The notes beneath the pieces were generated by a model. It was not told the DNA's origin, ran no database searches, and saw only the letters and a list, made by a program, of their open reading frames with translations. Shown here piece after piece: positions 1 to 64,000 of a DNA stretch of 64,000 bases. Source of the stretch: Penicillus capitatus (lineage: Eukaryota; Plantae; Chlorophyta); NCBI GenBank assembly GCA_965649825.1, contig OZ287696.1, positions 1,894,081 through 1,958,080 on the forward strand. Reading direction: 5' to 3'. The first letter of the stretch is position 1. Every line of letters begins with the position of its first letter. Both the position numbers and the translations under genes were made by a program.

Positions 1-176
1 TCTTACAATGGGAACGGTCATCACAGAATCAGTCCCAAGTACTCACACAAATGTCATGTAGGCTTCTTGATCTCCATGATTTCGATATCGAACACAAGTG
101 TGGCAGTTCTTGAGCGACGCCCATATCAAAAAGATCGAAACATACAAGAGAGACAATCTCGAGGCGGGTAATGATA

Positions 177-1840
177 TTAGAAGTCATCAGGCGGTGTGAC
201 AACGTCGTCATTCGAACGTGAACCCGTCTTGGAAAGTGCATGACTCTGTTGCAAGAGGCTTCTTTTGGCGTCATGAGACGGATAAGCACTTACTGAGCCA
301 TCACTGGATGCAATTTCCGTTTCACACGCGTCTGTATCTTCTGCAACACTCGATATGTCCACACTAGAATCTTCGATCTCCGCATCAGATGCGTCGTCGT
401 GATGAACAAGCCGTCCGACGACTTTGCGCCCGTCGATGAACGTCACTCCGTCGTCGTCATCTCTCGACAGAATCTCGATATTAAGCCCTGAAAGGATTCT
501 CTGTGACAGGTGAACATCGATTCCACACGATGCACTTCTCTCCTTTGTGCATTCATTGTCCGAAGAGGTGTCAGACGAATCGATGCCACTCTGTTCGCCC
601 TTTGAGAATGCACCGTCTTCTTTTCTAATGCGTACAGCAGATGGTCGGTGAGAACAAGCGACGACATTGGAATGTATATGCCCACTTCCATTGCTTCTGT
701 AATCTCTTCATCTCCCTATCCTCGCGATGCTTTTTCGCCATCTCGATGTTGCGATGCTTCGCGAGGCGACACTCCAAGTGGTTCACGTTCCTAAACTGTT
801 CAACGTAGCGTTTGTAACTAAGTGCACGACGCTGCAGTTTTCATCAAGGCGGAGGCCACTGTGGAAGTACAGAGTATGGAATTCAGACTGAAGCGCTTCG
901 TATTCATCCATGTACGACGGCCGTATCGTGTTCAACGAGATAAGGCGTTTCTCGCTGCGTCTCAGTTCGGCTCTTTTGAAATCGACAGCCTCTTCGATTT
1001 TCTGTTTTGCGGCAGAGACTTCATCTAGTCGCCCGGATTTCGCCCTAATGCACACAGCCGCATAAATTCAACGCGCATTCGAAGGCACGGCTCACCTCAG
1101 ATCACTGTCCATTCTCGAGGAGAGGGTGTCAATGGCAGCGACGAAGTCCTCGGAGTCGACAGCAACCGAAATCGCTTTTCGACGTGCGCTGTCATTTCCT
1201 GATTTTTCGCATTCGAGTGCCTTCTGCAGAGCAAACGTTGTGCGGCCAAGGTTCTCGATCAGTTCCTGGATACGCCTCCTGTCTTGTCGTACAAGCGTCC
1301 AATCCACGTCTTCCGAACGCATCCCATCACCTGTCTACAGCAGCAACAGCTTACGAGCATCTTGAGAGATGCCGGGCAAAACCGAGCGGCCTCCGGCATG
1401 TCGCGAGGCATGCAACAGAGTGGCCACCTTCAGCAACTCTCCGATGGCATCGCCTTCCGCCGCGTAGAGGCGCTTGAGATCCAGCTTCAGATGAAACTCT
1501 GTGTACAGGAGCGATCCTGCATGCGTCAGAAAGTCGACCCTTTCCGTCTCTGTGCCAATCTCTTCAGGCAGGTCGATGTCTGGATGACAACTAAGAAGGC
1601 GGCCATGCTCTTCAGTGCGTTTGCAAAGTTATCTGTGACAGTCTGTACCGTTTGACCAACCACGGTAAGATATCGGCCATGAGCTCAAAATGCGGCTTGG
1701 TGAAACTCGAAATGGACATCGGTCTCTTGTAACCGAGCGCGTGCAAAATATCGATCAGTCCTGCGCGAGCAGCAACTGAACATGAGGCAGCAAACAGAAC
1801 GCTATCCACTTCGCATTTCCGAAATCGAAGTGGCGTGCAT
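177..1840 (-). CDS. CLUAP1: Clusterin-associated protein 1 / intraflagellar transport protein IFT38 (multi-exon)
   Basis: Spliced N-terminus MHATSISEMR-RLIDILHALGYKRPMSISSFTKPHFELMADILPWLVKRY matches CLUAP1 (ALGYPR.ISMENFR.PNF.LV..L.WLVKRY). Coiled coil KRAELRRSEKRLISLNTIRPSYMDEYE. Acidic tail ending DDF-stop at 177. Confidence 0.9.
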
Positions 1841-1963
1841 CGCGATTCAGTCAACGAAAGACGGACGGCGGCAGATGTGGTCGACGTCAAAGTGTACAAA
1901 AGGCATCGTTGTACGACAAACATGTCGAGAAGGACGCACACTCTGGAAGGCGAAGGGGCGAGT

Positions 1964-2973
1964 TCATTTGTGCGACCTTGTCGGGCTTTTTATCGCGAAT
2001 ATCGGCAAGAACGGCTTGTCCGCCATTCCCACAACTCTCTTGTTCTTGAGAACGGGACGCAGTCGAGGACCGAGAACATAAGACAGAGCAGCTCCTCCAA
2101 CAAGACCTCCTAAGTGTCCCCTGAAGCACGTGTTCGCTCAGCACGATTCGCCAACCGATGCAGCATCTGTCACCAGTTGTCGATGCGTCGCACAATCAGG
2201 CCGTACATGAAATTAATGGCGGCGGTGTCGCGAAGACTTCTTAGGAGTTCATCCGATGTTGGGCCCATGAGGGTCTTGTGTCGCCAGGCGAACATCGCCA
2301 AGGCGCCGGCAATTCCAAAGATCGCCCCTGATGAACGTCGAAACACAGAAGCCGCCACGCATCGAATGTACCGGAGGCGCCGATGGACATGTGCGGCGAC
2401 ATGCAGAAGCTCAGGATGCCGCCAGCGACAGCAGAGCCATGATAGACGGTGGTGAAACGCGCCTTGCCACTTGTCGACTCCACCAACGGACCTATCTGAT
2501 GCAAGGCGTTACAGTTGAACTGCGCACACGACTGCGTCGCAAACCGAGATCTCCATCAGGCCTTACCGCACCCCTAAGTGCAGCAGATCTCCGTGCAGAA
2601 ACGCCGACGTGAGAAATCTCCAGACTTGGCCCTTGGCGATGAATTCATTGATCTAAACCGAACACTGTGTCCATTTGCAACGACATGGTCATCGCGTGCT
2701 TTGGCTCCGTGGAGCAACAGCGTCTTTCCCGTCAGCAACTGTAGGCCGAACATCGCCACGTTGAGTACAATCAACGTATCTGTCACCCGTCTGCCCTCTG
2801 CTCCGAATCGAGAGTACCCATCGTTGCCAGACGAGGCACTAGAACATAGCCAACGGGGTTTTCGCCGAATGCTGAAGGGCGAGTGACGTGCCTTCGTCTC
2901 GAATGCCTTCTCGGTCTGTTTCTCCCCAGAGAAGGGCCGACGGAGGCAACGAGCAGCGACGATTTGAGGACAT
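1964..2973 (-). CDS. Rhomboid-like intramembrane serine protease (plant RBL10-like, probably organellar); start uncertain
   Basis: Exons give VTDTLIVLNVAMFGLQLL, SAFLHGDLLHL, SIGAS|GAIFG (catalytic Ser) and IDNW|GHLGG (catalytic His), joined by GT-AG introns. Confidence 0.85.
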
Positions 2974-3073
2974 GACCAAAGCGCTGGAATCGTCGTGTCC
3001 GGAGAAAAGGAGGAAAGTACGAGTACGAGAGCGAGAGAGACTTTGGGACGGAATTCTGCAGCATCGAAACGAT

Positions 3074-3910
3074 TTAATGATGATCATCTGTAAGGGACAG
3101 CTTTAAGATTCGCTTCCAGATGTTGTGCGCCGTCTCTTGCGCGGCAGCCGATGAACTCGCCGTTGCGCAGACGATCAGACTGCGCTCATCGTCTCCCACA
3201 TCGAGTCCAAGTCGCAAATATACGATCACTCTGTCCTTGCGCATCTTTTCGCATATGACGCGCATACGCGAGAGCAGTTTTTCGCAGAGGCGGCAGAATC
3301 TTTCGTTTTGCAGCTTCTGCACGACAGCGGGATTGATGACAATTTCCGAAGCAGGCCATGGACCTTGATTCAGCGAGAGACGAACGCTCTTTCGGGTGGA
3401 GACCAAGAACGACGCCACCTGGATGTTGACACCGAACAAACCACCGTCGGACTCGTAGAACGCAATATCCGTAGAGGCATCGCAGCGAAGCTCGGCGGCT
3501 TTGATGATGACTTCGTTTCGTGGCAGAGGCGACGCGCTGAGAGCGATCTTCACCGAACCGTCTCGATATCGTAGTGCCGACGGAACCTCCTCTGCGACAC
3601 TCCAGTCAACATGTGGTCGAGCTCCTGGGTAGATTAGCGGGATCGTGTACTCCTGTTCGCGCATCCACCTCGTGTACATCCTCATCTGCGAGACGGCCTT
3701 GAGCGACCATCGATCCAGTTGCCAACAGTCACGTCGGGCGCGCGTTCGCCGACGGCGTTTCTGTTGCGCATCGGGGGTGTTGATCTGTCCGCCCTCTCCT
3801 CTCTGCCGGCGTGTTCTTTTGCCGCCGAAGATCGATTGCTGTTCTTCTGTGCCCATTTCTTTCTCAGCGATCTTGACAGGCGGCGTCTCCTCATGTTTCG
3901 CTGCATCCAT
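3074..3910 (-). CDS. Hypothetical protein (about 278 aa, apparently intronless)
   Basis: Long uninterrupted ORF with a basic low-complexity N-terminus (QKRRRRTRARR) and a globular-looking C-terminal part. First ATG at 3910. No family recognised. Confidence 0.55.
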   Translation of the reverse strand: MDAAKHEETPPVKIAEKEMGTEEQQSIFGGKRTRRQRGEGGQINTPDAQQKRRRRTRARRDCWQLDRWSLKAVSQMRMYTRWMREQEYTIPLIYPGARPHVDWSVAEEVPSALRYRDGSVKIALSASPLPRNEVIIKAAELRCDASTDIAFYESDGGLFGVNIQVASFLVSTRKSVRLSLNQGPWPASEIVINPAVVQKLQNERFCRLCEKLLSRMRVICEKMRKDRVIVYLRLGLDVGDDERSLIVCATASSSAAAQETAHNIWKRILKLSLTDDHH

Positions 3911-4064
3911 AGATCGTTCGTTCGCGTCGAGAGGACGTTTCAATGGACGCTGTCTTTAATCCAGTCCGTTCATGTCGACGTTCATCTAACCGTCCCGTCT
4001 TGCCGTTCAGCGCATCGACGCCTCGAGAGTGTATAATAAACGTGCATCTTGCTTCCCAGAATGT

Positions 4065-6443
4065 CAGCGCCCGACGGAAATGGCGTGACCGTTGGTGTTG
4101 TGAATGATGGTCGTCTCCGGCGACGTGATTGCCCATTCGTACCAGACCTACACACGAGAGCACGGATGATGGACGTGCGGATTCGACAAGGTCTCCTGAC
4201 CTGACGTTGCTCCACCAGCCTCCAGAAATGCACGTCGATGGTGATGGGACCCTTCGGAACGTAGATGGGAGAGGTCAGTGGAAAGAACATGGAAAACCAG
4301 CTCTCCATGTCTTCGGTGTGCCTCTCGGGTACGGTACTCAACTTAACAGATCCGTGGAGTACGGTATCAAAGTATCCAACCAGTCCATGCATCATGCAAG
4401 CAGGGGCATCTCCATCTCGGCGAAACTGCAGCTTTGCATACCGTGAATTGTCGATGGGATGATTTCTGCAACAGCATCAATGTGCAACAGCGATTGGACA
4501 GAAGCGGGTTACCGATTGGGGTGAGAGAATGTGAAAACGGGGAGAGGGGACGAAAGAAGATCATGATTCGAGAGCTTGACGACGTAAGAGGTTTCGAGGT
4601 TCTTGCGATCCTTGTAGGACATTGCATAGGAGTATGCCTTCGAGGCTGTGATCGGTGCGCAGAAACTGGTGTAGGAAGCAGGAATGCTGATGCCACCTTC
4701 CTGTCGTTGCCACAGCAATGCACTGCAGGGGTGATCATCGATGGGAGACCTTGAGGAAACGCTGTGCACCGTCCAGGCATTCGGGCGAGAGCTCGTTGTC
4801 GCCAAAGGACCCGAGAAGCTCGCTGACCAAGATGTCTGCCTTTTCAGGCGCATCCCACGTTCGCATGTCGTGAGGTACGATCGTGACAGTGTCTCCCCAT
4901 CTGGAAGACACACGCCGAGCGTAAGGGACTTGACGCAGACGGGCAAGCACTGACTGCCACTCGGTGGCTCTGATACGGAGGTCGATGACAGCGTAAGGGT
5001 TCTTTTCGATGGCATAGATGTGCACTTTTCGTGCGCAGTCCTTTGCCGCTCGTACGGAAGCGCGCACTAATGGGCCTCTCCCTCGAAACCACGGCCTCTG
5101 TAAGGTTTCACGATGCTGAATCTGAAGCAGACCTGCGCCGACCACCATGATCACGACAGATTTGCCACGTTCTTCTTGCGGCCAGTCCAGAAGAGCACCG
5201 TGAATGGCCTCCTCATAAGCACTGTACTTTGGCGCATCTTTTTCGAAGACGTCGTAAGTGTGGGCATCCAGATTGTCCTTCAGGGGTTCCAGTGGAATCT
5301 AGCACCAACGGCTCAGTTCGGCAACGAACGCGCAAAGAGATCTGACCTGCAATTGATCAAAGTATTGCCTGGAGAGAATCTGATCTTCTGTCAACGTAGG
5401 CAGGCTTCTGAAGAGATAGCAGAGATATTCGAAGTAAAGCGTCATGTTCTCGAGTGGCATCAAGGAAGAAACAGCAGAGTCGTCAGCATTGTTCTTCGAT
5501 GCAGAGTCATGGATGCCATTATCTCCTGCCAAGACCAGCTGCGTGCATCAGCCTTGCTGTCCCGACAGCAGCGAGGATCGACCCGTTACCTGTACATTCG
5601 TCGACAGAAGGCGCTCTGCGAGGAATCGATGTTGCTTGGACAGTACAGGGAAGCCTTTCTTGTTAGTGACAAAGCAGTTTGTCGGGATCAGCATGGCTCG
5701 AACAGGTTCGCCATAGAAGCGAGTGATCTGCTGCGGACGTGGCAGATCTTCGGTCAGTTCCAGCAGAACACCTAACAGAAAGTGGTGATGGCAGAGACAT
5801 CTCAACTGATTCCACGTCTCCCATGGGTCCTCTTCCTCTAAAACAGACATCAAATGATGAGACAGTGCCAAGGCACACAACCGTCATTCAGTTTAATGTG
5901 AATCCAGTAGGCCATGTTCGAAACACTGCCCTCCAGTTTCTGCATAAATGGAGGGATTTCTTTGGGAACGGAGGAAAAGAGAAAAGGATACTGAATTCAC
6001 AACGCGGGCGATGTGCACGAGGTCATGCGATTTGGGTGTCAGTGAGATGACCACGGCATGGATACCACAGTGCATGGCCCATTCTATTTGCTGTTCCAAA
6101 GCGCCTTCATCTGTTGTCACCTGTCCCACGATCTGCCAACCGTGTTTAGATTCCAAGCACTTTCGTTCTGAAATCGCGCTAACCTGGTTTCCCGTCTCGC
6201 CCGAAATCGGTGTCAGATCGTCGGGGACGAATTCTCTCTGCGTGACGCCTCGGATAGGACGCTGCAATGGCGTGATGATGAAGTCAAATCCCGCGCGTTC
6301 GACTTCCTGCGTGGCTACCGTCGATCGACTATTGCGTCTCTTTCGTTGCCGACCTTCAGAGTGACGTCTGTTGAGAGCGTGAACGGCGTCTGGAACCCCA
6401 CATAGCGCGAGTTTCCGAACTCTGTTCTTTTTCCAAGCGGCAT
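4065..6443 (-). CDS. PRMT5: Protein arginine N-methyltransferase 5 (SKB1)
   Basis: Start [16 protein letters not shown] resembles plant PRMT5. Motifs FDQLQ, IMVVGAGRGPL region, [56 protein letters not shown]-terminus [27 protein letters not shown]-stop. Confidence 0.97.
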
Positions 6444-6562
6444 TGTTGCACGAGAGAGACGCTATTGGCAGCAATTGCCGCCGACGGCTGTGACAAGACG
6501 GATGAAGCGAATCCCGAACTGCATTCCAGGCAGCCTCCCTGTCCACTCGAGAGTATAAGAGT

Positions 6563-7122
6563 ATGAAGATCAGAAGAGAACTGTCGGTTGTGGCCAGTTC
6601 CATTGAAGGAGACATATTCATTGAATCGATAGAAGATGTGAACATCCGGAGTGTTTGTTGCCCCGTTCGGTCATTCTGGGAGCAGAAGGAACGAAGATCT
6701 GCATTCTCGTACCTAAAAACGACGCACTTTTTCCTCCATACCTGGAGCTTGATGAAGCCAAAGTGGTGCTTGGTATCGGCGCCTGAAAGGGTAACCAATC
6801 GTATATACTTTGCCGCCGCCAGAGAGAAAACGATGCATTGACAGAGCGGTCCTTTTCGAAGGCGTCACTAGTCTATGGAGCCAAACTAGTCGATGTGCTT
6901 TCGACGCCTTTTCCCAGAACCATTCCGGAGCCAAACAAGGACATGGCTCCATCTTCCGCCACGGAGGGAGTGGTCGGTATTGTCGGGAATCGTGCAAACG
7001 ATGTCAGAAAACTCAGAGTCAATACGCTCGCGACAACGACGGACTTCGACGCTCAGCAGATAACACGGGAACTCGAGATGTTTTTACAGGGATTTGCCGT
7101 CTTTAAATACCCAAGGTGGTGA
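6563..7122 (+). CDS. Hypothetical protein, probably two or more exons
   Basis: Two ORF pieces (6563-6841 and 6838-7122) joinable by a GTAACC...TTGACAG intron. Lies divergent from PRMT5. No family recognised. Confidence 0.35.
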
Positions 7123-7478
7123 AGTATTCCTAACCTTAGCCTTTAAAAGCTGCGAACTTGCCCATGCACTTGACAGCCACATTGTCGAAAGGATATGACT
7201 GTCACATCGTGACTGTCTTGGAATCCAAGGGTTCCATCTCCGAAGGGGCGCTTACACGGCGAGTCATGTCACCTGTAGCATATGAATACATGGACGTGGA
7301 CGCATGTTTACCTTTGCTCTGTAAGAACGTGAAGCTTTCCTCTGACAGTTATCATAGTTTGATTAAACTTAGATGAACGTATCATATTGTCACGCGGGTG
7401 GCACCGTGCTAAACGAAAAATGCAGCGGAAGGCTTTACGGCTTACATAGTGATACGCGCAAATATCGAGTTGTGAAAA

Positions 7479-7633
7479 CAAACAGACGGTCGTTGTTACA
7501 GATCGATGGATTGTTTCAAACACCCCTTTTATATGGTTTTCTAGCATGACGTTATGATGGCGTCATGTTTCATGTCATGATATCATCTTCCTCTTCAGTT
7601 CTTCTTCCTTCCTTGACTTCGTGGTAGTGACAA
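7479..7633. repeat. Copy 1 of a diverged direct repeat of about 155 bp (minus-strand TATAAAAGGGG plus multiple TGAC/ATGAC motifs)
   Basis: 7523-7633 aligns with 8108-8218 with about 15 mismatches in about 111 nt by manual alignment. Shared CAAACAGACG and TGTTT(C/G)AAAC blocks further left. Confidence 0.9.
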
Positions 7634-8062
7634 TAGCAAGGTTGTTTTTCTACAGAATGCGCCCATTTATATGTAGGATGTGACAAGACCTCACAGATCA
7701 GTTAAGTCGTCCAACACTCAGGTTGATAAGATAGTGCCCCTGACAAGACGTTGAGTGCCTCTTCATGAACAGAACCTCAGAATCGAGCAGATGATGTGAC
7801 TTCCACGCGAGAACATGACACATCGATTCTGTCGCTCTGTTGGCGAACAAACACACATACGCAAAATAAACTTAAAACTGAAATCGTAAACAAGGCAAAT
7901 ATTCTCCCCTTAATAGAGGTTTTGATGTGCATGGCCATTTATAACGCTTCTAGGACGGTCCTCATATAACAATTCGCTGATATATGACTGTTGCTGATGA
8001 ACGCTACTTGTCCTTTGTAAATCTCTGTTCACACTGTTATGTGTGAATGTGTTTCTTAAAAG

Positions 8063-8218
8063 CAAACAGACGTTTTTCGCAAAAAGATATCGAGTGTTTG
8101 AAACCCCCCCCTTTTATATGATTTCTCAGCATGACGTTATGATTGCGTCATGCTTCTTGTCATGATATCATCTTCTCCTTCAGTTCTTCCTCCTTCTTCA
8201 ACTTCTTGATAGTGACAA
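8063..8218. repeat. Copy 2 of the diverged direct repeat
   Basis: See copy 1. Same orientation, offset about 585 bp, inside an AT-rich gene-poor island (about 7130-8350). Confidence 0.9.
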
Positions 8219-8920
8219 CACTTTCCGACAAAAACATAGTGATAGGTTTTCAGTATTTTTGCGAAAAGCTGAGGCTTCGTGCACAAAGAGATCGTGAGCA
8301 TACGGGGGTCACTCGTAGATCCGAAGACTGAAGACCCAAGCACTTTTTGTTCTTTGGCCAATGATGCTTATGCGGAGGCCGAGCAGTGGATCGGTCCTTA
8401 AAGATACGGCGGATATATGCATGCGTCAAAAAGGTCCAACAGGGCGGCGCGGACATGGTCTCCGCGTTAACTGAGATGAGCTCTTACGTGGCGGGACTGG
8501 ATAGCCAACTAGAGCGGCTCAAGAACACCAAGAGATCTGATAAGACGGGTGGCGCCGTCGATACCGGAAGCGCTTAGGCGCGTCCAGTCATCTTACCTAG
8601 CCGTACTCGGAATTGCAAACAGTTGACGAGTGTCTAAACCGACGACGGTCTTTGACGATCAAAAGAAGACCTCGGCCGAGACGACTGCGGACTTTTATAG
8701 ATGGAATGACGGACGAATTCGCACTTAGTCGACGCCGTCTCAGACTCGCGCTTAAACGCAATCGATCATTTTGGTGTTGGCATGATCAAAGGTCGAAGGG
8801 CGTCCGTCGCGAAGTTCGGCACGTGTGTGACGTTTTCGATCTCGGTCGGTCCTAGCACGAGTTGTAGACACGTGTGGCGGAGTTGTCTCACTCGAGGCGA
8901 CTCCGCCCTGTATTTTTACG

Positions 8921-9684
8921 TCAAACGCAGGTTATACTTGGTGGCGGATTCGTCCCTGTCCCGACGGGCATACGCCTTCGCCACCTACATCTATTCAAGC
9001 GTTGCCATGTTTCCTCGCGCAATCCAGTCCGTCTGCAGCGCGGCAGCATGAGTAGCAGACTGGAATACCCGGAAACCGTGCCGTCGACTCCACTGGCCAG
9101 TCCGTTAAGGTGCATTTGAGTCACAGAATGCTTTGTACATCTTTCTCTGCCGATGCGCACATGAAACTTGATAGACTCAGACATCAAGATGTGTTTCGAC
9201 CGAACGAATCCTTTGATCTCTGTGGCATCCGAGATGGGCATCACACAACACGGCATTCCCTGTCGAACGTATCGCTGAAGGGTCATTCCTCCTGCAGACA
9301 AACAGACAACGTATCTCTGTGGCTGCTCTATCGACTGGACAATGAGCCCAGATGGTTGCCACCTCTGCATGGTGAAGATAGTGCATGCTCCGTACCCACA
9401 AGTGTCATCCTGTACGATGCTGTAGCGTCTCACACGAAAAACAAGACAAGACGTACAGGAATGCTATTCGGTTGAAGGAGAACTCCGGCAAGTTCATTCG
9501 TAATGGCCGGTGCTGCTGACAGCACGTCATCAGTCATCATCTTCTAACCCCATGCGTTCAACAGCGAGACGTGGCACCCATTTCTATTCGCGTTTCGCTT
9601 AAACGGATACTGCTCAAAAATACTCTGGCACCGTTCGTGCTGTACATCCTTCAATCCCTGAGGCAGCGTCGTCTTAGCTTCCAT
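8921..9684 (-). CDS. Hypothetical multi-exon protein; 3' end uncertain
   Basis: ATG at 9684 (MEAKTTLPQGLKD), several GT-AG intron-like segments and a globular-looking exon (GGMTLQRYVRQGMPCCVMPISDATEIKGFVRSKHILMSESIKF). No family recognised. Confidence 0.35.
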
Positions 9685-10310
9685 TCGGAGTTGACTGACG
9701 AACCATAATCACGCAGCACGATGGATTTCTAGGCAGCAACGAGGCAACTGTCCCGCCCGTCCTCTGGATTTCGCAGCACATAATTCGACGCCGTGCGTTT
9801 CGATGGATGTTATCCGTGGTCTCCCGAACAGCAGAAGTGCTTCATGCAGAAGACGATTCGCGCTGCACCGTCTTCAGCGACTCCGCACACTGCGTTCACA
9901 TCCACCAGTGTAACCTACACGAGGATTCTTCTTTGGCAAGGGATAAGAGAGGAAAGTTTTTTGCAGTCGATGACGAGCGGTACGTTGGCGTCATCATTAC
10001 CTAATACGTTCAGGCAGACAAGCATGGAGTGATCTCCTGCTGGTCTGTAGAGGCACATCTCGACAGTTTATCTGCCGTTCACGCCGTATTCAATTACGTT
10101 GGGCGATGCATTCGTGGTTGGCAGAGCTCCAGCGCGTCTACTCCATGCAATCGATGATGCTTTTTATGACGCAGCCAGGCAGCACTTGGATCATTCGTAT
10201 TCCCGTCCATCCAAACCAGTCGTTAGTCAGACAGCGAGCGGCATCGCCATCAGTCGAATTTCACAACAGTCGTGTGTTCGGAGTATTGGTTTCGCGTTTC
10301 TACCGCATCG

Positions 10311-10838
10311 ATGCCGACGGACGCTCCAATGGCTTATTATGGATGCAGTGGTTTAACAGCAGACGCAGACAACGTGCTCGTCTACCCAACCAATACGCAC
10401 GTTCGCATTGTTGGAAATAAACGAACGCAAGCGTCGCTTACTGGACAAGAGGGTATTGTGATTAAGACGGTCGGTCTGGGCGGATGGCACTGGTTGGAGC
10501 TCAAGAACGGCACAACTGTCAAGGTGCAACGCAATGCGCTCTGTCTGGCAGATGACGTTGCATCCGATAGCTGCTGTGAAGGAGCCTCGACACCGTCTGA
10601 GCGATCCAGCACGCATGGATGTTCAGAATTCCATGCAATGAAAGCACGTACCGCTGGCGGTGTCAACCTGCAGAAGCTCAGCACGGTGACCTTAATGAGA
10701 TATGCCCACCTCCATGGACTCAACATAGGATCGCGCGTCCGTCGCGATGCCTTGATCAAACATGTACTGTGGCATTTCGAGTCGCTCTCGTCCGACGAAT
10801 CGGCAATTCTGACGTCTCTGTGTCAGCGCGGCCGTTAG
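10311..10838 (+). CDS. Plant-type SAP30-function-related (AFR1/AFR2-like) Sin3-HDAC complex subunit
   Basis: VRIVGNKRTQASLTGQEGIVIKTVGLGGWHWLELKNGTTVKVQRNAL matches the plant AFR N-terminal motif. C-terminal VNLQKLSTVTLMRYAHLHGL...HVLWHFESLSSDESAIL resembles the SAP30 Sin3-binding domain. Confidence 0.8.
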   Translation: MPTDAPMAYYGCSGLTADADNVLVYPTNTHVRIVGNKRTQASLTGQEGIVIKTVGLGGWHWLELKNGTTVKVQRNALCLADDVASDSCCEGASTPSERSSTHGCSEFHAMKARTAGGVNLQKLSTVTLMRYAHLHGLNIGSRVRRDALIKHVLWHFESLSSDESAILTSLCQRGR

Positions 10839-11645
10839 GTTCTAGGAAATGATCATACCGGAGGCAGATCGCACGTATTCTCTCACTCAATCCCTGACGC
10901 TCAATGAGAGATCAAATGTTACGGAGTACGTGCAGGACGTTTAGGCAGTAGACGTGACGATCTGCATCCATGACATGTGTTTGTTCTTTCGAAAATCGCA
11001 TCTCAGGTGAAGAGGTCTATTCTTAACACGTTTCTCTTGAGCCTTCTCACGTCTTGTTTGCATTTTTTGGAAACTGTACGAACACCCCTGCCATTGCCTA
11101 CTTTGTTTGTTCGATCGAACCGTCGCAGAATCTGTGGACTGTCCGCGATGGACGGACAGCAAGATTCGACATCTTTCTTTTCATTTTCGCCATTGTGTCT
11201 CTTTTTATAAATTCTTTGTGGGGTCAGGCTGAATTGGTGATATCTATCTGCACTGTGCATGGATAGATCCACCATTGCCGATCGTCTCTTTTCGGACAAT
11301 TTCAGAAGATTTGTGCCGCTCTTTGAAGGAAGCGCTCCGCAAACAATGTCGTCTCCTCTTGTCCAGAGGTTTCTCGAATGTTGATCTTGCCACTGTCAAC
11401 ACATCTGTGAAGCACAGTTGTATCGGTGGTGGACATGGACCAAACATGTAAAACATCCTTACTCGCCACACCATTCGATGCACTGTGTGTCTCTCGATTG
11501 AGCGGACACCCAGCTGACATCTCTCTCCCAGTGCTCAACGGCCAGACCGTTTGCGAACTGTGCGGCAGATCACTACATTGCATCGCAAAGGCAAACGCAT
11601 GTGGTATTGTCTCTGTGTACCGGCGGCATTCGGACTCACGGTTCC

Positions 11646-12582
11646 ATGCCACTGCCTCCACTCGAGTACAAGAAACCGCTGGTCGTTCCTGCCCGGTTTG
11701 GCGTGGACACTGCTAAGTGGTGACTGTCTTGAACGTTGCCCTGCTGACAGATCTGAGCACTCTGCGACGGTGTTTCTATTACATGGACTGGGAGACACGT
11801 GTGATGGATGGTCGGATATGGCGACCAAAAAGATGTGGGGTCAAAACCTGCCACATGTGAAGTTTGTCCTTCCCACCGCACCAGTGGTATGGAACCCAAA
11901 TTTCGATTTGGAAGCTAAACGGCAAAGCCGTGCTGTTAGCGTCCAATCGCCAGGAATGGCGGCTTTCCCTCTACTGCGTGGTATGGTGTGAGCGCCATCA
12001 GCCAAGGAGAACGCAGAACAGACGAAGAAGGGATCCGTGAAAGCATCAGGTCACAGCAAAGCACCCCGTTCTCGAACGATGTCTGTGTTCTGCAGATTTC
12101 TGACGACTTTGGTGGAAGAAGAGATTGAGATAGGGATCAAGCCAGAACGCATTGTCATCTCTGGGTTTTCTCAGGGAGGTGCAATGGCCTTGGCCATGCT
12201 TCGATCTCCGCACAAATTCGCCGCCATCATCGGTGCATGACATCGTTAAACACCTCCTCTCTTCATAACACATCCACAGGGATGAGCTGCTATCTGCCAA
12301 CGCTCTCTGATGAGCCGAACGTATCCGAGGCCAACAAGAAGACGCCGGTGCTCATGTGCCATGGACTCTACGATACGATGATTCCTTTGAGCCGCGCAAA
12401 GCGGTCCTTTGAAGTGACGATCCCGCACCTGTGCATTCTCATCTCCTTCAGATGTCTTCCAGGTACTCGAGAAAGAGATAGAGAGCGTGCGCTTTGTAGA
12501 GTATGAGATGGAGCATTCGGCATGTCACAAAGAAATGCAGGATGTGCAACGTTTTCTCGAAGCTGCCTTGACGGCTGAATAG
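11646..12582 (+). CDS. Acyl-protein thioesterase / lysophospholipase-type carboxylesterase
   Basis: MPLPPLEYKKPLVVPAR-SEHSATVFLLHGLGD, PHVKFVLPTAP, ERIVISGFSQGG (nucleophile), PVLMCHGLYD (Asp), MEHS (His). Confidence 0.92.
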
Positions 12583-13385
12583 AACGTGCTATGTGTGTTG
12601 TCTGACACTCATGTTTTACCATAATCAGCTTTATCTCTGTCGCACAATGAGGAATGGGCATCAAACACGATCGGCTTCTGGATTGCTTGGGTGGAGTGAG
12701 TTCTGAAGGACACCGTCGTCATGAAAGAAACGAAATGGAGACGATCGGTTGTTCCTTTTCACGAATGTGTTCTGGGGACCAACGATCGTGCGGGCAGAGT
12801 GGATTAGCTCCATTGCATTCTATCCTCGCGTCCTTGTTCGATGACGCATATGAGTGCTTCTTCCATAAGCCACATTCGCGGAATATGCATGTTTGGGTCC
12901 GTAGCCTTCGGCAACTAGAATGATGGTGAACTCTTGTCGGAGAATGAGAAGGAGTGGACGGATGGACGATCAGCAATTGATCGTTTCCCCTCATCTTCAC
13001 GTACGGCTTAAGCAAGGAGATGGATTCCCATAGGCTTCATAAATGTGTATGTTAACACCCTGATCTGCCAGATCCTCATGTTCGTCAGCACATGAGAGAA
13101 ATAAACACTGTTGTGCATGAAAAGAAGCACTCATCTTGGCCTTCACAATTAAAAAAAAAACCAAAGAAAACAGCTAGAGTGTGTAGTGGAATTGCACATG
13201 GCACACACGATCTTCTGACATAAGCAGACAAAAGCGACATAACTTGTCCAACAGTACGGATGCCACCAGCAACGATCCACAGATCGAAAGGCATTGAGAT
13301 GTTCTGTTCATGAAGCATGGTCACGCACTCCTACAATACATGCAGAAAGGGGAACGATGTCGAACGAGCCAAATAACGATTGGAT

Positions 13386-16300
13386 TCACATGTCATGGGA
13401 TCGAGCAGCGTTGGTCGAAGATGTTGTCAACTGAAGCTGGCCTCTGACCTGTCCACCGACAATCTTCCGCACCTTCACTCTTCCCGCCTTGATTTCCTTA
13501 ACGTGTTCTCGAATGTCCTTTGCATTCTGGCTCAGTTTCAGCGGCTCGATGATCACACCTTTACGCGTCACCATCTAAGAACTGAAGATAACGAGGAGAG
13601 AATTAGAATGTCAGATTTACTTTCGGGCGAACAAGATCCTCAAACGCAGCCGTGGTGTTGAAATCTGGCCCAAGCGGATGCCGTATGCTCGCTTGGTAAG
13701 CTTCCACAGACGAGAAAGTGTGCGGGATGCTCGATGCTCTATACTTATCGAGGTGATGGTTTGGCGTCTCACTGATAAAAACAAAAGGCTTCTTGGCATC
13801 TCTCCGTTTCTTGACAGCCTCTTCGCGTTTTCTGGAATGACAAAGCTGAGATAGCCTGCCAGAGATGGAAGATGGAGTGCGACCTTTGGTTCTTGGCCCT
13901 CTGCTCTCCCATCCATCTAGGTTCTTTCTGTTCGTCCTTCCATCGACCCCATCCGGGAAGCAGCGAGATCTCTTTAGCCTTGGGAAGCTCTTGAGCGACT
14001 TCTGCTTCTTTCTCTGCGCGAAACTCATCATGCACATCGTCATCAGCGAATGCCATTTTTATGAGCTCTGCTTGAGATAGCTCTGCTTCTTTTGGCCTAG
14101 CATCTAGCTGGATAACCGACGCTTCTGGTGCAACAGAAGTGGCCGCTTCGTCCTTATGGCCTGTCTCTTGATCCTTATCCGCTGGATCGGCACTAGGAGT
14201 GTCTGCATGTAGCAATGTCTTTTCAATAGTGTCTGCTTCTTCTGGCATCTGCAAGATGACTGTTTTGATGTGACAGATCACACAAAGACATGCACCTGTG
14301 CGGTCTCTTTGTCTGTGCCTTCCTTTGACAGACCTCTGAAAAGGAAAGATCGATGCACGTCCGCGATGCGCGCATTGCTCTTCTTACTGATGCCCTGAAC
14401 AAACAGAACGGTCTCGCCGCCGCACATCTCTCGCGGATAGAAGAGACTTCAGAGGAGATCGTTTGGTCAGTCATAGGGGTGGATGCCTTTTCAGAGTCAC
14501 GGAGACGTTTCTTGGCAACTTTTTTGAGTTTCTCCGATAGGCGGCGGGCTCCGTCCTCTTCAGAATCTGACGACTGCGTGCGTTTCTGGGCCTGTTCTCC
14601 TTCGAACTGCATTCTGGCCTTGCCGATGTTGTCCTCCGTCTCTTTTGTACCGTCGATCTCATGCAGCATCTTCTGTGCCGTTTCCTGCATTTCTGCCTTT
14701 CGTCTCTGCATTGCCTTCTGCATAAAGGGCAGTCCCATCAGCCCCTTCCTGGGCACAGATTCCAGATCTGCTCCGCCGTCCAAGACCTTCAACAGTTCCT
14801 TCCTCGTCTTCCTGTACTGCGCCTCTCCCTCATTGTCCGAACCACTAAAAACAGAGCTCTCACACAAGCGGTATACAAAAAGGCAGCACCTTGACGAGGA
14901 TGCCTCGTCTTCAGACGAGCCAGCCTCTGTCGACTTTATCTTTTGTTTAAGTTCCTGACTCTGACGCAACTGCTCTTCTAGTGCCTGCTTTGTCTGTTCG
15001 TCTGCTACTCCCCATCCTCGTCTCATGATTCTTTTAGCAAATCTGTTCATTGTGCTATGCTTCTGGGTCAATCTCTCTTTCATTCTGCTGTATGACATAT
15101 CTTCCAACAGTTTCCTCGCAGCTTCTTCGCTGCTCAGGCCGCTGAACTTAACAGCCTTCTTTCGGATCGCTCTTTGCAAGCGTCTGTGATATTCCTTGCT
15201 CTTGATCTTCTTGATCCGCCTCGCTTTGATCTCGTGATGAAAGAGTAGAGAACGCATCTTTGCCAGTTGTCCCCGCTTTTTCTTTAGCTCTGCCAAAGTC
15301 ATGGACTTCAGTGCGTGTTCGTCTTCTATCTTAACGATATCCTCTTCGGTGGCTGCGCCAGACGATGCTAGAATGTCTGCCATTTCTCTTTCCATCTGCG
15401 ATTCTGGTTCCAATCCGTCGACCATGTCTTCCAAAGTGTGTGATTTTTCAAGCCCTGCAGATGGCGGGCAGAACTCCAGTGTTGGAGCCATTCGGTTGGC
15501 CTAGAAAGCCAGTAGACAATCATCAGAACACAAGGATGCACAGCAGTGTTCTTACATAAACGAGATCGTCCCACTTCGAAAGACTCTGAACGGCATTTTC
15601 ATAGCCAGCTTTACGAATATGCCGATCCTGAATGCGTTTCGGCAGCGGCACAGCCAACGGTCCCTGTTTTTCCAGCGACTCCAGCGATTTGCGAACGTTC
15701 TTGAGCAACGCAGGCACGGCTGCCATTCCGGCTGTCAAATCTGATATCTGTTCTTTCTGCCCTGGCACGTACATAACCCGTAACCCTCGTTGCAAAGGCA
15801 ACAAGCATCCAAATCATACCTCCTTCATCTACCAACACATGAAAAGCACCCTCAGGTCGCGACTCCGATCGCACTGCCCTTTGCGCTTTCTTGGGACACT
15901 CTCCCAGCACAGCAGACTTTAACTTCCTATCGGCACCATCACAGAGAGCTGTCTCAAGGAAGGGTTACTCTTTCTCCATTGTTTCTTCTTCGATGTCATC
16001 GTCGCCACTGTCAAAGATCTCTTCCAGTTCTTCGTCGCTTCCAAACAGCTCATCCACCTATGCAGAGATTCACAGCAATGGATCATCCATCTGCGAAATC
16101 CACCTCGTCTGGATGATCCACCGTTTGGATGACGTCTGAGTCGACTGGCATGTCGCTATCAAACAGGTGAGAGAACTGTCGAGCGTCCTCTGGTGAGAAA
16201 GCTGTTTCTTCGTCAATCTCTTCATCATCCCCTGCCAGACCCAACTCGAATTCCCCGATCCCTTCGCCCGTCTAACATGTCCCCGGATCAACAAGAGCCG

Positions 16301-16454
16301 AGTGGGAAGGCAGAACGTCAAATTTGGCTGGGTTCTTTTCTTCTTCGAGTTGGAGATCGGCGGCCGTGTAAGCATTTGCAGCGCACGGCGTTTCTGACCG
16401 CCTCTTTCGCCGTCCGCGTCGTTTCTTCTCGTTCGCCGCCCTGTCGCGCATCAT
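13386..16454 (-). CDS. UTP14: U3 snoRNA-associated protein 14 (SSU processome)
   Basis: PLAVPLPKRIQDRHIRKAGYE, RSLLFHHEIKARRIKKIKSKEYHR, ERLTQKH, LPGWGRW, IPHTFSSVEAYQASIRHPLGPDFNT, TRKGVIIEPL. Confidence 0.93.
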
Positions 16455-16495
16455 TTCGTCGATAGACGTCGCTCAAAATGCGATAGACCATCATC

Positions 16496-18216
16496 ATGTC
16501 TAGGGTTTCGCTCAGTCCAACCGCGGGACGTCTTTTTCGGAATGCGGTACCAGGTGCAACGATCCGAGAGGTTGCGCCGATCCGTTCGAGAATCCGAGCC
16601 ACCCGTCGTCGACAGAGTCGCATCGCAGCGCAACAGACAGACGTCCTGCCCGCCTCCGTCGCTGTCCCCAAAGGAAACTGGACAGTCCTCGAACGCGGTG
16701 TCACAGCGCCGGAAGGTTTCCGCGCTGCCGGTTCACACTTTAGACGACGTCTTCGCCACTCAGTCGGAGTTTCTTGTGCTGCAGCTCTTTCGGCCGGACT
16801 GCGCAGCAGTGGGAAGAAACCAGATCTCTCACTCGTTGTGTGCGATGTCCCAGCTGTCGCGGCAGGAGTCTTCACACGAAACGTCCTGACAGCGGCGCCT
16901 GTTATCTACGACAAGAAAGTGCTCGAACGGCATCGTCATATCCGAGGGGTCGATCTCCACGCTCCATGTTATGTAGTATCCAATGAAGTTTCGTTTAGGT
17001 GTTGACAAATGCCGGACAGGCAAATGCCGCAACGGGAGATGACGGGTACCGAGACGCAGAAACATGTGCATCAGCAGTTTCCCGGCAACTTCATGTTGAG
17101 CCAGAGGAGATCTTGGTGATGTCCACTGGCGTCATTGGCCGTCGTATCCAAATGGAACGTCTCTTGGAGCACATACCGAAGCTAACAGAGAGTCTGGAGA
17201 GCGGTGCCAGGATTGATGCCGAGGTCGCAACGGCCATCACCACCACAGGTGCTCTTAAACACGCGCAAATTGTCCCCTCAGAATGGACGTTTTCAGATTT
17301 GGTATACAAAAGTGCAGCACTGGAGTTGGAGATTGATGGGAAAAGAGTGACACTTGGCGGAATGTGTAAAGGATCTGGTATGATCAATCCAAATATGGCA
17401 ACCATGCTTGGACTGTTGACGTGCGATGCCCCGGTCGACGCATCTGTCTGGAGACAAATGTTGTCTCGTGCCATGGACTTGAGTTTTAACAGGGTCACAT
17501 CATCTCCGATCACACTGTTGGATCATAACCGACTGGTTTTGCAGATCTCGGTAGATGGAGACACCAGTACGAATGATACCGTCCTAGCGTTGGCGAGTGG
17601 AAAAGTACCAATGGCTAAAATTTCAGATCCATCCAGCGAAGCAGGACAGAAACTTCAAGAAGCATTGAATGCTCTCTCGCAGGTTTCCTTGTCTCGGAGA
17701 GAGAGATGGGTAACGAGGAGACATGTGATAGGCTCTGGCAAAGTCTGTTGCGTGGGATGGCGAAGGGGCAACCTGTCTGATCGAAGTGGCCGTTTCCGGA
17801 GCTAAGACAGCAGACGATGCATCAACGGTCGCCAAGTCCATAGCCAGCTCCATGTTGACCAAAGCAGCAATTTTTGGGCATGATCCTAATTGGGGAAGAA
17901 TCGCGGCCGCTGCTGGATACGCCGGTGTACCCTTTTCTGTCGAAGAACTGGATATCACACTCGGTGAGATGCCACTGCTGAAAGCAGGCACCCCAGTCGA
18001 CTTCAGTCCATCCGAGGCATCTCGATACTTAGAGGTAGATTCTTGGTCAGTACTCCTTGACAAGGTCTGTCCACGTTTGTGTTCTAGGAGCAATGTGCCA
18101 AACGCGGAACCGTTTTGATTCGTGTTTGTATCGGGACAGGATCTGGAAAAGGAGTGGCCTGGGGATGCGATCTGAGCTATGATTATGTCAAGATCAATGC
18201 GGAATACACGACGTGA
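16496..18216 (+). CDS. argJ: Bifunctional glutamate/ornithine acetyltransferase ArgJ with an organellar (likely plastid) transit peptide
   Basis: [66 protein letters not shown] and terminal [18 protein letters not shown]-stop. S/R/A-rich N-terminal extension. Confidence 0.97.
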
Positions 18217-19114
18217 AGGAAGACGCCGGGATGCATGTAGACCGATAGATTCATGTAATTCGGGAATTGTCATCTGAGATCTCTTAGAACCCCCTCGGCG
18301 GTTTGGGCATCCAATGCGGACAACGTTTCATTCGCTTTTCCTTCAAATCTATTCAGCCAACGATCTCGAATGCGATGCTGCCGCAGTGAAGACGTTTTCG
18401 CGCTCGTAGCACAGTATTGAGTCAATGGAGTGAGTGAAAGGTTTACCGTCAACGACGCCTACTGGCCTGTGCGTTGAGATGCAGAAAACGAAACGTAGAG
18501 TCACGTCGACCGCACGACGATTCCAAACGATGCCTTGCATTGCGACGCACGACTTGTCCCGGATGACGTGACCCGCTTGGCATTGTCTTCATTCGGGTCT
18601 CAAGTGAGAGGAAGGTTGGAACGCCTTGACGATGTAAACGATACAGGCGATATAGGTATCATCGTGAATAGACCCACCTCATAACGATGAAATCGTTGCG
18701 CATTAGAAAGCCATCCACTGCAGGAGATGTAGAAGTCATGTCGCTTGCCGCAGCCATCGAAGACGGTTGGGTCAGCGCAGAACCAACCACCCCTGGTGCT
18801 GACCATTCATTGGTGACGGCAGGTGTCGGACTCCGACCTGGCTTTAAATAACCATCGGGTAATGGATGCGGAACGAGGCCTGGAGTTCGCCGCTGTTAAC
18901 TCTTAAGGTTAGGCAAGCTTCAACCACCGCACGTATTTAAGGACGGCATTCATCCTGTAACCAATCTCGAGTTCCCTGTGTTATCTTCCGAGTGTGTCTT
19001 TATCGTCGTCGTTCCCGTTGAGTCTCGACTTTGAGTTATTCAAACGTTCACACGATTCCCGACACAACTCAAACCATTCACGACCACCATCGCAAATTCT
19101 TTTCTTCAACTGTC

Positions 19115-21239
19115 ATGTCGAGATGTCCTCTTCAGATGCCGTCGTCTATTCGATCGTCGATGTCGACAGACACTGTCGTTCCACGTCGTCACTTGAACGG
19201 CGCCGCCTAAAAAGATCGTGTGTGTGCAGGGGATCAAAGAGAATAGCATCGATGCTTTTCTCGAGGTTTTGCAAAGAGAGAGTGATCAACACCTGCACAT
19301 TCTGCTGAACCTTCCTACGCCAAATTCGTCTGTGCTCGCCTTTCTAACAGCTCTTCAGGATCGACAAACTCTGGATGCAGTGTATCTCGTGGAAACGCCA
19401 TCGTTACAGGGTACGTGCTGACGCCCTCTATTCCGTATAAGTACACGTATCTTTCATCAGTTCCGGTTCGGACCTTGGATGTGGCTGACGTCGTTCAGAG
19501 CGTTTCGCTGACTGCCGCTGCTGGGCGAATGCAGAATGCAGAAGTGGATGTCTTGCTCCTTGAGCCAGATCACGTTGCTGTCAATGGCGATGCGTCTGTT
19601 GATCTGACAGCCTTGGCACTGGCCATGCTTGCCAAAGACGCCAACGTTCCGCTTTACCTCATCACAGACACATCGACCATGAGATGGGATGTCGTTGACG
19701 GTAATGGGATCAGAAAAGACATCACTGCGGATAAGGCCGTGATTTCGGCCGATCTGATCCACGGCATCGTAACGGAACGTGGCATCCTGCATAAGGAAGG
19801 AACCAAATTCGACGTCACATCACTCGACCCATCTGGAAAGGCCAGCAACTCACTTTGCAAGTTTTCGGAGTTTCTGCCCTTGACAGAGCAAACCGCAATC
19901 GAATACATCCAGGCCAATCCATCCTTTGCCAAAAGACTGGGCCCTCCTGGAGTCCAGCTAAAATGCTGGGAAGCAAAAGATGGCAACATTAACTACATAT
20001 ACATCGTGGAGGGTCCAGAAGGTGGACTGGTTATCAAACAGGCGCGTCCATACATTCGCGTCGTCGGCGAATCGTGGCCACTGACACAGGTTTCATTCAT
20101 ACAGATGTCACATCAGAAGGAGATCCGTGTCTATACAGGATCGTCTCCGTATTGAAGGGAATTGGATGAAGGAGCAGAACAAGATCTGTCCACAGTACAT
20201 TCCTGATCTCTATCTGTTGGATGAAACGATGTCCTTGATTGTTATGGAGTATCTGGCGCCGCCCTTCCAGTCGCTCCGTGCAGGTATCTTGGCCGGCAAG
20301 ACTTATCCCATGATGCCGAACCAAGTCGCAGAATTCTTGGCGCAGTCTCTTTTCTTTACCTCTGCCCTGGCTCTGAAATCGGATGTCTACCGAGCGAAGG
20401 TTAAAGAGTTTCATAACCCTGAGCTTTGTCAGGCAACAGAGCAGGTTATTTTTATGGATGCATACTACGATGCACCAACCAATGCTTATCTGAAACCAGA
20501 GTTCGAGCACGCCGCCGCCGATTTGAGAAATGACATCGAAGCCAAAGTCGCCATCGGCCGCCTGCGCAATGCCTTCCTGTCAAAAATGCAAGCCCTGATT
20601 CATTCTGATTTCCACACCGGAAGCGTGATGGTGAAAGAGGACGCCATGGTCGTGTTTGACAGCGAATTTGCATTCTATGGGCCAATGGCATTCGACGTGG
20701 GGAAGTTCATTGGTAACCTGCTGCTAACATTCTTTGCTCTTGATGGCCATTCGACAACGGATCTCCCCCGAGAAGAGCAGCAAGAATGGATCCTTGATAG
20801 CGTCATCCAAGTGTGTTCCGTCTGTCGAAGGACTGATGTTAGTCTTTTGAATGGTCTTCAGATCTGGGAAGGATTTCGCAGGAACTTCTTGCAACTGTGG
20901 AATGATCATTTGGGGATGGGCGATGCCTATCCCAATCCGTTGATCCAACATCCGGAGAAAGCTCTGTCGGCAATCCAAGCAGACTTCATGGATCGTCTTT
21001 TTCATGAGGCTCTTGGATTTGCAGCTGCCTGTATGATTCGCAGAATTGTGACCATCGCGCAGATTGCAGATTACACGACGATTCAGAACAGAACTGTCAG
21101 AACCGTCTGTTCAGAACGGGCTTTGAAATTTGCCAGGAGACTTCTTGTGAACGCAATGGACAAGAACGCATTCCCAGATATCCACAAAGTCATTCAAGAG
21201 GCGAAGAAAATCCAGAAGAACCCTTTCGAAACTGTCTAA
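19115..21239 (+). CDS. MTK1: 5-methylthioribose kinase (MtnK/MTK) with a fused N-terminal degenerate MTR-1-P isomerase (MtnA/eIF2B-alpha-like) domain; start approximate
   Basis: Kinase motifs DGNINYIYIV, VIKQARPYIRVVGESWPLT, QALIHSDFHTGS, VFDSEFAFYGPMAFDVG. The same uninterrupted ORF (19415-20155) carries upstream VDVLLLEPDHVAVNGD...AMLAKDANVPLYL...ADLIHGIVTERGIL, matching the MtnA C-terminal pattern. Confidence 0.92.
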
Positions 21240-21298
21240 ATGGCGGCGATTGGGCGATAGGCAATGACGGCGGCGATTCTGATCGATGACGACGTGCA

Positions 21299-23323
21299 TC
21301 AGTTGATGTAATCTCTCACTGTTTCTTCCTTGCTCTTGCTTCCTAACCAACCGAACAAGCTTGTCGTATTGCCCTTTGATCGTGCATCGTTGGATGCTGT
21401 CGTCGGCAACATAGATGATGGTGATGGTGTGCCAGATTCGGCCAGCCGATGACGAACATCTCTTTGGATGTGCATTTCCAGAATCTGCGTCTGACTCGAC
21501 ACCTTCTGCACCAGTGCGTGGTTCTCCGTCTTGAGCTTCGAAATCTCGAGCTGAAGCGACACACAAATTGTCATCCTGCGAAGTCGATCCATCTGCTTTG
21601 TGTGACCTTTGCCGATCGGAGTCTCGCAATCATCGCTTTTCGTTGATCGTCCAACGCATCGATCAGTTCATGAACGGATGTCAAAACCGCATTCTCTTCA
21701 GGCGACAGCTGTGAAGCTTCGCTCGAGACAAGACTCTCCAAGATCGCTGCATCAGAGAGAAGAGACGCATCGTGACCGCCTGTACCGTACGGACGCCTCA
21801 TGTATGCGCCAGAAGGAAGCACAGAGTTTACGTTCGATGGCATGTTCAGGTGTCGATGGCTGCACGATCTCCTCCGGCACATCCACTTGAATACCGACAT
21901 CTATCATACGGGCCGAAAGTGGTGCCGCTGTTGCAGGCATCGGTCCATTTTTATGGTCTAGAATGCCAGGTCGATGATCTGTGTATGAAGCTGGGACATG
22001 CATCTGCGCACGAAGGACATTGTTCTCTTCTCGGATGTTGTTCAAGATGTCCGTCAGACTTCGATTCTCGTTCTCGGCTTTCCGTTCCTGCTTCTTCAAC
22101 ACATCGACCTCTTCCTTTAATCTCTCTACTGCCTTCTCGAACCGAATCTCAGAAACGCGCATATCTCTCAAACGCTCCTCCAAGGAAACGGTCTCTTGCA
22201 CGAGTTCCTATCCGACAAAGAGAGGACACGGTGGTCCAGGTGTCGACACCATCTCTTACCTTCACTCGATCCTGTGCACCTTGTTCGGTGGCTCTGCTCT
22301 GTTCATAAGTCCGCTGCAGAGATTCAAAGAGCAGTAGATGTTCCTAGAGAACAGACCAGCACTCGCTATCTTTGTTCGGTTTTGAGGAGACCCGACTGAA
22401 AGGCGCGATTCATAGTTGTCGCATTTCTCCAGCGCCTCTTCAAGTTTCTTCGCTTGGATGTTGTACTCGTCCCCGAGAGTCTGATTTTCGCTTGTCAGAT
22501 TCGCCGTCAGTCTCTGCTGCAACTCCAAAGCACGTTTCAAATCGCAGTTCTCTTCGGTCAGACGATTAATGTGTTCTTGCAGTGCAGAGAAATTAGATTT
22601 CCTAAAAACAGCAGGCATTCGACAGGGTCATCCGTGAGCATATCGATTGCCACCGCTCCACTCGGTCGACAAACCGTACGGCAAGGGCATTCTCTGAACC
22701 GTGCGCCGATGCGATCTCAGAAACAGCTTGCTTTTCGTCAACCTGCTTCTCTTCTGCCGCTCTTTGTCGGACATCACTGTGGATCCCCTTCTGATCGCGC
22801 TCTCTTGTACCAGACACCTCGGCGAGTGGTTGCTTGACAGTATCCTCGACAGGGATGCTCTGTTCAAAAGCATAGGTCATCTGTTCGGCCATTAACGGCC
22901 GAGCACGGGCGTCGGTTTCGACGGGCATGTGAACGAGGCTGTCCAGCAGATCCGCACCGATCTCTTCTCTTTCGGCGGATAGCTTCTCACTCTCCATCCT
23001 CTCCAACTGAAACGCCGCCTCCATATGGGGTGCTCCTGTTTCGCAAAGGAACGCCTCTGGTCCGGCCATGTAACGCTGGAATGCATCCAGTCCTTTTCTC
23101 AAGTGGTTTTCATTGCCAGCATCCCTGCAGACACTGCACCGTCAGCAGCGCTGTCGTCTTTACAGAAGGATGAGGTCACTCGTGGCGTAGGGATGATAAT
23201 GTGTGACGCTCGGCAAACTACAGAAGCATGTTGTGAGGTGCCCACACGTGTGTATTCAATACTCGCGACACTTACCAATCGCCGACCGCAGTTCAGATAA
23301 GTCTGATAGACGGACGTCTCCAT
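21299..23323 (-). CDS. BLISTER-like coiled-coil protein
   Basis: NFSALQEHINRLTEENCDLKRALELQQRLTANLTSENQTLGDEYNIQ resembles plant BLISTER (DFAALEQHIEDLTQEKFSLQRALE...LASEN...YNQQ). C-terminal ISKLKTENHALVQKVSSQTQILEM also fits. Comparison is from memory. Confidence 0.65.
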
Positions 23324-23395
23324 AGAAACGCACTGATGTGACGGATAAGTCTTCTTCACCTGCGAATTTCGACGTTATTGACGCGCTGTCTGTCG

Positions 23396-24617
23396 ATGTC
23401 TCGCAAGTACCCACCGATCCAGTATAATCAAGGAACCGGCCCTGTGAGCGAGTAAGTACCTTGCGGCGAATCGTGACATGCATGCATCTGTGCTGTCCAG
23501 TCCACGGAGGTCGCAACAGATTGACGAATTGGTCACCGTTTTCCCAACCGTCTCACCGATTGGCGATAGGTATGGACCATGACGTGCTGCTCTCAGACAG
23601 TGCATCCTGTGAACGGACGGCGATTTAGATCGATCCTAGAGTATCCACTTCCACTCAGAAATGGACAATCCGTGCTTCTGCGTATCCTATTGCCGAATGT
23701 GTTTCCTGAGGTAAACGTATCTCATTCATTTTGATGTGACACATGTGTGATAACACAGCATGCGCCTCGTTTTGTCTTGGCGGAACCGGTGAACCATGCC
23801 CTTGTTGATTCCAATCTGACAATCAATTTGCCAATGATACGGGAATGGAGACCACAGTATCGATTGGTGGACGCTCTACTTCAGGCACAGGAGCTTCTCT
23901 CGAATTCAGGAAATGCTGCACGACAGTCAGCTGCTTCGCCACAAGGCGTGCCACAATCACAATCTCAACAGACCATGTCGTCCTCCAACTCATCTCAAGG
24001 ATCCAACAGTCCTGTGGACTCTCGAGTCGATGCCATTGTTCAATATCTGCAAAACTGCTCAGACGACGATTTGATGCGCTTTGTCACTCAAGAGGAGAGT
24101 TACCGTCAATTGGTTTCGACCATAGCGACAGAACTGAAGGTGGACGCGCAGAGCAAATGTGTGTTTGTGTGACAAGTGTGAGATGCAGATATTCGATCGA
24201 CCTCGAGAACTGGAGGAGAGAACAATCCAAGCAGCGGAACAGAACTTGGAACGCGAGGCAGAAATCCGGGACAGAAAGAACCAGATCGCCATTGTCAAAT
24301 CGTCCGACTACGCCGACACACGACGCTTGTACGAAGGCGCCGTCAAAGAGCACGAACGGCTGAACGCCCTCGTCAACATTCCTTTTCTGTTGAAGCAGCT
24401 ACAGGATCTGACAAACGAGGCATCCATGCAATCCTCTCCTGTCTGAATCCGCCAACAGCTGCGTTTGCTGTAGCTTAACGAGCGGAGCGAAGCGTTGATG
24501 ACAACTGCACTGGAAGGAAACACGGCAGCCGGAGAGTTTGTTGATGCGTATATGAAGGCCAGAGTGGAGTATTACCAGAAAGACCAGTTGGCAAAGTCGG
24601 CCGCTCGTATGCAATAG
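23396..24617 (+). CDS. VPS37: ESCRT-I subunit VPS37-like protein (C-terminal Mod(r) domain, N-terminal UEV-like region)
   Basis: C-terminus LNERSEALMTTALEGNTAAGEFVDAYMKARVEYYQK fits Mod(r). ELEERTIQAAEQNLEREAEI coiled coil. N-terminal LRILLPNVFPE|HAPRFVLAEPVNHALVD...EWRPQYRLVDAL is UEV-like. Confidence 0.75.
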
Positions 24618-25534
24618 TAGTTCAGGAGGCAAATCTGTCTTCGATGCATGCGGCCGTCGTGAACGCGATCGTACGGCCACGGATGATGACAGAAAATCGG
24701 ATGCTGTTGTTCTGAGCTTCTTCGGTATCTCGATTGTCTTATGTTAAAGATCTTCTCACCTCTTGTGCACCATGTATTTGCCAAGCCTCAGAGATATCTA
24801 GCGCCATCGTCTACTCTCTTCGCGAGTCATGCACATTCACTCTTATCTTAGCAGTCCGAATTCGAATGCATGATCGCTGGAAAGGGCATGCGTCATGAGA
24901 CCGAGTTAAAAAAACTGCGATGTTCATTAAATCGAACATTCAAAGGTAACCGGATTGTTCCAGAGAGTCATGCAAAATCTCCAGAACTTAGACCGGAAAG
25001 AATGCGATCGGCTTTGCGTTTTTTAGGCGACCTGTTTAGCACAGGCCTCTCACCCAGCCTGGAACTAGTTCCTCGCCATACACATCACGGAATCCACGGC
25101 ATTCTCCATAATTCTCTGAAAAGTCCCATGCCATAAGGTCTGCCACACAGAGCCAGCGTCATTCGACATTTGACCGAATAGGTCCGGCAACTTACCATTC
25201 CTGCATACTATATGGGCGCATTCTCCATCGCTGCCTGCGCCGGTCGTTAAGACAGGTTTTCCAACCCATCTCCCCTCCTCGTCTTCGCATGCACATGCAA
25301 AATAAACGAGAGACTTCGTAGCACTGTGATACCTTGGTTGGCGTGGTCTGTCTTCAAGAACAGTTTGCCGACGACGTGTCCTTTCGCGTCGACGACATTC
25401 TCTGTGGTAGGGCGGTAAGCGCTCACCTGCCAGAACACCAAACATTCGTTATCAAGGGTTGCTGCGGTGGAAGGGATCTTGCTGCGTGGAGGCAGAGAAG
25501 GGCGGCAAAGACGAACAAAGCTGCGTTGTCAGAC

Positions 25535-26885
25535 ATGGCGTTTGAGACGGAGTTCGAAGAACCTCGGAGAGACAGAAGACACAAACGCGTAAAGGGAAAT
25601 GGCAGTGGTCGAAAATCCTGCTCGAATTTATACCATGCAGCTGCAGTCAGCATTCTAAATCCAGACAGCAAACCCGAAGCGACCTGTCCGAATTCGACAG
25701 CTGCCTCGTTGGTTGACAGCTGCGTTTTCCAATTCGGTCGTATCCGTCGCCTGCGACCCAGCAGATGGTGCTGCATGGAAAGCTCTTGAGGATCCTCGCG
25801 CTCTCATTCGGGATCAGTCGCGATGTGACTGCTCTGGCGGGCGCGCATCTGCCCAACGGTTAGCGTCCATTCGCCTCCCAGCACTCAGCGAGGCAGTTTC
25901 CCTGCGAAACGAACACGGTCGACCGCCTTGCACGGTCACTGCGAAAGAGGAATGGGCTCTGCCTTCCCTGTGCAGTGACTAAGTTGACCGCCCGGGCCCG
26001 AGGATGCACTCGCTCGTTGCCATTTCCCGCTGATGCCGCAGCAGTCGAGAACAGCGTACGCGACAAACCAGAGACTCGCGTCGGTTTTTCGCGACGACAA
26101 CCGAAAGATCTCTTCAAGAAACACACCACAAAGTTGAAGGCGATCTACGCCGCCGATTGCGGACATGTCACCTGCGCGAATGTTCGAGGCCGTGGGGCGG
26201 AAATGAACGCTTCTCAGGTTGTCCATGGCGCGCCTGCTCCGCCGACAGGCGCATCTTCGAGGGAAGAATCAGCGTCCCAAATAATCCCCTCCCGTTCAGA
26301 AAATGTAAAACACGCAGCACGCTCGTCGCGGTCCGTCGTTTACCAGCGCCCCTTTTGCAGGCGACTGGCTGTCTGCGTGTCTGAATCCAGACACGCTTCG
26401 CGATTTGTCTTCTGACAGTGGTTGCGGTCGCCCATTCACCCGGTCGACGGGGCCGCCGTCCGAGCCAACAAGCGCCGAGCAGTACAAGAGTAGGTTCTCG
26501 GTTGTCGTCGGACAAAAACCAGCGTCTCGCCGAGTCCACCCTTCTCCCGTGCTAAACTCGCATCTTCCATAGAAATGAAACGAGGCAGGTCTTGAATGAA
26601 GGTGAAGGCATGTGGTATGTACAAGAGATCGTCGGAGGTTGGTCATTCGGCAAGCGACGAGGCATTGCATTGCATACCGTCGTACAGTGGTTTTGTTTTC
26701 TAAGCACTCTGCAACTGTTCGCCCTGGCTGTTTTCTTTAAGCTGTGGCGAGGAGACGGCGAATTCTCGTCACTGCTGGCGACGAAGATCTGCTGTCTTGC
26801 GACGCGAGTAGATGAGGTGGCGAGCGATGTCTCCAGACACAAGACACTGTCGTCTTACCGTAACACCACAACGTGTAATGACTGA
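25535..26885 (+). CDS. Possible multi-exon hypothetical protein with a C-terminal hydrophobic segment; model and strand uncertain
   Basis: S/P/R-rich ORF fragments and a terminal fragment containing VVQWFCFLSTLQLFALAVFFKLW. I could not assemble a unique splice model. Confidence 0.25.
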
Positions 26886-27103
26886 TTGCTGTCATGTTGC
26901 TTGTTCACTATCAGAAGACGGAGATGCTGCATGAGCGCGTATAGATGGAGCAACCTGCTTTGAACACATCTGATATAGTCAATCGAGTCTGACAGAGAAT
27001 CGCAGACAACAAACGAGTAGACAGAGAGAAGAATCCGCAAACATCAGGAGTGCTGAAACGCATTGCTCTCGATGCCATTCGAAATGGTCAACTAACTAAC
27101 TAA

Positions 27104-27705
27104 CTACTCCCCACTGAACAGAAGTTTGGTGAAAGAGCGAGAGATCGCATGATATTCGAGACACTTAAGAAATGCGTCGATTCTCTCTCGAGGAGAACGA
27201 GTTACTCTTTTCTTCTCATTTGACATTGCCGGGAAGACTCTTCTGGAACGAGTGCGATAGTCTGCTCGTAAAAGAAAAGATCCAACGAACGCAAAGACGC
27301 ACTCGGGTTCATCAGACGTGAATGGCATGTCAAACTGAATCCAGCATCCGTCGTCCTTTCAGCGCATGCCTCTTGACGGAAATGCGAAGTTGCTGGACAC
27401 CATCATCCGCTTTCAATCACAGACAGTGAACCTATCGGAGCCTTTCGGGATGCAGTATAATACCACGATAGTGCTGATCTTGAGAGTCGTGTGGTGGAAG
27501 CACATAAGGAAGTATTTCAGACCTCGAGACTGGATGTGGAAATCATTGGCGTGACCTCTTCTCTGGAATAAGAGATCAGGGATGACACATGCTCCATCAA
27601 GAGATCATTCGTCGTCATCATCAATGCCACATCGTCTATGAAATGTTCCAGAGATCTCACTCGGCGATTGGCCAAAACTAATACGAGCCATGAGTAAATA
27701 CCCAC
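27104..27705 (-). CDS. Hypothetical multi-exon protein
   Basis: Exon-like fragments (RVRSLEHFIDDVALMMTTNDLL..., DDGCWIQFDMPFTSDEPECVFAFVGSFLL...) separated by GT-AG-like segments. No family recognised. Confidence 0.3.
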
Positions 27706-28004
27706 ATTCCGTGTATGTCACACCGAATACTGTGTCCACCCAACAAATCCATTCTGATGGATCGAATACATAAACCAAACAATACGTTCAACGTGCACAA
27801 ATCTTCGCCTTTTCACAGTCCTTTCAACTCAAACAAGAAATCATTACACAACAAGGGTGCATGTGTGTCTTTGAAGATTCAGTCAGCGATTGAAGGACAG
27901 TGTTTTTCGATTTCGCCATCTGAGAACCTCGACCTTTTCTCTTGTTTCTATAACTTGCTGAGACAACCGAATGATCCTCAAATATTTTCTGTCGGCAACC
28001 CGAT

Positions 28005-28779
28005 CTAAACAACGACCCTCAAGAGCGAACGCATGGAGTGCACGAACATACCATTATATTCTATCGGTCTCACCTGAACGTAGCGCATTGTTCTCAACTG
28101 ATTGATCACTCTATACAGTGTCTCTTTCTCTGGATAGAATTCCATCTCTTTGAGATACTCCCACATCTTCTCGAACAGGAGTTCTCTCGTGGGAGTCTTC
28201 AGCAGCAGCCTCACGACAGGTGTCGTCTCGACCGGCATCCCAGGCAAAAGATATCTCCGATAACTCGGATGTAGAGCCGCTTTCTGTGACCATTTCCATC
28301 GATCCTTCTGTTCCATTTCATTAAAGGTCACTTTCGTCGTAAGCTGAAGGCAAAATGCGTCGATCGGTCCTGGTGGAGGACTCCCACCTAATCACGAAGC
28401 ACATCTGCTACGACTCAGTTGTATCGATGTGACCTTTTGGAGGTGGAAGGTAGGTCACATACCCAAGCGCTTTCAGTCGCTTTAGATCTTTCTTCATGCT
28501 TGCTTTAGTCATGTACACTTCATACTCCTGTCGAAGGCAGCGCCGTTGGCAGTGGATATCACATAGGATAGATACCTGAAGGGTGTCCCAAAGATTGGTG
28601 TGGGTGAACACTTTTGAGTCCTGTTCGTAGAGCGTTTTGATAATGGCTGCCGTCCTGCTTGGAGCATCCGGCAAGACATACTTGTCTTCGACGCTCGGTT
28701 TGCCGAAATACGACAGCCAGCGACACGAAACGGCGTTTCGCGTGGACGTCTGCGCTAAACGCTTCAAACAGAGAAGCAT
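28005..28779 (-). CDS. Mitochondrial-targeted protein with two tandem winged-helix-like repeats (resembles a plant mitoribosomal accessory protein)
   Basis: Presequence-like MLLCLKRLAQTSTRNAVSCRWLSY. Three exons join in frame. Repeat 1: IIKTLYEQDSKVFTHTNLWDTLQEYEVYMTKASMKKDLKRLKALGYV. Repeat 2: VVRLLLKTPTRELLFEKMWEYLKEMEFYPEKETLYRVINQLRTMRYV. Confidence 0.7.
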
Positions 28780-28780
28780 C

Positions 28781-29955
28781 TCACAACGTCAGAAGCTCCA
28801 AGCGTTTGTCGAATTGAACAAGAAGAGCACGAGGTCGCAGGCAGCAGAATGCCCGAACCGTTTCCGTGATCATCAACGTCTGAAGAAGGTGAGCGTGACC
28901 CTTGGGCGAGAAGCTCAAAACGTGAAAACAATCATCTACATCCATGACCACCGCACCTCCTACACACATAGCCACTCCCGCACAGAACAGCAACTCAAGG
29001 TGATTGATGCCTGCAGCGCTGGGCTGGATGGGAAGGCAGTGAACGGCCGCGATCTGTTTTGTCAGATTCTGAGGGTGGACAGTCAAGGAGGCGACATGTC
29101 GATCTGGCGAGAGGACAAAAGAATAGATCTCTCCTTTGGCATCGAGTAGAACACCCTGTGTGAGTTGATACGCTTCCAGAGAGATCCATTCGTCGCAGGG
29201 CAGTGAACATTGGCACATTCCGACGGTTTGGATCACAGGCTCTCGGTGAATCAGAGATCTCAGCGAGCAGGATCGCAGTTTCGCTTCGTGGATGTAGAAG
29301 AGGTGGGTGTCTGTCAGGCACAGATGTCTGGACGGTGCTGTCGCAGGAATGGTGCTGCAGAGAAAGAGCTCGACGACATGCTTCTCGGATTCCTTCATCC
29401 GTACGGCATAGATGGCGATTTCGGATTCTGTTACCAGCAGCAGGGCATTGGTAGCGGCCTTCAGGACGCTGCGTTTTGATCCAATAGCAACCGTCCGATG
29501 CGCATTGCCCTTCTCTCGATCTCTTAACACGACTGCTTGGCAGTGCGTGAAACCGGAAGAGACGTAATTCTCATGATCACACTCCATGAAGGATAGACTC
29601 GAGCCTTCTCACACGACGTCGTGGAAAACAGTGAATTTCGCTTTGTAGTTGAGATGAACCTTTGGAATCGGATTGGGTCAAGATGACTGCCATCTGTCTC
29701 TCCTCCACCGAACCATTCCTGCATCACAGCGTTCTTTATCTGCTGTTTCTGGCTTTGCTGGAGAGACGGGTGGGATCGCTTGAGTGACATAAACGTCACA
29801 TCAGATGCTACATGTAAGATTGAGGGTTCTGCTTTGTGCTGAAGCGACTGGAGTTCCAAGGCGCCGTTGTTCAATAGCAATGCGACATAGGCGCTGTGAG
29901 CATCGCACACGAGACGTTTCGCCTGAGCGTCATCGTTTCGCAATGTCCACCGCAT
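28781..29955 (-). CDS. Hypothetical beta-strand-rich (possibly beta-propeller) protein
   Basis: ATG at 29955 (MRWTLRNDD) plus a 268-aa ORF with alternating short hydrophobic strands. No family recognised. Confidence 0.55.
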
Positions 29956-30012
29956 GACCGTACGTCTTCGTCTTCGTCGACACCTTGTACGACATCTGTT
30001 GCTGACCCGTCC

Positions 30013-30557
30013 ATGTCGTCAGCCATCGCTTCTCTGCAAGAAAGCCTTCGAAACACCACGGACAAGTTAAACACGCTTAAACGCGGCATGCCTTTCTCCT
30101 CTGTTCTCTCCCATCGCCCACGGCGCTGTGCACAGAGCTGCAATCGAATCAGCAAGCCCGACAGCAACTCCTGCAACAGAAGAATGAGAACGTGATGGTC
30201 TTGGAGGTCGTGCATCTTCATCAAGATGTCCTATGCGATCAAGCAACTGTACAGGAGTTGAATGTGCTCACCGATGATGCCAATGTCTACAAGCTTATTG
30301 GACCGGCTCTCATTAAACAAGATCCTGTCGAGGCCAAATCGAATGTCCGCAAGAGATTGGAATTCATCGAGAGCGAGCTCACACGTTCCGAGCATCAATT
30401 CAAGTCGTTGGAATCGAAGATCAACGAACAGCATCGAGAGGTGATGCTCTCTTACACACACCCAACCGTCTTATCGAAGCGTATCCCTTTGTGGCAGAGT
30501 TTGGCATTGCAGAAAAAGATTCAGAGCCTATCGGCTAAGAAAGGAAAGAATGGTTAA
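30013..30557 (+). CDS. PFD6: Prefoldin subunit 6 (beta-type)
   Basis: QQLLQQKNENVMVLE|ELNVLTDDANVYKLIGPALIKQDPVEAKSNVRKRLEFIESEL is the PFDN6 signature. Confidence 0.93.
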
Positions 30558-30598
30558 TGGATAAAGAACGAGAGGAGCATGCAAGCTCTGTCCGTTTC

Positions 30599-31477
30599 TC
30601 ACTGAGGTTGGACAATGTGGCCAACGACGTTGTACTTGAAACGGAACTTGCATTCCCACTCCTTTAACTGATCCAGATCGCCCTTCGTCAATCCATCCAG
30701 ATTCGCCGTGCAGTCGTTCGTATCCAAAGAGACCAAAGCAAAGGCCCGTGCACACTCGCGCCCCGCAAATGGATAGATCCCTATAAGACAGCTCTCACTC
30801 TTTGTTTCTCACACTTAACAATCGCATGCCATCCGGTCCGTAATAATCAGGAGATGATGTGACGTCGAAGATGACACCGGAAATGGCCAAGTACATTGGC
30901 TTCGAAGGATTGCTGCCGTTGTACTGCTGCAACTCCTCCAGCGTCAGCTTCTTCCCTGGAACAATCTATAAGCATGGTCGCTCAAATTGCATCATCTTTA
31001 TCCGAAGACACGCACTCTGCCCACGACCGGATATTTAGCATCGAGTCTGACGATCCAGTCGTGTAACGTCTGAAGCTCTTTGTCCGTACAGTTGCTCACA
31101 TCATCCGTAAAATCGTCCGCCTCCAAGCTCATCTTGGCCAGTGCTCTGGCACACTCCTTGCCCGCCATCACGGCATAGGAGCCACCTGTATCCATCAACT
31201 CTAGGCAAGACGGAATGGGCATTAAGGGATATGACATGCCTCGTCCGTAGAATTCTCTCCCTTCTGTGACGTTGTAGACGCGTCCCTTGACAGACAGGAG
31301 AATGGGACGGAAGGGATCGAACCCGGCAAACATTTCGAGCGTTTCGAGCGTTATCTCGCCATACTGCGTGTGCTCCGGGGTGGCCGGCTTGTACGTCCAC
31401 GCGTCCCAGAGCTTTACCAAAAAATACACGGCGGCGACAACCACGAAGATCACCGTCAGCAACAGGTCCCAATTCAT
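30599..31477 (-). CDS. Membrane steroid-binding (MAPR/MSBP) protein with an N-terminal TM helix and two tandem cytochrome b5-like domains
   Basis: TM segment WDLLLTVIFVVVAAVYFLVKLW. Domain 1: EITLETLEMFAG...ILLSVKGRVYNVT...FYGRG|GSYAVMAGKECARALAKMS. Domain 2: KLTLEELQQYNGSNPSKPMYLAISGVIFDVT...YYGPD|GIYPFAGRECARAFA...EWECKFRFKYNVVG. Confidence 0.92.
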
Positions 31478-32427
31478 GACGCAAGAATGACGCTCTTGTG
31501 ACGATGCGTTCGTACGTGAAGCGTTCAGTGTACGGTGAATGAACAGTTTTGTCACAAACGTGTCATGATTGTACTGCCTTTTGGCCTTTCGTCTATTCTA
31601 CTGTCCTGACAGGACTGTTGGTTGGTGTACACAATTGAGAGAGGACGTTTATCAGGAAGTCATGATAGTTGCCGAATACCGACCGCAATACCACATAGGC
31701 AGGTACACAGCACAACGAGCAAATGCATCTCATTTATCGAATCTTTGCGTTATCTGCGTTCATCCACTGCTTCCTTTAACCCGCGTTTCCTAGATTGGCC
31801 AAGATTAAGTTGCTTAACCCCCTTGACCTCAAATGAAGGATGTGTAGTTTCAATCTTCATTTCCACCGCTTGGTCATTGTCACATCCCCCACCAGTCATG
31901 CGCTTCCCTCATAAATGAAAAATAAAAAAGTGTTCTGCAGCGAGATGGAACACATCTTTCTTTTTTTGCTTTCTTGAGAGTGGAATGACTGACGAGAGAG
32001 ATTGTCCCGTCGCAAACCCTTGAAGCCACAGCTGATCTGCAATTGATTGAACAGATCTGCTGTTCAGTCGCCTTGCCTTTCATTCATATCATATCAGGAA
32101 GAACAGTACCCAATCATGCGTGTCATGTATATAGAGAAATGAACACACCAGGACTTCCGATTCTGGGAACCAAAGCAACCCTTTTTATCTTTCCGTGTAT
32201 CAGTGTTGCGGTAAAAGAGGGTGGACACACGCAGAACGTGTAAAAATATGTGAGTACCAGCAACAAATCAATGTTCTTATCTGCCTAACTTCACACATCT
32301 TTGAATTTGACTTCCTTCGCAAAAATAAAAGAGAAATAAAAGAAAAGAGAGACATTCCTTCTTCAGCCAGATGGCTTATACCCCCTGCTGAAAGACCAGG
32401 ATGTGCACAAACAAAGAAATTCGCCGC

Positions 32428-33743
32428 TTAGACGGGCGCCGGATACGCTTCCACGGATGCTGCCGTTGCTGTCGAAGGCAATACGACCTGTTCAAACAAT
32501 CCAAGTCCCAATCTCTGTTGCTGTTTCTTCAGATGTCTGCTCAGAAAAGGATGATTCAGAGCAGACTCTGCTGTCAAACGTGTGGCGTAGTTCGGATTCA
32601 AGAGTCCCTTCACAAACTCCACACATTCAGGACTCACTCGGCACCAGGGTTCGGAGCTGAAGTCTGGGGTAGTGTAGATGACGCCCTTGAGCACATCTTT
32701 CTCAGACTTGAGTCGCGATTCTTCATAACTGTCCCAGAAGGGAAGTCGTCCAGTCATGAGACGATAGAGCATAACACCCAGACTCCACATATCAGCCTCC
32801 GTGTGATAACTGCCAGCAAAGACCTCTGGTGCCCAGTGTGTAGGTGTCCCTACTTTATTCGAACACCGACCTTTCCCTGTATACTGACTCGTGCCAAAGT
32901 CGATGCCTTTCAGCCAACCACTCGGCAGCAGATTGGTTCCGTGCTTGAACATGTGATACTCGACGCGATTGGCAACAACAAAGTTTGCTGCCTTCACATC
33001 ACCATGTACAATTTTCTTTGCATGGCACTCCGATAACATCCTCAGTGCCTCGACGGCTACCATTGCAAGTTGGCGCTCGTTCAGTGGCCCATTCGTCTAA
33101 CAGCAGCACCACCATTTAATCTCATTTCTGGCAAAAGAGTGAGACAGCAAGCAGGTCATACTTTCAGGTAGCTTTCGAGATCCCCGCCCTTGCAGAGTTC
33201 CGTCACGATGTACATCTTGTCTTCCAGTTGATAGGATCCTTGGAGTTGCACAACCGAATCACATCCTCTGAGATCATCGAGTACATCGATCTCGCGCTGT
33301 ATCTTACAATCAGAGAGTACGCAGCAACCGTCGCCACGGCGCACTTCTTTAATCGCCACTTCGCGTCCAGTCGAAATTTCCGTCGCGTTATAGACTGTAC
33401 CGTAGGAGCCGCGACCCAGTTCGCCCTTAATCTCATAACGCGAACCGATCGGGTCCTTCGGCTCAACGAACACAGGTTCGGCATGAGTGACGTCCAGCTC
33501 GACTTCATCTTCCTGTTTCTTCGGCGCAAAAACTTCGTCCCACGGTATCTGACGGTTCGGAGGCGAGACGAGGCGAGGCAGTCCAGCTCGAAGAATGGAG
33601 CCAACGTTCACGGGGTCTGGTTTCTTCACGGTGCCCACAAATCGCGTTTTGGTTGCTTCGCGTCCACCCTGCACGGTTGTCGTGCCGCTCTGTGCAGAGG
33701 CGGAGGTCGCCACAGGTACGCGCATGCATGAAAGACTCAGCAT
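32428..33743 (-). CDS. CDPK/CaMK-like Ser/Thr protein kinase without a calmodulin-like domain
   Basis: YEIKGELGRGSYG, VAIK, VTELCKGGDL, HGDVKAANF, IDFG, VGTPTHWAPEV, ADMWSLGV, RLTAESALNHPF; short tail then stop. Confidence 0.9.
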
Positions 33744-33988
33744 CTCGTCGTCGTCGTAACGGATATGTTGGGACAGCTGCTATCGGCGCTATCGTAGAAT
33801 CGAGACAGACAACGATGATATATCTGGCGAAATCTAAACAGCACGTATAGACCTCTGTGTCTTCTTCGACTCTGTAAACATGGAAGAAGAAAAGGACGCT
33901 GTGCAATGCCGAATGGCACGAGGTGGGTCCGTTGTGAGGCTGACGTAGCGCCGATCAGGACAGTGACGTATGACAGGACACCGTCACA

Positions 33989-35595
33989 TCAAGGCGCCGC
34001 ATATTCGAGCAGAAATTCCCACAAAACGCGCTTCTTCAATGCCTCGTGCAAAATGCACCACCATTCGATGGATCCACACACCAGAGCAGCATCCTCTGCC
34101 GAAGTCGAGGTCGATTCCTTCATCCAATCACCCTGAATAGTAGCCTCTTGACGATAATCGTCTATCTCTTGCTTCATGGTAACATAGAAAGACCTGCATT
34201 CGTCTGGAAATGTATGCTCTGTGGTGATAGAAGATGGTGCCTTACTCGAAGAAGAGATTCTCAGAGGGGGCGGCATTTGTGAGGGCCTTGAGATCATCGA
34301 GAATGGAGCTGGATGTTTGGAGGTGTTGTCGGCACGCCTGGGCGATGTCTTTGTAAGCAGCTATGGTCGATCCCTGATTGAGGAAGGTAAAGAGATCGAC
34401 CATGATGGGACTGACGGCGCCATCGGCACACAGATTCAGCTTAACAATTTCTGCCATCTCTCCTTCGATGCGCAAATGTCGCTTCAGTTCCTTCAACTGA
34501 TCATCCGTGATGGACCCTCTTTTGGCAGGATACCGTTGAAAGAACCACTCCAGAATATCATCCAAGTTTCCAAAGAGCACAAATTCGTCTCTTGGATTGT
34601 AGAGAGGCACAAATCCGTAGTAAAGAAGAAAATACTCGTTGCTGTGATCGCCATAAGATACAAAGAGCTCTTCTCCTTCCACAATCGTCGTCTTGGCCTG
34701 AATAACCATGCACCATTCCTTTGGATCGGTCGCATTCTTTTTGGCTGGCAGCCAGCCGTACGTCACATTGGCCAGCGGATGATCCAGAAAGAGTTCGTTC
34801 GTGTGGAGATCTCCATGATTCATGAGATCCACGAAAGGGATCAGAATCTCTTGTCCCATGCCATTACCAAAAGACCGTGACTGAATGACAGCCAAAGCCC
34901 ATCGGATATCTTCCTCCGAAACCTCTGGCAGTTTGATCTGATGCAGCAGAAAGGACACCGTTTCTTCGTAGTACCTCCACAGCGACGACACATGGACCCG
35001 CCATGAGTTGGATGGGAGAATACTGGACGATCTTGTTCAAAGACTCTTGGCAGATAGAACGATGGGGAAGCCGCGCGTAGACATTCTTGGGATTGGGGAA
35101 TGGCTGTGGCAAGCAGTGGATATAAGGATCAAAGCTGCTTTCTTTTTTGGCAACTCTCAACAGTTTAGCCGCCAGTCGAATGACTGTATCCGGCAGCTCC
35201 GTATCCGCAATGGACATATTCGATTCCTGATCATGGGGATAGACCATGATTGTCATGTCCATCGGTAATCTGAGAATCTCTTCGCCTGATGTCGCACTTA
35301 CCCACGACAGAATGCTGTTGGCATTGCTGGATTACCCACCTTTAACGAAATCGCGTGTGCTGAAGAGGCCGCGTCCCGAACAGGAACTCTGTCCAATGCG
35401 CACTCCTGCATTCTTCATTCCATGATCATCCAGCCAACCGACGAGACGCTCCTCGACGCCGCTGTTCTGTTCAGAGATCGTCAGAAGGCGACGCTGCTGT
35501 CGACAAAGCGTTCGTGCGATATCCGGTGTTCGCAGTTGTCGGACAGCGGCGTTCAGACCCGCCCGCCGCAATACATGCAACATTACTGTGTTCAT
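33989..35595 (-). CDS. SET-domain lysine methyltransferase (Rubisco LSMT/SETD3-like) with an organellar targeting peptide
   Basis: GRGLFSTRDFVKG, WALAVIQSRSF, LIPFVDLMNH, GEELFVSYG.HSNEYFLLYYGF; R/L/A-rich N-terminus. Confidence 0.85.
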
Positions 35596-35622
35596 TAACG
35601 CGCCGCTGTCGACGTTTTCGCA

Positions 35623-36520
35623 ATGTTCTTGACGCGCAGTGAGTATGATCGTGGGGTCAATACCTTCAGTCCAGAGGGCCGACTGTTTCAAGTCGAATAC
35701 GCCATTGAGGCGATCAAACTTGGATCCACGGCAGTGGGTATCCACACGCGCGAAGGCGTCGTTCTGGCCGTGGAGAAACGCATCACGTCGCCATTGCTCG
35801 AGCCCACGAGTGTTGAAAAGCTCTTGGAAATCGACAGCCACATTGGCTGCGCCGTGAGTGGACTGACAGCTGACGCACGTACGCTGGTCGAGCATGCACG
35901 GGTCGAAACACAAAACCACCGTTTCACCTACGACGAGCCCATGCCAGTGGAATCCTGCACACAGACACTCTGTGACTTGGCACTGAGGTCAGGACGCAAT
36001 GTAGGTGGGATGTCGATTAGAAGTGCCAAGTGTTCTATAGGTTTGGCGAAGATGGGGATGATGATGACGACGAAGGGGGTGGCATGAGTCGACCCTTTGG
36101 CGTGGCGTTGCTGCTGGGCGGATGGGATGAAAAGGGAGCCGTCCTTTTTCACGCCGATCCCTCCGGGACATTTGTTCGGTACGACGCCAAAGCCATCGGA
36201 AGCGGCTCAGAAGGTGCACAAACAAATCTACAAGAAAGCTATCGGTATGTTGCCCTCGTACCCATTCCCAGCAAAAGTGTGACGTCACACTTTTGTCAGA
36301 AAAGACTTGACACTCAAGGAAGCGGAAGTCATGGCGCTGGCTACTCTCAAACAGGTCGTCTGCATTGGCTGAGATGGTCACACGTGTGAGAAGACTTCAA
36401 ATGTGAAAGTAGGTCATGGAGGAGAAGATCACGTCTGTGAATGTGGACATCGCCACCGTGGCGCCGACCTATCATCTCTATTCGAAAGCAGAGATCGAGG
36501 ATGTGCTATCACGAATCTGA
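35623..36520 (+). CDS. PSMA5: 20S proteasome subunit alpha type-5
   Basis: [39 protein letters not shown]; [15 protein letters not shown]; [11 protein letters not shown]. Confidence 0.98.
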
Positions 36521-36564
36521 TCCAGACGCGTGCGCTGTCATTATTAACGATCATCATTTCTTTG

Positions 36565-37002
36565 ATGTTTCGCGGCACACGGCTGAAGGGCAACGCGACC
36601 TTGCACGGTGTGCGCGATGCTCTCTTCAGGACCTCGCTCTTGCCCGACGCCTCGTATCCTATGCGCGATGTGACGTCTGCAATGGCCGGAGGGACGACGT
36701 CGGAAATCACCGCTCCTATGCACCTATACCATGCCGAAACTCCGTTTCTCAACCTGGAGCGGTGGCTGCCGTGTTCGAAGTCGCATCTCCACTGGTCGTT
36801 TCAAGATCCCGTTGACGTGTCACTTCAACACGATCCCTTTGAACCGTGGATGTCCACAGAGGTGCTGCCACTGAGCAAAGACGTCATCGACATGTTCTGC
36901 GGACAACGAGTGCGGAGCACCAAGATGCGACGCAAGAGAATGATGAAGCGTCACAAACATCGAAAGCGACTGAAGAAGAATAGAAACAAGACGAAACGTT
37001 GA
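36565..37002 (+). CDS. Mitochondrial small-subunit ribosomal protein mS38 (COX24/AURKAIP1/DUF1713-like)
   Basis: C-terminal VRSTKMRRKRMMKRHKHRKRLKKNR matches the DUF1713 pattern (SV.R.R..KM.KHK.RK..K). Single exon with a presequence-like N-terminus. Confidence 0.75.
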   Translation: MFRGTRLKGNATLHGVRDALFRTSLLPDASYPMRDVTSAMAGGTTSEITAPMHLYHAETPFLNLERWLPCSKSHLHWSFQDPVDVSLQHDPFEPWMSTEVLPLSKDVIDMFCGQRVRSTKMRRKRMMKRHKHRKRLKKNRNKTKR

Positions 37003-37246
37003 CCAGTCGCCAGTGACCCCAATGCCATTGATCGGAAGATGGGGTTTGCGGGGGCCGCGTGTTCAACGGGATGTCGAATCATTGGCTTCAGCAGACGGTT
37101 GCGTTTATGTCGTGGTTTCAAAGGAGCTCTGGCTCTGGCTATTCGTCGGTTATTCATTGCGGACGGACGCGCATTTGTTCGGCCACGTGCGCATCGAATT
37201 TCATTCTTTTGCCGGCTAAGCGACGGACTGTTCTACACTGGGACGC

Positions 37247-39900
37247 ATGGCCACAGCGGGTATCAGTGTCGGCGACAGCCGTAGTCCGCGGGCTTCACCA
37301 CGAGGCTATATGGAGAGCACCGTCCAAGAGTCGAACAAACACTTGGCTAAACGTGAAAAAATGCGTCGCTTGCAGTCGGCGCGTGGCCCGTCCCACAGTA
37401 AGAGTTGGCAAAAAGCGAACGAGGTCTTCGACGTTATGTCTCCAGAGCTCGAGGTAAAACAAATGTTGAGTCGAAGAGCGACCGCTTCTCCTCGGCGACC
37501 GACGACGAGCAACAGTAAGAGCGGTGTGATTGGGCTATCCTCTCCGTGGCGAACTGACGAGGTGGATTGTCTGTTAGATGTATATTCTGCTGTACATACT
37601 TCTGCACCACCCGAAAGGGAACGTTTTCGACCAGAAGGGCTTACCGTTAGAGACAGAGCGGCTTCGAAATTAAAACAGCGGCAAGATCTGAAGCATGCAT
37701 TAGGCGTGAGCCGAGAAACATCGCCAAAAAGCCACCGACCGAGTTCAAGAAACAGCTCCAGAACGACATCGACGACGGCATCATCTGTCGTACCGGACTA
37801 CAGTGCACTGAGTGTGTCTCCCCCATTTCCCGTGACGCATCTATCGTTCTCTCTGTTTCTGGATAGGATCGTTGCCATCTGTGATGCAGCAAGGCAGCAA
37901 GGTCCGTCCGAACGTTGATTTCGCCTACGATTCTGTGTCGAATTCCGTCGGGCAGCACAATAAGCTCAATAAGGGTGCATCAGGAGATAGCATAGCTCAG
38001 AATAATACTGCATCAATGGACGACGCGTCCACCGAAACTCTTTCTTTCAAGATTCGAGGACAAATCTCGGCAGGCGTCGCGACAGATTCGAGGAGAGAAC
38101 ATAAAACACTGAGCACGAAATCGCCTGTTCCTCCCTCGCAATTCATGGTGGATATGGATCGAGCAGAAGCGTCCTCGACGGACTCACCAACATGTTTCCC
38201 GATGCAACGCACACCGTCTGTGAAATCGACGAACTCTTCTTCTGGGACCATTACGTTTTGGTCGAAGATGCAGTCGCATTCGGGGCGTGGTTCGCAAAGA
38301 GGAGCGAATCCTTTGTCGTGTGGAATGACGTCCTCCGGAGATCAGAGTGACCTCGTCGATTATGCCGTCACACATTTCGACGGACTTGAGCACTGTTCAT
38401 CGTCTGTGCTTTCTCTGGATGGTTCGGAGAAATACGATCACCCTGTTTACACTAGCGGTCGGTATTTTGGCCTTAGCTTCGGTAGAAAGTGCGTTCCCGA
38501 CATCCATCCATCCATCCATCCATCGATTCGAGTGATCTGTTTCTAGGAAATCAAAGAACTACGATTCCGCGAGCATTAGGAGTGGCGACGAGCCAGATAG
38601 CGCGACTTCAACGAGGAAACGAAGAACGAAGAAATTGACGAAGGTGATGCGACGAATTGGAAAAGCTCTGAACAAACGGTTGCTTCAACAACCCGAAGAA
38701 GCCAAGCCTCCAAATCTCAAAAACATCATCCGTGCCGTCGTTTCCGCTTCATCGGTTTCCCCTGACCGTGTTTTCGTCACAGAGAACCGTCTCAACAGCA
38801 TGAAGTCTGTGTCATCTGATAACACTTCTGAGACGTGTAGCAGCATCGACATGGATGAAATGAAGACTGAAAATCCCCAACTGTATACAACCATTCTCGA
38901 AACGGTATGGCGGATGTCTTATCGTGTGTGGGAGTGAGGGGGGATGCATATAGGTGGCAAGTTGGTGTGATGGACCGACGGAAGAGCCGGAAGACAAAAC
39001 GGAAGCATTGAGTTCCCGGACGCTATCCAGCATCAGCTTCGGCGACAAGAGCCCAAGAGCTTCGCAAGATCTGACGAATTTTGAAATGGATGCTGCGTTG
39101 AAAGCGGAAGAGGCATTTCTGACTGATGTCGTCGAAGGCAGAATCAAAGTGCCGTCGTCCGATTCGAGCAGCATCGCCGGGAGCGTTTCGGGAGAGAAGG
39201 GCACAAGTGCCGAAGGTTCTGTTGTGCTCTCCGAGCCCGAAGAGGTCAGACGGATCGTCGACGATGAGGAGGTGGTGGCGATCAGCCCGAACGACGAAGC
39301 AACCGAAGCAACAAACGGCACCAGCACCACACCGGAAGAATCCTCTTCCTCGAGCCAAAAGAGACCGATGTCTCCTCTGCCTCCTGCCATCTTTTACCTG
39401 ACAGACTCGGAATCGGGTGACGATGAGCTCGAGGAACGGAAAGATCCAACGAATGATTTTCTTCATCTCACGAGCTCGGAATTGGAGAGCATGGACATAA
39501 CCAGCATGCAAGAGGTTCTCAAAATGCAAGGCATTTGGCATTTTAATTGGGACAGATGTGCCGAAGTGCGCCCTCCTTTTACCGATCGGCCAATACTTAG
39601 CGTTGCATGCGTTTAGATAAAGCTTCTTTCAGAGGAATGGAAGAAGAGTGCCTGTTTACAGAAGTATACAGATGGAGGGTATGGAATGGAGATCGCGGTC
39701 GACGATGGAATTGTGAAATGCTATCGCTCGCCCTTGCCAGACGACCAGCAGGAACCCATGGAGCGCGTTTACTTGGATGCCGCACCACCTCCGGACACCT
39801 CATCCACTCTGAACGTGAAGGGCACTCTGACATCCATGGGACTTCGAACAACGTAGCCACCCACCCTCCCGCCTACAATCTCCCCAAGGACTCCCCTACC
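37247..39900 (+). CDS. Large Ser/Arg/Glu-rich, mostly low-complexity hypothetical protein (multi-exon); 3' end uncertain
   Basis: Consecutive long + strand ORFs (37247-37918, 37872-38546, 38635-38937, 38954-39616) separated by intron-sized gaps. No family recognised. Confidence 0.5.
38501..38524 (+). repeat. (CATC)6 microsatellite, probably intronic
   Basis: catccatccatccatccatccatc read directly. Confidence 0.9.
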
Positions 39901-40672
39901 CTCCGTTGTGCTTCCTGTAGATGCCGCTTTCCTTCAGATGGCAGTCGGAGGGAAGAACTCGTATGGATTGAAAGGGATGGCCTGTGCATTCAGGTGACCA
40001 GTGAGCTCTCAAGTGGAGAACGCAATGTTTCAAGGTCCACCAGCTGTGCCCTTGTATGTACCTGTGCGATTGGGTTCTGTTTTCAGGGTGTATCTGAAGA
40101 GATCCATCATCGTTCCAGACTATTAGTTCACATCCGACGTTTCATTCACCTCTGCGCTGTGTTCTTCATCTAGGATGAAGAACGAGATCTCCAAAAGTGT
40201 CCACTGCATTTCTTTTCTTAATTCTTCGATTCCAGCATCCTCTCTGATTTGCTGTTCTCGTTTTTTGTGGAAACTAAGGTTGCTTGGTTTCCTGTTAGCT
40301 AGTTAGGAATTCCTCTAGACCTGTAGGTAAATGTACTTTCTCTTAATTCATGATTCACAGGTGAAATCGATGCCATGCACTGTGTGGGATAAACGTGGGC
40401 AAGTCAATGGGATTTGATAAAAACGGGTTGCGGACGAACGATGGGTAGGATAAACGTCATGAGGTGGTCGTGGACCATGTGTGTTAGCGACATGTTTTAC
40501 AAACAAAAATTTAATTTCCTCTGGTGGGTGGAATTGATGTCTTACACACAACACATGCACTTGTACAGGTACCTGTTATTGCGTTCTTACTCAATGTAAT
40601 TCGATTGTTTTATCTCAATAAAAAACAGCAGCACTTGTGCAATAATGCAGACATAAAGTGCGTGAACAATTT

Positions 40673-42726
40673 TTAAGAAAGATACCCTATGATTCTTTTG
40701 CGTTCCTCTGCGGCGCATTTGAAAGAACGACATATGACATCGCTTGGCTTGTCGCCAGTCTCTGACGTCAATGTTACGTCGGCACAGGCATCGACAAGCA
40801 ACTTGACGATGGCAGCATTTCCTTCCGATGCGGCGTAATGCAGCGGCGTCCATTCTTTCTCGTCCTCGATGTTCACATCCGCCCCATAGTAAATGAGATT
40901 CTGAGAAGATAGACAGACACGCTTAAGTACTGCGGTGTTTGAGAATGGATATCCTTACACTCGCGATCGGCTTGTGTCCAGCGATGACGGCGTGATGCAA
41001 AGCTGTCTGTCCATCTTCGTCTTGCAAATTTTCGGGAGCTTTGTTTCTCAACAGGACCTGCGGAACAGTTGGCGATCGTCTGTGGCCTGTGCGAGAGATC
41101 CTTACTCTCAAAATGGCGATGTGGCCATATTGCGAAGCAAACATCAGTGGCGTCATGCCTTTCTTGTCCCTCACTGAAATATTGGCCATGTATCCAATGA
41201 GCATCTACATCTAGTCCAACATCTCCCTGCCGTATAAGTTATATGGAAAATGACTTTGGCCGATTCTGTGGCATCGTATTTTGCAGCTAGGTGAAGGAAA
41301 TGCAGTCCATTTGTCGAGCCATCGGGTTTAACACCGAGTTCAAGCAAGGCTTCGACCATACTCCAATCGTCATTCTCGATCGCCACGCTCATTATCTGAA
41401 ATACGATGATGCCTAAGGTTCAGCCTTGCAGTTGCTCTTCTTCATTACCTCAGTGCGATGATCCAGTGAACTGTCTTCTTTCATCAGCTCCTACGAATCG
41501 CTTTCACTGTGGCAATGGAGGGTGCGAGCTCACTTACGTTCTGTATCCTCGTTGTCGGCGTCTCCTTTCGACATTTTTTCGTGGTCTAAATTCCGCCAGG
41601 TAGAGAATCTGTTAACAGTGAGGGAGTGGTATGGTTACCTTCTTGACGATCCCTTTGGTCGTTTTGACGATCCAGTCGCTGAAAAAAGACAGTCTGATGT
41701 AGACACCGGGATCTTTCTCGCCACATGTCTCTCCGCCAAAGGACGTGATGCCGATGATGGTATCTTTCTTTGGCGATCCCTCGTCCACGCGTCCTCTAGG
41801 TTGATCTAACTCAAGCAGTGGACCTCCAGAATCTCCTGAAATATCCTTGCACGTGTCAAAGGGACAGAGATAAGTGTTCAGCAGTGCAGTGCACCTGAGC
41901 AGGTGTCCTGTTCGGACGCGGCACAGAGATGGTGGCTTTTTGGATGGTAGTTAAGTCGTCTAGCGCAGTGGTCCTCCTCAAAGACCTGCAAAGTCGTTGC
42001 CTGCTTGAGCTGATCGCTGTATCTGGTGCTTTTCGCGAATTCGGCTCCCCAACCGAGGGCTGTAAACTGCTGTCCCGGGAGAAGCTCACAAAAACGACCC
42101 AGATCCAATTTGGGTGTCGGCAAATCAAATCCATCACGAAACTCCAGCAGAGCGATGTCATAACCCTGACTCACATCGCTATCATTATACTTGGGATGTA
42201 TGTGCGTGATAATCGGAACAAACGCCTAAACGGCAGAAAGCGATGACGGGTATGCCAAACATCTTGTGGGTACTTACTTTTCCCGGGTCGAACGCGCCGA
42301 TGTTTTGGACGCCGCAAAGCACTGGGGCGTTGTATGCGGCTCGAATATCGTTAGGGTCGACGCAATGGGCGGCGGTCAGGACCCACTTCGAGTGAATTAA
42401 GAATCCGCCACATGCGAATTTGAAGCCTCTGTTGTACAGAGCGCACATATAGGGATAGCGTCCCTTTGGTGCGTCATCACCACCGATGATTTTCTCTCTA
42501 TGATTCCGTTCTTTACATTCTTTCCGACCTGCCAAGAAATAACCGTTCCGCCTAGTATAGACGCAAGACAAGGCTCGCTGTGCTACGCACCTGACACCAT
42601 CGGCAGAAGTTGGGCCGAAAAGAATAACAGCAACAGCATAAGGGAACGCCATTCTCGAAGAGTGATGAATTCCATGCAACGAAGAGAATTCATGGCGGTA
42701 CGAGATGTAGCGCAAGAAATGTCCAT
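40673..42726 (-). CDS. Trypsin-family (S1A) serine protease with a signal peptide and C-terminal ankyrin repeats
   Basis: LMLLLLFFSAQLLPMVS|G signal, K-IIGG activation site, CGGFLIHSKWVLTAAHC (His), YDIALL (Asp), DTCS|GDSGGPL (Ser), IIGITSFG. Phase-0 introns of 53, 47 and 53 nt join it to ankyrin repeats (GMTPLMFAS, GQTALHHAV, WTPLHYAA). Confidence 0.9.
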
Positions 42727-42848
42727 CGGGTTTTAAAACAGCTGAAAGATGGACCCTTCGGTAGTATTCTGGTGAGACTAATGGTATGTCAGCGCCTCCT
42801 CATATTTGCACCCTTCCAACCGTCGACTCCATCTGTCGATTTCACTGT

Positions 42849-43958
42849 ATGTTCATCTCATTTCTGCACCGCTCGTGTGCTCGAGTCCGACCAGAATGGA
42901 AAGAGATTTTGCGGCCCTTAGCAGATGGGACAGCGCATAGAAGGCCCTCCGTTGCCGCCAGGGTGCGTTGCATCACGAACAGCACCTTCGAGACGATTCG
43001 AGTGAACCGACGCGAAACCGTTCAAGTTTTGACGCTCAATCGACCGGAAAAGCTAAACGCGCTCTCCTCACAGTGCAGCTCAGAACTATTGCACTGTTTG
43101 AAAACAGCAGACACGGATGACAGCATACATGTGACGATACTGACTGGCAGTGGAAAAGTGAAAAGAGTGACCTTGATCGATATTCCACGCATCTCTGTCA
43201 AATAGGTCTTCTGCGCTGGAGCAGATATCGAAGAGATGAGCCAGTGGACAGCCGAGCAAGTGACAAGAGAGCAGAAATTCTATGAATGGACAAACATACA
43301 AGTGTGTGGCGCTGTCCACGGAAGTCCGTCCGATGTGCTCTCGATCTCAGGCGTTGCGCAAACCGACAATTGCTGCTGTGAATGGCGCAGCGATTGGAGG
43401 CGGCTGTGAGCTTGCCATGCTATGCGATATCATCATCGCCTCGGAGAATGCCTATTTCGCTCAGCCTGAAGTGAACGTCGGTGTCATTCCTGGTATGGGC
43501 GGCACGCAGCGACTGATCCGGGCGGTTGGAAAATCCAAAGCCATGGAAATGATCCTCACAGGTTCGCAAGGGGCACACCACCTCGCTTCTCATTTTCATG
43601 TCTGAGGGATCAGGTGACGCCAAGGGCTTGACGGCAGCGGACGCACTGAGCTATGGACTGGTCAGTCGTGTCGTTCCAGAAGGAAAGGTTCTGGAAGAGG
43701 CCATGCAGATCGCTCAGCGCATTGCCAAACGATCACGTCCCATCATCATGAAAGCGAAGAAATGCGCCAACGATGCTTATGAAATGGGTAACCGTCACAT
43801 CCGACGGATACCCTCCCGCAGACGGACATTTCTTAGGACTGTCACCAGCATTGGCATCTGAGCTCAAAGCATTTTGGTCGTGTTTCGAGCACAGCGATTC
43901 GAAAGAGGGACTCAGAGCTTTCTTGGAAAAGAGAGAGCCAGACTTTAAACATCAATAG
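42849..43958 (+). CDS. ECHS1: Mitochondrial enoyl-CoA hydratase (crotonase)
   Basis: [18 protein letters not shown]|[86 protein letters not shown]. Confidence 0.92.
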
Positions 43959-44006
43959 GTCTGTCTTGTGAACGTGTCGCTGATGAAATGCCACACGTTT
44001 GGCGAT

Positions 44007-47000
44007 TCATTGAAGAATCATGTAGCCTCTGTGTCGGGCAACACTGGCAGCAGTTCTTTTGAAACGCATCATCAGTTCCTCTTCTAGATCGAGCCGTCCA
44101 GAGGCATCGTTGTAGATGTCATCCAGCATCAGGACGTCGATGTATCCATAGAAGTCTTTCTCTATATGCATCCGTATCTCAAACGCTCGCTTCGTTGGAT
44201 CCAGGGGCTTCACATCTGTCACACGGGCAGCTTCAAATGGCTAGAACGACACATCGATGGTATCTTCCCTCGAAAACGATCTCAAACGAAAGGCACCTGA
44301 ACGACGAAGAGCGAAGGGGTCAAGGGTTGGATGGCGTTTGAGAAAACGACAATCAGCAGAGCATCTGTCTCGTTGGTGACGATGCCTTCATCTGACGAGT
44401 AGATCATGTTACCTCCAAACCATTGGACACTCGTTTTTCTGAAAACAGAGACATGGGTTCGTTGAAGGGATTCGGATGTCCACGAATGGATGCAGACTTG
44501 ATTTCGAGCGGCACACAAATGCGCGTTTCTGGCACAAAGGCACCATATGCGTCTATCAGGCGATTCCCAAGAATGTCAATGCAGAAATCGGTCATACGAT
44601 ACTGCCCGTGCTCAGAAGATGAATTCTGATCGATGCTGAAATTGGCACGCAGAGAAAAGGTCCCGCACATAGCTTCCCCTGTGTCATTGAGCTCTTCGAT
44701 GACCCCATCCCCTGCGACAATCGCCACTCACGGAGTGCTCTATCTGATGAAAGAGGGATTTACCCACAACGGCCATCGCCTGTTGCAGTTCTGATGATCG
44801 CCTTCTGTTCAGACCGAGTATGGGACGATGAAAGTGGAGAACACCACTCAGACGGTAGCTCTCTGTAGATCCATTCGCGTGCTTCTGCAGCGTGATACCT
44901 GTGAGGACTGGCCGATCAGAGAAGTGCTGTTCCAGAGCTAAGCGACCACAGAAGACGTAGAGTTTAACGGGAAGATACGTGATCAGATGGTCGACATCGT
45001 TGGTCATGACCACCACAGTGGCTTCGTAAACACCGGGAGACAAATCTGTGATATCAAACAGGACTTCAATCTTCGCTGTCTGTTCTGTAAAAGCTAAATG
45101 AGAGAGACAGTGCGTGAAGAGAGATGCTTACGAGCTTTGAGACTGCTGCTGTCTATCGTGACCGTCATCCAAGAACTGTTTTCTTCCGTTGCGTTGGCAA
45201 CATCGACGTCGATGACGAGCATCTCGCGACCCCTGTTCGTGATTGACACCAAACTGGAGCCTGTACGAGATAGGGAGAATCGCCAAAGAAGACAGCACAC
45301 TGTGTATGTACCTTGCTCATAGCCAGGGGTCTTGTACAGCACCACAGGTTGAAACTCAAAGGCTTCAAAGGATGCCACGACATGATGGCCCTCCTCCTGG
45401 ACGAGGATCTGTACAGAAACCATGGATCGCTCGCTGTATACACAGGATGTCGATATCTACCGCCTTCTCTTCGTGGAGATCTGTTTGCAGAATTCTGTTT
45501 GGACTGCCCTAGACAGCACACCGACTGCATCTTTCTCCTATGCCATTGGAGGTTTCCACCTTCGTATCGACGATTTTGCCCGTCGCTGCGATGCGGATCA
45601 AATGACGTTCGATTTCCTTCGGCGTTGCTGTTGGGTTCAATTCCAAGTACTGTGCAATGACGCCCGAAACGTGCGGTGCTGCCTGGGATGTCCCTGTCAA
45701 GTACTGAAAACCAGATGGATCTGTCCCCGAGGCACTGATGATCGACACTCCCGGAGCAAAGAGATCTACGGTCTTGCCGTAATTGGATTTCTCCTGAAGG
45801 ACATCGTTCACGTCGACGTTACCCACGACGATGGCACTCTCGAGCATTGCTGGACTGAATTCGGCAACATCTACACGTATCATGTCTCCTCGACTGTTGC
45901 CATCGATTTCATATCGGACTTGCTGCGTAGTTTCCTGCCGAGACCACGACGGGAATACCGGTATTGACAACTTCTTGAACCATGTCATTCAAGGACTGCG
46001 AAGTGCCCAAAGCGATCAGAGACATCTGTGCCACAGCTGGACGCTTGGCATGGTCTAGTAGCCAATCGAGGCCTTTCAGCACATAGCGCAAACTACCTAA
46101 TCCCGAGCACGGCTGAACCTCGACTGATGCCAAGAACATCCATTGCATCTGTGAGCCATGTTTGGTGTGGTAACGCACCCATGATGATGTTGACATCTTT
46201 TGCAACACCATACTTCAATCCACCAACGATACCCGCCACGTGCGTCCCATGTCCCGCGCAAGAACGATCCTCTGCAAGCACCGTGCAGACATACGTGTGC
46301 ATTGGAGAAAGGCAGTCGATGTTGTGACCTTTCTGCAGAATGGATATCCCGATGGACGCCCGACTCTTTGAACGATCATTGCGTTGCTTAAACTCATCGT
46401 GTTCAATGTTAATCTCCTGTCATACAGGACACGCACGCACTGTCCCTCTGTTCTGACCATGGAGATGATCTCTTGCTTTGTCTAAGACGTAAACGTGGAC
46501 GCCCTTTCCTGTCGATCCGTAGCGATAGATGCGATCACGCTTGTTATCAGCATTGTCCAATCGGCCGAGATTGAGAGTCGCTTTGCGTTGGGTGTAGAGT
46601 GTTCCCACATCGACGTCCAGATTCTTCTCTATCACGATCACGGCTCCTCGAGGCAGCGAACGCAGCGACTGAACTCTTCGAACGATCTCGTTACGCTCGC
46701 TCTCGTTGAGGCATCCCTGTGCGTCAGATACGAGGTGGCTAAACGGCTGAGCGAACGCATACGGAAATGTGGGCGCCCGTACGCCAACTGTCGCCACAGA
46801 AAACGTGCGGAACCGTCTGTTTGACTGCTAGGCAAGAATCCTCGATGAGTCCATGTGGAATGTCCACGCGAGCAACGCCACGCACAAAGAGAATCCACCT
46901 GGAAAACGTCGACAAGCAGCGCGAGCTTTGACGGGCATTACCCACAATCTCTGTCCCGTATATCCTCGACGCTTTCGTATCTACAGTTCAAAGAAGCACG

Positions 47001-47105
47001 CGCATAGAACGTTTGAGCGCAGATGTCCAACCGGATGTCCAGTTCGCGAGAGGAGACATCTCGTAGAAGGAGCGTCAGAAGAAGGAAATCGAAAAAGCGT
47101 GACAT
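44007..47105 (-). CDS. Secreted subtilisin-like serine protease (S8, proteinase K-type) with a prodomain and a long C-terminal extension
   Basis: Signal MSRFFDFLLLTLLLRDVSS; TGKGVHVYVLD (Asp), GHGTHVAG (His), VVVSAGN (oxyanion Asn), VDLFAPG, GTSQAAPHVSG (Ser); further beta-rich exons run down to 44007. Confidence 0.88.
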
Positions 47106-47247
47106 ATCTGCGCAACAGGCAGAGAGCAGCAAACAATCCGTGCGCTTTGACAGTCGCGTCGCTGTTCGGTACACAATTCCTTGCGCTGCGCAAGGCGATA
47201 AGAATATCCCAATGAACAATGTTAAGAGCTTTGGCGGCGCTCTTTTC

Positions 47248-49252
<2,005 letters not shown>

Positions 49253-49308
49253 CTGTCTTAACGGCTAGAAACACGTTTGCCTTGAATTGAAGGTCATTCT
49301 CCGTCGCG

Positions 49309-50055
49309 ATGTACGGAACCTCGCTCTTTGCGTCGTTGCTGCGTCCACATGGACGACAGACGTGTGCCACGACGCCTTCATTGCGTCGCCGAGCGCATTC
49401 CTCTCCGAATGAAAGCGACGACGTTCATCGGCGCAAAGATATTCGCCTGCCCCAAGGCGTTTGGTGGCTCAAGCACGCAAACGTTCGAGAAGAAGCGGCA
49501 TACGGAGACACATTCGTGATTCATCGTTCCCAAGATGGGCCAAAGGAGCTCGTCCTCGCGCCACAGGAAGAGATGACACTGCAGGTGTGGCAGCCCGCGA
49601 CAGTGGAACGTCAAATCATCGTGCTGCGTTCGCCTTATCACATATTGCCGCCCGAGTTCGACGCCGATGCCGTCGTCGTGGATGTGGAAGTGATGGAGCA
49701 CACGGCGTTGACCTTTGCTGGAGAAGGACCCGTGTGTGAACCTGTTCGTCCCGCGCCTTCGAGTCGAAGACGCACACGGAAAGTGAAATTCACGTGCAAT
49801 CGATGCCAGACCACCACTGAGAAGTTCATCAATCCGCATGCGTGGAATCACGGTGTCGTCTTGTGTCGCTGCGATGGATGCGCCGTCGTGCACATCATTC
49901 GTGACGAAAAAGGCGTTTTCAGTTGTCTCAAAGGACCCGCCTTTCCGCAGAGACTCGATATCCGTATTCCAAAAGGACTGCCACAGAATCCATCGATGCC
50001 GGAGAGAAAACGTGAAGATGGTGATGGTGACGATACAGAATTCTGGTTGTTTTGA
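49309..50055 (+). CDS. DNL-type zinc finger protein (Hep1/Zim17-like Hsp70 escort), organellar
   Basis: KVKFTCNRCQTTTEKFINPHAWNHGVVLCRCDGCAVVHIIRD contains CxxC...CxxC and H.I.D of zf-DNL. Transit-peptide-like start. Confidence 0.8.
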   Translation: MYGTSLFASLLRPHGRQTCATTPSLRRRAHSSPNESDDVHRRKDIRLPQGVWWLKHANVREEAAYGDTFVIHRSQDGPKELVLAPQEEMTLQVWQPATVERQIIVLRSPYHILPPEFDADAVVVDVEVMEHTALTFAGEGPVCEPVRPAPSSRRRTRKVKFTCNRCQTTTEKFINPHAWNHGVVLCRCDGCAVVHIIRDEKGVFSCLKGPAFPQRLDIRIPKGLPQNPSMPERKREDGDGDDTEFWLF

Positions 50056-50125
50056 AGGGGAGGAAGGAACCGTAGTCATGAAGATGTTTGTACGTCATTC
50101 GATGCTGTTCGAGAACACGGCATGC

Positions 50126-51356
50126 TTATGTTCGTTCTTCTCGAAGAGAAGAATCCGATTCCCCACGTTGTAAAGCTTTCTTCCACATTTGCCGTCCTGT
50201 TTCGATATCTACCGGCCCCGTCGTTGCATTTGGCATCCCGATGTCCTCCAAAGCGTCCTCTCCAGGGAGCAACAGAACTGGATGAAACGGATCCTTTTGG
50301 TTGGAACCTTCGAGAACGCTGTGAAAAGAGTGAGAATCACGATGGCGGTTCAAGCGATAGGTGTGACGCACAGTTTCTTCTCGAGTCCGTGAAAGACAAG
50401 ATGATGCAGTAAGCGATGAAAGGATGCCGACGGAGAGAGTGGCGACGACGGTACGGCGTCGTTGGGAAGAGATGTTTGACGCACGTGTTCAGTGCAGATG
50501 AGATGGGCACCGTGAATGTGTGCCAGAAAGCGAAGGCCTCGGAGCACCATCTGCCGAGATTGATACATTGAGAGATCCATTTTCGATCAGGCAGCATACT
50601 TTCTGCGTCGCGAGAGAGTGCGTCTTTAACGCGTCGTACTTTGTGGCCGCGATGACAATTGCGATGCCACTGTGGTCGATCACATCCCTGTCTGCGTGTT
50701 TGGCAAATGCCAGTTTGCGCGAACGAGCGATGAGCTGTTCGGGTAACTTGGACCTACGGGAACGCAGCTTCGCAAAAGTGGCGTCTTTTCTGTGGCGTAT
50801 CATCTCCATCCAGTAACTGCAGCTTTCTAAGGCGCGGCATGGTTGGGAAAGATCGACGACGATCACGGCGACTGCTGTCGTCACCTGACAGCGCTCTTCT
50901 GCGAGAAAAGCGGTCTGAAAGAGCAGTCTACATGTTTGGATGCGAGGAAGAGGTTTTCAACACGGCACAGTTGCGTCGTGAGCTCCCGCGATCCGCTGAA
51001 CTCCCACAGATGGGCGATGTCTTGTCGGTCGACAGGAACGTCTCGCCGACGACTTCTCGCAAATGCGTAGTTAGCGCCTTTGAAATGGAGTTTCGGCACT
51101 GGACTCTGTACATAAAAAAGTGTGAGAACTGAGCAAAGAACAGGCAAAAAGAGTGACCTTACAACCTTGCAGAAATCGTTGCAGCAGCGTCGTCTTTCCG
51201 CTATGCGCATCACCCACGAAATACACATAGCTCTCGCGTCGCATTGCTGTGCCGAACATCATTGGTCGCGTTCGAGGCAACAAGAAACACACAACCATTG
51301 GCTTTGCCTTTTGTTCCGCCGGTGACCATGTCTCTGATCCACGGATGCGTCATCAT
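50126..51356 (-). CDS. DYNC2LI1: Cytoplasmic dynein-2 light intermediate chain (D1bLIC); 3' end approximate
   Basis: YVYFVGDAHSGKTTLLQRF (P-loop-like), DIAHLWEFSG, AVIVVDLSQP, LPEQLIAR...HADRDVIDHSGIAIVIAATKYD, RGLRFLAHIHGAHL. Confidence 0.88.
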
Positions 51357-51434
51357 TCTCCACCCCTTACTAAATGACAAACAAATGGCGGCGCTTTTGC
51401 ATTGCGCATCGCCCTTCCGAGCATTTTGTTCGTC

Positions 51435-52710
51435 ATGTCTGGAGCGCGTCCGACGGTCAGTGTTTACGATCTTAAAGGCAACGCCGTAGATCAAATGGCG
51501 TTGCCTGCCGTCTTTACGGCGCCGATTCGCACCGATATCGTGCAGTTCGTGCATTCGATCCAGAGACTCAATATGCGTCAGGCGCACTCGGTGAATTCCA
51601 AAGCGGGACACCAGACGAGTGCTGAGTCGTGGGGAACGGGTCGTGCCGTTTCGCGTATCCCTCGTGTTCCCGGAGGAGGAACACACCGTGCAGGGCAGGG
51701 TGCCTTTGGCAATATGTGCCGTGGTGGACACATGTTCGCCCCGACCCATCCTTGGCGCAAATGGCACAAAAAGACGAATAAAAAACTGCGTCGCTTCGCC
51801 CTAGCTTCCGCTATCGCCGCCTCCGCTTTGCCTGCTATTGTCATGTCGCGTGGGCATCAGATTTCAAACGCCCCCGAAATTCCACTCATTGTTGAAGACG
51901 GCATTGAGAGCTTGACGAAAACGAAGACCGTTGTCGAGGTGCTCAAATCTCTGGGTGCATTTGAGGACGTCGAGAGATCCAAGAATTCGAAGCATCTGCG
52001 TCCGGGCAAAGGAAAACACCGCAATGGCAAATGGATCTTCAAAAAAGGACCCTTGATCATCTACGGCCAAGACGGCGGCATTGCAGCCGCATGTCGCAAG
52101 CTTTCGGGGGTCTCGAGCCGAAAAGTCACTCAGTTGGATGTCAAACAAGTAGCGTCTCGTCTGACTTATCATGATGTGACGTGCGCCGCAGTTGGCACCA
52201 GGTGGTCAAGTCGGAAGGTTCGTTATCTGGACGAAAAGCGCATTCGAAGAACTGCATCGTATTTTTGGTGAGCCTCGGCAAAGTGCGGTTCGATGCAGAG
52301 GACTGTGCCGTTTAGGAACAAAAACCGAGACAGCGGAGTTGAAGAAAGGATTCTTGGTTCCCAGTCCCTGTGTCAAGACGGCGGACATGACGCGCATTAT
52401 TCGTTCCGAAGAGGTGCAGGATGTCGTGCGCCCACCCAAGAAAGACTTTACCGCCAAAGCCACGCGCTGCAAGCCAAATCCTCTGCACAACGTCCAAGCC
52501 CTCGAATTGCTCAATCCCTATGCCGCCGCCAAACGCAAAGAGGCGAATGAAGCAGCAGCGCGTCAGGTGAAGAAGGAACGCAAGAAGAAGAAGGTCGATA
52601 AGGAACTGCAGACGGCAAACCGTCTTTTCCGACAAGTGCTCCAGAAGGAGTCGGATTATCAGGGCGAAGATTACGATCAGTTTTCAAAGTGGCTTGGCAT
52701 TACGCAATGA
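51435..52710 (+). CDS. RPL4: 60S ribosomal protein L4 (uL4)
   Basis: ARPTVSVY, LPAVFTAPIRTDIVQFVH, AGHQTSAESWGTGRAVSRIPRVPGGGTHRAGQGAFGNMCRGG, LAPGGQVGRFVIWTKSAF; one 43-nt intron. Confidence 0.98.
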
Positions 52711-53012
52711 TACTCATGAGCGACAGATGGATGGATGGACTGCGTTACGTATATGCGTGTCATCCATCGGAATATGCGGCCAACGAGCCGTCGAATATTC
52801 GAACGCTGTCTGAGCTACTGCCCATCGTTACGCTGTCTTTGCTTCGTCTTTTCGGATCCGCGTCGCCCGCGATAAAGTAACCGCCTCGAGACGCTCCGGC
52901 CATCGACCACGCGCTTTCCCTGTCCCTATCCTGCCGGTCCTTCTCGCGTCGTGCCTCCTTCAGAAGTGCGCGCGCTGCGTGAGTCCTCGTGTGAGGATAT
53001 GCTGAGGGAGGT

Positions 53013-54512
53013 ATGAGTTGTCGTCTTTCTCCGAGAACTGAAGAAGAACAACAAGAGAATAATACTCAGTGTTTCAGCGGTCTGTTGGACGCAGACTCCG
53101 TTTCCAATCTCACATTCTGGCAGGACGATTTTGACCTACCTGTCAATACTTTACCATTTAACTGCGATACAAACGACCAACAATCGTTCATGAGCACCGG
53201 CAGGAACGACATACCACCGCCACTCGATAGATCAGGCACACAAACTGTAAAGCCAAACATTGAGCTTGGAAACGAGCTCAAACAGGTGGAGATTCATCCA
53301 GAGAGCAAATATGAGAGCACCGTATGTCATGTCTCAGAAATCGCCCTGGCGCAGATGCGTGTGTGTTTTGTAGCTTGATATGTTGAATCCAGCAGCAACC
53401 ATTGCTGGACACGACTTCGAATCGACAACCGTACACATGGCACCCGCCAATATGTACATCCAACATCACGGACTGTGTCATACATTTCCTATGATGCGTA
53501 CGCCATTTCTGACTCCGTGGAGCGGAAGTTTACGAAAGGGTGGTTGATGCTGGTCTAGATGGAATGTCATGTGATCCACGTGAGAATCCCTTTATGGCCA
53601 CAACGCATGTCGTGCCGGCCGCGCATGTGGGACACAGATCCATGACTTCAGGAGTGTCACACAAACAACGACTGAGATGGACCCCTGAACTTCATGCTCT
53701 GTTTGTGGATGCCGTCAAGAGTCTGGGAGGAGCACGAAAGGCCACACCCAAAGGTCTCTCTCGTTGAGTTTGTGTCACTGACCGATCGCGTGTGACGTTT
53801 GCGGTTTCCAGGGATTCTCAAATTAATGAAGATCGACGGCCTGACGATCTTTCACGTAAAGAGTCATCTGCAAAAATACCGTTTAACACCCATGTCAGAA
53901 CCAGATATAAGTTCGCAAGGAAGCGCCAATCCTCTCAATGTACCCATCTCTACCGTTGAGTATCTTCTGTGAGAGCTGTGGGCAGTTTGTCAATGTTTTG
54001 GACGGATTGGATGACCCTCCTCTGAAAATGCCCTCTTTACAGGCATCCACTTCAGAGGGGTTGATGAGTGGTCATGCGACGAAAAAGAGAAAAACAGAAT
54101 CGGGAGAAGAAGATTTGGTGCCGTCCTTGGATGCCGAGATGCTGCAGCATGCAAAGGGTCGTCGACAGAAACTGGAGGAAGCCTTAATTCTGCAAATGCG
54201 AGCTCAGAGACACCTCCAAGATCAGCTCGAAGTACATCCCTCTTTTCGATCACTCTCTCTAAAACGACGAGGCCTGTTCAGTCTCAAAGAAAGCTGCAAC
54301 AGTGCTTAGACGCCCATGCACGTTATATTACAAGTTTGGCGAAGCAAGTGGGTCTCGAGACGAAGTATCCAGAACTTGGAAGTGGCGAAGTGGAGAGTAA
54401 CGATTTCACAGAAACACATAATGGTGATACTGGTGGATCGCCAGATCATCCAACGACTGGCGAATCTGATTCCAAAGGCACAGTCACGCATCTCACTGTT
54501 CGACGGACATGA
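53013..54512 (+). CDS. GARP MYB-CC transcription factor (PHR1/PSR1 family)
   Basis: KQRLRWTPELHALFVDAVKSLGGARKATPK|GILKLMKIDGLTIFHVKSHLQKYRL (SHLQKY MYB); coiled coil EALILQMRAQRHLQDQLE|SQRKLQQCLDAHARY. Confidence 0.9.
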
Positions 54513-54849
54513 GTGTCACAGAGGTCGGAGGAGAAGACGATGAGAAAGCGTCTGTACCATCCGTACTCAACAAGAAACCGCAACACCCTCCTCGGGATCC
54601 TACCTGAATTCTTGCTAGAGCGTTAAAAAATTGGTATCTATGATATCACTGTTCTTGTTGTTGTGCGTGCGCATTCTTTGTCTGTGCGTGAAGCAGTCAG
54701 ACTTTAATTTTACTTTGCAGACCAAGTACTGAGAGATTTCTCGAATACCACAAGGAGTCATTATGAATGATGTCGGTTCAATGGTAAAGGCTGTCAATGC
54801 AATGCAGTTTTTCCGGGAATCTAGAAATGGAGACCGGGGAGACAAAAAC

Positions 54850-56454
54850 TCAGTGTATAATGAATTGGGATCCCAAGAGTCGATGCTCTCCTGTCTGCTG
54901 AGCCTTACCATCGACATCCGATAGCAAACCTCAAAACACACACACACTTCAACATCACACCTGTGTGCCAATGCATAACCAGAAAGCGTGTACTGATAGA
55001 GCTTCCCATCGGATGACGCAATGTACAGTACCATCTAAGAGCAGATGTGTGAGATATGTGTGACCTCTAAAGATCGATTCTACCGTATCTGATACAGTCC
55101 CTGTGCCATCCTCCGTCGTATAGGGAATGAGAGATGAGAAACAGCATGTCAAGAAAGTGACATGCGGCACCGAAATCGAAATCACACTTCGAATGGCCTC
55201 CACCTAACACGTCCATTCTCACTCTTGCCCAAATAAACATGTCTTGTCAGTGACGACCAGGTTATCAAGGGGTAAAGACGTCACAGCTGTCAACATACCC
55301 ACAGCAGCAGAGGCGAACGTCGACAGCACCGTCCTGCACAACTGAGTGAACATAGGCATGTCGCTTGCTGACTTGACCTTGTCAGGTGACTCGTGGTGAG
55401 TTTAAATACGTGGACAGTCCCATGACTGCCCACAGCCGCCAACAGTCGTGGATTGCACTCTTCAGGAGTGAATGCGATGCTCAGAATGGATGCCTGAATG
55501 GTGCCTCGTCTCAGCGTGAAGAGCCTCTCTCCGTCGGGGATCGAGAAAACGTGAATTAATGTGCCTTTCTCCGAAGCTGTCGCCATCATCGACGATTCAT
55601 CATTCAATGCCACAATCGACTGAAACATACCACTCTCCGCAACAGCATGCCACGGAAAGGGCATTAGATCACCAATGGGGATTTGTGAGCGTCGATCTCG
55701 ATACGTAGATTGCCGCCGTCTGTCAAAACATCGAACAGACGAACCGATCCCGTTTCGGTAGAAGCTGGCAGAGCCAAGTAGGATGGCCATTCTCCTGCAG
55801 ACAACGCACAAATCCCCTGCCAGTCACATCATCATCCATCAAATGTCCATCCTCCGACTAAGCACACTTCTGGATTCGGCGGCGTCTCGATGACACGGAG
55901 CTTCTGTAGATTCTCGATTTCAGACACAATTGCCTGCGTCTCCAACAGCACCACCAGTCTAGAACAGCAGCAGCATGGTCATAGACGGACTGTCCATGGA
56001 CATCCCATTTCGACCGTTTCTTGTTCATCTTGACAGCAACGATGGAGGATCGAAACATAGAACTCTTGATGACGGACATGGACTGGGTATTCATCAGAAT
56101 GAGTTTTCTTGGACTCAAATGCGGCTGTTCTCCTAATACAGCTGTCACATCATCAGAGTTCCTCCTCTCTTATGTCGCACCTGCACCCACGTAGGCCAGA
56201 AGACTCGTGCAGTAGAGCATCTCGACGATTCTGTGTCGACCACATGTTAGTTGTCTCTTGGAATGGGTGTCTCACTTCACAGCGCCATAGTCTTCACTGA
56301 AGAGTGTGCGTCCCTGTTCGATGTTGAAGATGCGAATTCCGTGCAAGGACCCTACGGCGATGCACGTGGCGTCCTGGTTCACGCTGAGGGACAGAACGCC
56401 AGCATCGTTCACGGTGGTACGTGGGACTCTGCGCATCATCGTCGCACATTGCAT
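54850..56454 (-). CDS. ATG18: Autophagy protein ATG18 / WIPI PROPPIN beta-propeller
   Basis: LSVNQDATCIAVG, GEQPHLSPRKL, IVAVKMNKKR, ALNDESSMMATASEKGTLIHVF, FTLRRGT, GSHGTVHVFKL. Confidence 0.88.
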
Positions 56455-56483
56455 CCATCATTCGCGTTGCTTTTTGGCCCGAT

Positions 56484-57333
56484 ATGCGCGTCGCTGCCTC
56501 ACCGTTGTGTCGTCTGTTGCGTTCGGCAAAAGGGGAGACGACAACAGGATGGAGTGCCTTACTCGCACGCGGTTTTAAGAGAGAATCCCTTGCCGATATC
56601 GAAACGCTACCACTCGAAAAAGAGCCATACTGCCGACAGCGAACGGAACTCGTCCTCGGCGACCGCGTTCCCGTTCTCGCACCGGACGCCTTTGTGGCTC
56701 CCAGTGCCGTTCTCGTCGGTGACGTCGACGTCTACAACAGAGTACACACCAACCGACACGGCATCGTATTCGACAGTCGTCGATCTTGTAGGTCTCCATC
56801 TGGGATGGTTGTGTGCTGCGTGGTGATTTGAATCGTATCCGTGTTATGCATTTTTCGAACATACAAGACCGAACAGTCATTCACGCTGCACGGAGTTCGC
56901 CAACAGGACTGTCCGCAGCAACGACCATAGGCGAGTATGTCACCGTGGGGCCTGGATGTGTGATTCGCTCGTGCAAAATTGGCGATCGGTGTATCATTGG
57001 TGAGCGATCGGTATTGATGGAGGGATCCGTCATCGAGAAGGATGTTATCCTCGAAGCAGGGACAGTGCTACCGCCAGGAAAATACATTCCATCTGGCGAG
57101 GTATGGGGCGGCAATCCTGCACGCTTCATCCGTAAATGTACCAACGATGAAGTGTGTTTGTTCTCTTGTGGCAACATCCACGCCACGGTCGCATGCATTT
57201 CTAGATCGACGACATTGTTCCCACTGCAGAGAAGGCTTTCGAACTCAACTATCGTCACAATTTGGAGTATCTTCCGCATGGAACGGCATGGAGAAAGGCA
57301 CAAAAGCTGCGCGAAGAGGTGGGCATGGTATGA
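56484..57333 (+). CDS. Gamma carbonic anhydrase-like (CAL) subunit of mitochondrial complex I
   Basis: YCRQRTELVLGDRVPVLAPDAFVAPSAVLVGDV, LRGDLNRI, SNIQDRTVIHAARSSPTGLSAATTIG, hexapeptide repeats, GEVWGGNPARFIRK; the Zn-ligand His set is incomplete, as expected for CAL. Confidence 0.9.
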
Positions 57334-57485
57334 GTGAGGACACAAGATCTATATCCCTATCTCGTCAGTGCTTTTGGGGAGATGTCAGTGTTGTTGTATT
57401 CTACTCTTGTGGAACGCACGGTCGTTGCTGTCTCTTTGGATGTAAGACGAGATGGAACCATTCTGTTGTGACGTTCTTCTGCGAC

Positions 57486-58292
57486 ATGTTTCGTCGTGGC
57501 GGTCAGACAACGGCGATCAACACTGCGACGCATCGCATCTTACAGACGGCATTTCCTGGTCAATCGACCCACGCTGATATGCAGATCCTACACAACGTGC
57601 TGATGCGTAGACGGGACGCAATTGCACGAGGAATACGCACTCGCCAGTCAAAGAATTGAATGTCTATCTCTTTGTGCCGAAAAAGAAACTCGACTGAGTG
57701 TATCTAGTGCGAAAGATTCGCAGAAAGACGGCTCTAGGAAAGGAGCTTGAGTGGGAATACCTTTATGGCGCGGCGCCGCGTTCTGATGGCGAAGACGTTC
57801 GGGAGAACGCCAACAATGTGAGGTCATCGTCTGTCCCGAATTTCTTTCTGTCAAACGATGTGCAGCCTGTGTGCGTTCGCGAAGACGGACCGCGTCATTT
57901 TCGGTGGCGTATTCGCCAACTTTGGTACTCTGCTGATGTCTTCTCCGTTTCGATCGACCACAAGGAGCAATGCATTATCATCCGCACCTCAAATCACAAG
58001 TCCAAGAAAACACGCAACACAACCTTAGGACCACATCCGTCCTTAGGTACTACAAACGCCTGACGCTGCCCGAAATGAAGATCTGTGAAATCCCACTCGA
58101 CGAAGCGTCTCTCTCGTGGAAATATGAGATGTCGACACTCTTGGTCTCCTACAAAAAACCTGTTCGTGTTCTCGAAGAAGTCGGCATCGATGTCGTGTGA
58201 CAGATTTCGTATGACTGGCTCCGTAGGAAGCGCGTGACAAAGCAGAGGTGAAGCGCGAGTTGCAACAGGACGTCGATTGCAGACAGCAGTAG
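57486..58292 (+). CDS. DPCD: DPCD (deleted in primary ciliary dyskinesia) homolog
   Basis: LVRKIRRKTALG, FRWRIRQLWYSADVFSVSIDHKEQCIIIRTSNHK|YYKRLTLPEM, LSWKYEMSTLLVSYKKP, terminal DCRQQ. Confidence 0.88.
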
Positions 58293-58393
58293 TTTACGAA
58301 ATGCATGAGATGACGGCCATTTTGCTGGGTTGACATCTAAACTGTACCGTCGTTTCATGTCGACTGTGTGTGCATCACGTCGCGTCTTCTCCA

Positions 58394-60086
58394 ATGGATC
58401 GTCTAAGTTTCTCCTCTGACCACGTCAACTATCTCATCTTACGTTACCTCCAAGAAAGCCGTGCGTTTGTTCTATTCTTGTGTCCTTCCATGCTTCACGA
58501 TGGATGGCTGTGAAAGGATTTCTCCATTCGGCATTTACCTTTGCACATGAATGCAATCTCGGTCGAGATGCATTTGAGCCTGGTGAAGTGCCACCCGGTG
58601 CTCTTATCCATATCATACAAAAAGGCTTGCAGTTTATTGAAATGGAGGCAAATGTCTCGAAGGTCGTCATGCTTTTGGTTTGTTTTGTCTCCCGCTGATT
58701 ACATGCGATGCAGGAAGGCGGGGCATTGACGGAATCTTATACCTTCATTGATTCCAAGGAGCTCATGACGAAGAACATCGATGAACTGCGGCATACCGTG
58801 CAGCAGCAGAAGAAGGAGCACATCGGCAACGGTGTCATGCATCAGGACGTTATGCCATCTCTGCAGGAAACCCATCCGGAAGGCGCTACAGAGATGAACG
58901 ATGTCGAGCAGATCTCCCCAGAGAAAATCATCTCCCTCAGGGGACACACGGCAGAGGTCTTCATCTGCTCCTGGAGTCCCACAGAAGACGTTCTGGCCTC
59001 AGGGTTGATCGTCTACATCCGAGAGCAGAGTCATGGACGTGTTGTTTTTAGGTCTGAGGATGCGTCGGCGCGAATCTGGTTTATGAACGATGGAAGGGAT
59101 GCATCCAATGGTCACAGTAATATCGTCCTGCGTCACTTTGGAGAAGCAGGGGCGTCCAGTAAGAGCAAAGATGTCACATCCATGGAATGGAGCCCAGACG
59201 GATCGATGCTCGCCACGGGATCGTACGATGGCCTCGGTCGTATCTGGTCTAAAACAGGGGAGCTTCTCTCGACGTTTGATTATCATCAAGGACCGATCTT
59301 CTCATTGAAATGGAACAGCAATGGGACAGCACTCTTAAGTGGAGGCGTCGACAAAAGGGTCTTTGTGTGGAATGCCATGACGGGCGATGTCATCCAACGG
59401 TTTGAATGTCACACAGGTAATGCACACTCTCTGTCTTGCAGGGCATCCCCTTGTGCTGTTCTTTAGCGGCAGTCTTGGATGTGGATTGGAAAAATCTCAC
59501 AACCTTTGCAACCTGTTCGACAGACAACGGCATTTTTGTCTGTCAGCTTGGGCAGGATCATCCCATCAAAGCGTTTCGAGGACATGGGAACGAAGTAAAT
59601 GCCGTCAAATGGGATCCACAGGGACGTCTCTTAGCTTCCTGTTCAGATGATACCACGGCTCGCATCTGGAGCATAGAACAAGAAATCCCAGTTCTGATTC
59701 TCAGGGGCCACACAAAAGAAATCTATTCAGTTAAATGGCGTCCCAATGGAAGGATGGAGGACAACGGGCAGCTGTCCCAGTACTTAGCTACAGCATCTTT
59801 TGATGCAACCGTAAAAATCTGGGACATCGAGACAGGACACTGTAGACATAACTTAGAAAGCCATTCCATGTCGGTCTACTCAATGGCCTTCAGCCCAGAT
59901 GGACAGTTCTTAGCGAGTGGGTCATTTGATAAAAGCATCTTGATATGGAATGTTGCCGACGGTCGTCTGATTAAGCGATTTGTTGGAAAAGGGGGTATCT
60001 ATGAAGTTTGCTGGAACAGGAATGGTACACGTGTTGCTGCATGTAGCAATAACAAACTCGTGACAGTCCTGGATTTGCGTATGTGA
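58394..60086 (+). CDS. HOS15: LisH + WD40 corepressor TBL1/HOS15-like
   Basis: [18 protein letters not shown]|[84 protein letters not shown]...TVLDLRM. Confidence 0.92.
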
Positions 60087-60507
60087 AAAACGACTCTTTA
60101 ATGTTCTTTTAACCAAGTAGTTGGCAACACAAGTCATCAGAAATGCTTCGGCAAAGCACTTGCCATATAAGAAACGGAATGCGATGCAACCCAAGGGGAA
60201 CTCAAACCGATCGGCGAGTTCGGCGGCGCGCCAAGAAAGAAGGCTCTTTTCCGCGGATCTGGGCGCAAGAAGACTCCCTGTCTTGGAGGAGTGATCCGAC
60301 ACTGTTGAGCTAGCAAGGTTCTTCGGCCCTTCTCTTGGCCTACCTTCCTTAAACAAGGTCGCAACCGACGAGGCACGACGAGACGCAAACGAGGTACGCG
60401 TGGAAGCCTCCTTTCTACATGAGAAGCTCACCGAAAGCAAACCGCCTTAGCAGAGACAAAAAAAACATTCTATTCGGGCACCTGAGTTGGTGTCTATTTT
60501 TTGATCA

Positions 60508-60807
60508 TTGACTAAAGAGGTGAAGGGAATGCATAGAGAAATTCGAGAAAATTATGAGAGGACCACAGAGGCAATGGCGAAAAAACTAGCAGAGAGACGA
60601 CGAAGCGAGAAGACATTGCGCCAAATGAAGCGCGTGTTGTACGACATCGGGCGGTATCCGCGAAGACGAAGAACGAAGGAAGCCGACACGACAGAAGATG
60701 GCACGCGGTCCATCAAGCGCGGTCGGGTCTGCTACATCTGCAGGTGCAAAGGACACCTGGCCAAGGACTGTCTAAAGAAGCCGGCGGCTGCTACGGTTGC
60801 GTCATAG
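60508..60807 (+). CDS. Small basic protein with a CCHC zinc knuckle
   Basis: CYICRCKGHLAKDC equals CX2CX4HX4C, preceded by an R/K/E-rich helix. May be part of a larger gene. Confidence 0.45.
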   Translation: MTKEVKGMHREIRENYERTTEAMAKKLAERRRSEKTLRQMKRVLYDIGRYPRRRRTKEADTTEDGTRSIKRGRVCYICRCKGHLAKDCLKKPAAATVAS

Positions 60808-61765
60808 AATCCGATGACATCGGGTATGCAACAAAGAGCGGGGGAATCGAATGCAGAAGCATCATCATCCTCGGCAGGTTGGGACATCTTCCCGGCTTTG
60901 AGACGATTCACCTCGGGCATCGATCGAAGACATCAGAAGCATTTTTTCGGGAGGTTTACTTGTTTTCGGAGTTTGGCGGGAAGCGTGGTGTCGCCAAGAT
61001 TTCCTTGTCAATGTGATTGTCTTGCCGCGCAAGGATCAAATGTTGTCAGAGGCGCTAGCTGTCTTGTCATACCGGTTCAATGGGGCCAAAGGGCCGTTTT
61101 TCATGGTGATGGCAGCGTGATGACTCACCTGCCTAGGAAGTCGCGTCATCACGCACGTAATAAATGGACAGTCTGAACCATTCTAGACCTTGCTCTGTAA
61201 ACAAGCAAGTCTTCCGATGTTGAGTTCGTTTAGCGTGGCGCCTCCACGTGACAGACAGTCTTACTCACACGAACTACTCAGCACCTCAGAGTTGGTTTTG
61301 AACTGGCAAAAGCTCTTCGCGGCTGCAGCAGCACGTTCGCTACCCTCAGCATGATTTTCGTATTACAAAGACGAGCGAGGTGTGTTCGCAGACAAAACGA
61401 AAGTGTTTTATATCTTTGCGGGATTCACCGCTCGACCAGGGGGCGCTGAAGACGTCTTGGCAACAGTCACAGGTGAGAGAATGAAACAAGACGACAACTA
61501 GATCTTTAATCCAGAGCAGGCCACACAAAGTTAGTCGGGTACATAGTCCAGGCACGTAGTAAGCGTCACCTTGTCCCAAGCGAGACACATCTTACATTGG
61601 TTCACCTTCCCCGAAATCCGACAGTGTCCAGAGTCGCCTGCATTGAAACTGATCGCTAGTGCAGCGGTCGATGTGTCTGCTTCGTTGTTCAACCGTTCGG
61701 CGATTTTCTTGATGGCCGTCATTTACAGATGCATTGCGTGACAGAATCGCCTCCGCGTGGATGCG

Positions 61766-63988
61766 ATGGCGAAGTACCGGCCGCAACGAAACGTGTGGCG
61801 TCGAGTGTGTATCTGATCTTTACAATGACCATTCCGACTCTTCTGTCTGTGTTGCTTAGGAAGAGAGACAAGACGATGAGGCAAAGGAACGACGTTCGTC
61901 GCTCTTGACTCTTACGACAGGAAGAGCGATGGACGGATACTCATGGGTAGCTCGAAGTCTCAGTCTTTATGGACGTCCCAGTAATGTATTATACCGTCCG
62001 TGGCAAGAGAAACGACGGAAAGCCGTTCCAAAACAAAAACGCCGCCACGAACGGCGAAAACAGCAGAAAGAGGCAGATCCCGGCGCGAACGCCCAGTCTA
62101 TGCGGTTTTGGACGAAGGCAAAAGAGTACTTTGCTGAAGTGACAAGCACTGGTGTGAGAGATCGCTGAGTGTCATGATTAGATGTGCCTGGCCAGGTCGA
62201 TGCTTATGAGCTGACTGTCGAATCTCCAACCCCTCTGAAGAATTACTGTCTTCCTGATCAGACGGATGAGATGCTTGAGGCCATGGAAAGACAACGTCAG
62301 GAGTGGCAGCCCCTGCCAGAACATCTCTCCCTTGCGGCAGCATTAAACGGCATCTTTAAACAACGATCTCCGCCACATGAGGACAGAGAAGGCGCCACAG
62401 AGCACAACGAAATGCATTTGATTGAAGAGGAGGAGGAACGGCGCTCAGTTTTCGAATTGGGAGAGATACGGGAGGAAATCGAAGCAACGCCCCAGAAATC
62501 GGCGCATCTTTTGGAGTTTGATCATCCCCTGTCCCTTCGACGGCCAACCAAGCGAAGAGAATCGGAACTGCTAGAACCGAGTTCGAGGCATACGACTGCC
62601 GAAAAGGAAAAAGAGAACAGCCCTGTGCAGCAAGATCCATTTCAGGCACTTCTGGACGCCTGTCACCAGTCGCACCTGTCCAAGGAGTCGCTGCCCTCAA
62701 TGGATGTCCTTCTCAGTGAACGGCTAAAACTGGAAAAAGTGAGACTCTTTGCAATATCTACTAGTTGGTATGCGAAAGCGTGCTAGACAGTTAAGATTGG
62801 CGAGGGTGCTTTTGGAGAGGCTTTTAAGCATGAAGACATGGTGGTGAAAATCGTTCCGTTTGCGGGAAGCACATTGGTCTGTGGTTACGAGCAGAAAGAT
62901 GCCGAACACTTCCTTCCGGAGGTCCTCATCAGTCATCTCCTTTCCGATCTCCGTGGTCCGTCCATTCAGACATCGTACATCCAACAGCTGCCGTTGCAGG
63001 AGAGAGTGAAAAATCGACGCAGCACGCATGTCCCGGTTTTGCCCATACATCTGACACAAAGATCTGCCATGGACCTTACCCTGCTTTACTCGTGCAAGAA
63101 TGGGAACGGTAAGTCTTCATACAACAGCACGAAAATCGTGTGAAAAAATTTGCAGATGGGCGACACGTCACGGCACGGAGAACGATATCGTTTCGTGCTT
63201 TCCTGGACATCAGCTGTTTATTGTCTTCTTTATCGAGGATGGCGGCTGCGACTTGGACAGTTACCCTCTCAGATCCTTTCAAGAAATCAAATCCGTGCTC
63301 CTGCAAGTTAGCAACAGTTTCTCACACTTCTCACACTTATCGTATTCTATAAAGGTAACAATGAGCCTTGCGATCGCCGAGGCTGCTTATCAGTTTGAGC
63401 ATCGCGATCTGCATCTTGGCAATATCTTGCTGAACAAGGTTGATCAGGGCCATCACTTTACTGTTAGACTCAAGGGGAAAGATATCGATCTCTGCACCGA
63501 AGGCATCCGAGTGATTCTCATCGACTTCTCCCTTTCTCGAATCGATTCTGGAGAGATCACCGTTTTCAAAGATCTCACTCTGGAACCTGAAATCTTTATG
63601 GGTCCAGCGAGGGATCCTCAAGTGAGCCATGGGATGTGTCCGTCTCGATGAAGATCTTCTCTCAGGCAGAAACGTATAGAAGGATGAAAAGAGCTGTCGG
63701 AGATAATTGGCAGGGGTTCTTTCCCCAGACAAACTGTCTCTGGATTCATTATCTGTCGGATGTGTTCCTCACCTCTAAGCAGATCCCCCTCACCAAGTCC
63801 GAAAAACAGGACATCCGAATCTTTAAGTCCGTCTCCTAATCTTTTTGATGCAGTTTAACTTTTATGGCGACAGGCGTGCTTGCATAAAGGCTAGCTCTTG
63901 TGGCGATCTCATTCTCGATGACTTCTTCAAAGGTCTCTGGGTACAGCGATCGCTAAGGACACGAAGAAAGAATGATGAAAATGTGTGA
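61766..63988 (+). CDS. HASPIN: Haspin (histone H3T3) kinase; start approximate
   Basis: KEYFAE|VDAYELTVESPTP (plant haspin N-terminal motif), KIGEGAFGEAF, VVKIVPF, FEHRDLHLGNIL, LIDFSLSRI, QAETYRRMK, TNCLWIHYL. Confidence 0.92.
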
Positions 63989-64000
63989 GATGTATGAAAG

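Follow-up and report, generated by a model that had tools for sequence, protein, structure and literature searches.

A degenerate MtnA domain in frame with an MTR kinase in the green alga Penicillus capitatus

Fused and stand-alone MtnA and MtnK enzymes

The fusion of the MTR-1-P isomerase MtnA to the MTR kinase MtnK is a textbook-style joining of consecutive pathway enzymes. It was described in 2009 for Tetrahymena thermophila, where mtnAK (XP_001031773) encodes a protein of 779 aa with MtnA at the N-terminus and MtnK at the C-terminus (Salim et al., 2009; PMC2759508). The same fusion is reported for Ostreococcus, Micromonas and Phaeodactylum (PMC2759508) and is mentioned in a further report, too (PMC6302742). 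The Tetrahymena fusion, to which the first-pass annotation of the locus studied here had referred, is therefore real. MtnK is also known as a stand-alone enzyme (Arabidopsis, 2pyw; B. subtilis, 2pul), as is the isomerase, termed MtnA, MRI1 or M1Pi (2yvk; yeast Ypr118w, 1w2w; human MRDI, 4ldq). The regulatory subunits of eIF2B are non-catalytic descendants of the sugar-phosphate isomerase fold without the catalytic Cys (PMC5789824).

The stretch of P. capitatus DNA analysed here, 64 kb in total and designated the window, contains a gene whose predicted product shows the same domain order in one polypeptide as the mtnAK fusions. However, these fusions comprise 744-877 aa, whereas the window protein has 639 aa and lacks both the MtnA N-terminal domain and the catalytic Cys. 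Compared with stand-alone MtnK, the kinase half keeps all invariant residues and superimposes with a TM-score of 0.96, and the protein adds an N-terminal extension of about 200 aa that cannot be skipped in translation. The MtnA-like part of this extension, the stub, shares with MtnA/MRI1/M1Pi the Rossmann-like fold, the catalytic Asp and the motifs NGD and GI(V/I)TE(K/R)G. Unlike them, it is devoid of the N-terminal domain, the Cys, ETRPxxQG, ANKIGT, IEER and WNPxFDVTP. A PF01008 fold without the catalytic Cys is common to the stub and to eIF2B alpha, beta and delta. Yet, the eIF2B subunits have both the N-terminal domain, which the stub lacks, and the sugar-phosphate pocket, and no kinase is attached to them. 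In NCBIfam, PDB and Foldseek searches, the stub matches MtnA best, which argues against its assignment to the eIF2B subunits. The locus is most likely a known two-enzyme fusion caught losing one half; it is neither a new kind of system nor a new mechanism.

Gene structure and the kinase half

A gene with five exons was reconstructed at positions 19115-21239 on the plus strand, to which all coordinates below refer. It was compared with L001, a syntenic orthologue from an ENA metagenome assembly (ERZ26696514) with 75% protein identity. The first exon and all splice sites were predicted with this one orthologue as guide. The exons are 77-88% identical between window and L001, and their sole indel is 3 nt long and located in the linker between both domains. 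The introns are only 55-72% identical, and three of the four contain indels.

Exon 1 (19115-19174) encodes a leader of 20 aa (MSRCPLQMPSSIRSSMSTDT) that is predicted to be disordered (pLDDT <50); its donor site is putative. The ATG at 19115 and its reading frame are kept in L001, and the differences are synonymous third-position exchanges. An alternative exon 1 starting with the ATG at 19123 (MSSSDAVVYSIVD) was rejected, as it shows only 5/13 identities with L001 against 13/21 for the ATG at 19115. The first HMM scans had used this alternative exon; the domain results are unaffected by the choice of start. Intron 1 (19175-19229, 55 nt, GT..AG) is likewise putative, with a 5-nt indel and only 55% identity to L001. 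Its splicing is proposed because the unspliced frame runs into a TAA at 19208. Exon 2 (19230-19410) specifies the first MtnA-like part, residues 21-81, including Leu48; compared with L001, it displays 80% nt identity and not a single indel. Intron 2 (19411-19460, 50 nt, GTACGT..CAG; 61% identity and four indel positions vs. L001) is needed because the frame of exon 2 differs from that of exon 3.

Exon 3 comprises three parts. The first one (19461-19819) encodes the remaining MtnA-like relic, residues 81-200, modelled by AF2 with a pLDDT of about 90-97. It is followed by the interdomain linker (19820-19876; residues ~201-219) with a pLDDT of 60-64 that falls below 50 at residues 208-213. The last part (19877-20089) is the start of the MTR kinase domain with the DGNIN G-loop (residue 254), Lys273 and GESWPL; here, the TIGR01767 match begins, and the motif columns are invariant. 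Intron 3 (20090-20138, 49 nt) differs from its L001 counterpart by a net length of 5 nt (-4/+9 indels); the reading frame also changes here. Exon 4 (20139-20810) contains the kinase core with the catalytic loop IHSDFHTGS (residues 444-452) and the DxE motif FDSEFAFYGP (463-472). Intron 4 (20811-20861, 51 nt) is in frame in the window. Its equivalent in L001 carries an in-frame TGA, at which P0001 ends, and homologues have no residues at this position. Exon 5 (20862-21239) encodes the helical C-terminal portion of the kinase, and a TAA stop codon closes it. The interval given in the first-pass annotation is 19115-20155. Its start is supported by L001, and the gene continues past its end to the stop codon at 21239.

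ArgJ is encoded directly upstream of the gene in both the window and L001. The upstream region from 18101 to 18719 is 74% conserved between the two. The GC content of the window is about 50%, and its eukaryotic genes are interrupted by GT..AG introns of about 50 nt. Tandem repeats were not found in the window.

The MtnA-like stretch (LLLEPDHVAVNGDASVDLTALALAML, LIHGIVTERGIL) and the N-lobe of the kinase (DGNINYIYIVEGP, then VIKQA and GESWPLTQ) are located in one ORF, 19415-20155, with no stop codon between them, exactly as had been read from the sequence before. Since this ORF is uninterrupted across both domains, the fusion is independent of any splice model. An MtnA-derived N-terminus and an MtnK C-terminus thus share one frame as in mtnAK. 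By contrast, the two halves are not both complete, as would be needed for one protein to convert MTR to MTRu-1-P: The MtnA half has been shortened, and catalytic and binding residues are missing from it.

The kinase half (residues ~220-625) matches TIGR01767 with 412.2 bits over model positions 3-400 of 401. It passes the equivalog cutoff of 275 bits and is thereby classified as S-methyl-5-thioribose kinase (MtnK, EC 2.7.1.100). The residue test for MtnK comprised DGN(I/L)N, the Lys of (V/L)KQA, GESWPL, the HxDxH loop and the DxE Mg site. All columns that are invariant across 52 MtnK sequences, the window included, are kept in the window kinase, among them the G-loop D254-N258, K273, G283-W286, H445/D447/H449 and D464/E466. 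The AlphaFold model of the protein has a mean pLDDT of 89, and its kinase part was matched by Foldseek to Arabidopsis MTK (2pyw_A) with an E-value of 3.9e-40, a TMt of 0.96 and an rmsd of 1.3. We infer that the protein acts as MTR kinase only, converting MTR and ATP to MTR-1-P.

Ancestry, losses and constraint of the stub

The isolated N-terminal domain aligns to positions 173-286 of the 335 positions of TIGR00512 (43 bits, E 2.2e-11). With 38-43 bits, the stub stays far below the cutoffs of TIGR00512 (279) and NF004326 (271). PF01008 scores 26.6 bits on the isolated domain, above its cutoff of 22.4, and 21.0 bits on the whole protein. Phmmer searches against PDB sequences retrieved only eIF2B-alpha and entries of MtnA/M1Pi, among them one that had been deposited as initiation factor 2B. 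A domain-only AlphaFold model of the stub reached a pLDDT of 85.5 and a pTM of 0.85. Most stub residues have a pLDDT of 80-97; confidence is low for the leader of 20 aa and for the linker (~201-219). The top Foldseek matches of the stub are 2yvk, 6a34, 2a0u and 1t9k. The best one is B. subtilis MtnA (2yvk_A; E 8.6e-13, TMq 0.69); the TMq for 2a0u amounts to 0.77-0.79. P. horikoshii MtnA as well as MtnA-type structures of Leishmania and T. maritima follow, and eIF2B subunits come thereafter. The predicted model therefore contains the fold of the C-terminal Rossmann-like domain of MtnA, with a bias towards MtnA because the AF2 alignments included canonical MtnA sequences. As proposed in the first-pass annotation, the N-terminal domain was examined with HMMs and structure comparisons, and TIGR00512, PF01008 and Foldseek all yielded matches. 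Since these HMM and structural matches are to MtnA, sequence and model together indicate that the stub (residues 21-200) is a divergent MtnA remnant, with a similarity beyond chance.

To read the motifs of the stub, alignments to 18-25 canonical full-length fusions were used. All degenerate motifs noted earlier from the bare sequence were recovered in them. Instead of THCNTG or T(H/I)CNTG, the stub contains LNLPTP in both window and L001, so that the catalytic Cys is replaced by Leu48 (19311-19313). ETRPYNQGxRLTA is reduced to ETPSLQ followed by a deletion, and ANKIGT reads SVDLTA. GADR has become EPDH, in which the catalytic Asp is kept as D117 (19568-19570). Deletions have removed IEER and WNPxFDVTP, and NGD and GIVTERG are retained. 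Among 105 highly conserved MtnA columns, 29 are kept and 32 are gapped. In total, the stub carries only the C-terminal Rossmann-like domain of MtnA, about 180 aa long and with three internal deletions. The missing RGAP motif, already noted before, turned out to be part of a larger loss: The whole N-terminal domain of MtnA (~150 aa with RGAPAIG and SRPTAVN) was found neither by tblastn in the 64-kb window and the 21.6-kb L001 locus nor by an HMM built on the MtnA halves of 25 fusions in all six frames of both. The best match of this search for the missing domain, 31989-32240, has an E-value of only 0.25, is located beside an unrelated protein-kinase gene and was rejected as noise.

The stub is 26-29% identical to canonical MtnA C-terminal domains, which share 57-69% among themselves. 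For the kinase, the corresponding values are 43-46% and 48-54%. The order of conservation of C-terminal domain and kinase is thus reversed in the window compared to canonical fusions, so the acceleration is specific to the MtnA domain.

In B. subtilis MtnA, the catalytic residues are reportedly C160 and D240. In the homologous R15Pi, the Cys/Asp pair is essential, and the exchange of Cys for Ser alone abolishes catalysis (PMC5789824). The 1-phosphate is held by two arginines of the N-terminal domain together with a Gln and a Lys (PMC5789824). The stub has no equivalents of this Gln and Lys. Because the N-terminal domain, the Cys, the Gln, the Asn and the Lys are gone and the R15Pi Cys mutant is dead, isomerase activity is very unlikely. 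Judged from these residues, the stub is almost certainly inactive as isomerase.

Three lines of comparison bear on the fate of the fusion. First, Bryopsis, Ulva, Chlorella, Volvox, Chlamydomonas, Astrephomene and Pleodorina were found to encode proteins of about 744-877 aa with PF01008 and PF01636, and many metagenomic sequences contain such proteins as well. Second, a neighbour-joining tree calculated from the kinase domain places L002, a Logan contig (SRR33785045), as sister to the window and L001. Caulerpa lentillifera branches next, and these four fall into one group with Ulva and Bryopsis, i.e. with ulvophycean sequences, which most likely indicates an ulvophycean, Bryopsidales-like origin of the window. 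Third, kinase-only genes exist within this group. The L002 kinase, 57% identical to that of the window in the kinase-domain columns and with Utp14 nearby, begins just before the kinase domain, and no MtnA-like sequence was detected anywhere in the 14.7 kb of L002. The Caulerpa gene model, which could be truncated, is kinase-only with 424 aa. The survey of green-algal MTK architectures suggested at the outset thus yielded widespread full fusions along with kinase-only forms. As far as can be judged from these sequences, one green-algal clade displays three states: full fusion, stub plus kinase, and kinase alone. An exhaustive phmmer search of 1.84 billion representatives for further stub carriers returned the window's own ORF and 18 weak matches of MtnA size, and a word-indexed search returned the window's ORF only. 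The L001 cluster is the sole other carrier seen, so that all known occurrences of the stub come from two to three assemblies.

Exons 2 and 3a show neither indels nor stop codons in comparison to L001. In this comparison, 56 changes at 402 nonsynonymous sites of the stub are opposed to 44 at 138 synonymous sites. The resulting dN/dS is 0.369, neutrality is rejected (p=7e-6), and dS is about 0.42. For the kinase, dN/dS is 0.145, so that the stub is about 2.5-fold more relaxed (difference in dN, p=6e-6). These values stem from two genomes, and 0.37 could reflect a real new function as well as mere foldability. Neither orthologue has a Met between residues 154 and 300. Therefore, initiation within or upstream of the stub is needed to include the kinase G-loop and the catalytic Lys, and the stub should be translated because the kinase cannot be made without it. 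Since L002 lacks the domain and the Caulerpa model is kinase-only, the stub appears to be dispensable for the kinase within the clade. The amino-acid sequence of the stub is moderately constrained, yet the domain appears to be dispensable in close relatives.

A probable decay of the fusion and its alternatives

We consider it likely that the stub is a dead isomerase relic of mtnAK, that it stays attached to an active MTR kinase as a folded appendage, and that this state is an intermediate step on the way to fusion loss. In this scenario, the gene would descend from an ancestral green-algal mtnAK fusion with an N-terminal MTR-1-P isomerase and a C-terminal MTR kinase. In the ulvophycean lineage, the isomerase half would have decayed by deletion of the N-terminal domain and loss of the Cys and most binding motifs. 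The dead stub would still be co-translated with the kinase and kept under moderate constraint as a structural appendage. It might help to keep the kinase soluble or stable, or provide retained dimer contacts of the PF01008-type C-terminal domain. A separate MtnA encoded elsewhere would isomerise MTR-1-P; such a stand-alone enzyme, already predicted in the first-pass annotation, is expected because MTR-1-P would otherwise be a dead end. A search for it with the MtnA half of the Bryopsis fusion as query gave at least 120 matches, and those listed were almost all land-plant MtnA. In the kinase-only relatives, the same decay would have run to completion.

The first-pass annotation had regarded the isomerase half as a pseudoenzyme kept for another purpose. 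This holds for the loss of catalytic residues and for the retention, as a dN/dS of 0.37 is significantly below neutrality. In contrast, the loss of nearly every pocket residue speaks against metabolite sensing at the canonical pocket, as in eIF2B. A related alternative, unlikely but the best of those weighed here, is that the stub has been neofunctionalised: It would be a pseudoenzyme that regulates the kinase allosterically, or one that docks free MtnA so that MTR-1-P stays channelled even after another gene has taken over the isomerase activity. PF01008 proteins, among them MtnA and eIF2B alpha, beta and delta, dimerise via their C-terminal domains, and this is the domain that the stub has retained. 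Purifying selection, the confident predicted fold and the conservation of GIVTERG, NGD and the helix after NGD would agree with such a role. However, the selective constraint on the stub is weaker by a factor of 2.5 than that on the kinase, the residues of the canonical ligand pocket are gone, and close relatives manage without a stub. A more specific proposal, which we hold to be slightly less probable still, is that the kept dimer surface tethers the kinase to free MtnA or to itself and thus preserves channelling or regulation of the first committed steps of salvage. If so, a dead domain would serve as the adaptor by which a metabolic fusion has turned into a non-covalent complex.

It is improbable that the stub is a neutral, decaying passenger and that its apparent constraint merely reflects the open frame needed for the downstream kinase. 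Selection on the kinase would purge stop codons and frameshifts from the stub anyway, as no internal Met precedes residue 300; moreover, the rate of evolution is higher in the stub than in the kinase, and relatives have lost the stub. But an open frame alone would leave dN/dS unchanged, and the stub shows a clear deficit of missense changes (p=7e-6) and is in addition predicted to fold compactly. Even less credit can be given to an artefact of gene model or assembly that would conceal a complete, active MtnA half with N-terminal exons elsewhere or overlooked. The short and putative exon 1 and the conserved region upstream of the gene leave some room for it. Yet, neither tblastn nor the HMM of 25 fusion halves found anything beyond the stub in window and L001, ArgJ is located directly upstream in both genomes, and the internal deletions as well as the Cys to Leu exchange sit inside uninterrupted exons and occur in both. 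That the stub still isomerises MTR-1-P or another sugar phosphate by a non-canonical mechanism is barely conceivable: D117 and NGD are kept, but the stub has neither the N-terminal domain with its phosphate-binding arginines nor the Gln of ETRPxxQG nor the Asn-Lys pair of ANKIGT, and it lacks the Cys, whose loss alone abolishes catalysis in R15Pi (PMC5789824).

The reading as a dead relic on an active kinase has practical consequences. Automated annotation would call the protein bifunctional due to the weak IF-2B match or else miss the stub entirely, and metabolic reconstructions of these algae should not count the window protein as an isomerase. Furthermore, the clade offers a natural series in which the separation of fused enzymes can be studied, along with the question of whether dead domains stay for structural reasons.

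Gene order upstream of the stub-kinase gene

The stub-kinase gene, which combines a decayed MtnA remnant with an intact MTR kinase, is located directly downstream of argJ. ArgJ (glutamate N-acetyltransferase; PF01960 in L001) is encoded by an intron-containing gene on the plus strand (window 16496-18217). The order Utp14(-)/ArgJ(+)/stub-kinase(+) is common to the window and L001, the syntenic orthologue locus from an ENA metagenome assembly. The Utp14 gene, Lys/Glu-rich and split into several ORF pieces on the minus strand (window 13603-15491), matches the genes identified as Utp14 (PF04615) at the corresponding syntenic location of L001 and of L002, a Logan contig with a kinase-only relative that lacks the MtnA-like domain. 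This Lys/Glu-rich gene accounts for the strongly negative GC skew and AT skew of the window's 14-16 kb bin.

Between argJ and the stub-kinase gene, about 330 nt (window 18720-19050) have no counterpart in L001. The stretch just before them (window 18101-18719) aligns with L001 9212-9837 at 74%, a fairly high value if the stretch is UTR or intergenic DNA. A search of the interval between the two genes in the window for an ORF and for an MtnA signal yielded neither.

Introns in L001 and a possible MtnA vestige in L002

Introns 1 and 2 of the stub-kinase orthologue in L001 (9950-10006 and 10188-10241) are in frame and stop-free. Therefore, a prokaryote-style gene caller ran through intron 2, and the called protein P0001 carries its translation as an 18-aa Cys-rich insert. 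This means, database entries of this kind, in which introns are read as coding, have to be treated with care.

In L002, the segment 7940-8010, which immediately precedes the start codon of the kinase and is in frame with it, reads FVSRRNVLQDPGSKRMV, weakly resembling IVTERGILHKEGTKFDV of the window. This candidate may be the last vestige of the MtnA C-terminus, a likeness too weak to call.

Downstream genes

Directly 3' of the stub-kinase gene, the opposite (minus) strand carries several ORFs with abundant heptad-like, charged, coiled-coil-type sequence (window 21299-23102; e.g. 21752-22201 and 22262-22618), which probably constitute a single spliced gene. Weak MtnA-HMM matches at window 31989-32240 are noise and have no relation to MtnA. 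They adjoin a gene whose ORFs, at 32428-33743 on the minus strand, carry Ser/Thr protein kinase motifs.

What the first reader, a model, noticed from the sequence alone, without database searches (positions are those of the whole stretch)
40673..42726. Secreted-type trypsin protease fused to C-terminal ankyrin repeats
Seen: a signal peptide, short propeptide, IIGG activation site and intact His/Asp/Ser triad, with Asp in the S1 pocket (DTCS-GDSGG). The protease continues through three phase-0 GT-AG introns (41586-41638, 41491-41537, 41396-41448) into about 4 ankyrin repeats with no stop codon. Established: S1A proteases are disulfide-bonded extracellular enzymes, while ankyrin repeats are mostly cytosolic interaction modules, so the pairing is unusual. 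Inference: a lineage-specific substrate-targeting protease, possibly for defence or wound response if this is a siphonous alga.
Basis: partly seen in the sequence, partly recalled or inferred. Interest (0 to 1): 0.75.

Follow-up and report, generated by a model that had tools for sequence, protein, structure and literature searches.

The report
Secreted trypsin–ankyrin fusion protease gene
This is a real, intact ten-exon gene for a secreted trypsin-type protease joined to five ankyrin repeats, and it belongs to an apparently undescribed protein family found in siphonous green seaweeds, whose function has not been tested.

Summary
On the minus strand, 42693..40673 encodes a 512-aa protein from 10 exons and 9 GT-AG introns of 47-62 nt. 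It has a signal peptide, a 12-aa propeptide, a K|IIGG activation site and an S1A trypsin domain. The domain has an intact His/Asp/Ser triad, Asp189/Gly216/Gly226 and three canonical disulfides. A Lys/Arg-rich linker, five ankyrin repeats and a Cys-x4-Cys tail follow.

The fusion is not a splicing artefact:
- The same collinear architecture occurs in at least 15 proteins of Bryopsis, Caulerpa and Ostreobium.
- It also occurs as uninterrupted 564-748 aa ORFs on transcript-like contigs.
- Three intron positions are shared with the Bryopsis and Ostreobium genes.
- A syntenic relative (86% DNA identity) keeps the frame and the GT/AG sites of introns 1-5.

Corrections: the conserved start is ATG 42693, not 42726, and there are nine introns and five repeats.

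No-TM members have 2 or 4 tail cysteines. The one paralog with a transmembrane helix between the domains has none. This suggests the ankyrins work in an oxidising (luminal or extracellular) compartment.

Function (exosite, anchor or cleavable pro-domain; wound or defence role) is inference. The papers I searched do not describe the architecture. Moderate interest.

The parts
40673..42693 (-). Whole coding region: 10 exons, 512 aa, from the conserved ATG at 42693 to the TAA at 40675-40673. An upstream in-frame ATG at 42726 is not conserved.
   Evidence: model; Pfam; start codon conservation
42591..42693 (-). Exon 1: most of the signal peptide. Basic n-region, h-region LMLLLLFFSAQLL, c-region PMVSG with Val at -3 and Gly at -1. 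It ends in phase 1.
   Evidence: One search finds this as the only hydrophobic 19-mer in the protein. One search shows the frame kept in L004/L005 with a 3-nt indel. No SignalP run; judged by the -3/-1 rule.
42529..42590 (-). Intron 1 (62 nt, GTGCGT...CAG)
   Evidence: GT/AG conserved, and indels of 4, 1 and 4 nt occur only here. The alternative unspliced start (MAFPYAV...) loses its ATG in the relatives.
42278..42528 (-). Exon 2: propeptide RKECKERNHREK (42526-42491), activation site K|IIGG (42490-42479), and His57 in TAAHC (42367-42365).
   Evidence: The relative has VKR|IVGG.
42226..42277 (-). Intron 2 (52 nt). Position shared with the Ostreobium and Bryopsis homolog genes.
41895..42225 (-). 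Exon 3: Asp102 (42159-42157), Cys122-like Cys in RFCELLPG, the Cys168-Cys182 pair, Asp189 (41907-41905) and Cys191.
41836..41894 (-). Intron 3 (59 nt, phase 1), inside the Gly codon of CSG|DSGG. The same position and phase occur in Ostreobium P0026 and Bryopsis P0005.
41639..41835 (-). Exon 4: Ser195 (41830-41828), a family-specific loop LELDQPRGRVDEGSPKKDTII (41815-41753), Gly216, Cys220, Gly226, and the end of the trypsin domain.
   Evidence: The loop's Gly and Asp are invariant and its Pro nearly invariant in the family.
41586..41638 (-). Intron 4 (53 nt, phase 0), directly after the protease domain. It sits within about 2 residues of an intron in the Ostreobium and Bryopsis genes. Read-through gives a stop.
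   Evidence: GT/AG conserved, identity only 57%, 3-nt indel, and read-through also stops in the relative. Also.
41449..41585 (-). Linker: micro-exons 5 (41585-41538, 16 aa) and 6 (41490-41449, 14 aa), separated by intron 5 (41537-41491). Lys/Arg-rich, with one Cys.
   Evidence: Exon 5 is open, has no indel and is 77% identical in L004/L005, against 57% and 66% for the flanking introns. Exon 6 aligns to Caulerpa P0002 (LDHRTEIMS / LDKRQALMD). Ostreobium also has a 16-aa linker micro-exon.
40760..41395 (-). Five ankyrin repeats (aa 325-484) on exons 7-10. Introns 7-9 (41254-41205, 41105-41058, 40958-40901) are all phase 0 and lie at equivalent repeat positions. Exons 8 and 9 are each exactly 99 nt, one repeat.
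   Evidence: (helix pairs, pLDDT 88-98; gap-free colinearity with Caulerpa P0002 across intron 7)
40676..40741 (-). C-terminal tail DVICRSFKCAAEERKRIIGYLS: two Cys that are invariant in the family (40732-40730 and 40717-40715), followed by an amphipathic helix.
   Evidence: invariant columns; 2 or 4 tail Cys in 15 of 15 no-TM members, 0 in the TM-bearing paralog

Best explanation
Shown. This is one gene. It encodes a zymogen of a trypsin-specificity S1A serine protease that enters the secretory pathway and carries a C-terminal module of five ankyrin repeats capped by a cysteine pair. It is a member of a multi-copy family found in siphonous green algae. That family is a branch of the large S1 protease expansion already reported for Ostreobium and Caulerpa.

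Inferred mechanism:
1. The signal peptide is removed after ...PMVSG.
2. The 12-residue propeptide is cut after Lys at K|IIGG, by the enzyme itself or by a paralog. The new Ile N-terminus then pairs with Asp194 and switches the enzyme on.
3. The propeptide may stay tethered through Cys39 and the Cys122-like Cys164.
4. With no transmembrane segment, the ankyrin module is translocated together with the protease and folds in the oxidising lumen. The conserved tail cysteines argue for this.
5. There it acts as a protein-binding exosite or anchor that fixes where, or on what, the protease cuts.

A wound-plug or defence role is plausible for giant single-celled algae but has not been tested.
For: Domains and catalytic residues:
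- Pfam hits for trypsin and ankyrin.
- The triad, Asp189, Gly216, Gly226 and the 42-58, 168-182 and 191-220 cysteines align with kallikrein-8 and enteropeptidase.
- The predicted structure matches solved proteases at target-normalised TM 0.82-0.85.

Fusion:
- One collinear HSP to Caulerpa P0002 covers aa 48-507, E 2e-68.
- The same architecture at 83-97% query coverage occurs in Bryopsis, Caulerpa, Ostreobium P0183 and Logan contigs. Ostreobium P0026 shares it on an N-truncated model.
- Uninterrupted 564-748 aa ORFs lie on 2.3-3.0 kb contigs L001-L003.
- Three intron positions are shared with the Ostreobium and Bryopsis genes, including the one just after the protease domain.
- The syntenic relatives L004/L005 keep GT/AG for introns 1-5. 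Non-3n indels occur in introns only. The alternative ATGs are not conserved.

Selection: dN/dS is 0.34 over 247 trypsin codons.

Secretion: the N-terminus is the only hydrophobic segment.

Oxidising compartment for the ankyrins: 2 or 4 tail Cys in 15 of 15 members without a TM, and none in P0183, which has a TM helix between the domains.

Family context: 189 peptidase S1 genes in Ostreobium and 57 in Caulerpa (10.1101/2020.07.21.211367).
Against: - There is no transcript from this organism. Exons 6-10 have no ortholog sequence, because the related contigs as fetched stop at window position ~41478.
- Linker exon 5 evolves fast (7 nonsynonymous against 2 synonymous differences, dN/dS 0.54 on 16 codons), so its coding status rests on conserved splice sites and an intact frame.
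- Signal-peptide cleavage was judged by eye, not by a predictor.
- AlphaFold2 gives pTM 0.51 with a low-confidence linker, so no docking of the ankyrins onto the protease is supported.
- The link between a TM helix and missing tail cysteines rests on a single TM-bearing gene model.
- No experiment in any species bears on function.
Confidence: 0.6

Rival explanations
1. The ankyrin module is a cleavable C-terminal pro-domain rather than a permanent exosite. It would serve sorting, folding or auto-inhibition. After activation, the Arg/Lys-specific protease cuts its own Lys/Arg-rich linker and releases the module.
For: The linker VKKTTKKCRKETPTTR is dense in P1 residues for an Asp189 enzyme, and the relative's linker IKKSTERCRKDTPTMRR is the same. 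The linker has pLDDT below 50. Linkers across the family are variable and low in complexity.
Against: Several homologs have Pro/Ser/Glu-rich linkers without basic clusters, or residue 189 = Gly, Ala or Glu. The linker Cys299, kept in the relative, could tether the halves. The strong conservation of the ankyrin tail argues for a function of its own.
Confidence: 0.2
2. These are two genes wrongly joined: a trypsin gene ending at ...PLPHC* through retention of intron 4, and a separate ankyrin gene starting at an internal ATG in exon 5, 6 or 7.
For: Read-through of intron 4 reaches a stop in both the window and the relative. The genome is compact, and the neighbouring enoyl-CoA hydratase ORF begins less than 100 nt from this gene's start. 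In-frame GT-AG joins are easy to find by chance, with 556 chains.
Against: The ATG of 'MSKGDADNE' is GTG in the relatives. GT/AG of introns 4 and 5 are conserved, and the introns have the normal 47-53 nt length. At least 15 homologs show the fusion, some on uninterrupted ORF contigs. An intron lies at the same place in the Ostreobium and Bryopsis genes. An ankyrin protein with a conserved disulfide-type tail but no signal peptide of its own would be odd.
Confidence: 0.07
3. The N-terminal hydrophobic segment is an uncleaved signal anchor. The protein would then be a type II membrane protease, with both the protease and the ankyrins outside the cell or in the lumen.
For: The n-region is long (16 residues). 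The best structural matches include the type II proteases enteropeptidase and matriptase. A propeptide Cys and a Cys122-like Cys are present, as in those enzymes.
Against: The h-region is short (about 13 residues) and is followed by a canonical small-residue -3/-1 site kept in the relative (VSG|R and VSG|Q). There is no stem region between the anchor and the protease.
Confidence: 0.1

Closest known systems
Unnamed Bryopsidales trypsin-ankyrin proteins (Bryopsis sp. KO-2023 BSKO_04685, 04686, 04699, 04714, 04794; Caulerpa lentillifera g8885.t1, g4201.t1; Ostreobium quekettii unnamed products)
   Same: Signal peptide, S1A domain with a family-specific loop after GDSGGPL, variable linker, ankyrin repeats, and a Cys-pair tail ending in an amphipathic helix. 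Three intron positions are shared. Identity is 29-35% over the full length.
   Different: The window protein has the shortest linker class, five repeats (Bryopsis paralogs have up to about a dozen), and much shorter introns. It shares an extra Cys63-Cys106 pair only with the Caulerpa proteins. All are annotated 'hypothetical', and none has been characterised.
Peptidase S1 / trypsin-domain expansion reported for Ostreobium and Caulerpa (Iha et al., 10.1101/2020.07.21.211367)
   Same: The same protease family in the same algal order. Many members are predicted to be secreted. Trypsin-only relatives (P0040, P0041, P0049) share the family loop.
   Different: That paper does not mention ankyrin fusions (0 occurrences). 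It proposes external protein degradation for an endolithic lifestyle.
Animal mosaic S1A proteases: type II transmembrane proteases (enteropeptidase, matriptase), kallikreins, factor D
   Same: Best sequence and fold matches. Zymogen activation at (K/R)|I-[IV]-G-G, Asp189 specificity, the conserved disulfides, and a possible Cys1-Cys122-type propeptide tether.
   Different: Their accessory domains (LDLa, SRCR, CUB, SEA) are N-terminal and typically extracellular. Here the accessory module is C-terminal and made of ankyrin repeats, with no stem region.
Arthropod clip-domain protease cascades controlled by serpins (easter, prophenoloxidase-activating factors)
   Same: Works-like analogy only. These are multi-paralog secreted S1A zymogens with a non-catalytic interaction domain that act in rapid wound and immune reactions. 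In Bryopsis a serpin gene lies 2 kb upstream of one paralog.
   Different: No clip domain (no PF12032 hit). No cascade has been demonstrated. No serpin-like sequence in this window matched the Bryopsis serpin fragments (tblastn).
Bacterial-type trypsin-linker-ankyrin proteins from metagenomes (P0127; P0170 with added caspase and peptidoglycan-binding domains)
   Same: Signal peptide, S1A domain, Pro-rich linker, C-terminal ankyrin repeats, and terminal cysteines.
   Different: They lack the algal family loop after GDSGGPL and have 10 or more repeats. Alignment to the window protein is domain by domain only, so the architecture probably arose independently.

Membership tests
Peptidase S1A (chymotrypsin/trypsin, PF00089) | Full-length match to the family profile above the curated cut-off | tested here: met
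   149.9 bits against a cut-off of 20.6, profile 1-220/220
Peptidase S1A (chymotrypsin/trypsin, PF00089) | Catalytic triad His57/Asp102/Ser195 in the TAAHC / DIAL / GDSGGP motifs | tested here: met
   Invariant columns H, D and S in the family alignments. Aligned to kallikrein-8.
Peptidase S1A (chymotrypsin/trypsin, PF00089) | Zymogen activation: a new Ile16 N-terminus (I-[IV]-G-G) plus Asp194 | tested here: met
   REK|IIGG and GDSGG in the window; VKR|IVGG in the relative
Peptidase S1A (chymotrypsin/trypsin, PF00089) | Conserved disulfides 42-58, 168-182 and 191-220 | tested here: met
   Cys74-90, Cys205-219 and Cys227-266 by alignment. Bonding itself was not tested.
Peptidase S1A (chymotrypsin/trypsin, PF00089) | Double beta-barrel fold | tested here: met
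   AF2 model pLDDT mostly 80-94 in the domain. Foldseek target-normalised TM 0.82-0.85 to enteropeptidase, KLK8 and Streptomyces trypsin.
Peptidase S1A (chymotrypsin/trypsin, PF00089) | Proteolytic activity with Arg/Lys P1 preference | not testable with these tools
   Predicted from Asp189/Gly216/Gly226 only
Ankyrin repeat (PF00023 / PF12796) | Tandem 33-residue helix-turn-helix repeats that match the profiles | tested here: met
   Ank 111 bits and Ank_2 106 bits. Five helix pairs with pLDDT 88-98.
Bryopsidales trypsin-ankyrin family (unnamed) | Collinear full-length similarity: protease, linker, ankyrin, tail | tested here: met
   83-97% query coverage to the full-length homologs. A single HSP to Caulerpa P0002.
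Bryopsidales trypsin-ankyrin family (unnamed) | Insertion after GDSGGPL with conserved G-x-P-x-x-D, and a C-terminal Cys pair plus amphipathic helix | tested here: met
   The loop G and D and both tail Cys are invariant in both alignments. The loop P is invariant in A1 and nearly invariant in A3.
Bryopsidales trypsin-ankyrin family (unnamed) | Shared intron positions | tested here: met
   Three positions shared with the Ostreobium (L006) and Bryopsis (L007) genes
Bryopsidales trypsin-ankyrin family (unnamed) | Host organism belongs to Bryopsidales | tested here: inconclusive
   Green-lineage marker present (MYB-CC fragment), and plant uL4 gives the best PDB hit by a narrow margin. But RPL4 is only 63% identical to Bryopsis. 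The nearest relatives are unnamed metagenome contigs.
Type II transmembrane serine proteases | N-terminal cytoplasmic tail, signal anchor, a stem of accessory domains, and a C-terminal protease domain | tested here: not met
   The protease follows a 12-aa propeptide directly. The accessory module is C-terminal. There is no other hydrophobic segment.
Clip-domain serine proteases | N-terminal clip domain (PF12032) | tested here: not met
   No PF12032 hit at E <= 0.01

The most novel reading that the evidence does not exclude
Siphonous green algae may have built their own extracellular or vacuolar zymogen system. It would consist of many paralogous trypsin-type proteases with diversified S1 pockets (Asp, Gly, Ala, Glu or Arg at position 189) and serpin partners. 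Disulfide-capped ankyrin repeats, normally a cytosolic module, would serve as luminal or extracellular exosites. The system would drive the seconds-scale wound-plug and cytoplasm-aggregation response of these giant single cells. That would be functionally convergent with animal clotting and clip-protease cascades.
Probability: 0.15. Interest if true: 0.8.

Novelty: new variant of a known kind. Interest (0 to 1): 0.5.

Why it matters
S1A proteases are rare in the plant lineage, yet they have expanded greatly in siphonous green algae. These organisms are single giant cells that must seal wounds within seconds.

A conserved, multi-copy subfamily joins a secreted protease to ankyrin repeats with a disulfide-type cap. 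It gives a concrete, testable candidate for how proteolysis is aimed in these cells. It would also be a clear case of ankyrin repeats working outside the cytosol.

The work also supplies a corrected gene model (start codon, nine introns) for a gene that no retrieved database protein matches. RNAi already exists for Bryopsis (PMC12961179), so the Bryopsis paralogs can be tested directly.

Tried and rejected
- **Unspliced alternative start.** MAFPYAVAVILF... (frame 0) also looks like a signal peptide. I rejected it because its ATG is GTG in both relatives, and intron 1 shows non-3n indels.
- **ATG 42726 as start.** Rejected, because it is ACG in the relatives.
- **A missed transmembrane exon between the domains.** None of the three frames of 41638-41396 holds a hydrophobic stretch, and the spliced protein has no second hydrophobic segment.
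- **Paralogs or a serpin in the window.** None found.
- **Profile search of 1.84 billion representatives.** It was swamped by giant ankyrin proteins. It only added three more Bryopsis paralogs and gave no usable family count.
- **JGI metagenome scan with the ankyrin half.** It returned only generic ankyrin proteins at 30-40% identity. L014 is a bacterial-type ankyrin ORF.
- **3' half of the ortholog.** Exons 6-10 therefore lack ortholog support.
- **Organism identification.** RPL4 gave only unnamed relatives. The window is not Ostreobium, Bryopsis or Caulerpa, judged by intron size, RPL4 identity, or GC (50% against the 40.4% reported for Caulerpa).
- **AlphaFold2.** No confident inter-domain arrangement (pTM 0.51). 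No solved structure covers both domains.
- **Other features.** Rfam, tRNA and tandem-repeat scans found nothing. Plus-strand ORFs across the gene have no Pfam match.
- **Literature.** Six searches and four papers checked by term search mention no trypsin-ankyrin architecture.
Full report
**What is there**

The minus strand between 42726 and 40673 was read in all three frames and spliced into a 10-exon model with nine GT-AG introns of 47-62 nt. The product matches Pfam Trypsin over the whole profile (E 1.2e-43) and several ankyrin families (E 1e-22 to 1e-33).

Coordinates below are, and residue numbers count from the conserved start.

| Feature | Residues / motif |
|---|---|
| Signal peptide | 1-35, ending ...PMVSG |
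| Propeptide | 36-47 |
| Activation site | K|IIGG |
| Catalytic triad | His89 (TAAHC), Asp141 (DIALL), Ser231 (GDSGGP) |
| S1 pocket | Asp225 (= Asp189), Gly262 (= Gly216), Gly272 (= Gly226) |
| Canonical cysteine pairs | 42-58, 168-182, 191-220 (chymotrypsin numbering) |

This pocket predicts Arg/Lys specificity. The best solved relatives by sequence and by fold are kallikrein-8 and -6, enteropeptidase, factor D and matriptase, at about 25-31% identity and target-normalised TM 0.8-0.85.

After the protease come three parts:
- a 30-residue Lys/Arg-rich linker on two micro-exons;
- five ankyrin repeats, seen as helix pairs with pLDDT 88-98;
- the tail DVICRSFKCAAEERKRIIGYLS.

Exons 8 and 9 are each exactly 99 nt, one repeat. 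Introns 7-9 are phase 0 and lie at equivalent repeat positions.

There is no second hydrophobic segment. The window holds no paralog. There is no RNA gene or tandem repeat in the region, and no Pfam domain on the opposite strand.

**Is the fusion real?**

Frame continuity alone is weak evidence. 556 different chains of up to three GT-AG introns join the protease frame to the ankyrin frame. The case rests on four independent lines.

1. *Recurrence.* The full collinear architecture recurs at 29-35% identity in these proteins:

| Source | Proteins |
|---|---|
| Bryopsis sp. KO-2023 | BSKO_04685, 04686, 04699, 04714, 04794, all on one 7.4-Mb contig |
| Caulerpa lentillifera | g8885.t1, g4201.t1 |
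| Ostreobium quekettii | P0026, P0183 |
| Logan assemblies | several proteins |

   A single BLASTP segment joins the window protein to the Caulerpa protein from IIGG to the tail. It includes the exon-6 residues (LDHRTEIMS against LDKRQALMD).

2. *Uninterrupted ORFs.* Three Logan contigs of 2.3-3.0 kb carry uninterrupted 564-748 aa trypsin+ankyrin ORFs. They look like transcripts, although no poly-A tail was seen.

3. *Shared introns.* The Ostreobium and Bryopsis genes share three intron positions with the window gene:
   - after DPGK;
   - inside the Gly codon of CxG|DSGG;
   - directly after the protease domain.

   Ostreobium also has a 16-residue linker micro-exon.

4. *A syntenic relative.* Two ENA metagenome contigs (ERZ26696514, L004 and L005) are collinear with window 41495-62970 at 86% DNA identity. 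Their alignment to the gene shows the following:
   - GT and AG are conserved for introns 1-5.
   - Indels of 1, 4 and 5 nt occur only in introns. Exons carry only 3-nt indels.
   - Exon 5 is open and free of indels. It is 77% identical, against 57% and 66% for its flanking introns.
   - The alternative ATGs that would start a separate ankyrin gene, or an unspliced protease, are lost.
   - The ATG at 42726 is ACG in both contigs, while the ATG at 42693 is conserved.

dN/dS is 0.34 over the 247 trypsin codons. The gene is constrained but fast-evolving.

The weak points:
- There is no transcript from this organism.
- Exons 6-10 have no ortholog sequence.
- Linker exon 5 is under little constraint.

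**Topology**

The family itself partly resolves it.

All 15 algal members without an internal transmembrane segment have 2 or 4 cysteines in the tail after the last repeat. Two of those cysteines are invariant. The one member with a transmembrane helix between protease and ankyrins (Ostreobium P0183) has none.

An even, conserved cysteine count is what disulfide bonding predicts. The ankyrin module of the window protein therefore most likely folds in the ER lumen and travels with the protease. This is inference, and the TM example is a single gene model.

AlphaFold2 gives two confident domains but pTM 0.51 and a disordered linker. It supports no docking of the ankyrins on the active site.

**Likely mechanism**

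Shown:
- an intact S1A zymogen signature with a trypsin-type pocket;
- an N-terminal signal sequence;
- a C-terminal ankyrin module conserved across a family.

Inferred:
- The signal peptide is cleaved after VSG, which has Val at -3 and Gly at -1 and is kept in the relative.
- Activation occurs by cleavage after Lys47. A trypsin-type enzyme or a paralog can do this.
- The propeptide may be tethered through Cys39 and the Cys122-like Cys164.
- The ankyrin module acts as an exosite or anchor.

The main rival is that the ankyrins are a cleavable pro-domain. The linker is full of Lys/Arg sites for this very enzyme.

Residue 189 varies across paralogs: Asp, Gly, Ala, Glu or Arg. Trypsin-only relatives with the same family loop carry other Cys-rich tails. 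This marks a diversifying family with exchangeable C-terminal modules.

**Comparison with what is known**

The Ostreobium genome paper reports 189 peptidase S1 genes there, 159 of them with the trypsin domain, and 57 in Caulerpa. About 40% of the Ostreobium genes are predicted secreted. It does not mention ankyrins.

The Bryopsis, Halimeda and Bryopsidales phylogenomics papers mention neither trypsin nor ankyrin. Other literature searches found nothing relevant.

Bacterial-type metagenome proteins also combine trypsin, a Pro-rich linker and ankyrins. They lack the algal loop and align only domain by domain, so the architecture probably arose independently.

The gene is not a type II transmembrane protease and not a clip-domain protease, because their defining features are absent.

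**Organism**

The organism was not identified.
- The window has about 50% GC and many genes closely spaced.
- It carries plant-type gene fragments: MYB with the MYB-CC LHEQLE motif, ArgJ, and a methylthioribose-kinase-like gene.
- Plant uL4 gives the best PDB match, by a narrow margin.
- RPL4 is only 63% identical to that of Bryopsis.
- Introns are far shorter than in the Bryopsis and Ostreobium homolog genes.

It is a green-lineage eukaryote that shares this family with Bryopsidales, and so is plausibly a siphonous or related ulvophyte. That placement remains open.

**Verdict**

I rate it a new variant of a known kind: an S1A protease with a C-terminal, apparently luminal ankyrin module. It sits in an uncharacterised family that is already present in databases as hypothetical proteins. 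Interest is moderate.

Noticed in passing
L007:1-6285 (Bryopsis sp. KO-2023 contig BSYQ01000004.1): A serpin gene (PF00079) ends about 2 kb upstream of the trypsin-ankyrin gene BSKO_04714. Five trypsin-ankyrin paralogs (BSKO_04685, 04686, 04699, 04714, 04794) lie on this one 7.4-Mb contig, and two of them have consecutive locus tags.
   Followed up: partly
P0183 (Ostreobium quekettii, 639 aa), residues 397-429: This paralog has a transmembrane helix between the trypsin domain and the ankyrin repeats. It has Arg at position 189 and no C-terminal cysteines. That suggests a membrane-spanning variant with cytosolic ankyrins.
   Followed up: partly
P0011, P0015, P0030 (Logan contigs; e.g. L002:117-1811): These family members carry an extra Cys-rich module between the linker and the ankyrins (CxCS..G.S......GC.....G...CY.......C......FPGA.W..CE). 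It has no Pfam match.
   Followed up: no
L004:1-20729 and L005:1-20729 (ENA ERZ26696514, contigs of 646 and 929 kb): Two long metagenome contigs at about 155-175x coverage are collinear with window 41495-62970 at 86% identity. They look like two haplotypes or strains of an unnamed close relative. Gene order is conserved: trypsin, ECH, subtilase, SelO, zf-DNL, RPL4, MYB-CC, PROPPIN, DPCD, WD40.
   Followed up: partly
window 42693-42800: The protease gene lies head to head with an enoyl-CoA hydratase gene (ORF from 42786, plus strand; ECH_1 hits at 42786-43205 and 43282-43605). Less than 100 nt separates the two starts, so the shared promoter region is very short.
   Followed up: no
window 19415-21239 (+): An IF-2B-family ORF (methylthioribose-1-phosphate-isomerase-like) overlaps at its end a 370-aa APH-family ORF (methylthioribose-kinase-like) on the same strand. 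This may be a fused or tightly linked pair of methionine-salvage genes.
   Followed up: partly
window 53540-54309 (+): Exon fragments of a MYB (SHLQKY-type) plus MYB-CC LHEQLE transcription factor, a family I know from green plants and algae. This is the clearest lineage marker in the window.
   Followed up: partly
window 14001-16000: Strong strand composition skew (GC skew -0.154, AT skew -0.208). It coincides with a 422-aa Glu/Lys/Ser-rich ORF on the minus strand (14223-15491), which looks like a nucleolar Utp14-type protein by eye.
   Followed up: no
P0170 (ENA metagenome protein, 1040 aa): A bacterial-type protein that combines a caspase/CHAT domain, a peptidoglycan-binding domain, a trypsin domain and ankyrin repeats in one chain.
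   Followed up: no
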